Of a stretch of 12,616 bases of DNA, positions 1 through 12,616 are shown piece after piece (positions within the stretch are counted from its first letter, which is position 1; each line of letters starts with the position of its first letter). The notes beneath the pieces were generated by a model. That model searched no databases. It saw nothing but the letters and a program-made list of their open reading frames with translations, and was not told where the DNA came from. The translations under genes and the position numbers were made by a program. The stretch spans positions 1-12,616 of IMG/VR virus record IMGVR_UViG_2609459844_000008; one strand, 5' to 3'. The DNA is from a virus. Lineage: Duplodnaviria; Heunggongvirae; Uroviricota; Caudoviricetes.

Positions 1-471
1 CAGTTTTTTGGCAATATGTAAGCCCTGGCCGACACAGCCGTACTGCCCTTTGCTCAGGTCTGCCTTCGGATGATTCAGCGTACTCATATCCTGCACATCA
101 TGCAGACAGTGGTCAGCCGGGATGATGTCGTTATACGTACAACTCTCTCCACCCGGAGTTACCGTGCTGCGGCGCGCCAGCTGTTTAATGCGCGGATCCG
201 GAGCATCGTAAGAATCCGGTAACGGAAGCCCTTCACCGTAGGCCATGCCGTTGGACTGTCCGGCAAGCACAACCACGTAGAACCAGTCCGGCTCAGATGA
301 AGGGCCGACCTGTGGATCTCCTTCAATAGCCACCGCCTGCATCAGTGTGTACGGCGTAATGGCAACCGGTCCGCCATATGGCTGCCAGCCCTCTTTCAGT
401 TTGTGTGTCAGCTTTTCCGCAAGGTCTGACGGCGACGCCGCCCTGACAACATCATAGTGTTTAAATGCCAT
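1..471 (-). CDS. Sialate O-acetylesterase NanS-p-like protein, N-terminal 157 codons only (gene continues past the window start)
   Basis: Manual translation of the minus strand from ATG at 471..469 gives MAFKHYDVVRAASPSDLAEKLTHKLKEGWQPYGGPVAITPYTLMQAVAIEGD..., then ...VVVLAGQSNGMAYGEG... (GQSN motif of SGNH/DUF303 esterases). SD GGAGG 5 nt upstream. Resemblance to the DUF1737 N-terminus of Stx-phage 933W L0105-type esterases is from memory, not searched. Frame stays open to position 1. Confidence 0.7.
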   Translation of the reverse strand, partial: MAFKHYDVVRAASPSDLAEKLTHKLKEGWQPYGGPVAITPYTLMQAVAIEGDPQVGPSSEPDWFYVVVLAGQSNGMAYGEGLPLPDSYDAPDPRIKQLARRSTVTPGGESCTYNDIIPADHCLHDVQDMSTLNHPKADLSKGQYGCVGQGLHIAKKL

Positions 472-665
472 GAATCCTCCCGGCCGGGATAATATTGTGA
501 GTAAAATGAGGAGCGGGCTGAAGTCCGGAAGTTACAGGACAATGGCAGAAGAGAGACAATAGCCCGCAATACGAAAAAGGCCGCGCTATTGCGCAGAGTG
601 ATTACTGTCGGATATTATTCGCCAGCTGAAATATTACTTCACGTTTTGTTGTTTATTCCTTGCCG

Positions 666-693
666 CCCGCGTCTCCCTGCGCGGGATTTTTTT
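666..693 (+). terminator. Candidate intrinsic terminator (plus strand)
   Basis: 6-bp GC stem CCCGCG(666-671)/CGCGGG(680-685), 8-nt loop, followed by A then seven T (687-693). No plus-strand ORF lies upstream of it. Confidence 0.45.
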
Positions 694-696
694 GTC

Positions 697-724
697 CATA
701 AGAAAGCCCCTCCGGAGAGGGGCT
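697..724 (-). terminator. Candidate intrinsic terminator (minus strand), back to back with the previous hairpin
   Basis: Perfect 8-bp stem AGCCCCTC(705-712)/GAGGGGCT(717-724) with CGGA loop; on the minus strand it is followed by UUCUUAU (interrupted U tract), so strength is uncertain. Confidence 0.35.
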
Positions 725-920
725 GGAGAGTGGCGCTATGTGCCATTGCATGGTGCCGGGTGCCTCCCGGTGAATTCAGTACCAGCACCTGAATCCGCGA
801 TTATCCCATATACCTACTCGCTGATTGCCCCTCCGCACAGGGGGATTCACCATGCCAGTTTCTTTTAACAAACTCCCCGCAAAACAGACAACTGTCAACC
901 GTCTGAATTGTGAGACATTT

Positions 921-945
921 AAAAAAAAGGCCCGCAAAAGCGAGC
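921..945 (-). terminator. Intrinsic terminator closing the tRNA cluster
   Basis: On the minus strand: hairpin GCUCGC-UUUU-GCGGGC (one G-U pair) from plus 930-945, followed directly by eight U (plus A-run 921-928), ~15 nt past the 3' CCA of the last tRNA. Confidence 0.65.
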
Positions 946-960
946 AAGGGAAAATAAGTG

Positions 961-1037
961 TGGCGCGTTGTACTGGATTCGAACCAGTGACCGATTGCTT
1001 AGAAGGCAATTGCTCTGTCCGGCTGAGCTAACAACGC
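961..1037 (-). tRNA. argO: tRNA-Arg, anticodon UCU (reads AGA), 77 nt with encoded CCA
   Basis: Hand-folded cloverleaf of the reverse complement: acceptor GCGTTGT/ACAACGC, D-stem GCTC/GAGC, anticodon stem ATTGC/GCAAT with loop CTTCTAA, T-arm ACTGG-TTCGAAT-CCAGT, discriminator G, CCA. Symbol is by positional analogy to the ileZ-argN-argO cluster of Stx phages and is tentative. Confidence 0.85.
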
Positions 1038-1050
1038 AGGGTACAGATAA

Positions 1051-1127
1051 TGGACCGCCATCGAGGACTCGAACCCCGCGCAACCAGCTTCGAAGGCTGG
1101 CGCTCTATCCTGATGAGCTAATGGCGG
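1051..1127 (-). tRNA. argN: tRNA-Arg, anticodon UCG (reads CGA), 77 nt with encoded CCA
   Basis: Hand-folded: acceptor CCGCCAT/ATGGCGG (C1-G72), D-stem GCTC/GAGC, anticodon stem CCAGC/GCTGG with loop CTTCGAA, T-arm CGGGG-TTCGAGT-CCTCG (one G-U), discriminator U, CCA. Symbol tentative. Confidence 0.8.
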
Positions 1128-1134
1128 TATGTGA

Positions 1135-1206
1135 TGGTGGCCCTTGCTGGATTTGAACCAGCGACCTGGCGATTATGAGTCGCTCTCACCACTGAGCTAA
1201 AGGGCC
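1135..1206 (-). tRNA. ileZ: tRNA-Ile2 (lysidine)/Met-type tRNA, anticodon CAU, only 72 nt; anticodon stem appears truncated (possible pseudo-tRNA)
   Basis: Acceptor GGCCCTT/AAGGGCC, D-arm GCTC-AGTGGTGA-GAGC, T-arm GCTGG-TTCAAAT-CCAGC, loop CTCATAA and CCA are all recognisable. Only 2 nt (GA) separate the D-stem from the anticodon loop where 6 are expected; compared with E. coli ileX as I recall it, about 4 nt of the 5' anticodon-stem strand are missing. Confidence 0.6.
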
Positions 1207-1215
1207 GGGAGCCGC

Positions 1216-1244
1216 ATAATAACGACGCGTAATTAATTCTTCAA
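1216..1244 (-). promoter_or_regulatory. Candidate sigma70 promoter for the tRNA cluster
   Basis: Minus strand reads TTGAAG (1244..1239), a 17-nt spacer, then TATTAT (1221..1216). Predicted start is 2-3 nt upstream of the mature 5' end of the first tRNA (1206), consistent with a short RNase P-processed leader. Confidence 0.5.
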
Positions 1245-1368
1245 TATCATCCGTTCTGGCTGACTAAATCCTGTACTTCCCGAACCGTCTGCTCAAAACA
1301 TTCAGTCTCCAGCTCAACGCCAATTGCACGACGCCCGAGCGCCAGTGCTGCTTTGACGCTACGGACAT

Positions 1369-1397
1369 AAAAAAGCCAGCCACTGGGGGAGGCTGGC
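1369..1397 (-). terminator. Candidate intrinsic terminator (minus strand) upstream of the tRNA promoter
   Basis: Perfect 7-bp stem GCCAGCC(1375-1381)/GGCTGGC(1391-1397), 9-nt loop; on the minus strand followed by six U (plus A-run 1369-1374). Confidence 0.55.
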
Positions 1398-1580
1398 GAA
1401 ACTCGTAGAGCAAAAGTGTTGTTACACTAACTTCGTCACAGGATTATCCTGCAATACTCAAAATACACAATATTTACAAAACTAATAGTATACAAGGCGA
1501 TCTTTAAGATTTTGTTATAAATTATTGCCTTTCTCCTCTTTCCATGAGCTTTCTGGGTAGCCACAGAATTCCGGGTACAG

Positions 1581-1604
1581 AAAAACCCGCTCAGCGGCGG
1601 GTTT
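1581..1604 (-). terminator. Candidate intrinsic terminator (minus strand)
   Basis: Stem CCCGC(1586-1590)/GCGGG(1597-1601), extendable with A-T pairs to 8 bp, 6-nt loop; on the minus strand followed by UUUUUCUG. Confidence 0.45.
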
Positions 1605-2031
1605 AAGCTGTGTGACGAAGTAACCACTCTTAACAGCATAACCAATTTTTTACGTACGTAAACCACTAAATGATATTTGCGAGAATGCTACCGAGTATTG
1701 AAAACACCACTACAAATACATAAGCAAATCTCAACAAATAACCAACAAATAATTTCCAGTGTTATTTTTAGCCGGTTTAAATTGAACCTTCAAATTATAG
1801 AGCACTTATAAATAACAGCCGTTAATATAAATTGGCTAATAGATTTATTTTTATTCAGCCAAGAGCCATGAATAGGATTCGATAGAAAAAAGTTCAGATA
1901 AAAATAGAGATCTACTTCACAAATCAAACGAGAAACCAAAACTAACATCTTGAAATAATCACATTGATTAGATGAATATTTATCGCGCAGTGACATCATT
2001 TTTTAATAATAGTTCAAAAAAAGGGCTCACG

Positions 2032-3114
2032 ATGAAAAAATTAACAGTGGCAATTTCTGCTGTAGCTGCATCAGTACTGATGGCGATGTCTGCTCAGGCA
2101 GCTGAAATTTATAATAAAGACAGTAACAAGCTGGATCTGTACGGGAAAGTTAATGCTAAGCACTATTTCTCCTCTAATGATGCAGATGATGGTGATACTA
2201 CTTATGCCCGTCTTGGCTTCAAAGGTGAAACCCAAATCAACGATCAACTGACTGGTTTCGGTCAGTGGGAATATGAATTCAAAGGCAACCGCGCTGAATC
2301 TCAAGGTTCCTCCAAAGATAAAACCCGTCTTGCCTTCGCTGGCCTGAAATTCGGTGACTACGGCTCAATCGATTACGGCCGTAACTACGGTGTAGCATAC
2401 GACATCGGTGCGTGGACTGACGTTCTGCCAGAATTCGGTGGCGATACCTGGACCCAAACAGATGTGTTCATGACTGGTCGCACCACTGGTGTTGCAACTT
2501 ATCGTAACAACGACTTCTTTGGTCTGGTTGATGGTCTGAACTTTGCTGCTCAGTATCAGGGTAAAAATGACCGCACTGACGTAACTGAAGCTAATGGTGA
2601 TGGTTTCGGTTTCTCCACTACTTATGAGTATGAAGGATTCGGTGTAGGTGCAACCTATGCTAAATCTGACCGCACTAATAATCAGGTTATCTACGGTAAC
2701 AACAGCCTGAATGCATCTGGTCAAAATGCTGAAGTATGGGCAGCTGGTCTGAAATATGATGCGAACAACATCTATCTGGCTACCACCTATTCTGAACCCC
2801 AGAACATGACTGTTTTTGGTAATAACCATATTGCCAACAAAGCACAAAACTTCGAAGTAGTTGCACAATATCAGTTCGACTTCGGTCTGCGTCCGTCCGT
2901 TGCTTACCTGCAATCTAAAGGAAAAGACTTGGGTGCGTGGGGTGATCAGGACCTGGTTGAATATATTGATGTAGGTGCAACCTATTACTTCAACAAAAAT
3001 ATGTCCACTTTTGTTGATTACAAAATCAACCTGATTGATAAGAGCGATTTCACGAAAGCATCTGGCGTTGCTACCGATGATATCGTTGCTGTAGGTATGG
3101 TTTACCAGTTCTAA
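2032..3114 (+). CDS. Outer-membrane general porin, OmpC/OmpF superfamily, closest in character to OmpD/NmpC/Lc prophage porins (360 aa)
   Basis: Start taken at the internal ATG 2032 with SD AAGGG 6 nt upstream, not the 1972 ATG. Signal peptide [23 protein letters not shown] then [16 protein letters not shown]; characteristic porin motifs ([44 protein letters not shown]) and C-terminal ...VAVGMVYQF ending in Phe. TAA stop 3112-3114. Confidence 0.95.
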
Positions 3115-3138
3115 TTTGATTACTAAAAGATATGTTGC

Positions 3139-3157
3139 GGGGGGGTTTGCCTCCCCC
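3139..3157 (-). other. GC hairpin between the Q-like gene and the porin 3' end; weak terminator candidate on the minus strand
   Basis: G-run 3139-3145 pairs with C-run 3153-3157 around a 7-nt loop; on the minus strand it is followed by GCAACAUAUCUUUU (U tract displaced ~8 nt), so terminator function is doubtful. Confidence 0.3.
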
Positions 3158-3250
3158 ACATATAAGAGGCTCCCTCAAGCCACTTCCTTTAGGAGCACAA
3201 CCTTGCTTCTAACTATATAAACCTTCTGTTATATATTACCCTTTATTTTT

Positions 3251-3280
3251 GGGGGCGTTGCAACGCCCCATTTTTAATAA
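3251..3280 (+). terminator. Intrinsic terminator of the porin gene
   Basis: Perfect palindrome GGGGCGTTGCAACGCCCC (3252-3269) followed on the plus strand by ATTTTTAATAATTTTT. Confidence 0.6.
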
Positions 3281-3302
3281 TTTTTAGTAAACAATTGGCA
3301 TA

Positions 3303-3686
3303 TTAATTAGAGTTATTAACAACGATATCCATCTCTAACCGGATATCTAATGCCATTAACATCCCTTCAATTATGCCCTCAGCCTTCTGTAACCTTTTCC
3401 CGATATAACCATCAGAGCAGCAATGCTTACCTGCCAGTGACATGAATGTCATACCGACTACATAATAATCTACTAATAAATCGTGCAAATCGCTGTTGTT
3501 CTTTTTCAGACGGGCCATGCACCCGCAAATAATCATCGCGTCATCGTCACAACATTGCGGGCGAGATTTTACTTTTGAAGTAATTAATCCCTTAAAACCG
3601 GCGGCAATGGACGACCAGGTCACATCTTCATGATTATTAGCCGCCCACGCTCCCCAGCGTTCGAGAACCATCTGAATATCACGCAT
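3303..3686 (-). CDS. Late-gene antiterminator Q-like protein (QuuD/DLP12-type, 127 aa)
   Basis: Start moved from the TTG at 3701 to ATG 3686..3684, which has SD GGAG 7 nt upstream. Product [24 protein letters not shown]...[16 protein letters not shown]... matches my recollection of the DLP12 QuuD-type Q protein. Last gene of the minus-strand operon, convergent with the porin gene. Confidence 0.8.
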
Positions 3687-3703
3687 CAACTTTCTCCACA
3701 AAA

Positions 3704-4723
3704 TCAGGACAGCACACCAATCGCCAGCGCGCGATCGATAAAACGAAATATCAGCTCCAGTTGGGAACCATACTTCTCTTCAAATGCCACGGTATCCGCA
3801 TGTAGTTCGTCATGGTGTTTTCTGCACAAAGGCAACACAAAAAGGTCATGCGCTTTTGTACCCATTCCACCCTGACCATGACCAATCAGGTGATGAGGAT
3901 CGTCGGCTGGCTTACCACAACATGCACACGGCTGCGTCTTAACCCAGCGCGTGTACTTTTCATTAACCCAGCGACGACGTTTTGGGCGTAACATAAAAGA
4001 CTCCGGCGACTCCGGATCCACTTTCAGCGCCAGCACCTTTTTCGCTTTATCCTGGATGATGCTGGTGGCAGGAACCGAAGGCACAAGGTCACTTTCCCGG
4101 GTGACAGACGGCACAACAGGCTTCGGTAATCTCAGTGCCTTACGGGCTGCACTTTCCGGTAAGGCATCCGCCAGGTCATTACGAATCAGCCACCAGCACA
4201 GTTCCGGCATTGTCACAACGTGACTGTCATCAAAACCGAGATCCCGACGCACAACAGACAACACCCAGCGGGCACAGTTATCCGTTGCCATTGATTCCAG
4301 CCGTTCCGTGAACTGATCGCGCAGCTGGTTATCGCAGTGCCAGCACAGACGGATTGCACCCGGAGCGTGTCGCATTGTGGTCATGTTCTCGCTGTGCCAG
4401 TCGGAATGAGGCCACTGGCAGCCTTTTTCACGAAGTAACCAGCTTTCAAGACATTCCACGCCACCAGCACGACGGATCACTGCCTCATTGCGGAACACGG
4501 CCCGAACGGCAGGATCATCCGCCAGCGGTTGTGATGCCGCCGGAACGGCACCACTGGCGAAAGATGAATAACGTTCCGGCTCAGGCTCCAGCAGGACACG
4601 CCCCTGCATAAACAGGGGCATCAGCTCTGAACCGGGCCTGAACAATACAATCCCCATACGCGGGGCAATTTCAGGGGTCAGCAGTGCTCTCACGGTCACC
4701 TCAGCAAACGATATTGAATGCAT
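3704..4723 (-). CDS. nin-region protein, DUF968/YdfU-like, with a C-terminal HNH-like Cys/His motif (339 aa)
   Basis: ATG 4723..4721 with no strong SD. C-terminus ...[45 protein letters not shown] has the CxxC...HH...GG...C..HH spacing of HNH nucleases. Family name recalled, not searched. Confidence 0.7.
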
Positions 4724-4744
4724 ACAGAGAAAAAAACTCAGTCA

Positions 4745-5002
4745 TCACGCAGTAAACTCCTTCACCAGTATTTCAAACTGGCTTACCTGTCCTTCCAGTT
4801 CCTCCACGCAATCCACCAGCTCATCCACCGCCTTTTGTGTACGGTGTTTTGCCTGCAGCAGATCACGAAGCGCCGGAGTAAGCTGCTTGCGGAGCGTATC
4901 TTTTGCCACGCTCGTTTTTTCCATCTGTTCAGCACAACGAAGCATCTCCTGCGCCTGCCGACGAAGTTGTTCCGGTGAAACAGTGATTGTTCTGTTGTTC
5001 AA
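4745..5002 (-). CDS. Hypothetical small protein (85 aa), predicted helical/coiled-coil
   Basis: TTG start at 5002..5000 overlapping the DnaB-like TGA (TTGA), with GGAG 9 nt upstream. No recognised domain. Confidence 0.5.
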   Translation of the reverse strand: MNNRTITVSPEQLRRQAQEMLRCAEQMEKTSVAKDTLRKQLTPALRDLLQAKHRTQKAVDELVDCVEELEGQVSQFEILVKEFTA

Positions 5003-6399
5003 AATAAACGCTCCGTTTTACTGCCCGACATGCGGTTATTGCTGTATCTGCGCGGATTGCCCGGCGTCATGGGTGTGGAAAGAACCCGGGCACTCTCCTG
5101 ATCCACAGGCAGAAAATGCCCGTTATGAAAACGCCGGTAAATGGTACCCAGCGTGCCATTACGCTGTTTCGTGATGTTGATTTCTGCTATGCCTCTGGCC
5201 TGAGTTTCCGGGTTGTATACCTCATCCCTGTAAAGCATCAGAATGATGTCGGCATCCGCCTCGATTTCCCCGGAGTTTTTCAGGTCCGAGTTCATTGGGC
5301 GTTTATTGGGTCTGGATTCCACGCCGCGGGAGAGCTGGCTCAGAGCAATCAGCGGAAAACCGCCGGATTTTGCCAGGCTTTTAAGTCCCTTTGAGATTTC
5401 CCCCACCGCAAGGTCGTGACGCCCCGTGCTGCGGGTTTTAATCAGGCCGAGGTAATCGACCACCACCAGCGCCGTTTCCGGGTGTTTCATCCGGTGGTGC
5501 TTCGTGGTTGCACATATCTCATCAATGGTCAGGTTTGCCTGGTCCACCATCCAGATATTACGCCCCGTCATTCGTCCCACGCCCTGCGTGAAACGCGCCC
5601 AGTCTTCATCTTCAAAACGGGCAACAGACTTAAGACGGGATACCGGCATTCCACCGGCAGCAGACACCATACGTTCACCAATCTGGATGTTCGCCATCTC
5701 CATGGTGAACAGAAGCACGCCATGCCCCTGCTCAGTCACCTTGTCGATGATGTCCAGCGCAAGTTCGGTTTTCCCCATCGAAGGACGGGCGGCAATGAAT
5801 ACCAGGTCTCCGGGCTCCATACCGCCCGTTTTTGCGTCCAGTTCATCAATACCGGTCATCAGCGCCCTGGATTTCTCCAGTCCCTGATTGCGGCATTCAA
5901 CACGGTCGACCACTTCCGGAAGGACATCATCAATGTGAACCGGCTGAATGACGCCCTTTCCGGTCGACAGTGAGGCCATCATGTTCTGCGCATCCTTCAG
6001 GGCATCCTCGGCTGCTTCACAGGTATACGCATCACGTAAATTCTGTAATGCTTCAGTCAGTGTTTTTTCTGCATCGCGCAGTGCGGCATTGCGCCGCAAC
6101 GCTGCGACATAGTGCTCCAGTGAAGACTTCACCCAGGTTTTGCGTCCGGTGTCGGTAATCACCGGGGCAAGTTCCGGCATCTCATTGCACAGCAGTACGG
6201 GGTCAATGACGCCGGATATGCGAGCCTGTCTGCAAATCCCCGCGTAAATATCCCGGTACTGACGCACAAAAAATACATCCGCCGGAAGTGTGGCCAGAAT
6301 ATCCATCACTTCCGGATCGGCCCCACGCAGAAAAAACGCACCGATGACAGCGCCTTCCAGGTCATCGTTACGCCATGCCGGGGTGTTCTGGCTGGTCAT
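4999..6399 (-). CDS. Replicative DNA helicase, DnaB family (466 aa, phage-encoded)
   Basis: ATG 6399..6397 overlaps the upstream stop (ATGA); SD GGAGG upstream. Walker A AARPSMGKTELALD and Walker B LVVVDYLGL, typical DnaB N- and C-domain sequence. Confidence 0.95.
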   Translation of the reverse strand: MTSQNTPAWRNDDLEGAVIGAFFLRGADPEVMDILATLPADVFFVRQYRDIYAGICRQARISGVIDPVLLCNEMPELAPVITDTGRKTWVKSSLEHYVAALRRNAALRDAEKTLTEALQNLRDAYTCEAAEDALKDAQNMMASLSTGKGVIQPVHIDDVLPEVVDRVECRNQGLEKSRALMTGIDELDAKTGGMEPGDLVFIAARPSMGKTELALDIIDKVTEQGHGVLLFTMEMANIQIGERMVSAAGGMPVSRLKSVARFEDEDWARFTQGVGRMTGRNIWMVDQANLTIDEICATTKHHRMKHPETALVVVDYLGLIKTRSTGRHDLAVGEISKGLKSLAKSGGFPLIALSQLSRGVESRPNKRPMNSDLKNSGEIEADADIILMLYRDEVYNPETQARGIAEINITKQRNGTLGTIYRRFHNGHFLPVDQESARVLSTPMTPGNPRRYSNNRMSGSKTERLF

Positions 6400-7295
6400 G
6401 CGGCAACACCTCCGATACGAGAACGGTAGCTGGGCCAGTTAAACGACAACCAGTTGCGCCCGCCATCGGTGATCCTGTCGGCAATCCGGGGACTGATGAA
6501 CGCCCACAATTCTTCCGGTGAAAGGTTGCTGATCAGGATAGTTGGCAAAATACCCTCATACCGGGCATTGATAATTTCCTGCAAAATGGCCATTTCAGCC
6601 GCACTGCCAAACTGAACGCCGACTTCGTCGACAATCAGCAAATCCAGTGACGCATAATGCTCAATGACGTCATCCGCTGTTTTTTCACTGTCATTCCGCC
6701 AGCAGTTTTTCACAGCCCGGGTAAGGCGCATCACGTCGGTGATCTCCACACTGGCCAGATAGTTACGGATGATGTGTTTTGCCATTGATACCGCCAGATG
6801 ATTTTTCCCGGTACCGCAACTGCCGGTCATAACAATACTGGTACCGTTCTCCAGCATATCTGGCCAGTTCTCCGCATAGCGGCGACAGGCCGCAAGATTT
6901 CTGGCTGCGTCAGGATTAACCTCCAGATAATTATCAAACTCGCAGTCCCGAAAACGCAGAGCAATTCCGGCGTTATCAGTCAGTTCTTCCGCCTTGAGGG
7001 ACGACAGTTCCATGGTCAAATCACTGGCCTCAGCGATCAAGCAGTCAGGGCAGCATGAAATTTTTTCTCTGTCCTCGCCATTACGATCGATCCACACCAG
7101 TATATGCGTACGATATTTACCGTGTTTTTCGCAATATCCGCGATCTTCACGCATCAGGCAGGAACGATAAGGCCATGGCTTTTCGCCCTTCTGAGCAAAT
7201 GCAATCTCTGCCCGTAACTCATCCATTTCTGCCCGTAACTCATCCATTCGCGCCTGTAGTCTTGTTTGTTTCTCACGTTGGTCAATCGTCATCAT
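6396..7295 (-). CDS. DnaC-like helicase loader, IstB-type AAA+ ATPase (about 299 aa)
   Basis: Walker A GSCGTGKNHLAVSMAK and Walker B LLIVDEVG. The longest ORF starts at GTG 7304; ATG 7295..7293 is preferred because GAGGT sits 7 nt upstream. The N-terminus contains a perfect 7-aa duplication (MDELRAE x2). Confidence 0.9.
   Translation of the reverse strand: MMTIDQREKQTRLQARMDELRAEMDELRAEIAFAQKGEKPWPYRSCLMREDRGYCEKHGKYRTHILVWIDRNGEDREKISCCPDCLIAEASDLTMELSSLKAEELTDNAGIALRFRDCEFDNYLEVNPDAARNLAACRRYAENWPDMLENGTSIVMTGSCGTGKNHLAVSMAKHIIRNYLASVEITDVMRLTRAVKNCWRNDSEKTADDVIEHYASLDLLIVDEVGVQFGSAAEMAILQEIINARYEGILPTILISNLSPEELWAFISPRIADRITDGGRNWLSFNWPSYRSRIGGVAA
7207..7248. repeat. Perfect 21-bp tandem duplication (2 copies) inside the DnaC-like gene
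   Basis: TCTGCCCGTAACTCATCCATT at 7207-7227 and again at 7228-7248; in frame, encoding MDELRAE twice. Confidence 0.9.
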
Positions 7296-7305
7296 CGCTG
7301 TCACC

Positions 7306-8298
7306 TCAGAATGTCAATTTGTTACTGGATTTACCGAATTTGTCAGACATGGCTCCCAGGCCAGCCAGGACATCGACCTGTCGCTGTCGCCCACCTCCGT
7401 GAGCGGCTGGCTGTTGCCAGTAATCTTCGAAGTGACGATCGGGTCCAAAGAACGTCGCAGCCTGCTTCACGAACTGTGTGCCGGTATTTCCTGTAGCACG
7501 TACCCAGGCGGCATACCGCTTCACGCCATCAAGCATGGTCTCCGGTTTTATTCCCTCCCTGATACGGGCTTTCCAGGCTTTGAAGGCTGCTGACTTGGAA
7601 TTGCCACCAGCACGTTTGGGATATTCCTGCCAGGCCTGTTCAAATTCCGGTGAATATTCCTGTCGGGCAGAACGCGCTGGCGCAGACGCGTCAGCGGATG
7701 CATCAATAGTGTTTTTAGTCTCCGTTGTAATCTCTGTAGTAATCTCTGTATTTGTATCAACATTCGGCGTATCCCCTGTTCCGTTATGACGTCGGGGGGT
7801 GTTCCGTTTTAACGTAATAGCTGTATCGCTGATTGCATTATTGCTGTTACTTTCTGGCGAAACAGAAGAAGGTGTGGTGATGGCCGCAATTGCCTGTGGG
7901 TTGATCCCGACAAACAAAATATTGCTGCATTTCACCCCATCGAGCATTTCCACCGTGCGTAAATCCAGAGTAATAAACCCTGTATCGCGCAGACGCTTCA
8001 GCGCATCTGCGGTTTCCCTTTTCCCGAAACCAAACTGCTCAGCAAACGCCTGGTAGCTTCTTTGCAGTTTGTCGCCCTGAAAACGCTTGCGATATCCCAG
8101 CAACGCTCCGGTGTGCTCATCCCTGACCTCTGTCGGGCGGTACCAGTAAACGATCTCTGAAAGCAGAGCGATAGCCGTCGCATCCGGACGCCCACTGGGT
8201 AGTCGAATATATTTCCACCAGTTCGCAGGTGTAACATTGCCGGAAATATTAATTTGACCAATAGCCATAACTTCCGGTGTGGGGGCGTAACGGCTCAT
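7306..8298 (-). CDS. Phage replication initiator / replisome organiser, lambda O-like (330 aa)
   Basis: ATG 8298 with SD AAGGAGG upstream. N-terminal domain and C-terminal region (EYSPEFEQAWQEYPKRAGG...AAWVRATGNTG...) separated by a low-complexity T/E/I/S-rich linker; sits directly upstream of the loader and helicase genes. Confidence 0.85.
   Translation of the reverse strand: MSRYAPTPEVMAIGQINISGNVTPANWWKYIRLPSGRPDATAIALLSEIVYWYRPTEVRDEHTGALLGYRKRFQGDKLQRSYQAFAEQFGFGKRETADALKRLRDTGFITLDLRTVEMLDGVKCSNILFVGINPQAIAAITTPSSVSPESNSNNAISDTAITLKRNTPRRHNGTGDTPNVDTNTEITTEITTETKNTIDASADASAPARSARQEYSPEFEQAWQEYPKRAGGNSKSAAFKAWKARIREGIKPETMLDGVKRYAAWVRATGNTGTQFVKQAATFFGPDRHFEDYWQQPAAHGGGRQRQVDVLAGLGAMSDKFGKSSNKLTF
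7727..7750. repeat. 12-bp direct repeat, 2 tandem copies, in the linker-coding part of the O-like gene
   Basis: GTAATCTCTGTA at 7727-7738 and 7739-7750, encoding TEITTEIT, with degenerate related sequence on both sides. Confidence 0.8.
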
Positions 8299-8594
8299 AC
8301 AACCTCCTTCCGCGGCATGAGAATTGTGTAGCCACGCGCAGGTTGTAGTCTGGCTTTTGCATCAATAGTAAGCGTTGCAATTTTTCGGATATGAAGATAA
8401 CCAGCTCTTTCCAGTGCCAGGGTTTCCCTGAATATCGCTTGCTTAGAACAACAGCAGAAATCAGCAAGCACCTGATGATCAATAACTCTCTCGCCTTCAC
8501 CGTCTGAAGAACCCGACATCAAAACACGCAACATAACCAGGCGCTGAATCGGGTTATCGAAAGCACATCCGCACACAAACTGAAAACAGTTCAC
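8295..8594 (-). CDS. Hypothetical protein (99 aa), possible winged-helix DNA-binding fold
   Basis: GTG start overlapping the upstream stop (GTGA); stop overlaps the O-like ATG (ATGA). Segment VLADFCCCSKQAIFRETLALERAGYLHIRK resembles a recognition helix and wing. Start codon uncertain. Confidence 0.55.
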   Translation of the reverse strand: MNCFQFVCGCAFDNPIQRLVMLRVLMSGSSDGEGERVIDHQVLADFCCCSKQAIFRETLALERAGYLHIRKIATLTIDAKARLQPARGYTILMPRKEVV

Positions 8595-8815
8595 GCCACA
8601 CCTCCCAGACGCTTAAACATTTTTCCAGACAGAAATACCGCCAGAGGGTAACTGATGGTGTAGCTACGCCCCTGTAGTTCGCACACGACTTTCTGGCTTT
8701 CAGCGTTGACCAGGCAAACCCGCAGAACGTGACCGTTGCTGGTGGCGAACCACTGCCCCACACGGGGGCAACGGTTGTATCGGTGATACAGGGAATTAAC
8801 GATGTGGCGGATCAT
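8591..8815 (-). CDS. Hypothetical protein (74 aa)
   Basis: ATG 8815 with SD GGAGGTG 7 nt upstream; 4-nt overlaps with both neighbours. Confidence 0.6.
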   Translation of the reverse strand: MIRHIVNSLYHRYNRCPRVGQWFATSNGHVLRVCLVNAESQKVVCELQGRSYTISYPLAVFLSGKMFKRLGGVA

Positions 8816-9006
8816 GGATGCACCTCCGCCGTAGTTACGTATTTAACCGGGCTACCTTTCATTGAGATGGTTTCACACATCTCTGCCGCTTTCAGTTCCG
8901 CTGTTTTTCTGGATTTATAGCGACGGTGCCAGACAGATACATCCGTGCGAACTGATACATCGTTTCTGTATTCCGTAGTGGAGATGATGATTTCGTAACT
9001 AATCAT
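8812..9006 (-). CDS. Hypothetical protein (64 aa)
   Basis: ATG 9006 with SD AAGGAGG upstream; ATGA overlap with the Rha-like stop. Confidence 0.6.
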   Translation of the reverse strand: MISYEIIISTTEYRNDVSVRTDVSVWHRRYKSRKTAELKAAEMCETISMKGSPVKYVTTAEVHP

Positions 9007-9554
9007 GGGCGAACCTCCTTGTCAGAACCATTCAGCCTGGAATCAACAAGTGCAGCGCCAAAAACAGCATCACCAACACGGTCGTACAGTTTGCTAGCCA
9101 GCGGAGATTCAATGGCCTTAAGCATTGGATAAAGCTGGCTTGTCCAGATTTGATGGATTTCACGCAAATGCAGGTATACGCCTCTGGCGTTTCGTGCGAC
9201 AGCTGACATATCAACCGCGTCAGCACCAGATAAATTCTTCTCCATCTGGTTAAAGGCGTTGATGTATGCCTCTTTGAACCGGGCTGCACGTTTGCCAGTA
9301 AAGCCCATAGCAAGGAACGCGAAGCCATCACGGGTGATTTGATAGCAAGGTAGTTTGCGGCCTGTGCAATCGGTGTAATCACTCACCGAAAAATTGCGGG
9401 CAGTGAATGATGCGGAGCATTCAAGCGTGCGGATCTTTTTCAGTACATCGTCATGACGCTTGGAGAAGAAGTTGGCAACAGCCAGGGATGAAGTAACAGC
9501 CTGACCATCAACGATGGCAATTTCAGGTTGAGTGAGGGTTGGGATCGTAGCCAT
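9003..9554 (-). CDS. Phage regulatory protein Rha family (183 aa)
   Basis: Start set at the internal ATG 9554..9552 with SD GGAGG 8 nt upstream; the 100-codon extension up to 9854 has no RBS and is low-complexity. Product has Rha hallmarks: FSKRHDDVLKKIR, YQITRDGFAFLAMGFTGKRAARFKEAYINAFNQME. Confidence 0.8.
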   Translation of the reverse strand: MATIPTLTQPEIAIVDGQAVTSSLAVANFFSKRHDDVLKKIRTLECSASFTARNFSVSDYTDCTGRKLPCYQITRDGFAFLAMGFTGKRAARFKEAYINAFNQMEKNLSGADAVDMSAVARNARGVYLHLREIHQIWTSQLYPMLKAIESPLASKLYDRVGDAVFGAALVDSRLNGSDKEVRP

Positions 9555-9938
9555 GATGGCAGCCTCCGTTGACTGTGGAAAACTTCCACCACCGGAGCTG
9601 CGAAACTCACTGGTGGCAGACTGAACAGGGTTCGCAGTACCGGCGTCAACGGAGACCGGCGAGCCTTTCGGCTCCCCTGCCCAGCCCACCATAATTCTGG
9701 CGTGCGTGAGCGCGGACGATAAAAAAGACGCTGGCGCGTCATATATCGCCGTTGACAATTCCGGGCTGCGACCCCCGGCACCCGCTTTATAAGGTGCAGA
9801 GACAGTGTAACGTCCCGAAATTGCAGAATCAATATTTGGTCTTGAAATGATCATATAGCTGCTGATATCTTTAGAACTGTTCTTGGATGTTTCGGAGCCG
9901 TTTTATGCGAAACAGCTCCCCGTTATTGATGTTGAGTG

Positions 9939-9963
9939 AGCCGGGTTACTCCCGGCTTTTTTT
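9939..9963 (+). terminator. Strong intrinsic terminator on the plus strand with no plus-strand gene upstream
   Basis: Perfect 7-bp stem AGCCGGG(9939-9945)/CCCGGCT(9951-9957), loop TTACT, then seven T through 9963. It abuts the stop codon (9965..9963) of the minus-strand gene; on the minus strand it is preceded by A and not followed by U. Confidence 0.6.
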
Positions 9964-10358
9964 CACCGCTGCCAACCAATAACCTGAAATAACCCCATTT
10001 TCGGGTGATACCAGCGAGTCCCTCGCGGTTCTGCTTCCTCCATAACCCGATAAAAAGCAGCCATAAACGGTTCCACAGCAACAATTGCGCGACGTGACAA
10101 CAATCCGTCCGGCGTCATGAACTCATGTGTGTCTGTAGGAATTTGATAGGCGTTCACCAGATTGCGGCATTTATCATCTGACAAACCGGTTTTTGCTTTC
10201 AGTTGGCGATATCCGGCATAGCCCTCACGAATAGTGCCCTTTTTAATTTGCTCGACTGTTTCAGCAACGTGGCTGACTTTTTCTTCCACCTGAGTGATCC
10301 GTTTCTGCTGACGAACTGCTTCAAGAGCCATCGCGGCAACCATTTCGATTTCGCTCAT
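9963..10358 (-). CDS. Hypothetical prophage protein (131 aa); first gene of the minus-strand block
   Basis: ATG 10358 has no convincing SD. The frame is stop-free for 53 more codons upstream (to TGA at 10520..10518) but contains no ATG/GTG/TTG. No recognised domain. Confidence 0.55.
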   Translation of the reverse strand: MSEIEMVAAMALEAVRQQKRITQVEEKVSHVAETVEQIKKGTIREGYAGYRQLKAKTGLSDDKCRNLVNAYQIPTDTHEFMTPDGLLSRRAIVAVEPFMAAFYRVMEEAEPRGTRWYHPKMGLFQVIGWQR

Positions 10359-10520
10359 TGGCTTACGGATCTGTTCTTCCAGTTCGCGCCAGCGATCTAC
10401 CAGGCGAGCAGTGAATTCAGGACAGAGCTGTGCGACGACAATGATGCTGTCGCGCTTAACTCCGGATGGTTGGATAAGCTGTAGTGAGCGAATGCCGGAC
10501 GACAGGCAGGAGGTGAATCA

Positions 10521-10622
10521 ATGAGCTGGCCTGATGCAATCGTAACTCTGGGGGGTGGTATTCGCAGCAGCGTTTGTTGTGTTCTCGATTTGTCGATGGG
10601 GATAACCACATGTTCGCTTTGA
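10521..10622 (+). CDS. Candidate small ORF (33 aa) with a strong RBS, overlapping the start of the next gene; possible leader/upstream ORF
   Basis: AGGAGGTGA at 10508-10516, ATG 10521; product MSWPDAIVTLGGGIRSSVCCVLDLSMGITTCSL; TGA 10620-10622 overlaps the downstream ATG at 10610 out of frame. Below the size cut of the ORF track. Confidence 0.3.
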   Translation: MSWPDAIVTLGGGIRSSVCCVLDLSMGITTCSL

Positions 10623-10852
10623 TTCAACGCGGTCAGATATACACGGACAGAGCCGGATACCCCGTGGTGATTACTCGCATCACTGAGCACTCAGTGTTCT
10701 TTCGACGGATGGACGGACGATCCGGGCGGGTACGCATTGGTGAGTTAAACTGCCTGTTCGAACATATTGACCACCAGGAGTACCGCAAAATTCTCGCGGA
10801 CACTGAGCAGGAAAAGCACCTGAAAAAATTACGAGCCATAAAAAGGAAGTAA
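10610..10852 (+). CDS. Hypothetical small prophage protein (80 aa)
   Basis: Internal ATG 10610 preferred over the TTG at 10574. Product MFALIQRGQIYTDRAGYPVVITRITEHSVFFRRMDGRSGRVRIGELN...; TAA at 10850-10852. Confidence 0.6.
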   Translation: MFALIQRGQIYTDRAGYPVVITRITEHSVFFRRMDGRSGRVRIGELNCLFEHIDHQEYRKILADTEQEKHLKKLRAIKRK

Positions 10853-10855
10853 AGA

Positions 10856-11002
10856 ATGAATAAAGCATTTGAACGATGGGTCCACCAGCGTTACGGCAAT
10901 CGCTATTACCTGACGCGAGATGTTGACGGCTTCTACTGTCGTGAAGTTGTGAAGCGAATGTTTGAAGTGTGGTGCCACTGCCGTGGGCTGAGTGTTGTGT
11001 GA
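10856..11002 (+). CDS. Candidate small protein (48 aa) with a C-terminal Cys/His cluster
   Basis: ATG 10856 three nt after the upstream stop, with AGGAAG 4 nt upstream (short spacing, probably coupled). Product MNKAFERWVHQRYGNRYYLTRDVDGFYCREVVKRMFEVWCHCRGLSVV; TGA 11000-11002 lies 8 nt before the next ATG. Not in the ORF track. Confidence 0.45.
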   Translation: MNKAFERWVHQRYGNRYYLTRDVDGFYCREVVKRMFEVWCHCRGLSVV

Positions 11003-11010
11003 GGTAATAC

Positions 11011-11247
11011 ATGGGCAATGTGATTCAACTGGCTCCCAATGAATGGGTTTGTGAAAGCGTTCTTATCGCAATTACCGGGCTCAAACCAGGCACAATTCTT
11101 CGGGCCCGGAAAGAATGCTGGATGGTTGGAAGAGAGTATATTCACGTATCACCAGACGGTAATCCAAAGCCTTCCAGTGAATGTATGTATAACAGAAAAG
11201 CAATAGATGCCTGGGTCGCCTCAATGAAAAACAAACAACCCAGGTGA
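11011..11247 (+). CDS. Excisionase-like small DNA-binding protein (78 aa)
   Basis: ATG 11011 with GAGG 6 nt upstream; immediately upstream of and co-oriented with the integrase. Resemblance to prophage excisionase-like proteins is from memory. Confidence 0.65.
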   Translation: MGNVIQLAPNEWVCESVLIAITGLKPGTILRARKECWMVGREYIHVSPDGNPKPSSECMYNRKAIDAWVASMKNKQPR

Positions 11248-11302
11248 TTTAATATCATGAAATATGTAAGCTCGTATCGCTCTTGGGCGTCTGGAGGTAT
11301 CG

Positions 11303-12616
11303 ATGGATAAAGTCAAATATCCAACAGGCGTCGAAAACCACGGCGGCACATTACGCATCTGGTTTAATTTTAAAGGTAAACGTGTCAGGGAAAATCTTGG
11401 TGTCCCTGACACTGCCAAGAACAGGAAGATCGCCGGGGAACTGCGGACATCAGTATGTTTTGCCATCCGCACAGGAAGCTTTGATTATGCTGCACAGTTC
11501 CCTGACTCCCCCAACCTTCAGGCTTTTGGGGTAAGTAAAAAAGAAATTACGGTGAAGGAACTTGAAGAAAAGTGGCTGGATCTGAAACGAATGGAAATCT
11601 CTGCAAATGCATTCAATCGCTATGAATCCGTTGCAAGAACGATGGCTCCGAAAATTGGAGGCAGTAGACTGGTGTCATCGGTAACCAAAGAGGAATTGCT
11701 GTATATCAGGAAAGATTTGCTTACCGGGTATCAGAATTCAACGAAAAACAAAGCAGCAGCAAAAGGACGGAGCGTCGTTACTGTAAATTATTACATGACG
11801 ACAATCGCTGGAATGTTTCAGTTTGCTGCAGATCACGGTTACTTAGAAGCAAATCCCTTCCAGGGAATTAAGCCTCTTAAAAGAGCCAGGGCAGAGCCAG
11901 ATCCGCTAACTCGTGACGAATTTATTCGCCTGATAGATGCTTGCCGACATCAGCAGACGAAAAACCTGTGGTCATTGGCTGTGTACACAGGAATGCGTCA
12001 CGGTGAACTGGTCTCCCTGGCCTGGGAAGATATCGATCTGAAGGCAGGAACAATTACCATCAGGCGCAATTATACGAAACTTGGTGAGTTCACTCTACCG
12101 AAAACTGAAGCAAGCACAAACAGGGTTGTGCACCTTATCCAGCCCGCTATCAGTGTCCTGAAAAATCAGGCTGAAATGACAAGACTGGGTAAGCAGTACA
12201 ACATCAAGGTGCAACTACGTGAATATGGACGTTCAGTGAACCATGAATGTACTTTCGTGTTTAACCCTCAAGTGGTTAGAAAAAGCGAACAGGTAGGTTT
12301 TGTCTACAAAGTCGATTCTGTAGGTGACTCATGGGAAACAGCCATTAAGCGTGCAGGGATCAGGCATCGAAAGGCATACCAGTCACGACACACTTATGCG
12401 TGCTGGTCATTATCTGCCGGAGCAAACCCAAGCTTCATTGCCAGCCAGATGGGCCATGCAAGTGCCCAGATGGTATTCAATGTATACGGAGCATGGATGA
12501 CTGACAGCAATGCAGAACAGATCGCAATGCTGAATCAGAAGCTGACAGATTATGTCCCAATGATGCCCCATAGTCACCAAAGTGACACCAGAGGCTTATT
12601 AAAATCAGTAAGTTAA
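11303..12616 (+). CDS. int: Tyrosine site-specific recombinase / phage integrase (437 aa)
   Basis: ATG 11303 with SD GGAGGT at 11293-11298. C-terminal catalytic domain with ...YTGMRHGELVSLAWEDIDL... (Arg), ...RHTYACWSL... (His-x-x-Arg) and ...MGHASAQMVFNVYGAW... (His and Tyr). TAA at 12614-12616. Overall resemblance to Stx-phage 933W-type integrases is recalled, not tested. Confidence 0.95.
   Translation: MDKVKYPTGVENHGGTLRIWFNFKGKRVRENLGVPDTAKNRKIAGELRTSVCFAIRTGSFDYAAQFPDSPNLQAFGVSKKEITVKELEEKWLDLKRMEISANAFNRYESVARTMAPKIGGSRLVSSVTKEELLYIRKDLLTGYQNSTKNKAAAKGRSVVTVNYYMTTIAGMFQFAADHGYLEANPFQGIKPLKRARAEPDPLTRDEFIRLIDACRHQQTKNLWSLAVYTGMRHGELVSLAWEDIDLKAGTITIRRNYTKLGEFTLPKTEASTNRVVHLIQPAISVLKNQAEMTRLGKQYNIKVQLREYGRSVNHECTFVFNPQVVRKSEQVGFVYKVDSVGDSWETAIKRAGIRHRKAYQSRHTYACWSLSAGANPSFIASQMGHASAQMVFNVYGAWMTDSNAEQIAMLNQKLTDYVPMMPHSHQSDTRGLLKSVS

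Follow-up and report, generated by a model that had tools for sequence, protein, structure and literature searches.

A convergent sRNA gene pair beside an unoccupied toxin site in the late operon of a Stx-phage-like sequence

What lies between a tRNA cluster and a nanS-p-like esterase gene when the toxin genes that Stx2 phages carry there are missing? The question is raised by a 12,616-nt sequence assigned to the Caudoviricetes (IMG/VR record IMGVR_UViG_2609459844_000008, positions 1 to 12,616; the whole stretch is referred to here as the window), in which the two are separated by a spacer at positions 473-960. The initial annotation described this spacer as gene-free and as an unoccupied or vacated cargo site. 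The comparisons presented below indicate that it very probably belongs to a lambdoid Escherichia coli prophage that resembles Stx phages and represents a standard non-coding module of its late operon, almost identical to the one in Sakai prophage Sp4. The module holds a convergent pair of genes for Hfq-binding sRNAs, which is well documented and occurs in about one-fifth of complete E. coli genomes. All elements of the spacer are already known from the literature, including the placement of sRNA dyads at the moron site in lambdoid prophages, and since every element has been described before, the finding is an ordinary one. It serves as a reminder that the intergenic stretches between Q and the lysis genes of lambdoid prophages are not to be read as empty, as Hfq-dependent sRNAs are found there. 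Among the relatives of these sRNAs, AsxR modulates haem uptake and AgvB amino-acid transport, and EcOnc27/sRNA103 possibly acts on virulence genes.

Setting of the spacer in the late operon

The features of the region are listed in Table 1. Phage late transcription runs along the minus strand, and the spacer ends at the 5' part of an esterase gene whose start codon occupies 471-469 on that strand, just where it had been placed initially, with a Shine-Dalgarno sequence GGAGG at 480-476. The N-terminus of the product matches DUF1737 (1.8e-16), the annotation at an E. coli locus of 97.9% identity is that of a SASA-family carbohydrate esterase, and the gene is 98.1% identical to ECs_1088 of Sakai Sp4. 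The Sp4 locus has the same layout, with the tRNA genes ileZ1-argN1-argO1, a spacer of the same length (488 bp), ECs_1088 and an empty stx slot. Over window positions 1-1209 the alignment with Sp4 shows 98.1% identity. Within the spacer there are only six substitutions in 488 positions, and this is the extent to which the window differs from the copy on which the published experiments discussed below were carried out.

The region upstream of the spacer is of the Stx-phage type. The product of the antiterminator Q gene (PF06530, 4e-53) is 78% identical by BLASTP to Q of the Stx2 phage Sp5, and the leader that follows is 82% identical to the region of VT1-Sakai annotated as late promoter, Q-utilisation site and terminators and 83% identical to the Q-to-tRNA interval of Sp5. 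The backbone of Q, tRNA cluster and esterase recognised in the initial annotation is thus that of Stx phages, although Q does not adjoin the tRNA genes, as had been assumed: a full-length porin gene (Porin_1, 1.5e-152) and the pR'-tR' leader intervene. This porin gene is presumably placed like nmpC in DLP12, on the opposite strand between Q and the pR' leader. The Q-porin-pR'-tRNA arrangement was found entire, at an identity of at least 99%, in three complete E. coli genomes only. Between the leader and the tRNA genes, at 1207-1357 on the minus strand, only the 3' end is left of a DNA methyltransferase gene of relatives (79-89% identical), and the homology runs on into the pR' leader. Upstream of the tRNA genes, the sequence has therefore been rearranged with respect to both Sp4 and the AR_0372 type; Sp4 carries a gene for an AraC-family regulator there, whereas the window has the methylase remnant, the pR' leader and the porin gene.

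The tRNA cluster is of the ileZ-argN-argO type. Relative to Sakai Sp4, Sp5 and AR_0372, its ileZ-type tRNA has lost 4 nt of the D-arm, which correspond to one GAGC of a GAGCGAGC repeat. With this deletion, ARAGORN reports a 72-nt tRNA-Met and the Rfam score falls from 72.5 to 58 bits, and the tRNA may be non-functional.

Table 1. Features in and around the spacer, with window coordinates
Feature	Position	Strand	Evidence
nanS-p-like (SASA-family) esterase gene, 5' part	1-471	-	DUF1737 match; annotated relatives
Promoter-like site for the plus-strand RNA	465-493	+	sequence scan
EcOnc08/21/42-type Hfq-binding sRNA	528-693	+	published probe; Sp4 CRAC peaks; terminator
Terminator-like hairpin, CTGCGCAATAGCGCGG + CCTTTTTCG	575-596	-	terminator scan (596-581 and T-run)
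TTGCGC, 18-nt spacer, TATTAT (613-618); possible promoter	589-618	+	inferred from sequence
STnc100-family sRNA gene (EcOnc05 in Sakai Sp4)	694-884	-	Rfam RF02076; EcOnc05 probe
Empty cargo (moron) junction	914-923		one blastn indel; base-level flanks; no stx remnants
Intrinsic terminator closing the tRNA cluster	921-945	-	terminator scan; base-level comparison of flanks
ileZ-argN-argO-type tRNA cluster	961-1206	-	ARAGORN; Rfam; alignment
tRNA-Arg(tct)	961-1037	-	ARAGORN
tRNA-Arg(tcg)	1051-1127	-	ARAGORN
CAT-anticodon tRNA, ileZ type	1135-1206	-	ARAGORN
Promoter-like site before the tRNA cluster	1244-1216	-	promoter scan
pR' late promoter, qut site and two tR' hairpins (StxS-type leader)	1360-1663	-	alignment with VT1-Sakai and Sp5
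OmpC/NmpC-like porin gene, full length	1972-3114	+	Porin_1
Antiterminator Q gene	3303-3701	-	PF06530; BLASTP

The convergent sRNA pair

At least eight Sakai prophages have been described to carry a dyad of Hfq-binding sRNAs at the moron site, which lies between pR' and the lysis genes; the reason for the dyad arrangement has been called unclear (PMC4104026; review PMC7873438). Both RNAs of the Sp4 dyad are made and bound by Hfq, as shown by CRAC and northern blotting (Tree et al., 2014, Table S2 of PMC4104026). In the window, the terminator scan recovers the hairpins reported initially with correct coordinates, namely the one that closes the tRNA cluster (minus 945-930 and T-run) and the convergent pair inside the spacer (plus 666-685 and T-run; minus 724-705). 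The accompanying statement that the spacer is free of genes and holds nothing else does not stand. The Rfam match, the published probes and the comparison with Sp4 show that two convergent sRNA genes are encoded here, both hairpins are the 3' ends of these genes, and there is a fourth hairpin too.

The minus-strand gene is of the STnc100 type. The match to RF02076 scores 139.2 bits, where the gathering score is 47, has E = 1e-32 and covers the full length of the model (positions 1-206), with the hairpin at 724-705 and its U-tail as the terminator. The northern probe for EcOnc05 is identical in 35 of 35 positions to the plus strand at 792-826, which places the RNA on the minus strand and makes it the same element as the STnc100 match. 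In Sp4, EcOnc05 shows an Hfq crosslinking peak and a northern signal of about 222 nt, and it has the same orientation as the late operon (Tree et al., 2014; PMC4104026). It is a homologue of EcOnc27/sRNA103, which lies downstream of stx2B, and is related to PasD of EPEC E2348/69 (Zhu, Shabalina and Storz, 2026, preprint). The Rfam family has 206 consensus positions, whereas the window copy has 191 nt because its central variable region is shorter; the fold of the gene has a z-score of -1.95. The element belongs to the lambdoid late region, between pR' or the tRNA genes and nanS-p, and occupies the same place upstream of nanS-p in VT1-Sakai (Stx1), in three Stx2a phages and in the stx-negative phages Nil3, PhiR5_1 and phi296. 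If the RNA is about 222 nt long, as on the northern blot, its 5' end would lie near 916, i.e., at the cassette boundary, and the 5' end of EcOnc27 in Sp5, placed by northern size, likewise falls at that boundary. A consensus scan and inspection gave no convincing sigma-70 promoter for this gene; a conserved TTGACA at 898-893 is without a good -10 element. The centre of STnc100-type genes (about 790-815 in the window) is hypervariable in sequence and length across phages, with invariant flanking stems and with the shortest version in the window and Nil3. Judging by this pattern of variation, the centre may be a variable seed region.

On the opposite strand, the northern probe for EcOnc08/21/42 is identical to the minus strand at 619-585 (35 of 35 positions, no mismatches), so the RNA lies on the plus strand and runs into the hairpin and T-run at 666-693. 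The Hfq-CRAC peaks of Sp4 fall on window positions 528-613 and 619-691; the CRAC coordinates refer to an old Sakai record and are offset by about +137 nt at Sp5 and about 0 at Sp4, as fixed by the probe positions. In Sp4, EcOnc08/EcOnc21 is about 271 nt long, antisense, and detected both as Hfq peaks and by northern blotting; a homologue named EcOnc42 is carried by the Stx1 phage Sp15 (PMC4104026). Sp15 is 98% identical to window positions 473-777. The candidate range for the 5' end extends from about 423 to 528, with about 423 expected if the RNA is 271 nt long and about 500 if the promoter-like site ahead of the gene is used. The guessed 272-nt RNA folds no better than shuffled sequences (z = 0.09). 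An additional transcript of about 69 nt could start from the TTGCGC-N18-TATTAT motif, which corresponds in position to a TTGCGC-N18-TAAAAT motif, a likely promoter by its sequence, just upstream of AsxR in Sp5. Position 686 is A in the window and C in Sp4 and all other aligned relatives with the plus-strand cassette. The change removes the outer G-C pair of the terminator, so that GCCCGCG...CGCGGGC becomes CCCGCG...CGCGGG followed by A, and may weaken termination of the plus-strand RNA.

In other prophages the plus-strand slot holds AsxR or AgvB (PMC4104026). In Sp5, AsxR (88 bits) abuts the 3' end of the STnc100 gene (EcOnc27) in this slot, and the alignment shows that AsxR and the EcOnc08/21/42-type gene are alternative cassettes between conserved blocks. 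The window element resembles AsxR and AgvB (RF02703, RF02702) in being convergent with STnc100 and in ending with a GC hairpin followed by a U-run, but AsxR and AgvB are 51-60 nt long with a conserved 3' block of 42 nt, whereas the window element does not have this block and the published RNA measures about 271 nt. Membership in these families was rejected, as no covariance-model match was obtained at E <= 10 in 473-960 and the sequences are unrelated. A GcvB-like GU-rich seed in the plus-strand RNA, GUUUUGUUGUUU at 643-654, was likewise set aside; pairing by hand gave about seven contiguous pairs with AgvB.

The fourth hairpin, absent from the earlier list, lies about 100 nt upstream of the esterase start. 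Its stem arms and T-run are invariant in eight of eight aligned phages, including Sp5 with its different neighbouring cassette, and variation is confined to the 2-nt centre of the loop and one stem base. The TTGCGC that may act as the -35 element of the short plus-strand RNA lies on the plus strand of this block.

It is also conceivable that the spacer is transcriptionally inert except for a bidirectional terminator, and that the Sakai RNAs arise as stable by-products when read-through is terminated, without any part in regulation. This agrees with the lack of a clear STnc100 promoter in scan and inspection, with the absence of targets for EcOnc05 and EcOnc08/21/42 from the literature (review PMC7873438) and with the 5' ends of EcOnc05 and EcOnc27, which by northern size lie near the upstream cassette boundary and would fit processing of an upstream transcript. 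We nevertheless consider it quite unlikely. Salmonella and E. coli share the structure closely enough for it to define an Rfam family, in which conserved stems surround a variable region. Crosslinking to Hfq has been observed, and deletion of hfq destabilises several members, the EcOnc27 homologue among them (PMC4104026). Furthermore, AsxR and AgvB, which occupy the same slot, have demonstrated targets (PMC4104026; PMC7873438), and the relative PasD has many RIL-seq partners.

The preferred reading is that of a module with two sRNA genes. Along the minus strand, its order is tRNA terminator, moron point (about 10 nt), STnc100 gene, convergent sRNA gene, fourth hairpin, and nanS-p leader with ribosome-binding site. 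In the lysogen, each sRNA gene would use a promoter of its own, and the products would act on host RNAs in trans with the help of Hfq. The hairpins at 945-921, 724-694 and 596-575 would prevent transcription of the sRNA genes and the tRNA cluster from running on into nanS-p and the lysis genes. Once the prophage is induced, RNA polymerase modified by Q would start at pR' (1663-1635) and read through all of these terminators. From Q to nanS-p, the region thus resembles a string of self-contained modules, and every module has its own terminator.

Position and history of the toxin slot

In Stx2a phages of the Sp5/933W type the order is Q, pR'-tR', ileZ-argN-argO, stx2AB, EcOnc27 (STnc100) with AsxR, and nanS-p. 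Order and flanks are the same in the window; the tRNA side is 90.7% identical and the sRNA and esterase side 72-91%, and the STnc100 gene has the same position. The window differs in that stx2AB is missing and the partner of STnc100 is of the EcOnc08/21/42 type instead of AsxR. By blastn, window positions 364-917 and 920-1299 are collinear with the two Stx2a phages compared, in which they lie 1332 bp apart. The 1332-bp insert between 917 and 920 contains the ORFs of Stx2A (319 aa) and Stx2B (89 aa), with 50 nt ahead of the stx2A start codon and 41 nt past the stx2B stop codon. The site is therefore unoccupied, as the initial annotation proposed, and stx2AB is absent exactly where Stx2 phages have it. 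The slot, however, is not the whole stretch of about 490 bp: the single indel at 917/920 and the shared flanks reduce it to a point of about 10 nt at 914-923, beside the tRNA terminator. The remaining 445 bp or so are a non-coding module that is also found after stxB in Stx1 and Stx2 phages.

At base level, the slot sits between the T-run of the tRNA terminator and a conserved TCACAATTCAG. The terminator hairpin also precedes stx2A in Stx2 phages, and the sequences GCTCGCTTTTGCGGGCCTTTTTT (tRNA terminator) on one side and TCACAATTCAGnCnGTTGACAGTTG on the other are common to these phages and the window, which joins the two conserved flanks via TTAAATGTC. This joining sequence also occurs in the stx-negative phage phi296, with 41 nt extra at that point. 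On the Stx1 side, window positions 364-855 align with the stx1B-to-nanS-p flank of VT1-Sakai, with 98% identity over 473-777, and homology stops at 855. The similarity to the toxin-locus flanks of Stx phages is borne out. When a junction-centred probe was compared with E. coli, the matches on the tRNA side alone were Stx2a and Stx2e prophages, in which stx2A begins 91 nt past the tRNA. In the Stx2e prophage L012 (NZ_CP122588.1, porcine; positions 1404-3617), stx2e lies at the same distance from the tRNA cluster and is directly followed by holin genes, without a nanS-p esterase. Such an exact and clean insertion point for stx2 aids the typing of stx-negative relatives of Stx phages and reasoning on the gain and loss of toxin genes.

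Whether the site has been vacated is a separate matter. Of 5426 complete E. coli genomes, 993 contain the 120 nt that span the junction, in up to six copies per genome, and the relatives with 98-99.8% identity are all empty. On the tRNA flank, the best Stx phage reaches 94% identity, compared with 97.4% for a stx-less phage; from the sRNA side, the Stx2 phages that reach the junction do so at about 86%. Given that every one of the closest relatives is empty and that no Stx flank exceeds 94% identity, "unoccupied" is the fitting description and "vacated" is without support, and we conclude that the site represents a common, stable empty state.

The opposite view, that the spacer is a scar left in a descendant of an Stx2 phage by precise deletion of stx2AB, is very unlikely to be correct. 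The collinearity with Stx2 phages on either side of one clean indel would agree with it, a short ATCTG motif near both ends of the stx2 cassette could mediate a deletion, and repeated loss of stx has been offered as one possible account of toxin-less sRNA loci (Zhu et al., 2026). The junction of the window, TTTTTTTTAAATGTCTCACAATT, does not match the product predicted for deletion between the ATCTG motifs, however, and this route to the empty junction was rejected. TTAAATG(T/C)CTCACAATT is common to the junction of the window and that of phi296, a diverged and stx-negative phage. Searches for toxin remnants with blastn (word size 7) and with tblastn using the Stx1 and Stx2 subunits returned nothing but chance matches (E > 0.1), all of which lie outside the spacer, and the junction is thus clean and free of toxin fragments. 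The abundance of the same junction among complete genomes, the emptiness of all relatives of at least 98% identity and the lower identity of the Stx flanks on both sides likewise argue against precise loss.

One further idea may be put forward, namely that the sRNA dyad does more than adjoin the cargo slot. The plus-strand RNA is fully complementary to the leader of nanS-p, and also to its start codon if the 5' end lies near 423. It might act as a cis antisense brake on the expression of nanS-p and the late operon, and lambdoid phages might exchange stx cassettes by way of homology anchors formed by the tRNA terminator and the invariant blocks of the dyad. We regard this combined proposal as speculative and rather unlikely.

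Reading frames and neighbouring elements

The statement that the spacer contains no credible ORF was confirmed: all ORFs of at least 40 aa in 473-960 use TTG or GTG as start codon and share sequence with tRNA or sRNA genes, and the Pfam search of the spacer ORFs gave no match. The sole PHROG match is a 59-aa ATG ORF at 852-1031 on the plus strand (phrog_27294, E = 3e-45). This ORF was rejected as a gene. We take it for a spurious call: it runs antisense to tRNA-Arg(tct) and its terminator, in-frame stop codons interrupt it in phi296, the PhiR5 copy is truncated, and in Stx2 phages stx2AB splits it. The phrog_27294 family looks as if it were built from such calls. PGAP annotates a partial "hypothetical protein" pseudogene at about 740-865 on the plus strand, antisense to STnc100. 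That the spacer encodes at least one small protein, be it the PHROG-matched ORF, the PGAP call or one of three PHANOTATE ORFs of phi296, is extremely improbable despite these three kinds of calls, given the fate of the PHROG-matched ORF in related phages, the lack of Pfam matches, stop-free extents that vary among relatives and indels that are not multiples of three.

Further along the window, Rfam detects a C4 antisense RNA at 9609-9696 (minus strand, 78.8 bits) and isrK at 9721-9797 (minus strand, 58.7 bits), which adjoin a gene with Ash and Rha domains at 9003-9854. This locus looks like an immunity and antirepressor module of the P1/P7 c4-ant or isrK type in the early region of the prophage.

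Follow-up and report, generated by a model that had tools for sequence, protein, structure and literature searches.

In lambdoid phages, RNA polymerase that starts at the late promoter pR' and is modified by the antiterminator Q is expected to pass the terminator tR' as well as the terminators downstream of it. Autonomous units that consist of a promoter, a gene and a terminator and are inserted between conserved phage genes are known as morons. The closest described counterparts of the locus analyzed here are those of phage 933W and prophage Sp5. In the 933W record (AF125520), the annotated elements follow each other in the order Q, pR', qut, two possible terminators, pT, ileZ (AUA), argN, argO, a terminator and stx2AB. 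In E. coli O157:H7 Sakai, primary 5' ends have been mapped by dRNA-seq (Sy et al. 2020, PMC7547250), and one such start in this Sp5 lysogen appears to serve the tRNAs. According to the same study, pR' of Sp5 is constitutively active, yet its transcripts are terminated at tR', 258 nt downstream, and the interval between pR' and tR' yields the regulatory sRNA StxS.

We analyzed a stretch of viral DNA of 12,616 nt (positions 1 to 12,616 of IMG/VR record IMGVR_UViG_2609459844_000008), denoted here, at its full length, the window. ARAGORN predicts three tRNA genes and no more in the window; all of them lie on the minus strand, where both ARAGORN and the alignments give the anticodon order CAU, UCG, UCU of the 933W/Sp5-type ileZ-argN-argO cluster. 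The first gene encodes an ileZ-type CAU tRNA, that is, an ileX-like tRNA-Ile2 (1206..1135, minus strand; 72 nt; 58.2 bits with the Rfam tRNA model); the second, an argN-type tRNA-Arg with the anticodon UCG (1127..1051, minus strand; 77 nt; 56.0 bits), which aligns with 933W argN; and the third, an argO-type tRNA-Arg with the anticodon UCU (1037..961, minus strand; 77 nt; 70.1 bits), which aligns with both K-12 argU and 933W argO. The initial annotation had recognized these three tRNAs, without stating the strand and without noticing that 4 nt are missing from the CAU gene; it had let the assignment depend on covariance models, and all three genes score above the gathering score of the Rfam model (29 bits). 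CCA ends are encoded in the argN-type and argO-type genes, and these two form canonical cloverleaves, unlike the ileZ copy. Covariance-model and ARAGORN structures were used for this assessment, as minimum free energy folding was uninformative on cloverleaf quality. The CAU tRNA is labeled Met by ARAGORN; assuming lysidine modification, the ileZ family is correctly read as Ile (AUA).

The resemblance to 933W and Sp5 includes the same three anticodons in the same order, the 17-nt promoter spacer, the TATTAT -10 element and the position in the late region, with 87-93% DNA identity over pR', tR', the methylase remnant, pT, the tRNA genes and the terminator. From 1663 to 920, the minus strand of the window aligns with the 933W segment extending from pR' to the terminator that precedes stx2, with 86.9% identity over 753 nt. 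A 501-nt query spanning the cluster matched 297 phage records, most of which are Stx-converting phages with 91-93% identity, whose records use the gene names ileZ, argN and argO for the tRNAs. The top match (97.8%) is the stx-negative Escherichia phage PhiR49_2 (PV340570), which has an identical pT and an identical terminator, the same order of Q, methylase fragment, tRNAs and holin, and no stx, but differs from the window in the intact ileZ (76 nt, 72.5 bits), the lack of a porin insertion and another tR'-containing upstream region. Compared to 933W, the window lacks the stx genes and 4 nt of ileZ, has the -35 hexamer TTGAAG in place of TTGCAG, and contains a porin gene between Q and pR'. In argO, position 37 is A in the window (961-1037), as in the host argU, and G in 933W (positions 2296-2372 of the 933W locus, L002; loop CUUCUGA). 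A37 would normally be the site of the t6A modification. The argO gene shares the D-arm, the anticodon loop and the T-loop with E. coli argU, and intact ileZ agrees with K-12 ileX in 69 of its 76 positions, among them the core of the anticodon stem-loop and GGCCC, the opening five positions of the acceptor stem; the stems of ileZ and argO differ from those of the chromosomal ileX and argU, with paired changes. The ileZ sequence is widespread, being detected in 3053 of 5426 complete E. coli genomes (about 56%), in up to 12 copies each.

Given this resemblance, we consider it likely that the cassette is a copy of the ileZ-argN-argO moron of the 933W/Sp5 type, with the transcription and decoding role described below and with a crippled ileZ. 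The cassette is already known: it is a rediscovery of the module annotated in the 933W record, with nothing new in kind, and what is new locally is the absence of stx together with the 4-nt deletion in ileZ. Like other morons, it has its own promoter and terminator, is located between conserved late modules, and varies in presence and content among related prophages, with at least six cassette compositions behind the same promoter and several unrelated upstream junctions. The difference from the typical moron is that the cargo consists of tRNA genes rather than of a protein-coding gene for lysogenic conversion.

The predicted sigma-70-type promoter of the cassette, pT (1244..1216, minus strand), was detected by a consensus scan and aligns with the element annotated in 933W as "pT; putative tRNA promoter". 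It consists of the -35 hexamer TTGAAG (1244..1239), a 17-nt spacer and the -10 hexamer TATTAT (1221..1216), which ends 9 nt ahead of the first tRNA gene, such that transcription is predicted to start about 2-3 nt before this gene. The initial annotation described this promoter as near-consensus; the hexamers and the short gap to the tRNA are as it described, but with 9 of 12 consensus positions matched, the wording is generous. Moreover, promoter-like matches are not above chance in the 3 kb scanned (2 found compared to 5.3 expected in shuffled sequence); the hexamer match by itself proves nothing, and the case for pT is built on its conservation and on the published start mapping in the homologous prophage.

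Conservation was examined in 115 IMG/VR loci that include the 5' sequence of ileZ, for which the 60 nt upstream occur in 37 distinct variants. The -10 hexamer is TATTAT in 35 of these 37 variants and TATCAT in the remaining two; the TTG of the -35 element keeps the 17-nt spacing in 35 variants and lies one base farther upstream in two; and 33 variants have 9 nt between the -10 hexamer and the tRNA. Upstream of the -35 element, at least five unrelated sequence families are present among the 37 variants, and the retention of hexamers and spacing across these contexts indicates that the promoter travels with the tRNAs as one unit. In one of these families, the T-run of a terminator lies directly before the -35 hexamer, an arrangement that makes sense only if transcription restarts there. 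The spacer of pT is fairly conserved as well, and conservation of the hexamers is, in part, plain homology.

These observations bear on the possibility that the tRNAs are mere passengers of the late operon, made only when Q-modified polymerase passes tR', with pT being a chance match. The location of the cassette downstream of the pR'/tR' module is compatible with this view, as are the imperfect match to the promoter consensus and the abundance of equally good matches in shuffled sequence. Nevertheless, it appears very unlikely, in view of the persistence of TATTAT, the -35 TTG, the spacing and the distance to the tRNA across unrelated contexts and of the terminator T-run that immediately precedes the promoter in one of them. 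The region from tR' to ileZ in Sp5, where the start site was mapped, is identical to that of 933W and aligns with the window throughout; within it, pT of the window differs from the Sp5 version at one position of the -35 element and several positions of the spacer. At the level of the family, Q-independent expression of the cassette has good support and has been published before; in the copy contained in the window, it is plausible by homology.

Behind the tRNA genes, there is an intrinsic terminator (945..921, minus strand), which was identified by a terminator scan and by folding, and corresponds to the "terminator upstream of the stx genes" of 933W. The hairpin, GCTCGC-TTTT-GCGGGC (945..930), has a folding energy of -10.1 kcal/mol, and a C with a T8 run extends from it to position 921, which agrees with the terminator noted in the initial annotation. 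The same hairpin was recovered after the last tRNA gene in 54 of the 115 related loci.

Within the lambdoid late region, the cassette follows pR'/tR' and precedes the lysis genes. Alignment to the annotated pR' of 933W (L002 1667-1694) reveals a pR'-like late promoter, TTTACG-16-TATGCT (1662..1635, minus strand), which is followed by a first, weaker hairpin (1602..1581, minus strand) and by the tR' hairpin with T6 (1397..1369, minus strand), both identified by folding and by alignment to the 933W terminators. The folding energies of tR' and of the first hairpin are -14.7 and -13.8 kcal/mol, respectively, and tR' lies about 260 nt past the predicted start of pR'. Between tR' and pT, a DNA methyltransferase gene is represented by a 3'-terminal remnant (about 1360..1247, minus strand), which corresponds to a PGAP pseudogene in the prophage of E. 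coli AF39 and to a methylase CDS in PhiR49_2; its stop codon abuts the -35 hexamer of pT. Upstream of pR', the window encodes a QuuD/933W-type antiterminator Q (3701..3303, minus strand; PF06530, E = 4e-53; quuD in AF39) with 74.6% DNA identity to 933W Q. The presence of the 933W-like pR'/tR' upstream places the cassette within the Q-controlled late unit, not isolated from Q, and read-through by Q-modified polymerase from pR' should add to the output of pT. Therefore, of the initial proposal that the operon is self-contained and independent of Q, the part concerning its own promoter and terminator stands, but the cassette is nested in a late unit.

Several other features of the late region deserve mention. 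The interval between pR' and tR' (1628-1369, minus strand) resembles an StxS-type leader, whose RNA would end at tR', in a prophage without stx; an Rfam search yielded no family matching this interval. Directly downstream of the tRNA terminator, there is a match to the STnc100 sRNA family of Rfam (884..694, minus strand; 139 bits compared to a gathering score of 47). This region ends in a hairpin of its own (724..705) and corresponds to the 933W sequence just after stxB. A 2026 preprint ties STnc100 to the PasD prophage sRNAs. The possibility that STnc100 is the true leader of the late promoter, which would leave the tRNAs outside the late unit, was considered and ruled out because pR'/tR' lies upstream of the cassette; the correspondence of the STnc100 region to 933W sequence downstream of stxB contradicts it as well. 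Further downstream, a gene for a SASA/NanS-p-like esterase starts at position 471 (minus strand). Between Q and pR', on the opposite strand, an OmpC/Lc-type porin is encoded (1972..3114, plus strand; PF00267, E = 1.5e-152). Unlike the surrounding phage genes, the porin gene contains no AUA, AGA, AGG, CGA or CGG codons at all, a profile that suggests a host-adapted conversion gene expressed in the lysogen.

The segment of 933W that contains stx2AB (L002 2412-3745) has no counterpart in the window, and judging from this comparison, the prophage is an stx-negative relative of an Stx phage. The empty toxin site maps to about 885-920 (minus strand), between the tRNA terminator and STnc100, with homology to 933W resuming on both sides. 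Across 78 loci examined for a relationship between stx and cassette integrity, 8 carried stx, too few for a conclusion. Far from the late region, at 9797-9609 (minus strand), matches to the C4 antisense RNA (78.8 bits) and to isrK (58.7 bits) of Rfam are found next to each other, within an ORF of the Rha/Ash family (9003..9854) or at its 5' end; this layout is that of a P1/P7-like immunity or antirepressor arrangement of the c4-ant type, in a lambdoid prophage.

Genes for tRNAs are common attachment sites, and the cluster might, in principle, be a remnant of a prophage integration site at such a hotspot, which is how a recent preprint interprets tRNA matches near prophage sRNAs. For the cassette, this origin is next to impossible: the cluster is internal to the prophage, with Q on one side, the lysis genes on the other and the integrase about 10 kb away, and its occurrence at the same position in the complete genomes of the free phages 933W and PhiR49_2 refutes the interpretation.

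The moron reading, to which we now return, implies the following course of events. The cassette would have been inserted as a small autonomous unit into the late region, behind pR'/tR' and ahead of the lysis genes. In the lysogen, pT would fire about 2-3 nt before the first tRNA gene, constitutively and without Q, as expected by homology, and after induction, Q-modified polymerase from pR' would pass both tR' and the terminator of the cassette, adding to the tRNA supply. The tricistronic precursor would presumably be cut by RNase P and 3' processing enzymes to give mature tRNAs, for which CCA is encoded. Of these, argO (UCU) would supply decoding of AGA and AGG, argN (UCG) would add a U34 reader for CGA and CGG that E. 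coli lacks, and an intact ileZ would serve as an ileX-like tRNA-Ile2 for AUA. To our knowledge, the E. coli tRNA set includes no tRNA with the UCG anticodon, so that argN would add a decoder and replace none.

To assess the demand for these tRNAs, codon usage of the phage genes in the window (2779 codons, porin excluded) was compared with that of a 50-kb segment of the AF39 host chromosome (14,286 codons). The AGA codon is used 9.7 times per 1000 codons in the phage genes and 1.0 times in the host sample (p = 1.6e-12), and AGG, 6.5 and 1.0 times, respectively (p = 3e-7), so that AGA and AGG are about 7-10 times more frequent in the phage genes than in the host sample. The excess of CGA is smaller (5.4 compared to 2.9 per 1000; p = 0.04), and AUA is used at the host level (4.3 compared to 3.8 per 1000; not significant). 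In the AF39 prophage, the early genes contain 8.6 AUA, 8.6 AGA, 4.3 AGG and 8.1 CGA codons per 1000, and the late genes, 3.9, 4.2, 3.5 and 3.4, respectively. Thus, in the late genes, the excess of AGA and AGG is only 3.5-4-fold, with AUA and CGA at the host level, and the excess of rare codons is larger in the early genes. The stx2AB genes of 933W contain 36.9 AUA, 14.8 AGA, 4.9 AGG and 4.9 CGA codons per 1000.

The AGA/AGG excess makes a supply role plausible for argO, and a CGA role for argN is weakly indicated. The initial annotation had invoked codon supplementation for the late genes; supplementation as such agrees with the AGA/AGG excess, but the late genes are not its specific target, given their host-level use of AUA and CGA and the larger excess in the early genes, and a demand from early genes would fit a constitutive promoter. 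In the sources consulted, we found no experimental demonstration of codon supplementation by this cassette, and a literature search by the gene names ileZ, argN and argO returned nothing relevant.

An alternative role that the initial annotation had raised is counter-defence, whereby the cassette would replace host tRNAs cut by anticodon nucleases, for example, tRNA-Arg cut by colicin D, with copies that escape cleavage. Anticodon nucleases, PrrC, PARIS and colicin D among them, often target the class to which anticodons of the U34 or k2C34 type belong. All members of the cassette family have anticodons of this type (CAU, UCG, UCU, UUU, UGU, UCC), some homologues have variant anticodon loops (G37 in 933W argO and C33 in a UUU tRNA derived from argN), and constitutive expression would suit a defence role. 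All the same, this role appears improbable for the cassette. A tRNA with an anti-defence function would duplicate a host isoacceptor and differ from it in the anticodon loop or stem, whereas the anticodon loop of argO, CUUCUAA, is exactly that of the host argU, there is no host UCG tRNA that argN could replace, and the ileZ copy is damaged. Furthermore, a nuclease partner is neither known nor was one found, and the codons read by the tRNAs are those enriched in phage genes and in stx, which supplementation explains directly. The suggestion of the initial annotation is, accordingly, without support.

Variant cassettes occur among the related loci. One such cassette, present in L007 and 13 other IMG/VR loci (L041, L044 and L045 among them), encodes, behind the same promoter, tRNAs with the anticodons CAU, Lys-UUU, Thr-UGU and Gly-UCC. 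In the Lys-UUU tRNA, the acceptor stem and D-arm of argN are combined with a replaced anticodon arm, with the loop CCUUUAA that has C at position 33, and this tRNA looks like an anticodon-switched paralogue of argN. Cassette decay is also frequent among the IMG/VR prophage loci (for example, in L022, L047, L092, L006 and L014), in the form of argN/argO fusions that apparently recombined at the anticodon loop, degenerate argN genes with insertions, and single-tRNA remnants. In a broader form of the counter-defence idea, the whole cassette family would be a modular, constitutive anti-tRNase kit, in which pT drives interchangeable U34-type sets (CAU/UCG/UCU or CAU/UUU/UGU/UCC), the G37 and C33 variants of the anticodon arm escape nucleases, and the deleted ileZ is tolerated or even functional as a tRNA with a reduced D-arm; we regard this generalization as highly improbable.

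The ileZ copy in the window is 72 nt long compared to 76 nt for the intact gene, having lost one GAGC of the tandem GAGCGAGC that is present in 933W, PhiR49_2 and K-12 ileX, and the moron reading would attribute this loss to slippage in GAGCGAGC. The 4-nt deletion falls at the junction of the D-stem and the anticodon stem. In the Rfam alignment, three of the five anticodon-stem pairs are broken and the score is 58.2 bits, compared to 72.5 bits for the intact allele, whereas ARAGORN retains a 4-bp anticodon stem only at the cost of the D-arm, which becomes degenerate, with a loop of 4 nt closed by two Watson-Crick pairs; an alternative fold with a 3-bp D-stem has an energy of -25.6 kcal/mol. 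The deleted gene keeps the acceptor stem and the core of the anticodon stem-loop and is still accepted by tRNA finders, with PGAP calling the identical 72-nt gene of E. coli AF39 tRNA-Ile. From these structures, the ileZ of the window is probably impaired or inactive. The deletion allele is real but rare: 8-10 of about 2900 E. coli records have it, one of them being that of the near-identical AF39 prophage. Because the 51-nt query aimed at this allele also matched intact alleles, the allele was counted by identity bands, of which the band at 99% or more contains 8 records and that at 95-99% contains 2. The host-level use of AUA and the absence of the AUA-rich stx genes fit tolerance of a dead ileZ, in what is a single case.

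The deletion could also be the first visible step in the decay of a cargo that has no current function in an stx-negative prophage. Consistent with such decay, argN is degenerate or rearranged at many homologous loci, where argN/argO fusions and single-tRNA remnants are frequent too, the AUA codon is used at the host level, and the near-identical AF39 prophage contains several pseudogenes. However, argN and argO are intact in the window, with good scores, as are pT and the terminator, AGA and AGG are strongly enriched in the phage genes, and the AF39 prophage keeps the full set of structural genes. We consider loss of function of the cassette as a whole unlikely.

As a copy of a known module, the cassette matters little, and its local points open no new question. 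Three of them are nevertheless useful for annotation and for thinking about the role of the tRNAs, namely, the stx-negative host prophage, the ileZ allele, which is probably dead but is still called tRNA-Ile by annotation pipelines, and the demand for AGA and AGG rather than for AUA.

Follow-up and report, generated by a model that had tools for sequence, protein, structure and literature searches.

The locus raises the question of whether a prophage tRNA-Ile2 gene that appears too short to hold a complete set of tRNA helices is a real allele and, if it is, whether its product can still act as a tRNA. The gene lies in the window, the whole stretch of 12,616 nt analyzed here (positions 1 to 12,616 of IMG/VR record IMGVR_UViG_2609459844_000008). 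A first-pass annotation made from the sequence alone had counted only two nucleotides between the D-stem and the anticodon loop, estimated that about four were missing, described the 5' strand of the anticodon stem as lacking, and proposed either a decaying pseudo-tRNA inside an otherwise intact operon or a non-canonical structure. Using ARAGORN, a tRNA(cat) of 72 nt was located at exactly 1135-1206 on the minus strand (Table 1; gene sequence, GGCCCUUUAGCUCAGUGGUGAGAGCGACUCAUAAUCGCCAGGUCGCUGGUUCAAAUCCAGCAAGGGCCACCA), with the anticodon at position 30, not at position 34. Alignment with the 76-nt ileZ genes of the Stx-prophage type (Stx2a_WGPS8, AP012540.1; PhiR49_2, PV340570.1) and with K-12 ileX and ileY confirmed both counts. 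All retained positions (72/72) are identical to those of the phage ileZ, from which the window copy differs solely by a 4-nt gap, and the D-stem 3' strand GAGC is followed by only G26 and A27 of the 72-mer (1181-1180) before the loop CUCAUAA begins. This variant is referred to below as the delta-4 allele.

Table 1. Positions of the delta-4 ileZ gene, its junction and neighboring features in the window (72-mer, the 72-nt gene).
Feature	Position	Strand	Basis
ileZ delta-4 allele, 72-nt tRNA-Ile2-type gene, anticodon CAT, encoded CCA	1135..1206	-	ARAGORN; Rfam RF00005
Contraction site GAGCGA, remnant of GAGC-GAGC-GA; 72-mer positions 22-27	1180..1185	-	Alignment with 76-nt alleles
Anticodon loop CUCAUAA (CAU 1177-1175) and anticodon-stem 3' strand UCGCC (1172-1168)	1168..1179	-	Sequence; Rfam alignment
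argN-type tRNA-Arg(UCG), intact	1051..1127	-	ARAGORN; Rfam 56.0 bits
argO-type tRNA-Arg(UCU), intact	961..1037	-	ARAGORN; Rfam 70.1 bits
Sigma-70-like promoter TTGAAG-17-TATTAT, consensus match only	1216..1244	-	Sole promoter-like match in 600-3400
Intrinsic-terminator-like hairpin GCTCGCTTTTGCGGGC and T8 run, directly after argO	920..945	-	Sequence
3' stub (114 nt) of a DNA methyltransferase gene	1247..1360	-	PGAP pseudogene in near-identical L003-L005
quuD, Q antiterminator	3303-3701	-	

Where D-stem and anticodon stem meet, the sequence is GAGC-GAGC-GA in the 76-nt gene and GAGC-GA in the window (1185-1180). The deletion falls inside the tandem repeat GAGCGAGCGA, a 2.5-copy tetranucleotide that in the 76-nt gene makes up G22-A23-G24-C25 (the 3' strand of the D-stem), G26, and A27-G28-C29-G30-A31 (the 5' strand of the anticodon stem). 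Loss of one tandem GAGC unit is the signature of replication slippage, and the lesion is most likely such a contraction in the lambdoid-prophage tRNA-Ile2(CAU) gene ileZ. Because the repeat is common to both stems, loss of the D-stem 3' strand is as valid a description as loss of the anticodon-stem 5' strand. The earlier statement that the latter is lacking holds as one of these two equivalent descriptions, and it is incomplete in that the entire strand AGCGA is retained (positions 23-27 of the 72-mer), where it overlaps the D-stem strand GAGC (22-25) and can form the same pairs with UCGCC as the 76-nt tRNA does.

Outside the junction, the 72-mer is unchanged in its 7-bp acceptor stem with C4-G69 and C5-G68, its T-arm, its variable loop and its anticodon loop. 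It has a 7-nt anticodon loop with U33 and a purine at position 37 (CUCAUAA), the T-loop UUCAAAU (GGUUCAAAUCC) and an encoded 3' CCA, and no second lesion was found in the alignment with the 76-nt ileZ. The four helices of a tRNA cannot all be assigned, as the D-stem (10-13/22-25) and the anticodon stem (23-27/35-39) share nucleotides 23-25. Since A23-G24-C25 cannot sit in both helices, pairing either with C11-U12-(G10) in the D-stem or with G41-C42-(C43) in the anticodon stem, the two stems are mutually exclusive and no canonical L-shaped tRNA would be formed. The firm point about the predicted structure is thus a combinatorial one, a single A-G-C being available for two helices.

The Rfam tRNA model matched 1138-1206 at 58.2 bits (gathering threshold, 29), and its alignment left three pairs broken and lacked four model positions in the 5' half of the anticodon stem, in agreement with the 4-nt gap. 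For comparison, the 76-nt ileZ scored 72.5 bits and K-12 ileX 73.1, so that the deletion costs ~14 bits (72.5 to 58.2), and the 72-nt gene still outscores its neighbor argN (56.0). A score well above threshold is thus found together with a non-canonical fold, whereas a normal score and a canonical fold together had been named beforehand as evidence against a defect. In the cloverleaf drawn by ARAGORN, the anticodon stem is kept and the D-stem is reduced to two Watson-Crick pairs and two mismatches closing a 4-nt loop. Folding of the 72-mer with ViennaRNA gave a minimum free energy (MFE) structure of -27.5 kcal/mol, in which a normal D-stem is combined with a non-tRNA GACU/GGUC helix and an 11-nt loop, and further structures at -27.1 kcal/mol (shifted D-stem 11-14/19-22 with a normal 4-bp anticodon stem), -23.7 kcal/mol (D-stem with a 2-bp anticodon stem) and -22.8 kcal/mol (anticodon stem without a D-stem). 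The canonical D-stem made up a fraction of 0.32 and the canonical anticodon stem 0.14 of the ensemble, values that illustrate the competition only. The cloverleaf is not the MFE structure even for the 76-nt ileZ (L001 1736-1811; -29.0 vs -33.5 kcal/mol) or for K-12 ileX (L006 2599-2674; -32.8 vs -36.5 kcal/mol), so nearest-neighbor folding is not decisive for the 72-mer. As these controls misfolded too, ViennaRNA energies were dropped as an arbiter of which helix forms.

By sequence, gene order and position, the delta-4 gene is assigned to the lambdoid/Stx-prophage ileZ-argN-argO cluster, the identity of which we take from record annotations. The window matches L001 and L002 in gene order, and the spacing (7 and 13 nt) and the placement between Q and the lysis cassette are also the same. 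Genes for an esterase, a holin and a lysozyme follow the tRNA cluster in L003-L005, which are nearly identical to the window. The description of the operon as otherwise intact was upheld, as argN, argO, the promoter-like site and the terminator all look undamaged, and the argN score is close to those in loci carrying the 76-nt ileZ (56.2 and 53.6 bits). About 10 nt separate the -10 element of the predicted promoter from the mature 5' end of ileZ. With the putative promoter, the terminator, the acceptor/T-arm minihelix and the encoded CCA all intact, transcription and end-processing of the cluster, argN and argO included, should be unaffected by the lesion, as expected of RNase P substrates. 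In L016-L018, the methyltransferase gene of which the window keeps a stub precedes ileZ as a complete gene of 1,050 nt. Between the Q antiterminator and the tRNA genes, the window carries an OmpC-like porin gene (1972-3114, plus strand; Pfam Porin_1, E=1.5e-152), which lies opposite to the strand of late transcription.

Compared with the host genes K-12 ileX and ileY (tRNA-Ile2, k2C34), the window ileZ has the same CAU anticodon, anticodon loop, A73, C4-G69 and C5-G68, and its T-stem and the 5' half of its D-arm are identical. The host genes are 76 nt long, and their junction reads GAGC-A-GGCGA, an imperfect tandem repeat. They differ from the window copy also at positions 6, 20, 26-27, 43-44, 59 and 67, and at the top of the anticodon stem the A27.C43 mismatch of phage ileZ stands against G27.U43 in ileX/ileY.

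An indel in a short repeat is sometimes artefactual, and a sequencing or assembly error in the window had to be weighed. The exact 72-nt gene was found in 8 of 5,426 complete E. coli genomes (2013C-4830, 2012C-4227, SCU-105, TUM13773, SW070912, O111:H21 15A, B1-56 and AF39), which come from the USA, Japan, the UK and Ecuador, from clinical, river and wastewater sources and from different laboratories. The delta-4 junction (29-mer CTCAGTGGTGAGAGCGACTCATAATCGCC) was present in six IMG/VR contigs, including one of metagenomic origin. Its recurrence in eight independently sequenced complete genomes and six contigs, in at least three flanking contexts, and the nature of the repeat as a tetranucleotide, not a homopolymer, leave an error with a negligible probability; an assembly artefact was rejected, and the delta-4 allele is real, artefact being excluded for practical purposes. 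The window is 99.6-99.7% identical to AF39, 15A and L009/L013 and 98% identical to B1-56. It is identical to none of the fetched loci and so represents a further independent copy of the allele.

The allele is rare. The 76-nt gene was the best copy in 2,952 other complete-genome records (~7,200 copies in all), and its junction was present in at least 120 IMG/VR contigs among the matches listed; the delta-4 allele makes up ~0.1% of ileZ copies, and its frequency is put at ~0.1-0.3%. No exact match to the delta-4 junction was found in GTDB species representatives. The allele was found in none of 284 phage records with ileZ, all of which carry the 76-nt form, and in none of 17 plasmids, but at a frequency of ~0.1-0.3% fewer than one match would be expected among 284 phages, and its absence from all three sets is uninformative. 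All alleles of normal architecture are 76 nt long, and none has the length of the window copy, which accords with the first-pass annotation. Further phage-type ileZ copies are present in seven of the eight carrier genomes; in TUM13773 the 72-nt gene is the sole ileZ of phage type. Searches for ileZ, argN and argO in the full-text literature returned nothing relevant.

The flanks of the delta-4 loci were compared with those of 113 loci carrying the 76-nt gene. Context A (the window, 15A, B1-56 and AF39) contains quuD, an ompC-like porin gene and the 114-nt methylase stub. Context B (L014/L015, two CDC strains) belongs to a prophage disrupted by IS elements and contains Q, a CPBP protease, a TrmB with a frameshift and an HTH protein. 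Context C (L016-L018) has the intact 1,050-nt methylase gene behind two different Q genes, and context D (L011/L012) combines a C-like upstream region with a two-tRNA array without argN. Contexts A and C have a common, nearly delta-4-specific downstream haplotype and are 0.1-0.4% apart; they plausibly go back to a single deletion event, A having arisen when ompC took the place of most of the methylase gene. A locus with the 76-nt gene, L131, is identical to context C over ~740 nt around the tRNA cluster except for the 4-nt indel and one base of a T-run, and only 96.9% identical to it over 4.6 kb. L087/L031, two loci with the 76-nt allele, match context B at 99.4% identity over 4.7 kb. On the upstream side, B parts from A/C no more than 5 nt before the tRNA, and on the downstream side from ~80 nt past the deletion. 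Because the B and A/C flanks differ so close to the gene, import of the deletion into B would need a conversion tract of at most 105 nt, and an independent contraction is the simpler reading. For context D, either a further independent event or a crossover confined to 57 nt would have to be assumed.

On the basis of these flanks, the deletion probably arose at least twice. The alternative is that it arose once and was spread to the different contexts by homologous recombination between prophages, which concerns its origin only, not its function. Recombination among lambdoid prophages is extensive, A and C have in common a haplotype that is nearly confined to the delta-4 allele, and context D looks like a C-type upstream region joined to an L122-type downstream region. 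Moreover, the reciprocal +4 allele (three GAGC units) was found neither in IMG/VR nor in ~7,500 complete-genome copies, which counts against a strong slippage hotspot. A single origin nevertheless remains doubtful, as the tract imported into B would be confined to ~105 nt (ileZ, the 8-nt spacer and 18 nt at the start of argN) with flanks on either side that match loci carrying the 76-nt gene, and the crossover leading to D would have to fall within 57 nt.

The identity set of bacterial tRNA-Ile comprises A73, C4-G69, U12-A23, D-loop positions, C29-G41 and the modified anticodon loop, and a CAU tRNA-Ile2 without lysidine is no substrate for IleRS (PMC9976931). [quoted passage not shown] The 72-mer retains the acceptor features of tRNA-Ile2 (GGCCC...GGGCC-A, with C4-G69, C5-G68 and discriminator A73) together with CAU. 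In contrast, the IleRS determinants U12-A23 and C29-G41 exclude each other, as the single A-G-C serves either as 23-25 or as 27-29. With these determinants in conflict and the anticodon-stem/elbow geometry contacted by TilS lost, little or no functional tRNA-Ile2 would be expected.

The following course of events is proposed. Replication slippage would have removed one GAGC unit from a 76-nt ileZ, and the resulting 72-nt RNA would probably still be transcribed and end-processed. With the geometry of the anticodon stem and elbow presumably disturbed where TilS makes contact, the RNA would most likely be neither lysidinylated, charged nor used on the ribosome. The defect would be tolerated because the chromosomal ileX and ileY, and usually also further prophage ileZ copies, supply tRNA-Ile2. 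We consider it likely, at a probability of roughly 0.8, that slippage generated the delta-4 ileZ as a null or strongly hypomorphic allele and that it persists neutrally, the loss of function being what we infer from its structure. Of the two options offered by the first-pass annotation, the pseudo-tRNA is preferred because the lesion bars a canonical cloverleaf while the rest of the cluster is intact; the word decaying fits less well, as a second lesion is lacking.

Several observations run counter to a null allele. The remainder of the gene shows no further decay, and a near-cloverleaf fold lies only 0.4 kcal/mol above the MFE (ViennaRNA). The allele has lasted long enough to be found behind different Q and replication modules and is thus not strongly counter-selected, its covariance score exceeds that of argN, and PGAP raises no flag. 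The lack of decay and the near-cloverleaf fold would suit a functional, non-canonical tRNA-Ile2 that is modified, charged and used, perhaps less efficiently. Such a molecule would have a 3-nt connector (8-10), a D-stem of C11-G22/U12-A21/C13-G20(/A14-U19) with a 4-6-nt loop, no nucleotide 26, and an unchanged anticodon arm (A.C+GCGA/UCGC). This slipped cloverleaf corresponds to the fold at -27.1 against -27.5 kcal/mol, and it leaves unaltered the anticodon stem-loop, the variable loop, the T-arm and the acceptor stem with the TilS determinants C4-G69/C5-G68; the covariance score far over threshold and the maintenance of the allele in several prophage backbones without further lesions would also be in keeping with it. 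However, the shifted D-arm would lose U8-A14, A21, G10-C25, nucleotide 26 and the IleRS determinant U12-A23, and the G18/G19 elbow contacts would be buried or displaced. No change elsewhere in the gene compensates for the lesion, and its frequency is ~0.1%, with 0/284 among sequenced ileZ phages. To our knowledge, no natural bacterial elongator tRNA has an architecture with a slipped D-arm and no nucleotide 26. A functional 72-mer is accordingly regarded as improbable. If it did function, it would represent a non-canonical bacterial elongator tRNA accepted by TilS, IleRS, EF-Tu and the ribosome, and a natural test of how much of the D-arm and hinge is needed by E. coli translation. It is very improbable that the allele encodes a working slipped-D-arm tRNA-Ile2 or that the GAGC repeat serves as a recurrent on/off switch of a prophage rare-codon tRNA.

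The preferred reading, a null or strongly hypomorphic allele, places the gene near tRNA pseudogenes and damaged prophage tRNAs, with which it has in common a helix-disrupting lesion in a redundant, horizontally carried gene. It differs from them in having a single clean lesion, a score of 58 bits and no flag from annotation pipelines. In all eight carrier genomes (8/8), PGAP entered the allele as tRNA-Ile, 72 nt, with no pseudogene flag; as marks of a pseudogene, the structural lesion is thus present, and a pipeline flag (PGAP) and multiple lesions (alignment) are not. PGAP is based on tRNAscan-SE. If the anticodon stem wins the competition, the 72-mer would resemble D-arm-reduced tRNAs of the mitochondrial type in having a truncated or slipped D-arm with the other arms present. 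Mitochondrial tRNAs with reduced D-arms work with co-evolved mitochondrial factors, whereas the delta-4 ileZ shows no sign of such adaptation, and the likeness is structural only.

Occasional damage to prophage rare-codon tRNAs is to be expected because the host ileX and ileY make them redundant, and the delta-4 allele fits such occasional decay. The lesion is of an ordinary kind, and its main value is as an annotation caveat: a tRNA gene predicted to be unable to form a cloverleaf reaches 58 bits and is listed among the normal tRNA-Ile genes of at least eight RefSeq genomes, so that prophage tRNA counts slightly overstate the number of functional genes. A tandem tetranucleotide that spans two adjacent tRNA helices would constitute a mutational weak point, and prophage rare-codon tRNAs appear to be dispensable enough that null alleles persist and recombine among prophages.

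Other variants were seen in prophage ileZ copies from IMG/VR loci with the 76-nt junction. Helix-breaking changes comprise a 1-nt deletion in the acceptor 3' strand (L023), G69A, which hits the C4-G69 determinant (L034), A66C (L054) and G1A (L105). In L066 and L132, C5T and C3T variants give G.U pairs, and T47C in the variable loop occurs in L092, L097 and L129. Overall, ileZ has 10 variable columns among 100 haplotypes; the flank variability figures obtained for comparison were inflated by non-homologous modules and were discarded. In L011 (2110-2209) and L122 (363-462), the slot of argN consists of ~100 nt in which ARAGORN recognized no tRNA. As argN is missing with both the 72-nt (L011) and the 76-nt (L122) ileZ, the gene is lost or replaced in the haplotype of these two loci.

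Elsewhere in the window, the sequence parts from its closest relatives at 10458, inside a gene for a Rha-family regulator (9963-10358), whose ORF encodes 131 aa here and ~235 aa in L005. Beyond this point lie an excisionase gene (DUF1233, 11011-11247, plus strand) and an integrase gene (11303-12616, plus strand). No cI/cro-like immunity genes were recognized between 10458 and the excisionase and integrase genes, which suggests that the early-left/immunity region is deleted in this prophage. Rfam models identified a C4 antisense RNA (9609-9696, minus strand, 78.8 bits) and isrK (9721-9797, minus strand, 58.7 bits), both inside an Ash/Rha-family ORF (9003-9854, minus strand) and within its Pfam Phage_ASH stretch (aa 16-111). 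Either C4 and isrK are RNA genes nested in a coding sequence, or the ORF has been called too long, its start and some of the Pfam match extending over conserved RNA genes. Directly downstream of the tRNA cluster, Rfam identified an STnc100 sRNA (694-884, minus strand, 139 bits) with its own terminator hairpin (724-705). In Stx2a_WGPS8 (L002), stx2A/B lie between argO and a copy of STnc100, which places this sRNA at the edge of the stx-carrying slot.

Follow-up and report, generated by a model that had tools for sequence, protein, structure and literature searches.

The window analysed here, a 12,616-nt stretch of a Caudoviricetes virus record (IMGVR_UViG_2609459844_000008), carries a porin gene on the strand opposite to its phage late genes. 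[quoted passage not shown] The arrangement is the long-known NmpC/Lc prophage porin cassette and is not new; it has reportedly been described since 1985-86, the cargo unit having first been reported in phage PA-2 and in the K-12 prophage DLP12. We are confident, short of certainty, that positions 1669-3302 constitute this cassette of lambdoid coliphages, lodged between the Q gene and the late promoter pR' and outside the late transcript.

The porin gene and its neighbours

The porin gene, of NmpC/Lc type, occupies positions 2032-3114 of the + strand and encodes 360 residues. Its ORF is intact, and the listed ORF (1972-3114) is the same frame extended to an in-frame ATG further upstream. The signal peptide (2032-2100) is given 23 residues, a length taken over from the PA-2 record; cleavage is placed before AEIYNK, in agreement with the sig_peptide annotation of that record. 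In a Pfam profile search the protein covers positions 1-337 of the 337 of PF00267 (Porin_1, E=1.2e-152). It matches the solved structures of OmpC, OmpK36 and OmpF with E values of about 1e-136 to 1e-115. Among the NCBIfam models, it scores 516 bits against NF007841 'porin OmpC' (cut-off 484) and falls below the PhoE and OmpF equivalog cut-offs. The sequence LPEFGG is found at residues 132-137 (PEFGG at 133-137) and the C-terminus is YQF; we take PEFGG to be a constriction-loop marker and the terminal Phe to be typical of porins. The protein is of the general-diffusion type and, from its similarity to the solved porins, is predicted to form a trimeric 16-strand barrel with an OmpC/OmpF-like pore. 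An ORF antisense to the gene (2365-3159, - strand, 264 aa) was rejected as a gene, since the frame simply has few stop codons: in eight homologues, its longest uninterrupted run varies between 99 and 296 codons.

The window belongs to a lambdoid prophage and includes modules for replication, Q, tRNAs and lysis. The neighbour of the porin is a quuD-type Q antiterminator gene at 3303-3686 on the - strand (127 aa), whose product matches PF06530 (Q21 family, Pfam, E=3.5e-53) and is also annotated as Q in the RefSeq record of a 99.8% identical genome. A phage-82-like Q was ruled out by this family placement. The Q protein is 100% identical to K-12 QuuD, 80% to the Q of an Stx2 phage and 84% to that of 1H12. 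Porin and Q are 188 nt apart and, being encoded on the + and - strands respectively, are convergent. The tRNAs, esterase, holin and lysozyme are all encoded on the - strand, so that the porin opposes the late genes in direction.

Between porin and Q, both a terminator scan and a fold of 3240-3290 revealed an intrinsic terminator of the porin transcript on the + strand (3252-3285). It consists of a 7-bp GC-rich hairpin (3252-3269, GGGGCGT-TGCA-ACGCCCC) followed by ATTTTTAATAATTTTT, and is kept in nine homologous loci. We infer that it would keep porin transcription out of Q. On the other side of the gene, the control region (1669-2031) has a GC content of 29.8%, compared to 44% in the porin coding sequence and 49.2% in the whole window. 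Positions 1610-2030 (30.6% GC) are the most AT-rich stretch of the window, all other 421-nt windows reaching at least 36.8%. The distal part of the control region (1740-1880) differs between phages and the proximal 150 nt are nearly invariant, region 1880-2031 being almost without variation across nine loci. The convergence with a Q-like gene, the opposition to the late genes, the terminator and the AT-rich upstream region had all been claimed in an earlier note from the sequence alone, and all are borne out. The span proposed there for the locus (1610-3280) does contain the porin but needs new edges: position 1610 cuts the late promoter region (1628-1662) and 3280 leaves out the last bases of the terminator T-run.

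Proposed porin promoter, 3' UTR and predicted expression in the lysogen

The porin promoter, PnmpC, is proposed to lie at 1950-1987 (+ strand), with the -35 element TTGAAA at 1950-1955, the -10 region at 1973-1979 and the start at G1985 or G1987. According to published work, transcription from PnmpC begins at a 'G', with the promoter located no more than 199 bp from the ATG (PMC11677980). The 150 nt upstream of the gene equal the K-12 nmpC promoter except for one base (1944), and the K-12 promoter is active by 5'-RACE (PMC11677980). The register is probable rather than fixed, and a consensus promoter scan gave no strong sigma-70 match at PnmpC. PnmpC of K-12 is a sigma-70 promoter activated by cAMP-CRP and repressed by OmpR, IHF and MprA (PMC11677980). 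The two CRP sites annotated in the PA-2 lc record (J02580) map with identical sequence to 1904-1924 (site 2, ATAGAGATCTACTTCACAAAT, + strand) and to 1608-1628, and nmpC is among the listed CRP targets (PMC3105977). In the proposed register the centre of the CRP site falls at -71 or -73. As a bare pattern, the CRP-like core (1906-1921) is at chance level, with 6 hits in the window for 6.7 expected. The earlier note had left out cAMP-CRP, the main documented activator.

That note had instead pointed to an OmpR half-site. The motif, ACATCTTGAAA, is found exactly at 1945-1955 (+ strand), where it overlaps the proposed -35 element; it carries little statistical weight as a bare motif. The window reads cTAACATCTT here, compared to cTTACATCTT in eight of the other loci. 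Repression of PnmpC by OmpR is stated in published work (PMC11677980). The half-site-like motif is compatible with this repression; by sequence statistics the motif itself is not significant. In a comparison with the ompC and ompF sites, we saw this one half-site-like motif (1944-1955) upstream of the gene and no array of tandem 20-bp OmpR sites. A homologue is induced 16.5-fold at 37 C (PMC8544407), which is compatible with H-NS sensitivity of the control region; none of the papers found on the subject reports H-NS binding at nmpC.

Downstream of the coding sequence, the structured 3' UTR (3115-3285, + strand), which includes a hairpin at 3139-3157, shares 94.2% identity with the intergenic region between nmpC and quuD of K-12. 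Its predicted fold is strong (MFE -56.9 kcal/mol, z=-4.9). In DLP12 this region yields IpeX, a 167-nt sRNA from the porin 3' UTR that represses OmpC and OmpF (PMC12197685, PMC5069750). By its identity and structure, the 3' UTR of the window matches the IpeX region and would be its homologue, although it differs from the K-12 sequence by substitutions in the first hairpin (GGGGGGG in the window for GGGAGGC). A search of Rfam gave no family for the 3' UTR, and 1210-3700 gave chance-level hits only.

To judge from near-identical homologues, the host would transcribe the porin from its own sigma-70 promoter, under activation by cAMP-CRP and repression by OmpR, IHF and MprA; a temperature of 37 C would induce it. 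Control by CRP in the lysogen would be as in the homologues, from which the expression data come; the cis sequence is identical. Under carbon limitation the porin could become a major outer-membrane protein, and its 3' UTR would be processed to IpeX, with OmpC and OmpF lowered. Through porin expression together with this lowering, the prophage would exchange the host porins for its own, and permeability and surface receptors would change. In strain NCM3722, NmpC makes up about 2% of the proteome, and more under carbon limitation; OmpC is more than 10-fold higher in an nmpC-defective MG1655 derivative (PMC8144880). The suggestion that a prophage porin alters the outer membrane of the lysogen is consistent with these homologues, which are expressed from prophages and change the make-up of the membrane (PMC8144880, PMC8544407).

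The porin could also be intact but silent, and have no effect on the lysogen unless mutationally activated. The intact nmpC of E. coli B is called quiescent in the title of Prilipov et al. 1998 (cited in PMC3333887), and in many strains IS5 or a different insertion sequence has inactivated nmpC. However, the window ORF is uninterrupted, the upstream 150 nt are those of an active K-12 promoter bar base 1944, and the NCM3722 proteome contains the NmpC share given above. We therefore regard silence as unlikely.

Placement of the porin relative to the late promoter

From the alignments, the porin cassette most likely sits between the Q gene and pR' rather than inside the late transcript. The pR' start of the Sakai Stx phage Sp5 was mapped by dRNA-seq (PMC7547250) and lies 258 nt before the 3' end of tR'; its coordinates were calibrated on the terminator (PMC7547250). 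This start is the A after TATCAT-GATAAG and aligns with A1628 of the window. The pR' homologue thus spans 1628-1662 on the - strand, with -35 TTTACG at 1662-1657 and -10 TATGCT at 1640-1635. The segment shows little or no variation in 434, PA-2, DLP12 and others, and each phage examined has inherited it together with Q and the porin. In Sakai and in P13374 the -35 element of pR' overlaps the last codons of Q and the Q stop abuts pR'; at exactly this joint the window has about 1.63 kb of additional DNA. The mapped Stx-phage pR' aligns beyond the porin as seen from Q, which places the cassette outside the late unit. The assignment of pR' rests on homology to a promoter mapped in a phage whose Q is 80% identical, and action of QuuD at 1662-1628 is putative. 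The claim of the earlier note that the porin is antisense to the late transcription unit is not upheld: in the direction of late transcription, pR' by homology comes after the porin, beyond the porin upstream region.

The sequences following pR' agree with those of Stx phages (Sakai Sp5/Sp15, 933W type), window positions 1668-1369 aligning with the end of Q, pR', StxS_L and tR' of Sakai. The shared features are the -10 region, the start site, the first hairpin, the RNase E motif and the terminator. The first hairpin, also obtained by folding (1581-1604, - strand, AAACCCGC-CGCTGA-GCGGGTTT, then a T-run), occupies roughly nucleotides +25 to +48 of the pR' RNA and is a candidate first late terminator. 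It is present in all nmpC-type loci and in the Stx phages, with one stem base differing in four loci, and was missed by the terminator scan because its stem absorbs the T-run. The StxS_L-like leader (1369-1628, - strand) carries the RNase E motif GU|AUU at 1456|1455, the tR' hairpin at 1397-1375 and a T-run at 1374-1369. Over window 1216-1582 the identity to the region downstream of Q in Stx2a phages is 86%, and the fold of 1362-1437 has a z of -3.1. The biology of StxS, a late leader RNA of Stx phages, has been described (PMC7547250). Further downstream, three tRNAs and an esterase are of the same kind in both. The window differs from the Stx phages in being without a stx gene, in the 1.63-kb cassette that splits Q from pR', and in its -10 element (TATGCT versus TATCAT). 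Downstream of the 1H12 Q, only a short TGGTTATCAT / TGGTTATGCT resemblance to the window pR' and a similar terminator hairpin were found. Another candidate pR', with a -10 GATAAT at 1448-1443, was dropped; the Stx-phage 5' end at that point is an RNase E cut, the true start lying 173 nt upstream.

Alternatively, the late promoter might directly follow Q, on the - strand of 3115-3302. Polymerase modified by Q would then cross about 1.7 kb antisense through the porin, and porin and late transcription would interfere head-on. In phage 21, the founding member of the Q family, the annotated pR' starts 7 nt after Q, which makes a cryptic promoter in this interval conceivable. Visual inspection of the interval gives a TTGCAA-N19-TAATAT followed by a TATAGT, the - strand of 3115-3232 has a hairpin (3157-3139) with a weak T-rich tail that may be a terminator, and the PA-2 record annotates a - strand 'ORF1' as starting in the interval. 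However, the hand-picked hexamers require a 19-nt spacer, and the promoter scan gave no - strand promoter between Q and the porin. Moreover, 3115-3302 is already explained by the IpeX 3' UTR and the porin terminator. The experimentally mapped pR' of the nearest Q relatives that have been characterised aligns instead to 1662-1628, a segment inherited with Q and the porin in all phages examined. A late promoter next to Q is accordingly quite unlikely. A likeness to the phage 21 pR' proposed at 2017-1964 (- strand) was rejected (23/54 ungapped matches, no better than many registers). If the porin lies between Q and pR', porin and late transcription should not collide head-on, and only early read-through past Q would be predicted to cross the porin gene antisense. 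The corrected placement changes the expected interplay of porin and phage late-gene expression.

The late genes may be fed by more than one - strand promoter. A sigmaE-type promoter, the 'essDp' of DLP12, lies at 1983-2015 on the - strand (GAACT-N16-GTCA, start A1983) and reads away from the porin; the match has a chance expectation of 0.3 and is identical to K-12. The lysis-operon start of DLP12 was placed via an amplicon (-121 to +650) and its forward primer (PMC7918800), and is equivalent to 1983, not to 1628. The start at 1983 is about 2-4 nt from the proposed porin start on the + strand. The sigmaE-type promoter and PnmpC would share one piece of DNA while pointing in opposite directions, and could exclude each other. 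Transcripts from 1983 would continue into pR' and the late leader, so that the cassette might act as a host-controlled switch rather than as passive cargo, setting porin and IpeX against low-level expression of the late leader (StxS-like RNA) or lysis genes in uninduced lysogens. Its inputs would be carbon status via CRP and envelope stress via sigmaE and OmpR. We give this proposal a low probability.

Relationship to known porin cassettes

The block 1580-3686 is 92.7% identical in nucleotides to the nmpC-quuD block of DLP12. Of the comparisons that the earlier note had proposed, that with NmpC gave 90% aa identity (NmpC being rebuilt without IS5), and that with PA-2 lc gave 91% nt identity over the upstream region and coding sequence. 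The high identity includes the non-coding flanks, and the gene adjoins a quuD-type Q and converges with it. The cassette occurs in 36 phage records, each time next to a quuD-type Q. With a coverage of at least 80%, it is also present in 2474 of the 5426 complete E. coli genomes. Its closest relatives in phages are in 434, PA-2, mEp332 and the ev and PhiR series. The view of the porin as a prophage-borne moron with its own terminator agrees with these homologues, which are in phages and not all chromosomal. It also agrees with the extra DNA between Q and pR', adjacent in Sp5 and P13374, with a terminator evident from the sequence and a promoter assigned by identity to the 5'-RACE-mapped PnmpC, and with the GC contents of control region and coding sequence relative to the window.

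That the porin is an ordinary chromosomal ompC/ompD-type paralogue next to phage genes, as the names 'ompC' or 'OmpD' in RefSeq and several phage records might suggest, is hardly credible given the lambdoid modules of the window and the presence of the whole block, with both flanks, in the virion-derived phages 434, PA-2, PhiR series, Kati and Turner. OmpC, OmpF, PhoE and Salmonella OmpD do share its fold family, the full-length Porin_1 domain, PEFGG and the C-terminal Phe. The control region is unlike that of chromosomal porins, with one half-site-like motif and CRP sites and no triple OmpR array seen.

As a discovery this carries little weight, being a rediscovery of one of the first described phage-borne host-fitness genes. 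Its value is in annotation: many genomes and phage records carry the porin under the wrong name, 'ompC' or 'OmpD', and the IpeX 3' UTR and adjoining late promoter are usually missing. Close to half of the complete E. coli genomes have the cassette, which can supply a major porin and lower OmpC and OmpF; this is relevant to permeability to antibiotics, to sensitivity to colicins and phages, and to proteome studies.

Within the family, DLP12 nmpC has the same orientation, convergent with quuD, and the same promoter-proximal 150 nt. The window copy is intact, unlike K-12 nmpC, which is split by IS5. Amino acid differences from NmpC cluster at residues about 181-187, 214-235 and 262-266, together with two short indels. 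Downstream, the DLP12 holin follows about 120 nt after the hairpin, whereas the window has the Stx-phage-type leader, tRNAs and esterase instead. The PA-2 lc protein is 5 residues longer than the window porin and has another variant of the variable segments. By these variants, PA-2 groups with DLP12, Turner and PhiR29_1, and the window with PhiR34_1 and ev099.

Identity and distribution of the porin cassette

The window, which belongs to a lambda-like E. coli prophage, is 99.8% identical to chromosomal prophage regions of isolate AF39 and of O111:H21 strain 15A. In the matching RefSeq region the - strand carries replication genes, a DUF968 gene, quuD, three tRNAs, a SASA-family esterase, a holin and a lysozyme, and the + strand carries a gene annotated 'porin OmpC'. 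The porin ORF (2032-3114, + strand) encodes 360 residues, the first 23 of which precede AEIYNK. As the earlier note had described, it is convergent with the Q antiterminator gene (3303-3686, - strand; Q21 family, PF06530), with 188 nt between them. The protein covers the entire Pfam Porin_1 profile (E=1.2e-152) and matches solved chains of OmpC, OmpK36, OmpK37 and OmpF with E values of about 1e-136 to 1e-115. Among NCBIfam models, it exceeds the cut-off of the 'porin OmpC' subfamily and falls short of those of the PhoE and OmpF equivalogs. A 264-residue ORF antisense to it (2365-3159, - strand) has annotated relatives in the phage 434 and PA-2 records; it is probably no gene, the frame being merely stop-poor and its length not conserved.

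The feature, real and well delimited, is not new: as the NmpC/Lc porin cassette it was already known in the mid-1980s. With IS5 taken out, the nmpC-quuD block of the K-12 prophage DLP12 shares 92.7% identity with segment 1580-3686. The porin and the reconstructed NmpC protein share 90%, and the upstream region and CDS are 91% identical to the lc gene of phage PA-2 (GenBank J02580). The cassette occurs in 36 phage records, including 434, mEp332, the ev and PhiR series, Kati and Turner. The earlier note was right to read it as prophage cargo with an effect on the outer membrane. The phage 434 copy carries the same IS5 insertion as that of K-12. In all six records opened (434, PhiR34_1, Turner, PhiR29_1, ev017 and ev099) the cassette is convergent with a Q gene of the window's type. 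A copy spanning at least 80% of 1620-3290 is found in 2474 of 5426 complete E. coli genomes. What strain IGC_RcoliRes_1.1 retains is a degraded DLP12-like remnant: the porin upstream region alone (82% identical; 3001-3379 of that locus), with ybcM, ybcL and an IS200/IS605 element beside it.

Among eight homologues, amino acid differences and two short indels are concentrated at residues ~181-187, 214-235 and 262-266, and a few more differences fall in the C-terminal third. Variation is almost absent from the first 180 residues, which include the PEFGG motif. By analogy with OmpC and OmpF, the variable segments would be surface loops.

Position of the cassette relative to the late promoter

The Q protein is identical to K-12 QuuD (100%), and shares 84% identity with Q of phage 1H12, 80% with the 144-residue Q of the Stx2a phage P13374 (933W type) and 32% with Q of phage 21. 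Segment 1216-1582 is 86% identical to Stx2a phage DNA directly downstream of Q, and the alignment extends to ~1668. In Sakai Sp5, the start of the late promoter pR' was mapped by dRNA-seq and Term-seq 258 nt upstream of the 3' end of the late terminator tR' (PMC7547250). Calibrated on the terminator of the current Sakai record, this start is the A after TATCAT-GATAAG, which aligns with A1628 (- strand) of the window. The aligned pR' homologue has a -35 element TTTACG (1662-1657), a -10 element TATGCT (1640-1635) and a start at A1628, and is followed on the same strand by a predicted hairpin with a T-run (1604-1581). The pR' segment and this hairpin are present in 434, PA-2, DLP12 and all other aligned nmpC-type loci. 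In Sakai and P13374 the pR' -35 element overlaps the final Q codons, whereas in the window ~1.63 kb (3302 to ~1669) separates it from the Q stop. Thus the cassette is an insertion between Q and pR'.

By this position the cassette qualifies as a moron, and on the best evidence here the porin most likely lies outside the late transcript. The porin had been described as antisense to the late transcription unit; this appears incorrect, since pR' aligns to 1662-1628, beyond the gene. A late promoter next to Q, on Q's side of the porin, is improbable: in phage 21 pR' does adjoin Q, but the promoter scan found none at that place in the window. With pR' beyond the porin, antisense crossing of the gene would occur only by early transcription reading past Q, and a - strand hairpin at 3157-3139 may limit such read-through.

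Promoter and 3′ end of the porin gene

The region 1610-2030 was correctly noted as AT-rich: no other 421-nt stretch of the window has so low a GC content (30.6%; whole window 49.2%). The 150 nt 5′ of the ATG are almost invariant in nine aligned loci. In K-12 the nmpC promoter lies at most 199 bp from the start codon and transcription starts at a G by 5′-RACE; CRP activates it via two operators, and OmpR, IHF and MprA repress it (PMC11677980, 2024). Genomic SELEX lists nmpC among CRP targets (PMC3105977). In NCM3722, with intact nmpC, NmpC is ~2% of the proteome and higher under carbon limitation; in an nmpC-defective MG1655 derivative OmpC is >10-fold higher (PMC8144880). Warming from 23 C to 37 C raises nmpC mRNA 16.5-fold (PMC8544407).

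We infer a porin promoter with -35 TTGAAA (1950-1955), -10 at ~1973-1979 and a start at G1985 or G1987. Two CRP sites annotated in the PA-2 record can be placed in the window with identical sequence, at 1904-1924 and at 1608-1628. The first of these, CRP site 2, would then have its centre at -71 or -73, a distance common for activation. The other, PA-2 'CRP site 1', covers +1 to +21 of the pR' transcript and is also kept in Stx phages without a porin; its conservation may reflect late-promoter function rather than porin control. The OmpR-like motif ACATCTTGAAA is present at 1945-1955 as noted earlier; it overlaps the inferred -35 element, a position that would suit a repressor. Position 1944 is A in the window and T in eight other NmpC/Lc promoters (cTAACATCTT versus cTTACATCTT). 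Statistically, the CRP core and the OmpR-like word are both unremarkable when taken as motifs alone. The OmpR suggestion is compatible with the K-12 literature (PMC11677980); the earlier account of regulation missed the documented CRP control. The literature search yielded no direct evidence for H-NS control of nmpC.

A second, - strand promoter is possible within the cassette. According to a 2021 paper (PMC7918800), the DLP12 lysis-operon control region was amplified 'from -121 to +650' of a start published in 2015. The forward primer lies in nmpC codons, and the K-12 amplicon, so described, would place +1 at the equivalent of A1983 (- strand), where the sequence is identical to K-12. A1983 lies 6 nt past GTCACT, with GAACT 16 nt further upstream, an arrangement that resembles a sigmaE layout. 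This start is 2-4 nt from the inferred porin start on the + strand, and the two promoters would overlap completely. That they form a switch is a proposal we consider unlikely.

The gene does have its own terminator, as claimed, a 7-bp GC-rich hairpin with a T-run (3252-3285, + strand; terminator scan and fold), but that description overlooked the IpeX 3′ UTR. In DLP12, the 167-nt sRNA IpeX is processed out of the porin transcript and represses OmpC and OmpF (PMC12197685, PMC5069750). The 188-nt porin-Q interval matches K-12 with 94% identity, shows equal conservation (94%) over nine loci, and folds at -56.9 kcal/mol on the + strand (z=-4.9 against shuffled controls); no Rfam model matches it. 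By analogy, the gene probably yields a second functional product in the form of its 3′ UTR. The - strand sequence immediately following the Q stop is GTTTACTAAAAATTATTAAAAAT (3272-3296), similar to the pR' -35 element and spacer GTTTACGTACGTAAAAAATTGGT (1641-1663, - strand). The insertion event may have left this likeness behind as a footprint. Read on the opposite strand, the same stretch furnishes the T-run of the porin terminator.

Late leader and cargo in related phages

The holin gene of DLP12 and 434 lies ~120 nt past the hairpin; in the window that place is taken by a late leader of the Stx-phage type. This homologue of the late-leader RNA StxS_L (1628 to ~1369, - strand) contains an RNase E motif (1456|1455) and the tR' hairpin (1397-1375) with its T-run. 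StxS has been reported as an RpoS activator; here the homologue is carried by a prophage without a stx gene, none being present in the window. A DNA methyltransferase pseudogene remnant (1247-1360, - strand) lies 5′ of three tRNAs of the ileZ-argN-argO kind (961-1206, - strand; Arg-tct, Arg-tcg and a CAT anticodon, Ile per RefSeq), an arrangement shared with the DNA downstream of pR' in Stx phages. A strong Rfam match to STnc100 (694-884, - strand; 139 bits, E=1e-31), flanked by the tRNAs on one side and the nanS-like esterase gene on the other, occupies the position of stxAB in Stx phages.

In phages 1H12 (2802-3326 of its locus) and IdasGreatGrand (2803-3327), a lipocalin (Blc) gene fills the window's porin slot, convergent with the 84%-identical Q. 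About 20 nt past their Q stop stands TGGTTATCAT, which resembles the pR' -10 region, so that Blc, unlike the window porin, may be downstream of pR'. In 434 a gene for an LpxR-like outer-membrane lipid A deacylase (6255-7214 of its locus) lies directly upstream of Q, antisense to its neighbours, which gives the Q/porin region a second cargo gene that modifies the envelope.

Follow-up and report, generated by a model that had tools for sequence, protein, structure and literature searches.

A probable IsrK-C4 riboregulatory cassette in front of rha in a lambdoid prophage, with a conserved plus-strand hairpin and promoter-like site 5' of it

Results

The gap before rha is very probably an IsrK-C4 riboregulatory cassette

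The gap in front of the rha gene of this lambdoid prophage is very probably a known IsrK-C4 riboregulatory cassette encoded on the minus strand. The cassette is an already known kind of phage RNA switch, and its two small RNAs lie on rha's own strand. An earlier note on the same DNA had placed a regulator RNA on the plus strand instead, a proposal that the cassette does not bear out. The plus-strand hairpin and promoter-like site described in that note are 5' of the cassette and are not part of it. Throughout, the window is the whole stretch of 12,616 nt that was analyzed.

The rha gene (9003..9554, minus strand, 183 codons) encodes a Rha-family phage regulatory, antirepressor-like protein. 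The product matches Pfam PF09669 (107 bits) and TIGR02681, with a P22_AR_C match below threshold, and its counterparts in related phage records are named Ant or antirepressor. Experiments in P1/P7 and in Gifsy-1 suggest that Rha may act as an antirepressor. Its ATG occupies 9554-9552, with a Shine-Dalgarno sequence, GGAGG, 8 nt 5' of it at 9567-9563. The gap itself spans 9555-9962 (408 nt, in agreement with the roughly 400 bp given earlier), from the Rha ATG to the stop codon (9963-9965) of an upstream 131-codon ORF.

That ORF (9963..10358, minus strand) preserves only the C-terminal part of a 235-aa Roi-like DNA-binding protein of the Rha family, the gene for which follows cro in intact phages. 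An intact 708-nt roi-like gene is present in E. coli AR_0372, Stx2a phages and PhiR49_2. The window's copy is truncated because of a deletion at ~10456; homology to intact phages ends at 10454-10458, and homology to the int/xis arm runs from 10457. A Pfam search with the 131 residues gave no match.

Because the gap holds two Rfam family matches, an intrinsic terminator inside its long open frame and no codon-position bias, we read it as non-coding, as the earlier note had done. That note had also remarked on stop-free frames, and a 283-codon ORF (9854->9003, minus strand) does run in frame across the gap into Rha. RefSeq labels the region as coding, either as a 283-aa Rha or as an 'ash family protein', and the PGAP CDS for this frame is WP_024226990.1. 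The Pfam 'Ash' family that PGAP applied to the leader takes its name from the phage P4 protein Ash. Together with a Phage_ASH score of 62 bits for the leader translation, these annotations would favor a 283-aa Ash-Rha fusion started at 9854, with the RNA-family matches incidental. However, both Rfam matches exceed their gathering thresholds, the terminator and the IsrK start fall within the frame, and the sequence at 9854 has no ribosome-binding site. The variable columns of the leader are spread evenly over the codon positions (33/29/32, no third-position excess), unlike the adjacent rha coding region, where a third-position excess of substitutions is clear. The compensatory changes at three sites described below also point to RNA pairing and not to protein constraint, and the equivalent RNAs of Gifsy-1 have been demonstrated experimentally (PMC4825925). 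A protein-coding leader is already disfavored, and we regard it as highly improbable. Nor is the long untranslated leader first suggested a passive one; the IsrK and C4 families fill most of the gap.

IsrK and C4 elements and their complementary sites

The 5' RNA of the cassette is an IsrK small RNA (9721..9797, minus strand), the equivalent of the c4-a1b1 motif. Rfam RF01394 matched 9797->9721 over all 77 of its 77 model positions (1-77) with 58.7 bits (gathering threshold, 50). The IsrK promoter (9804..9832, minus strand) consists of a -35 TTGATT (9832-9827), a 17-nt spacer and a -10 TACACT (9809-9804), from which we read a transcription start near G9797. It matches the consensus at 8/12 positions, below the threshold of the promoter scanner; it is identical at 29/29 positions in diverged homologues and is collinear with the Gifsy-1 isrK promoter TTGACA-17-TATATT. 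IsrK ends in a conserved intrinsic terminator (9740->9721) with a stem at 9740-9727 (GACGC..GCGTC) and U6 at 9726-9721. Within it lie two short sites, a1 (UCGCAG, 9771-9766) and b1 (GUCAACGG, 9756-9749).

The C4-type antisense RNA element follows at 9609..9696 (minus strand; Rfam RF01695, clan CL00128). The model matched 9696->9609 with 78.8 bits against a gathering threshold of 45 and was covered completely (positions 1-87/87). A closing stem formed by UGGUGG (9691-9686) and CCACCA (9616-9611) encloses two inner hairpins and leaves two segments exposed, b' (CUCCGUUGAC, 9654-9645) and a' (CUGCGAA, 9637-9631). Downstream are their targets: a2 (UUCGCAG, 9604-9598), complementary to a', and b2 (GUCAACGGAG, 9573-9564), which overlaps the rha Shine-Dalgarno sequence. 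Both complementarities are exact (10 nt for b' with b2, 7 nt for a' with a2), and the IsrK sites are complementary to the same segments (6 nt for a1 with a', 8 nt for b1 with b'). In the minimum-energy fold of the whole leader (-126.5 kcal/mol, z = -5.6), b' is paired with b2.

Two further details of the C4 region may be functional. An invariant GGUGGUG (9586..9592, minus strand) duplicates the 5' strand of the C4 closing stem; being likewise complementary to CCACCA (9616-9611), it is a candidate for alternative pairing by analogy with alternative structures A/B of Gifsy-1. The invariant CCACCA after the closing stem presumably resembles an RNase P recognition end, and experiments in P1/P7 and Gifsy-1 suggest that the C4 RNA is processed, possibly through excision from its precursor by RNase P.

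Such cassettes are not new to annotation, as public records already list isrK and C4 before antirepressor-type genes. Both the 'c4 antisense RNA' and the 'c4-a1b1' motifs appear in Weinberg et al. 2010.

The a and b sites covary at three positions

Pairing was examined in an alignment of 14 sequences, APSE-3 included, that extends down to ~67% identity. For the C4 stems together with b'-b2 and a'-a2, 98.2% of cells were paired and 20/44 pairs showed compensatory changes; this score was reached in 0/500 shuffles, and slid controls were 34-46% paired. The IsrK helices a1-a' and b1-b' were 97.9% paired in the same alignment, with compensatory changes in 11/14 pairs. By helix, C4 helices 1-3 were 98.6-100% paired with both-side changes in 9/27 pairs, and compensatory changes affected 4/5 pairs of a'-a2 and 7/10 pairs of b'-b2 (11/15 for these two main helices together).

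The sites occur as at least 3 a-alleles and at least 5 b-alleles that are reassorted among prophages, and the three sites always change in step. We thus observe family membership, the complementarities and a three-way covariation.

Proposed switch

From these elements, a switch may operate as follows. Transcription would begin near 9797 from the constitutive-looking promoter at 9832-9804, and the intrinsic terminator at 9740-9721 would end most transcripts, yielding the ~77-nt IsrK RNA. The remaining transcripts would continue across the C4-like element (9696-9609) and enter rha. The long closing stem and two inner hairpins of the C4 fold would expose b' and a', which could then pair with b2, over the rha Shine-Dalgarno sequence, and with a2. 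This would close rha to ribosomes, with C4 acting either in cis, within the read-through RNA, or in trans once excised. Since IsrK carries a1/b1, copies of a2/b2, free IsrK could take up a'/b', release the rha ribosome-binding site and turn translation on. The variable a and b sequences would decide which IsrK/C4 pair recognizes which target, as in P1/P7 heteroimmunity. Repression by C4 and activation by IsrK are both modeled here on experiments in P1/P7 and Gifsy-1.

The Gifsy-1 isrK-orf45(STnc1160)-anrP locus of Salmonella (Hershko-Shalev et al. 2016; PMC4825925) is the closest guide to activation. There, IsrK in trans raised anrP translation 139-fold, and AnrP induces the prophage (PMC4825925). 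The regulated ribosome-binding site was placed at orf45, with no structural change at the anrP site, and anrP activation was explained by translational coupling (PMC4825925). Because those authors put regulation at orf45 and not at anrP, we only infer direct occlusion of the rha Shine-Dalgarno sequence, from the pairing and from P1.

In a variant closer to Gifsy-1, IsrK would open the closing stem of C4 and thereby let ribosomes initiate at an AUG on the 5' strand of that stem, at 9692. This AUG begins a 46-codon ORF (9555..9692, minus strand) that is in frame with rha; as the frame has no stop, ribosomes would run straight into rha. The outcome would be either Rha with a 46-residue N-terminal extension or unfolding of the b'-b2 helix for internal starts. 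The 9692 AUG is the positional equivalent of Gifsy-1 AUG107, and IsrK-dependent anrP expression requires orf45 translation (PMC4825925). In addition, 13/14 homologues (one of them with a 3-nt insertion) keep the frame of the C4 AUG free of stops and in register with the downstream gene, and the invariant GGUGGUG is a possible competitor for the C4 stem's 3' strand. Against this, no Shine-Dalgarno sequence lies 5' of the 9692 AUG, and the 46 codons, despite a Pfam Phage_ASH match, show no position bias (17/16/19) and vary freely in their residues wherever the a/b sites vary. The frame is not fused in Gifsy-1 and APSE-3, and rha owns a strong GGAGG that b2 covers. We consider this variant unlikely.

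Comparison with Gifsy-1, P1/P7 and P4

In both the window and Gifsy-1, an antirepressor-like gene is preceded by the Rfam families IsrK and C4, in that order, and the loci align collinearly. They share the a1/b1, b'/a' and a2/b2 logic, with b2 over a Shine-Dalgarno sequence and an AUG at the same place on the C4 stem. The Gifsy-1 IsrK terminator permits read-through, as we propose for the predicted terminator of the window. The Gifsy-1 pairs tested by compensatory mutation, G28-C162 and G31-C159, correspond to a1 (U26-U32) with a' (A158-A164), and their equivalents in the window are exact and covarying. Hfq binding of IsrK and activation of translation in trans are known from Gifsy-1 only (PMC4825925).

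The two loci differ in their a and b alleles and in their setting. The Gifsy-1 cassette follows the Q antiterminator gene in the late region, whereas that of the window lies in the early region after a roi-like gene. While orf45 stops at the anrP start, the 46-codon frame of the window is fused to rha. Gifsy-1 also has neither an intergenic hairpin nor a plus-strand promoter-like site 5' of its isrK promoter.

The immI region of P1 and P7 was reportedly laid out by Citron & Schuster 1990 as c4 antisense RNA, icd and ant. For the P1/P7 c4 system we also drew on PMC8198154 and PMC12197685. As in the window, C4 RNA is encoded 5' of its own target on the same transcript, a1/b1 copies lie upstream, the exposed a'/b' pair with a2/b2 at a ribosome-binding site, alleles set heteroimmunity, and the controlled gene is of the antirepressor type. 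However, the blocked site in P1 is that of icd, with ant silenced by polarity, while b2 of the window lies over rha's own Shine-Dalgarno sequence. Unlike in P1/P7, a1/b1 of the window are in a separately terminated small RNA (IsrK). The elements also differ in kind, a lambdoid prophage against plasmid prophages, and Rha has no sequence relation to P1 Ant1/2.

Hershko-Shalev et al. (PMC4825925) named the P4 immunity arrangement of seqA, CI RNA (seqB) and seqC as a structural homologue. It likewise places a processed small RNA between upstream and downstream complementary sites, but CI of P4 acts through premature transcription termination of replication genes.

A hairpin and a promoter-like site on the plus strand

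The plus-strand terminator reported earlier at 9939-9963 is present as an intrinsic-terminator-like motif, with limits of 9938..9965. Its stem (9938-9958; 8 pairs, 6 of them G-C) is followed by T7 at 9959-9965, a run that overlaps the stop codon of the upstream ORF, and the hairpin folds at -16.6 kcal/mol (z = -4.4). Read on the minus strand, the same segment is an A7-hairpin without a U tract. TTGAAA (9842-9847), an 18-nt spacer and TATCTT (9866-9871) were also found as described. Together they form a putative sigma-70 promoter-like site (9842..9871, plus strand; 9/12 match) with an extended -10 TG at 9863-9864, which faces away from the IsrK promoter; 9 bp separate the two -35 hexamers.

An RNA from this site would span ~9876-9965, with a conserved block, GTTCTTGGAT (9879..9888), at its predicted 5' end; the window holds no second site complementary to this block. 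The earlier note had proposed that the RNA is antisense to the Rha leader. As predicted, it lies wholly upstream of the IsrK +1 (~9797), ~80 nt from that start and ~320 nt from the rha ribosome-binding site, and so it cannot be antisense to a leader transcribed from the IsrK promoter. Its overlap with the upstream ORF is confined to the stop codon, and the only transcripts that it would overlap are those reading through from the upstream gene. No LexA boxes and no nut site (boxA/boxB) were seen by eye around 9800-9960.

The hairpin/promoter pair had been expected to recur in related prophages, and it does so in part. Three lineages keep the -35, the TG-n--10, the 18-nt spacing, the GTTCTTGGAT block and the terminator. 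Gifsy-1, phiP27, Stx1a phages, Sal3, F039 and Stx2a_1447 have the isrK-C4 module and lack the plus-strand pair, as do >200 phage records with isrK-C4; the motif is therefore not conserved with the regulated gene in related phages. Where it is kept, the sequence between the conserved elements is ~50% identical among the three lineages, with indels falling elsewhere. The terminator stem and its run of 6-8 T are constant while the loop varies, and the GTTCTTGGAT block is invariant in lineages 1-3 while its flanks diverge.

The motifs occur at a single kind of junction, from the roi-like stop to the IsrK promoter, which was found in 237/5426 complete E. coli genomes; E. coli AR_0372 and the phages Stx2_EH2201 and PhiR49_2 are among its carriers. 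The plus-strand segment is present in 11 phage records, compared with 212 that match the leader. All 91 true matches of the hypothetical RNA lie at this junction and none in another context. No copy of the junction was found in the Sakai genome. In other genera, distant relatives of the upstream gene were followed by neither the hairpin nor isrK.

Is a plus-strand RNA made?

A plus-strand RNA of ~90 nt beside the cassette, started near 9876 by the TTGAAA/TGaTATCTT promoter and ended at the 9938-9965 terminator, is possible, and we put it forward with some doubt. It would be an orphan sRNA in the position of lambda OOP, leftward and just 3' of the gene following cro, and it could work either on transcripts that read through from the upstream operon or, by way of its conserved 5' end, GUUCUUGGAU, in trans. 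The canonical terminator with its 6-8 T run, the exact 18-nt spacer between the conserved -35 and TG-n--10 and the block at the predicted 5' end all argue for it, as they persist across the three lineages while the spacer sequence and the RNA body have drifted to ~50% identity. The same two-hairpin architecture is predicted in all three lineages (z = -3.5 to -4.9). Strand-specific evidence is divided. In lineages 2 and 3 folding favors the plus strand over the minus strand by 4-7 kcal/mol, and one variant of the central hairpin stays paired on the plus strand only, via a U-G pair. However, both strands fold equally well in lineage 1, to which the window belongs, and two lineage-1 variants keep the central hairpin on the minus strand only.

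Other observations weigh against the RNA. The promoter match by itself is at chance level (1 found against 2.0 expected in 2.1 kb). With 91/91 copies in one context, the element does not behave as an independent gene, and it is missing from >200 isrK-C4 phage records, from Gifsy-1 and from the distant relatives of the upstream gene. The rha leader transcribed from the IsrK promoter would lie outside it, and the plus-strand motif matched no Rfam family and could not be assigned to a published EHEC Hfq-bound sRNA.

It is quite possible that no plus-strand RNA is made and that the hairpin instead structures the 3' end of the upstream message or insulates cro/cI from stray leftward transcription. 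Conservation of the hexamers would then reflect either their place upstream of the IsrK promoter (-45 to -75) or recent common descent. The position of the hairpin, which adjoins the upstream gene's stop codon and always travels with the 3' end of that gene, is consistent with this, as are the location of TTGAAA, in A/T-rich sequence and just 9 bp away from the IsrK -35, and the restriction to three closely related lineages, all E. coli-type prophages. A similar hairpin between co-directional genes in ~70 unrelated GC-rich viral contigs also suggests a generic intergenic element. On the other side, the hairpin has no U tract on the minus strand and would be a poor terminator for the upstream gene, and its A-run is non-coding yet held at 6-8 residues, which makes sense for the plus strand only. 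Nor do other isrK promoters have conserved sequence 5' of their -35; leader homology in >200 phages starts at 9835.

The hairpin of the ~70 contigs has the same stem, the A-run and a similar 3' flank; it lies 5' of Rha- or Bro-type genes and matched no Rfam family.

Several identities for a plus-strand product were tried and rejected. The EHEC prophage RNAs AgvB/AsxR, HnrS and StxS lie in late regions and differ in sequence. Two candidates among the Hfq-bound sRNAs in Table S2 of Tree et al. 2014 map elsewhere: EcOnc22 (~85 nt) to the Sp15 tail genes and EcOnc15 between stx1A and Q. No entry of that table could be mapped to the plus-strand element, and a full-text literature search with the hairpin sequence found no paper. 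A small plus-strand ORF (31 codons from 9889) was set aside since its frame is not conserved between lineages, and an 8-nt match of the RNA (UGCGAAAC) to a2 is missing in lineage 2 and at chance level. RNAduplex predictions of the RNA against the leader were dropped, as they gave meaningless whole-length duplexes.

The likeness to lambda OOP and P22 sar drawn in the earlier note stands for the first in position and orientation only and fails for the second. Like OOP (77 nt), the predicted RNA (~90 nt) would be short and leftward, with a promoter just 3' of the gene following cro and an intrinsic terminator at the 3' end of that gene. OOP overlaps ~50 nt of the cII coding sequence, whereas the predicted RNA would reach a stop codon only. 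To our knowledge, the motif and OOP have no sequence similarity. P22 sar is likewise a small antisense RNA tied to antirepressor control, encoded on the opposite strand between an upstream gene and ant. However, sar covers the ant ribosome-binding site, while the plus-strand motif ends ~385 nt upstream of the rha start; the comparison fails because the RNA would not overlap a ribosome-binding site. Unlike sar, the window's candidate for blocking the ribosome-binding site is the sense-strand C4 element.

Discussion

Recognizing the gap before rha as an IsrK-C4 cassette corrects an annotation: in RefSeq and in many phage records the RNA is given a translation, listed either as an 'ash family protein' or as extra N-terminal residues of Rha/Ant. 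It also ties the mutational data on Gifsy-1 IsrK directly to the a/b-site scheme of P1 c4.

The plus-strand element could add to this picture. An undescribed ~90-nt sRNA with the predicted 5' end GUUCUUGGAU, adding a third layer of RNA to the antirepressor switch in this one group of E. coli and Stx prophages, is somewhat unlikely on our reading of the sequence. If it is real, Stx-type prophages would have a new small RNA at a point where lysis and lysogeny are controlled, and this RNA might link the early operon with the IsrK-C4 cassette or have a host or phage target in trans. Should the hairpin of the ~70 viral contigs prove related, a broader class of leader elements, so far undescribed, may exist.

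The a/b segments of the cassette give an unusually clean view of interchangeable alleles, at least 3 by 5. These alleles may serve prophages that share a host, Shiga-toxin phages included, as a natural code of specificity in cross-talk or immunity.

A known riboregulator before rha

The gap before the Rha-family gene rha was much as the earlier note had described it. We found 408 nt between the stop codon of the upstream ORF (9963-9965) and the rha ATG (9554-9552, minus strand, with GGAGG at 9567-9563 ahead of it), where about 400 bp had been claimed. The long stop-free frame was also present, beginning with the ATG at 9854 and crossing the entire gap into rha (283 codons), and the RefSeq-annotated protein is exactly this frame.

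The window was scanned against Rfam and scores were compared with the family gathering scores. Two families were identified on rha's own (minus) strand: IsrK (RF01394, 9797 to 9721; 58.7 bits, gathering score 50) and C4 antisense RNA (RF01695, 9696 to 9609; 78.8 bits, gathering score 45). A minus-strand terminator (9740 to 9727 plus U6) was identified as that of IsrK, and a putative promoter (TTGATT-17-TACACT, 9832-9804, minus strand) lies directly upstream of IsrK. The position of this site suggests a transcription start near G9797, so that the rha leader would begin at about 9797. The gap is a riboregulator of the known IsrK-C4 type, encoded on rha's sense strand.

This cassette is already known from experiments in Gifsy-1, from the 'c4 antisense RNA' and 'c4-a1b1' motifs listed previously (Weinberg et al. 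2010) and from some GenBank records, in which isrK and C4, even a' and b', are annotated before antirepressor-type genes. In Gifsy-1, supplying IsrK in trans increased anrP translation 139-fold, AnrP induced the prophage, and IsrK was likened to P4 seqA/CI (Hershko-Shalev et al., PMC4825925).

Coding potential of the leader

The leader translation matches Pfam Phage_ASH (PF10554) with 62 bits, and the cassette is annotated as protein by RefSeq/PGAP and in many phage records, either as an 'ash family protein' or as part of a 283-383-aa Rha/Ant (9555-9854 in the window; compared sequences L009-L013 and L027-L030). Variable columns in the leader were spread evenly over codon positions (33/29/32), as they were in its 46-codon part (17/16/19), whereas differences in the rha coding region fell mainly on third positions (counts such as 5/8/26 and 0/1/13). 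Changes of the a and b recognition alleles produce non-conservative residue changes in the leader translation. We read the leader as RNA, which upholds the non-coding assignment made earlier, and because the cassette has no codon-position bias, the Phage_ASH family may itself model an RNA element.

One caveat concerns an AUG at 9692 (minus strand) in the C4 stem, which opens a 46-codon frame (9555-9692). By analogy with the coupling model for Gifsy-1, translation might proceed from this AUG through the frame into rha. In 13 of 14 homologues (one with a 3-nt insertion) the frame has no stop codon and continues in phase into the gene that follows. The equivalent Gifsy-1 frame, orf45, which begins at AUG107, ends with a stop codon, and the APSE-3 equivalent is closed.

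Genomic context of the cassette

In intact relatives the gene order is cI, a cro-like gene, a 235-aa Rha-family (Roi-like) gene, the hairpin, isrK-C4, rha/ant and replication genes. Homology of the window to intact phages ends at about 10456, and an int/xis arm begins at 10457. At this deletion junction, which occurs in no complete E. coli genome of the collection, the roi-like gene is cut so that its C-terminal ~163 codons are joined to a DUF551/DUF4222/xis/int arm. The upstream 131-codon ORF (9963-10358, minus strand) is thus a remnant, and the immunity region, with cI, cro and the early promoters, is missing. In the window, rha is probably served by no promoter other than that of IsrK.

At the opposite end of the window from rha, and on the same strand, are STnc100 (RF02076, 139 bits) and three tRNA genes (694-884 and 964-1206). 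Genes for tRNAs are a usual feature of the late region in Stx-type lambdoid phages.

A plus-strand motif upstream of isrK

The plus-strand elements noted earlier are present in the sequence: a terminator-like hairpin (9938-9958, T7 at 9959-9965; -16.6 kcal/mol, z = -4.4) and a promoter-like site (TTGAAA-18-TATCTT, 9842-9871). The promoter match by itself is no better than chance (1 found, 2.0 expected). They had been proposed to yield an RNA antisense to the regulator leader. That proposal fails, since the leader is predicted to start at about 9797 and all of the plus-strand elements lie upstream of it; an RNA made from them would still not be antisense to that leader.

The motif is conserved in a narrow group of prophages that share one junction, between the stop of the roi-like gene and the IsrK promoter. 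This group falls into three lineages, all of which retain the hairpin stem, the T run, TTGAAA, TG-n-TAT(C/T)TT, the 18-nt spacer and, where the 5' end is predicted, a GTTCTTGGAT block; the rest of the segment is ~50% identical between lineages, with indels. A two-hairpin RNA was predicted in all three. Comparisons of the two strands gave a mixed picture. Folding was better for the plus strand in lineages 2 and 3, which was not so in lineage 1; judged by single-base variants of the central hairpin, lineage 2 points to the plus strand and lineage 1 to the minus strand. All 91 copies of the motif were at this one junction. Segment 9836-9975 is carried by 237 of the 5426 complete E. coli genomes, yet just 11 phage records contain it, compared with 212 matching the isrK-C4 part. 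In most isrK-C4 phages homology to the window starts at 9835, immediately ahead of the IsrK -35; no antisense terminator was found upstream of the isrK promoter in Stx1a phages, Sal3, Stx2a_1447 or F039, and the preceding gene runs right up to that promoter in phiP27 and Gifsy-1. Neither the hairpin nor isrK was present with the distant relatives that the upstream gene has in other genera, and our literature search found no published transcript for the motif. Production of a discrete plus-strand RNA is, in our view, less likely than not, and we keep this sRNA as a moderately supported side hypothesis.

Separately, about 70 GC-rich viral contigs (among L032-L151, for example L035, L038, L054 and L056) carry the same A7-GCCGGG-loop-CCCGGCUC hairpin, with a 3' flank (UUUCAACAAC) resembling that of the window (ACUCAACAUCAAUAAC). 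This hairpin sits close behind a co-directional ORF and 30-45 nt ahead of an ATG; next come another conserved inverted repeat and, after it, a Rha-like (MSSREIAELTGKRH) or Bro-N-like ORF. Scanning seven of these loci against Rfam revealed no family there.

Pairing and reassortment of recognition sites

A scripted search for complementarity within the leader paired b' CUCCGUUGAC (9654-9645) with b2 GUCAACGGAG (9573-9564), which overlaps the rha Shine-Dalgarno, and a' CUGCGAA (9637-9631) with a2 UUCGCAG (9604-9598). The same b' and a' pair with b1 GUCAACGG (9756-9749) and a1 UCGCAG (9771-9766), both inside IsrK. The order a1 b1 - b' a' - a2 b2 is that of the P1/P7 c4 system, and the b'-b2 helix is present in the minimum-energy fold of the 258-nt leader (z = -5.6).

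We aligned 14 homologues from phage records and E. coli genomes, including phiP27, one Salmonella phage, Stx phages and APSE-3. Pairing reached 98.2% in the C4 stems taken together with b'-b2 and a'-a2, with compensatory changes in 20 of 44 pairs, a score reached by none of 500 shuffles (slid controls, 34-46% paired). For a1-a' and b1-b', 97.9% were paired and 11 of 14 pairs were compensatory.

In alignment, Gifsy-1 is collinear with the window. When its IsrK is numbered starting at the A of ACGCC, the published positions C18, G28, G31, AUG107, AUG119-121, C159 and C162 are recovered, so the compensatory mutants G28A/C162U and G31A/C159U (Hershko-Shalev et al., PMC4825925) correspond to a1-a' pairs. 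By analogy, C4 would block the ribosome-binding site and IsrK would relieve the block.

GGUGGUG (9586-9592, minus strand), downstream of C4, is invariant and duplicates the 5' side of the closing stem of C4; CCACCA (9616-9611) is able to pair with both copies. It may act as an alternative-structure switch like that described for Gifsy-1.

In E. coli AVS0969 (L013), a single prophage carries two IsrK-C4 cassettes in tandem (791-1263 and 1622-1919) with different alleles, each with its own 'ash family' ORF downstream; the second is 98.7-100% identical to the window cassette. Stx2 phage F039 (L007) has a TTGACT-18-TATATT promoter twice, 336 nt apart (328-357 and 664-693). The second copy is the isrK promoter, and the first may mark another isrK-like unit.

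Across the aligned homologues, IsrK, C4 and the target sites always co-vary as three sets. There are at least three a-alleles (UCGCAG/CUGCGA, UUGGCGU/ACGCCAA and UUGGAAC/GUUCCAA) and at least five b-alleles; E. coli, Salmonella and Stx prophages show nine or more combinations of them. These reassorted alleles, at least three by five, look like a combinatorial specificity code.

Follow-up and report, generated by a model that had tools for sequence, protein, structure and literature searches.

The DNA analysed here, referred to as the window throughout, is a stretch of 12,616 nucleotides that reads as the early half, or int-to-Q arm, of a lambdoid prophage adjoining yecE in E. coli. Its plus strand ends with a tyrosine integrase gene (11303..12616; assigned by Pfam and PHROGs), which abuts or overlaps the host gene yecE in related prophages and on NCBI contig JNPF01000036.1. 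Ahead of int lie an excisionase gene of the DUF1233 family (11011..11247; profile match with E=9.5e-33), an open reading frame (ORF) for a conserved phage protein of 48 amino acids (10856..11002; phrog_3871) and a DUF4222 gene (10610..10852; PF13973, E=8e-14), which forms the distal part of a former leftward early (pL-type) operon. The minus strand carries the remnant of a roi/rha-type gene described below, a Rha-family ORF annotated with 283 amino acids (9003..9854; Phage_pRha, E=1.9e-30) and the remaining rightward early genes (3303..8594; from the ORF list, PHROGs and annotation), with three small ORFs on the same strand between the Rha gene and the O-like initiator. The rightward early genes comprise a 99-aa ORF that resembles the N-terminal part of a replication-initiator family, the O-like initiator (7306-8298, minus strand; Pfam and PHROGs), a DnaC-like ATPase, a DnaB helicase, an 85-aa ORF, a DUF968 gene and the Q antiterminator. 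The DnaC-like and DnaB-like identities derive from precomputed Pfam matches on contig JNPF01000036.1 and from the annotation of relatives, while the Q protein matches a Q-like antiterminator family and its counterpart in AF39 is annotated as QuuD. The names originally given to the two divergent blocks, one leading to xis and int and the other to Rha and the replication genes, were upheld by Pfam and PHROGs.

Several further features accompany these genes. A tandem repeat inside the O-like initiator gene (7719-7750; 12 nt in 2.7 copies) encodes TEITTEITTE and may represent origin iterons, and a second one (7207-7248; 21 nt in 2.0 copies) lies inside the DnaC-like gene. Downstream of Q, the minus strand encodes the small RNA STnc100 (139 bits) and three tRNAs (Arg-tct, Arg-tcg and one of Met/Ile-type cat) at 694-1206. 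An OmpC/NmpC-like porin moron occupies 1972-3114 on the plus strand; the start annotated in relatives is 2032, not 1972. A reading of the element as a PICI or satellite was rejected, as Q, the porin moron, the tRNAs and a DUF1737 late-region gene succeed one another in lambdoid order.

Two truncated genes at a sequence junction

The plus-strand and minus-strand blocks begin only 162 nt apart, counted from the minus-strand ATG at 10358 to the plus-strand ATG at 10521, which agrees with the distance of about 160 bp first noted. The original prediction suspected a deletion scar in this region and suggested an alignment with intact relatives. By BLAST and base-by-base comparison with MLI109, this alignment places the junction at 10457..10459. 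The window matches MLI109 in two blocks, 4743-10462 at 99.1% and 10457-12616 at 99.7% identity, which are separated by 6,011 bp in MLI109. Agreement with the left parent extends to 10458, and that with the right parent sets in at 10457; the two parents have TA in common, followed by CTC after one mismatch. Consistent with this position, a megablast search with 9800-11300 against 5,426 complete E. coli genomes returned thousands of matches, none covering 80% of the query. The right-side matches all started at 10457 and the left-side ones all stopped at 10458-10462.

On the left of the junction lies a 5′-truncated roi/rha-1 gene (9963..10458, minus strand), which by tblastn is 100% identical to residues 72-235 of MLI109 Roi. 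It retains codons ~70-235 of a Rha/Roi DNA-binding protein of 235 amino acids but lacks the start codon, the ribosome binding site (RBS) and most of the N-terminal winged-helix (Phage_pRha) domain. Pfam assigns this domain to residues 12-99 of full-length MLI109 Roi, and neither the 131-aa nor the 184-aa translation of the remnant gave a Pfam match to it. Gene callers report only the 131-aa ORF at 9963-10358. The surviving part resembles the C-terminal portions of anti-repressor families as well as phrog_6610, a stand-alone family of ~122 amino acids.

On the right, 10459..10524 of the plus strand is the 3′ remnant of a DUF551-linker gene, identified by alignment and tblastn and consisting of 21 codons (TPDGWISCSERMPDDRQEVNQ) and the stop codon. 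The gene encodes 163 amino acids in MLI109; ~140 codons are missing here. When the proteins encoded in the corresponding intervals of relatives were compared with the window by tblastn, the matches were confined to Roi residues 72-235 and DUF551 residues 140-163. That only these two pieces remain explains an oddity already recorded in the original prediction. The frame of 9963-10358 continues without a stop for a further 53 codons, as far as 10517, and contains no ATG, GTG or TTG before a minus-strand TGA at 10518-10520 is reached. Of these stop-free codons, 33 belong to the interior of Roi and 20 run antisense to the DUF551 remnant. The reported lack of a Shine-Dalgarno (SD) sequence in front of the first minus-strand gene was likewise borne out, as the 27 nt preceding the ATG at 10358 (GAACTGGAAGAACAGATCCGTAAGCCA) contain none that is suitably placed.

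The strong plus-strand RBS pointed out earlier is the consensus AGGAGG at 10508-10513, located 7 nt ahead of the ATG of a candidate ORF of 33 codons (10521..10622; MSWPDAIVTLGGGIRSSVCCVLDLSMGITTCSL). This ORF overlaps its neighbours at both ends, by its start with the stop codon of the DUF551-type gene (ATGA) and by its end with the start of the DUF4222 gene. It has no match in Pfam or PHROGs and is absent from the RefSeq annotation of relatives. Since RBS and ORF are identical in MLI109 and 2015C-3121, they are not products of the junction; they are native to the leftward operon and predate the deletion.

The positions of the two breakpoints differ in character. The roi genes of MLI109, AF39 and PhiR49_2 are mosaic: their N-terminal ~200 nt, encoding the N-terminal DNA-binding part, are divergent, and the genes are near-identical from AGGTAAGCGCG onward. 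The switch falls at 10456-10460 of the window (9213-9220 in L001), and the left breakpoint lies within 0-3 nt of it. A random deletion does not predict this position, and we treat the coincidence as unexplained. The right breakpoint is located 14 nt inside a ~55-nt linker common to DUF551, ea22 and pyrophosphohydrolase genes and coincides with no mosaic edge. A join between two module edges was considered and dropped because, with the left breakpoint at a mosaic boundary, the right one lies within this conserved linker. Positions 10457-10511 of the window correspond to the 3′ part of the ~55-nt segment, which encodes GNSPVTPDGWISCSERMPD. This segment is conserved at the nucleotide level between DUF551 and unrelated N-terminal domains (ea22-like, dATP/dGTP pyrophosphohydrolase and others) and recurs at thousands of loci in E. 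coli prophages and P1-like plasmids. It is likely a hot spot for domain shuffling.

Content of the missing interval in intact relatives

In MLI109, the interval between the two flanks contains most of the DUF551-type gene, ea22-like genes, DUF4752 and three small genes. A LexA-family repressor, an HTH protein and, in the position of cro, a 75-aa gene are also annotated there, as are the first ~70 codons of roi. The repressor is composed of HTH_3 and Peptidase_S24 (Pfam). Promoter-like sites and a repeated operator-like motif, TTGATACT, are found in the cI-cro and cI-HTH intergenic regions. There are three copies of this motif, which is that of one relative only, in the MLI109 immunity region and none in the window. 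Identity to AF39 amounts to 99.6% over 1-10458 of the window and to 99.7% over the right flank, and in AF39 the same int adjoins yecE, yecN and cmoA. Between its flanks, AF39 has ~7.0 kb with an XRE/S24 cI different from that of MLI109 and a cro gene of the YdaS/P22_Cro type. Phage PhiR49_2 contains 6.2 kb at this place, with annotated cI, Cro and Roi, and its gene order (int, xis, Ea22, cI, Cro, Roi, O, DnaC, helicase, YdfU, Q) corresponds to that of the window. Sixteen genome records cover at least ~80% of the window, and in the 15 listed the matched part spans 17.7-20.8 kb compared with the 12.6 kb of the window. All relatives holding both flanks have 6-8 kb extra between them, including cI and cro in the three that were examined in detail. 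A literature search on PhiR49_2 and GCA_000703525.1 returned nothing.

Compared with the window by tblastn at E<=1, the cI, HTH and cro proteins of the three relatives produced chance-level matches at most: the three cI proteins found no counterpart of a cI-type repressor (HTH plus S24 peptidase), and the cro proteins gave only hits of 16-18 residues with E about 0.5-0.8. Pfam and PHROGs revealed no repressor-like, HTH or S24 family in the subset of window ORFs scanned.

Neither a repressor gene just beyond int nor a relative with identical architecture, either of which would have spoken against a scar, was found. On contig JNPF01000036.1, int is followed by yecE, yecN, cmoA, cmoB and an IS110 transposase, so that no repressor adjoins the window on the integrase side. 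A search of 5,426 complete E. coli genomes and 50,697 phage records yielded no relative with the architecture of the window or with its exact junction. The suspected deletion scar is strongly supported: the flanks are collinear with one yecE prophage at more than 99% identity, the relatives carry 6-8 kb more, and truncation affects both genes at the junction.

A look-up of the 131-aa product showed that JNPF01000036.1, which belongs to GCA_000703525.1 and is reported for 2 samples, is identical to the window in its junction and gene order. This draft assembly is the only one from which the junction is known; it was found neither among GTDB species representatives nor in JGI metagenomes. Five other contigs with the same 131-aa product (L004-L008) begin at that ORF and are uninformative on the junction. 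In Logan contig L009, 44 unmatched nucleotides stop near the breakpoint of the window, a stretch too short to interpret. Logan contig L010 (ERR1301258) looks artificial, as the polylinker-like sequence GGTACCCCGGGGATC lies upstream (1-60). This sequence is joined to a PhiR49_2-type roi, and the contig probably stems from a construct or transposon library and not from a natural junction.

An assembler may in principle have created the junction by joining two parts of an intact prophage whose immunity region resides on another contig. The occurrence of the junction in a single draft assembly with short contigs, and its absence from the complete genomes, phage records, GTDB representatives and JGI metagenome contigs searched, would fit such a misjoin. 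So would the placement of the right breakpoint within the ~55-nt linker, which is repeated in many prophage genes, as such repeats can mislead assemblers. However, the parental overlap at the join amounts to only 2 nt, far below any assembler k-mer, and the left side is not repeated sequence. Moreover, the contig is reported for two samples, and order and orientation of the flanks are those expected of a simple internal deletion. A misassembly is very unlikely in the light of these points.

An antirepressor module beside the junction

The region left of the roi remnant contains predicted regulatory RNAs. Rfam identifies an isrK-type small RNA at 9721..9797 on the minus strand (58.7 bits; gathering score 50), with a Rho-independent terminator at 9740-9727. 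A promoter, TTGATT-17-TACACT, likely lies just upstream of it; it was read by eye and stays below the threshold of the scanner. A C4-like antisense RNA follows at 9609..9696 on the same strand (78.8 bits; gathering score 45) and overlaps an orf45-type leader ORF that starts with the ATG at 9692. According to profile search, sequence and the published description of the Gifsy-1 locus (PMC4825925), the minus strand from 9692 to 9003 encodes an orf45 homologue fused in frame to an AnrP-like Rha antirepressor, the internal ATG of which, at 9554, is preceded by GGAGG. The annotated 283-aa Rha ORF (9003-9854), which includes a Pfam Phage_ASH region, overlies isrK, the terminator and the C4-like RNA. 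The real coding unit is probably the in-frame fusion of orf45 (ATG at 9692) and the AnrP-like Rha (ATG at 9554), and the 283-aa ORF is probably too long, running across the likely isrK promoter from its annotated start at 9854 upstream of it.

On the opposite strand, the segment 9842-9966 contains a promoter-like TTGAAA-18-TATCTT with a TG, downstream of which a strong hairpin and seven consecutive T occupy 9938-9965. The corresponding RNA of 91 nt (9876-9966) folds with z = -3.7 and is a predicted small transcript that diverges from isrK and ends at the roi stop codon. It matches no Rfam family and recalls lambda OOP.

The minus-strand module is similar to isrK-orf45-anrP of Gifsy-1 and c4-icd-ant of P1 immI, in which a small RNA with its own promoter and a leaky terminator is combined with a leader ORF and a Rha-type antirepressor. 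The Rfam matches to isrK and C4 occur at the spacing described for Gifsy-1, where the small RNA activates translation of the antirepressor (PMC4825925). In contrast to these cassettes, orf45 is fused to the antirepressor, and no repressor target is present in cis after the deletion. An in-frame fusion of orf45 to the antirepressor was also described in S. dysenteriae (PMC4825925).

Given the presence of isrK and C4-like RNAs, the statement that the window contains no repressor-like gene holds for proteins only; at the RNA level, regulators of an antirepressor are present. They do not replace the lost functions. The module sits in the left block that is 99% identical to intact relatives, which accordingly have it beside cI and cro. 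As it is carried together with these genes, it is accessory and no substitute for cI immunity. As an alternative to a deletion, the original prediction had considered that the element is governed by a different repressor/antirepressor system or in trans. Such control is not needed, as the Rha antirepressor module coexists with cI and cro in intact relatives.

Antirepressors are able to act on the repressors of other prophages. Together with the isrK and C4-like RNAs upstream of the Rha antirepressor, this capacity might suggest a functional phage whose lysogeny is maintained by the C4/IsrK RNA-antirepressor module or by the repressor of another prophage in trans. Indeed, Gifsy antirepressors are stated to act on the repressors of other prophages (PMC4825925). 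Yet the module resides beside cI and cro in intact relatives, and an antirepressor cassette represses its own ant gene only. Furthermore, the genes to the left and right of the junction are truncated, the first gene of the rightward block lacks both start codon and RBS, a promoter scan detected no promoter-like site in 10359-10520 including the junction, and none of the phage records searched shares the layout. A functional phage is highly improbable on these grounds. There is a small chance that the remnant is not inert. Its cassette could antagonise the repressors of other lambdoid prophages in trans, and the coincidence of the left breakpoint with the Roi domain boundary could stem from a recombination hot spot or from selection that favoured a free C-terminal domain of Roi.

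Loss of the immunity region and comparison with other prophages

Taken together, the data argue for one illegitimate recombination event, at a microhomology of 2 bp (TA), by which a yecE lambdoid prophage lost its ~6-kb centre, a reading to which we assign a probability of roughly 0.9. The event is classified as illegitimate because the parents have nothing but TA, and CTC after one mismatch, in common at the join. The deletion would extend from inside the DUF551-linker gene of the leftward early operon to approximately codon 70 of roi/rha-1 in the rightward early operon. By comparison with intact relatives, it would have eliminated cI, cro, a second HTH gene, operator repeats and the pL-like and pR-like promoters, along with ea22, DUF4752 and several small genes. 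In support of this, the missing interval is where the relatives have their repressor, cro, operators and both early promoter regions. Size and content of the lost segment are approximations for which MLI109 is the best proxy of the parent, as immunity type varies among the relatives.

The ~6-kb segment could in principle reside elsewhere in the same genome. An inversion or relocation of the centre, for instance by recombination between two resident lambdoid prophages, might be entertained because several related prophages are common per E. coli genome (the median number of places matching the whole window is 4) and many of them have the DUF551 linker; it is nevertheless barely conceivable, as both flanks derive from one yecE prophage type in native order and orientation and homologous exchange needs shared sequence at the left breakpoint, where there is none.

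The deletion model has several predicted consequences. Repressor and both early promoters would have been lost together, and this joint loss would have made the deletion non-lethal, so that the host survived. The replication genes and Q would be left without an early promoter, cut off from pR, and xis and int would be deprived of pL and leftward early transcription. With the early promoters of all these genes gone, the element is presumably a locked-in, non-inducible cryptic prophage. The PisrK-IsrK/C4-orf45::AnrP cassette would be the only regulatory unit remaining on the side of the junction, without a cognate repressor in cis. The prophage should be labelled defective, and the 131-aa "gene" should be regarded as a pseudogene fragment of roi. 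Sequence-based predictions of inducible prophages or of the mobility of Stx-type phages should score this element as non-inducible. In itself, the event is ordinary cryptic-prophage decay. It provides a tidy and recent case in which loss of the repressor spares the host, both early promoters having disappeared with it.

Cryptic (defective) lambdoid prophages of E. coli include DLP12, Rac and Qin. Like these, the element described here has kept int/xis, replication genes or Q and a porin-type moron, whereas essential regulatory or structural parts have been deleted and the remainder is fixed in the chromosome. It differs from them in being another prophage at another site, yecE, and in its lesion, which consists of one clean internal deletion of 6 kb. 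Moreover, the event looks recent, since the flanks are more than 99% identical to intact relatives and the junction is free of IS elements.

The closest comparison is provided by intact yecE-integrating elements, namely the MLI109 and AF39 prophages, Escherichia phage PhiR49_2, PPyecE_EH1910 and phiP27. They have the same integrase, excisionase, DUF4222 gene and host neighbours at identities of 90-99.7%, and Roi, isrK/C4-Rha, the O-like and DnaC-like proteins, DnaB, DUF968 and Q follow in the same order. Between DUF4222 and Roi, however, the intact relatives accommodate 6-7 kb with cI, cro, the HTH gene, ea22 and others, whereas the window has 0 bp.
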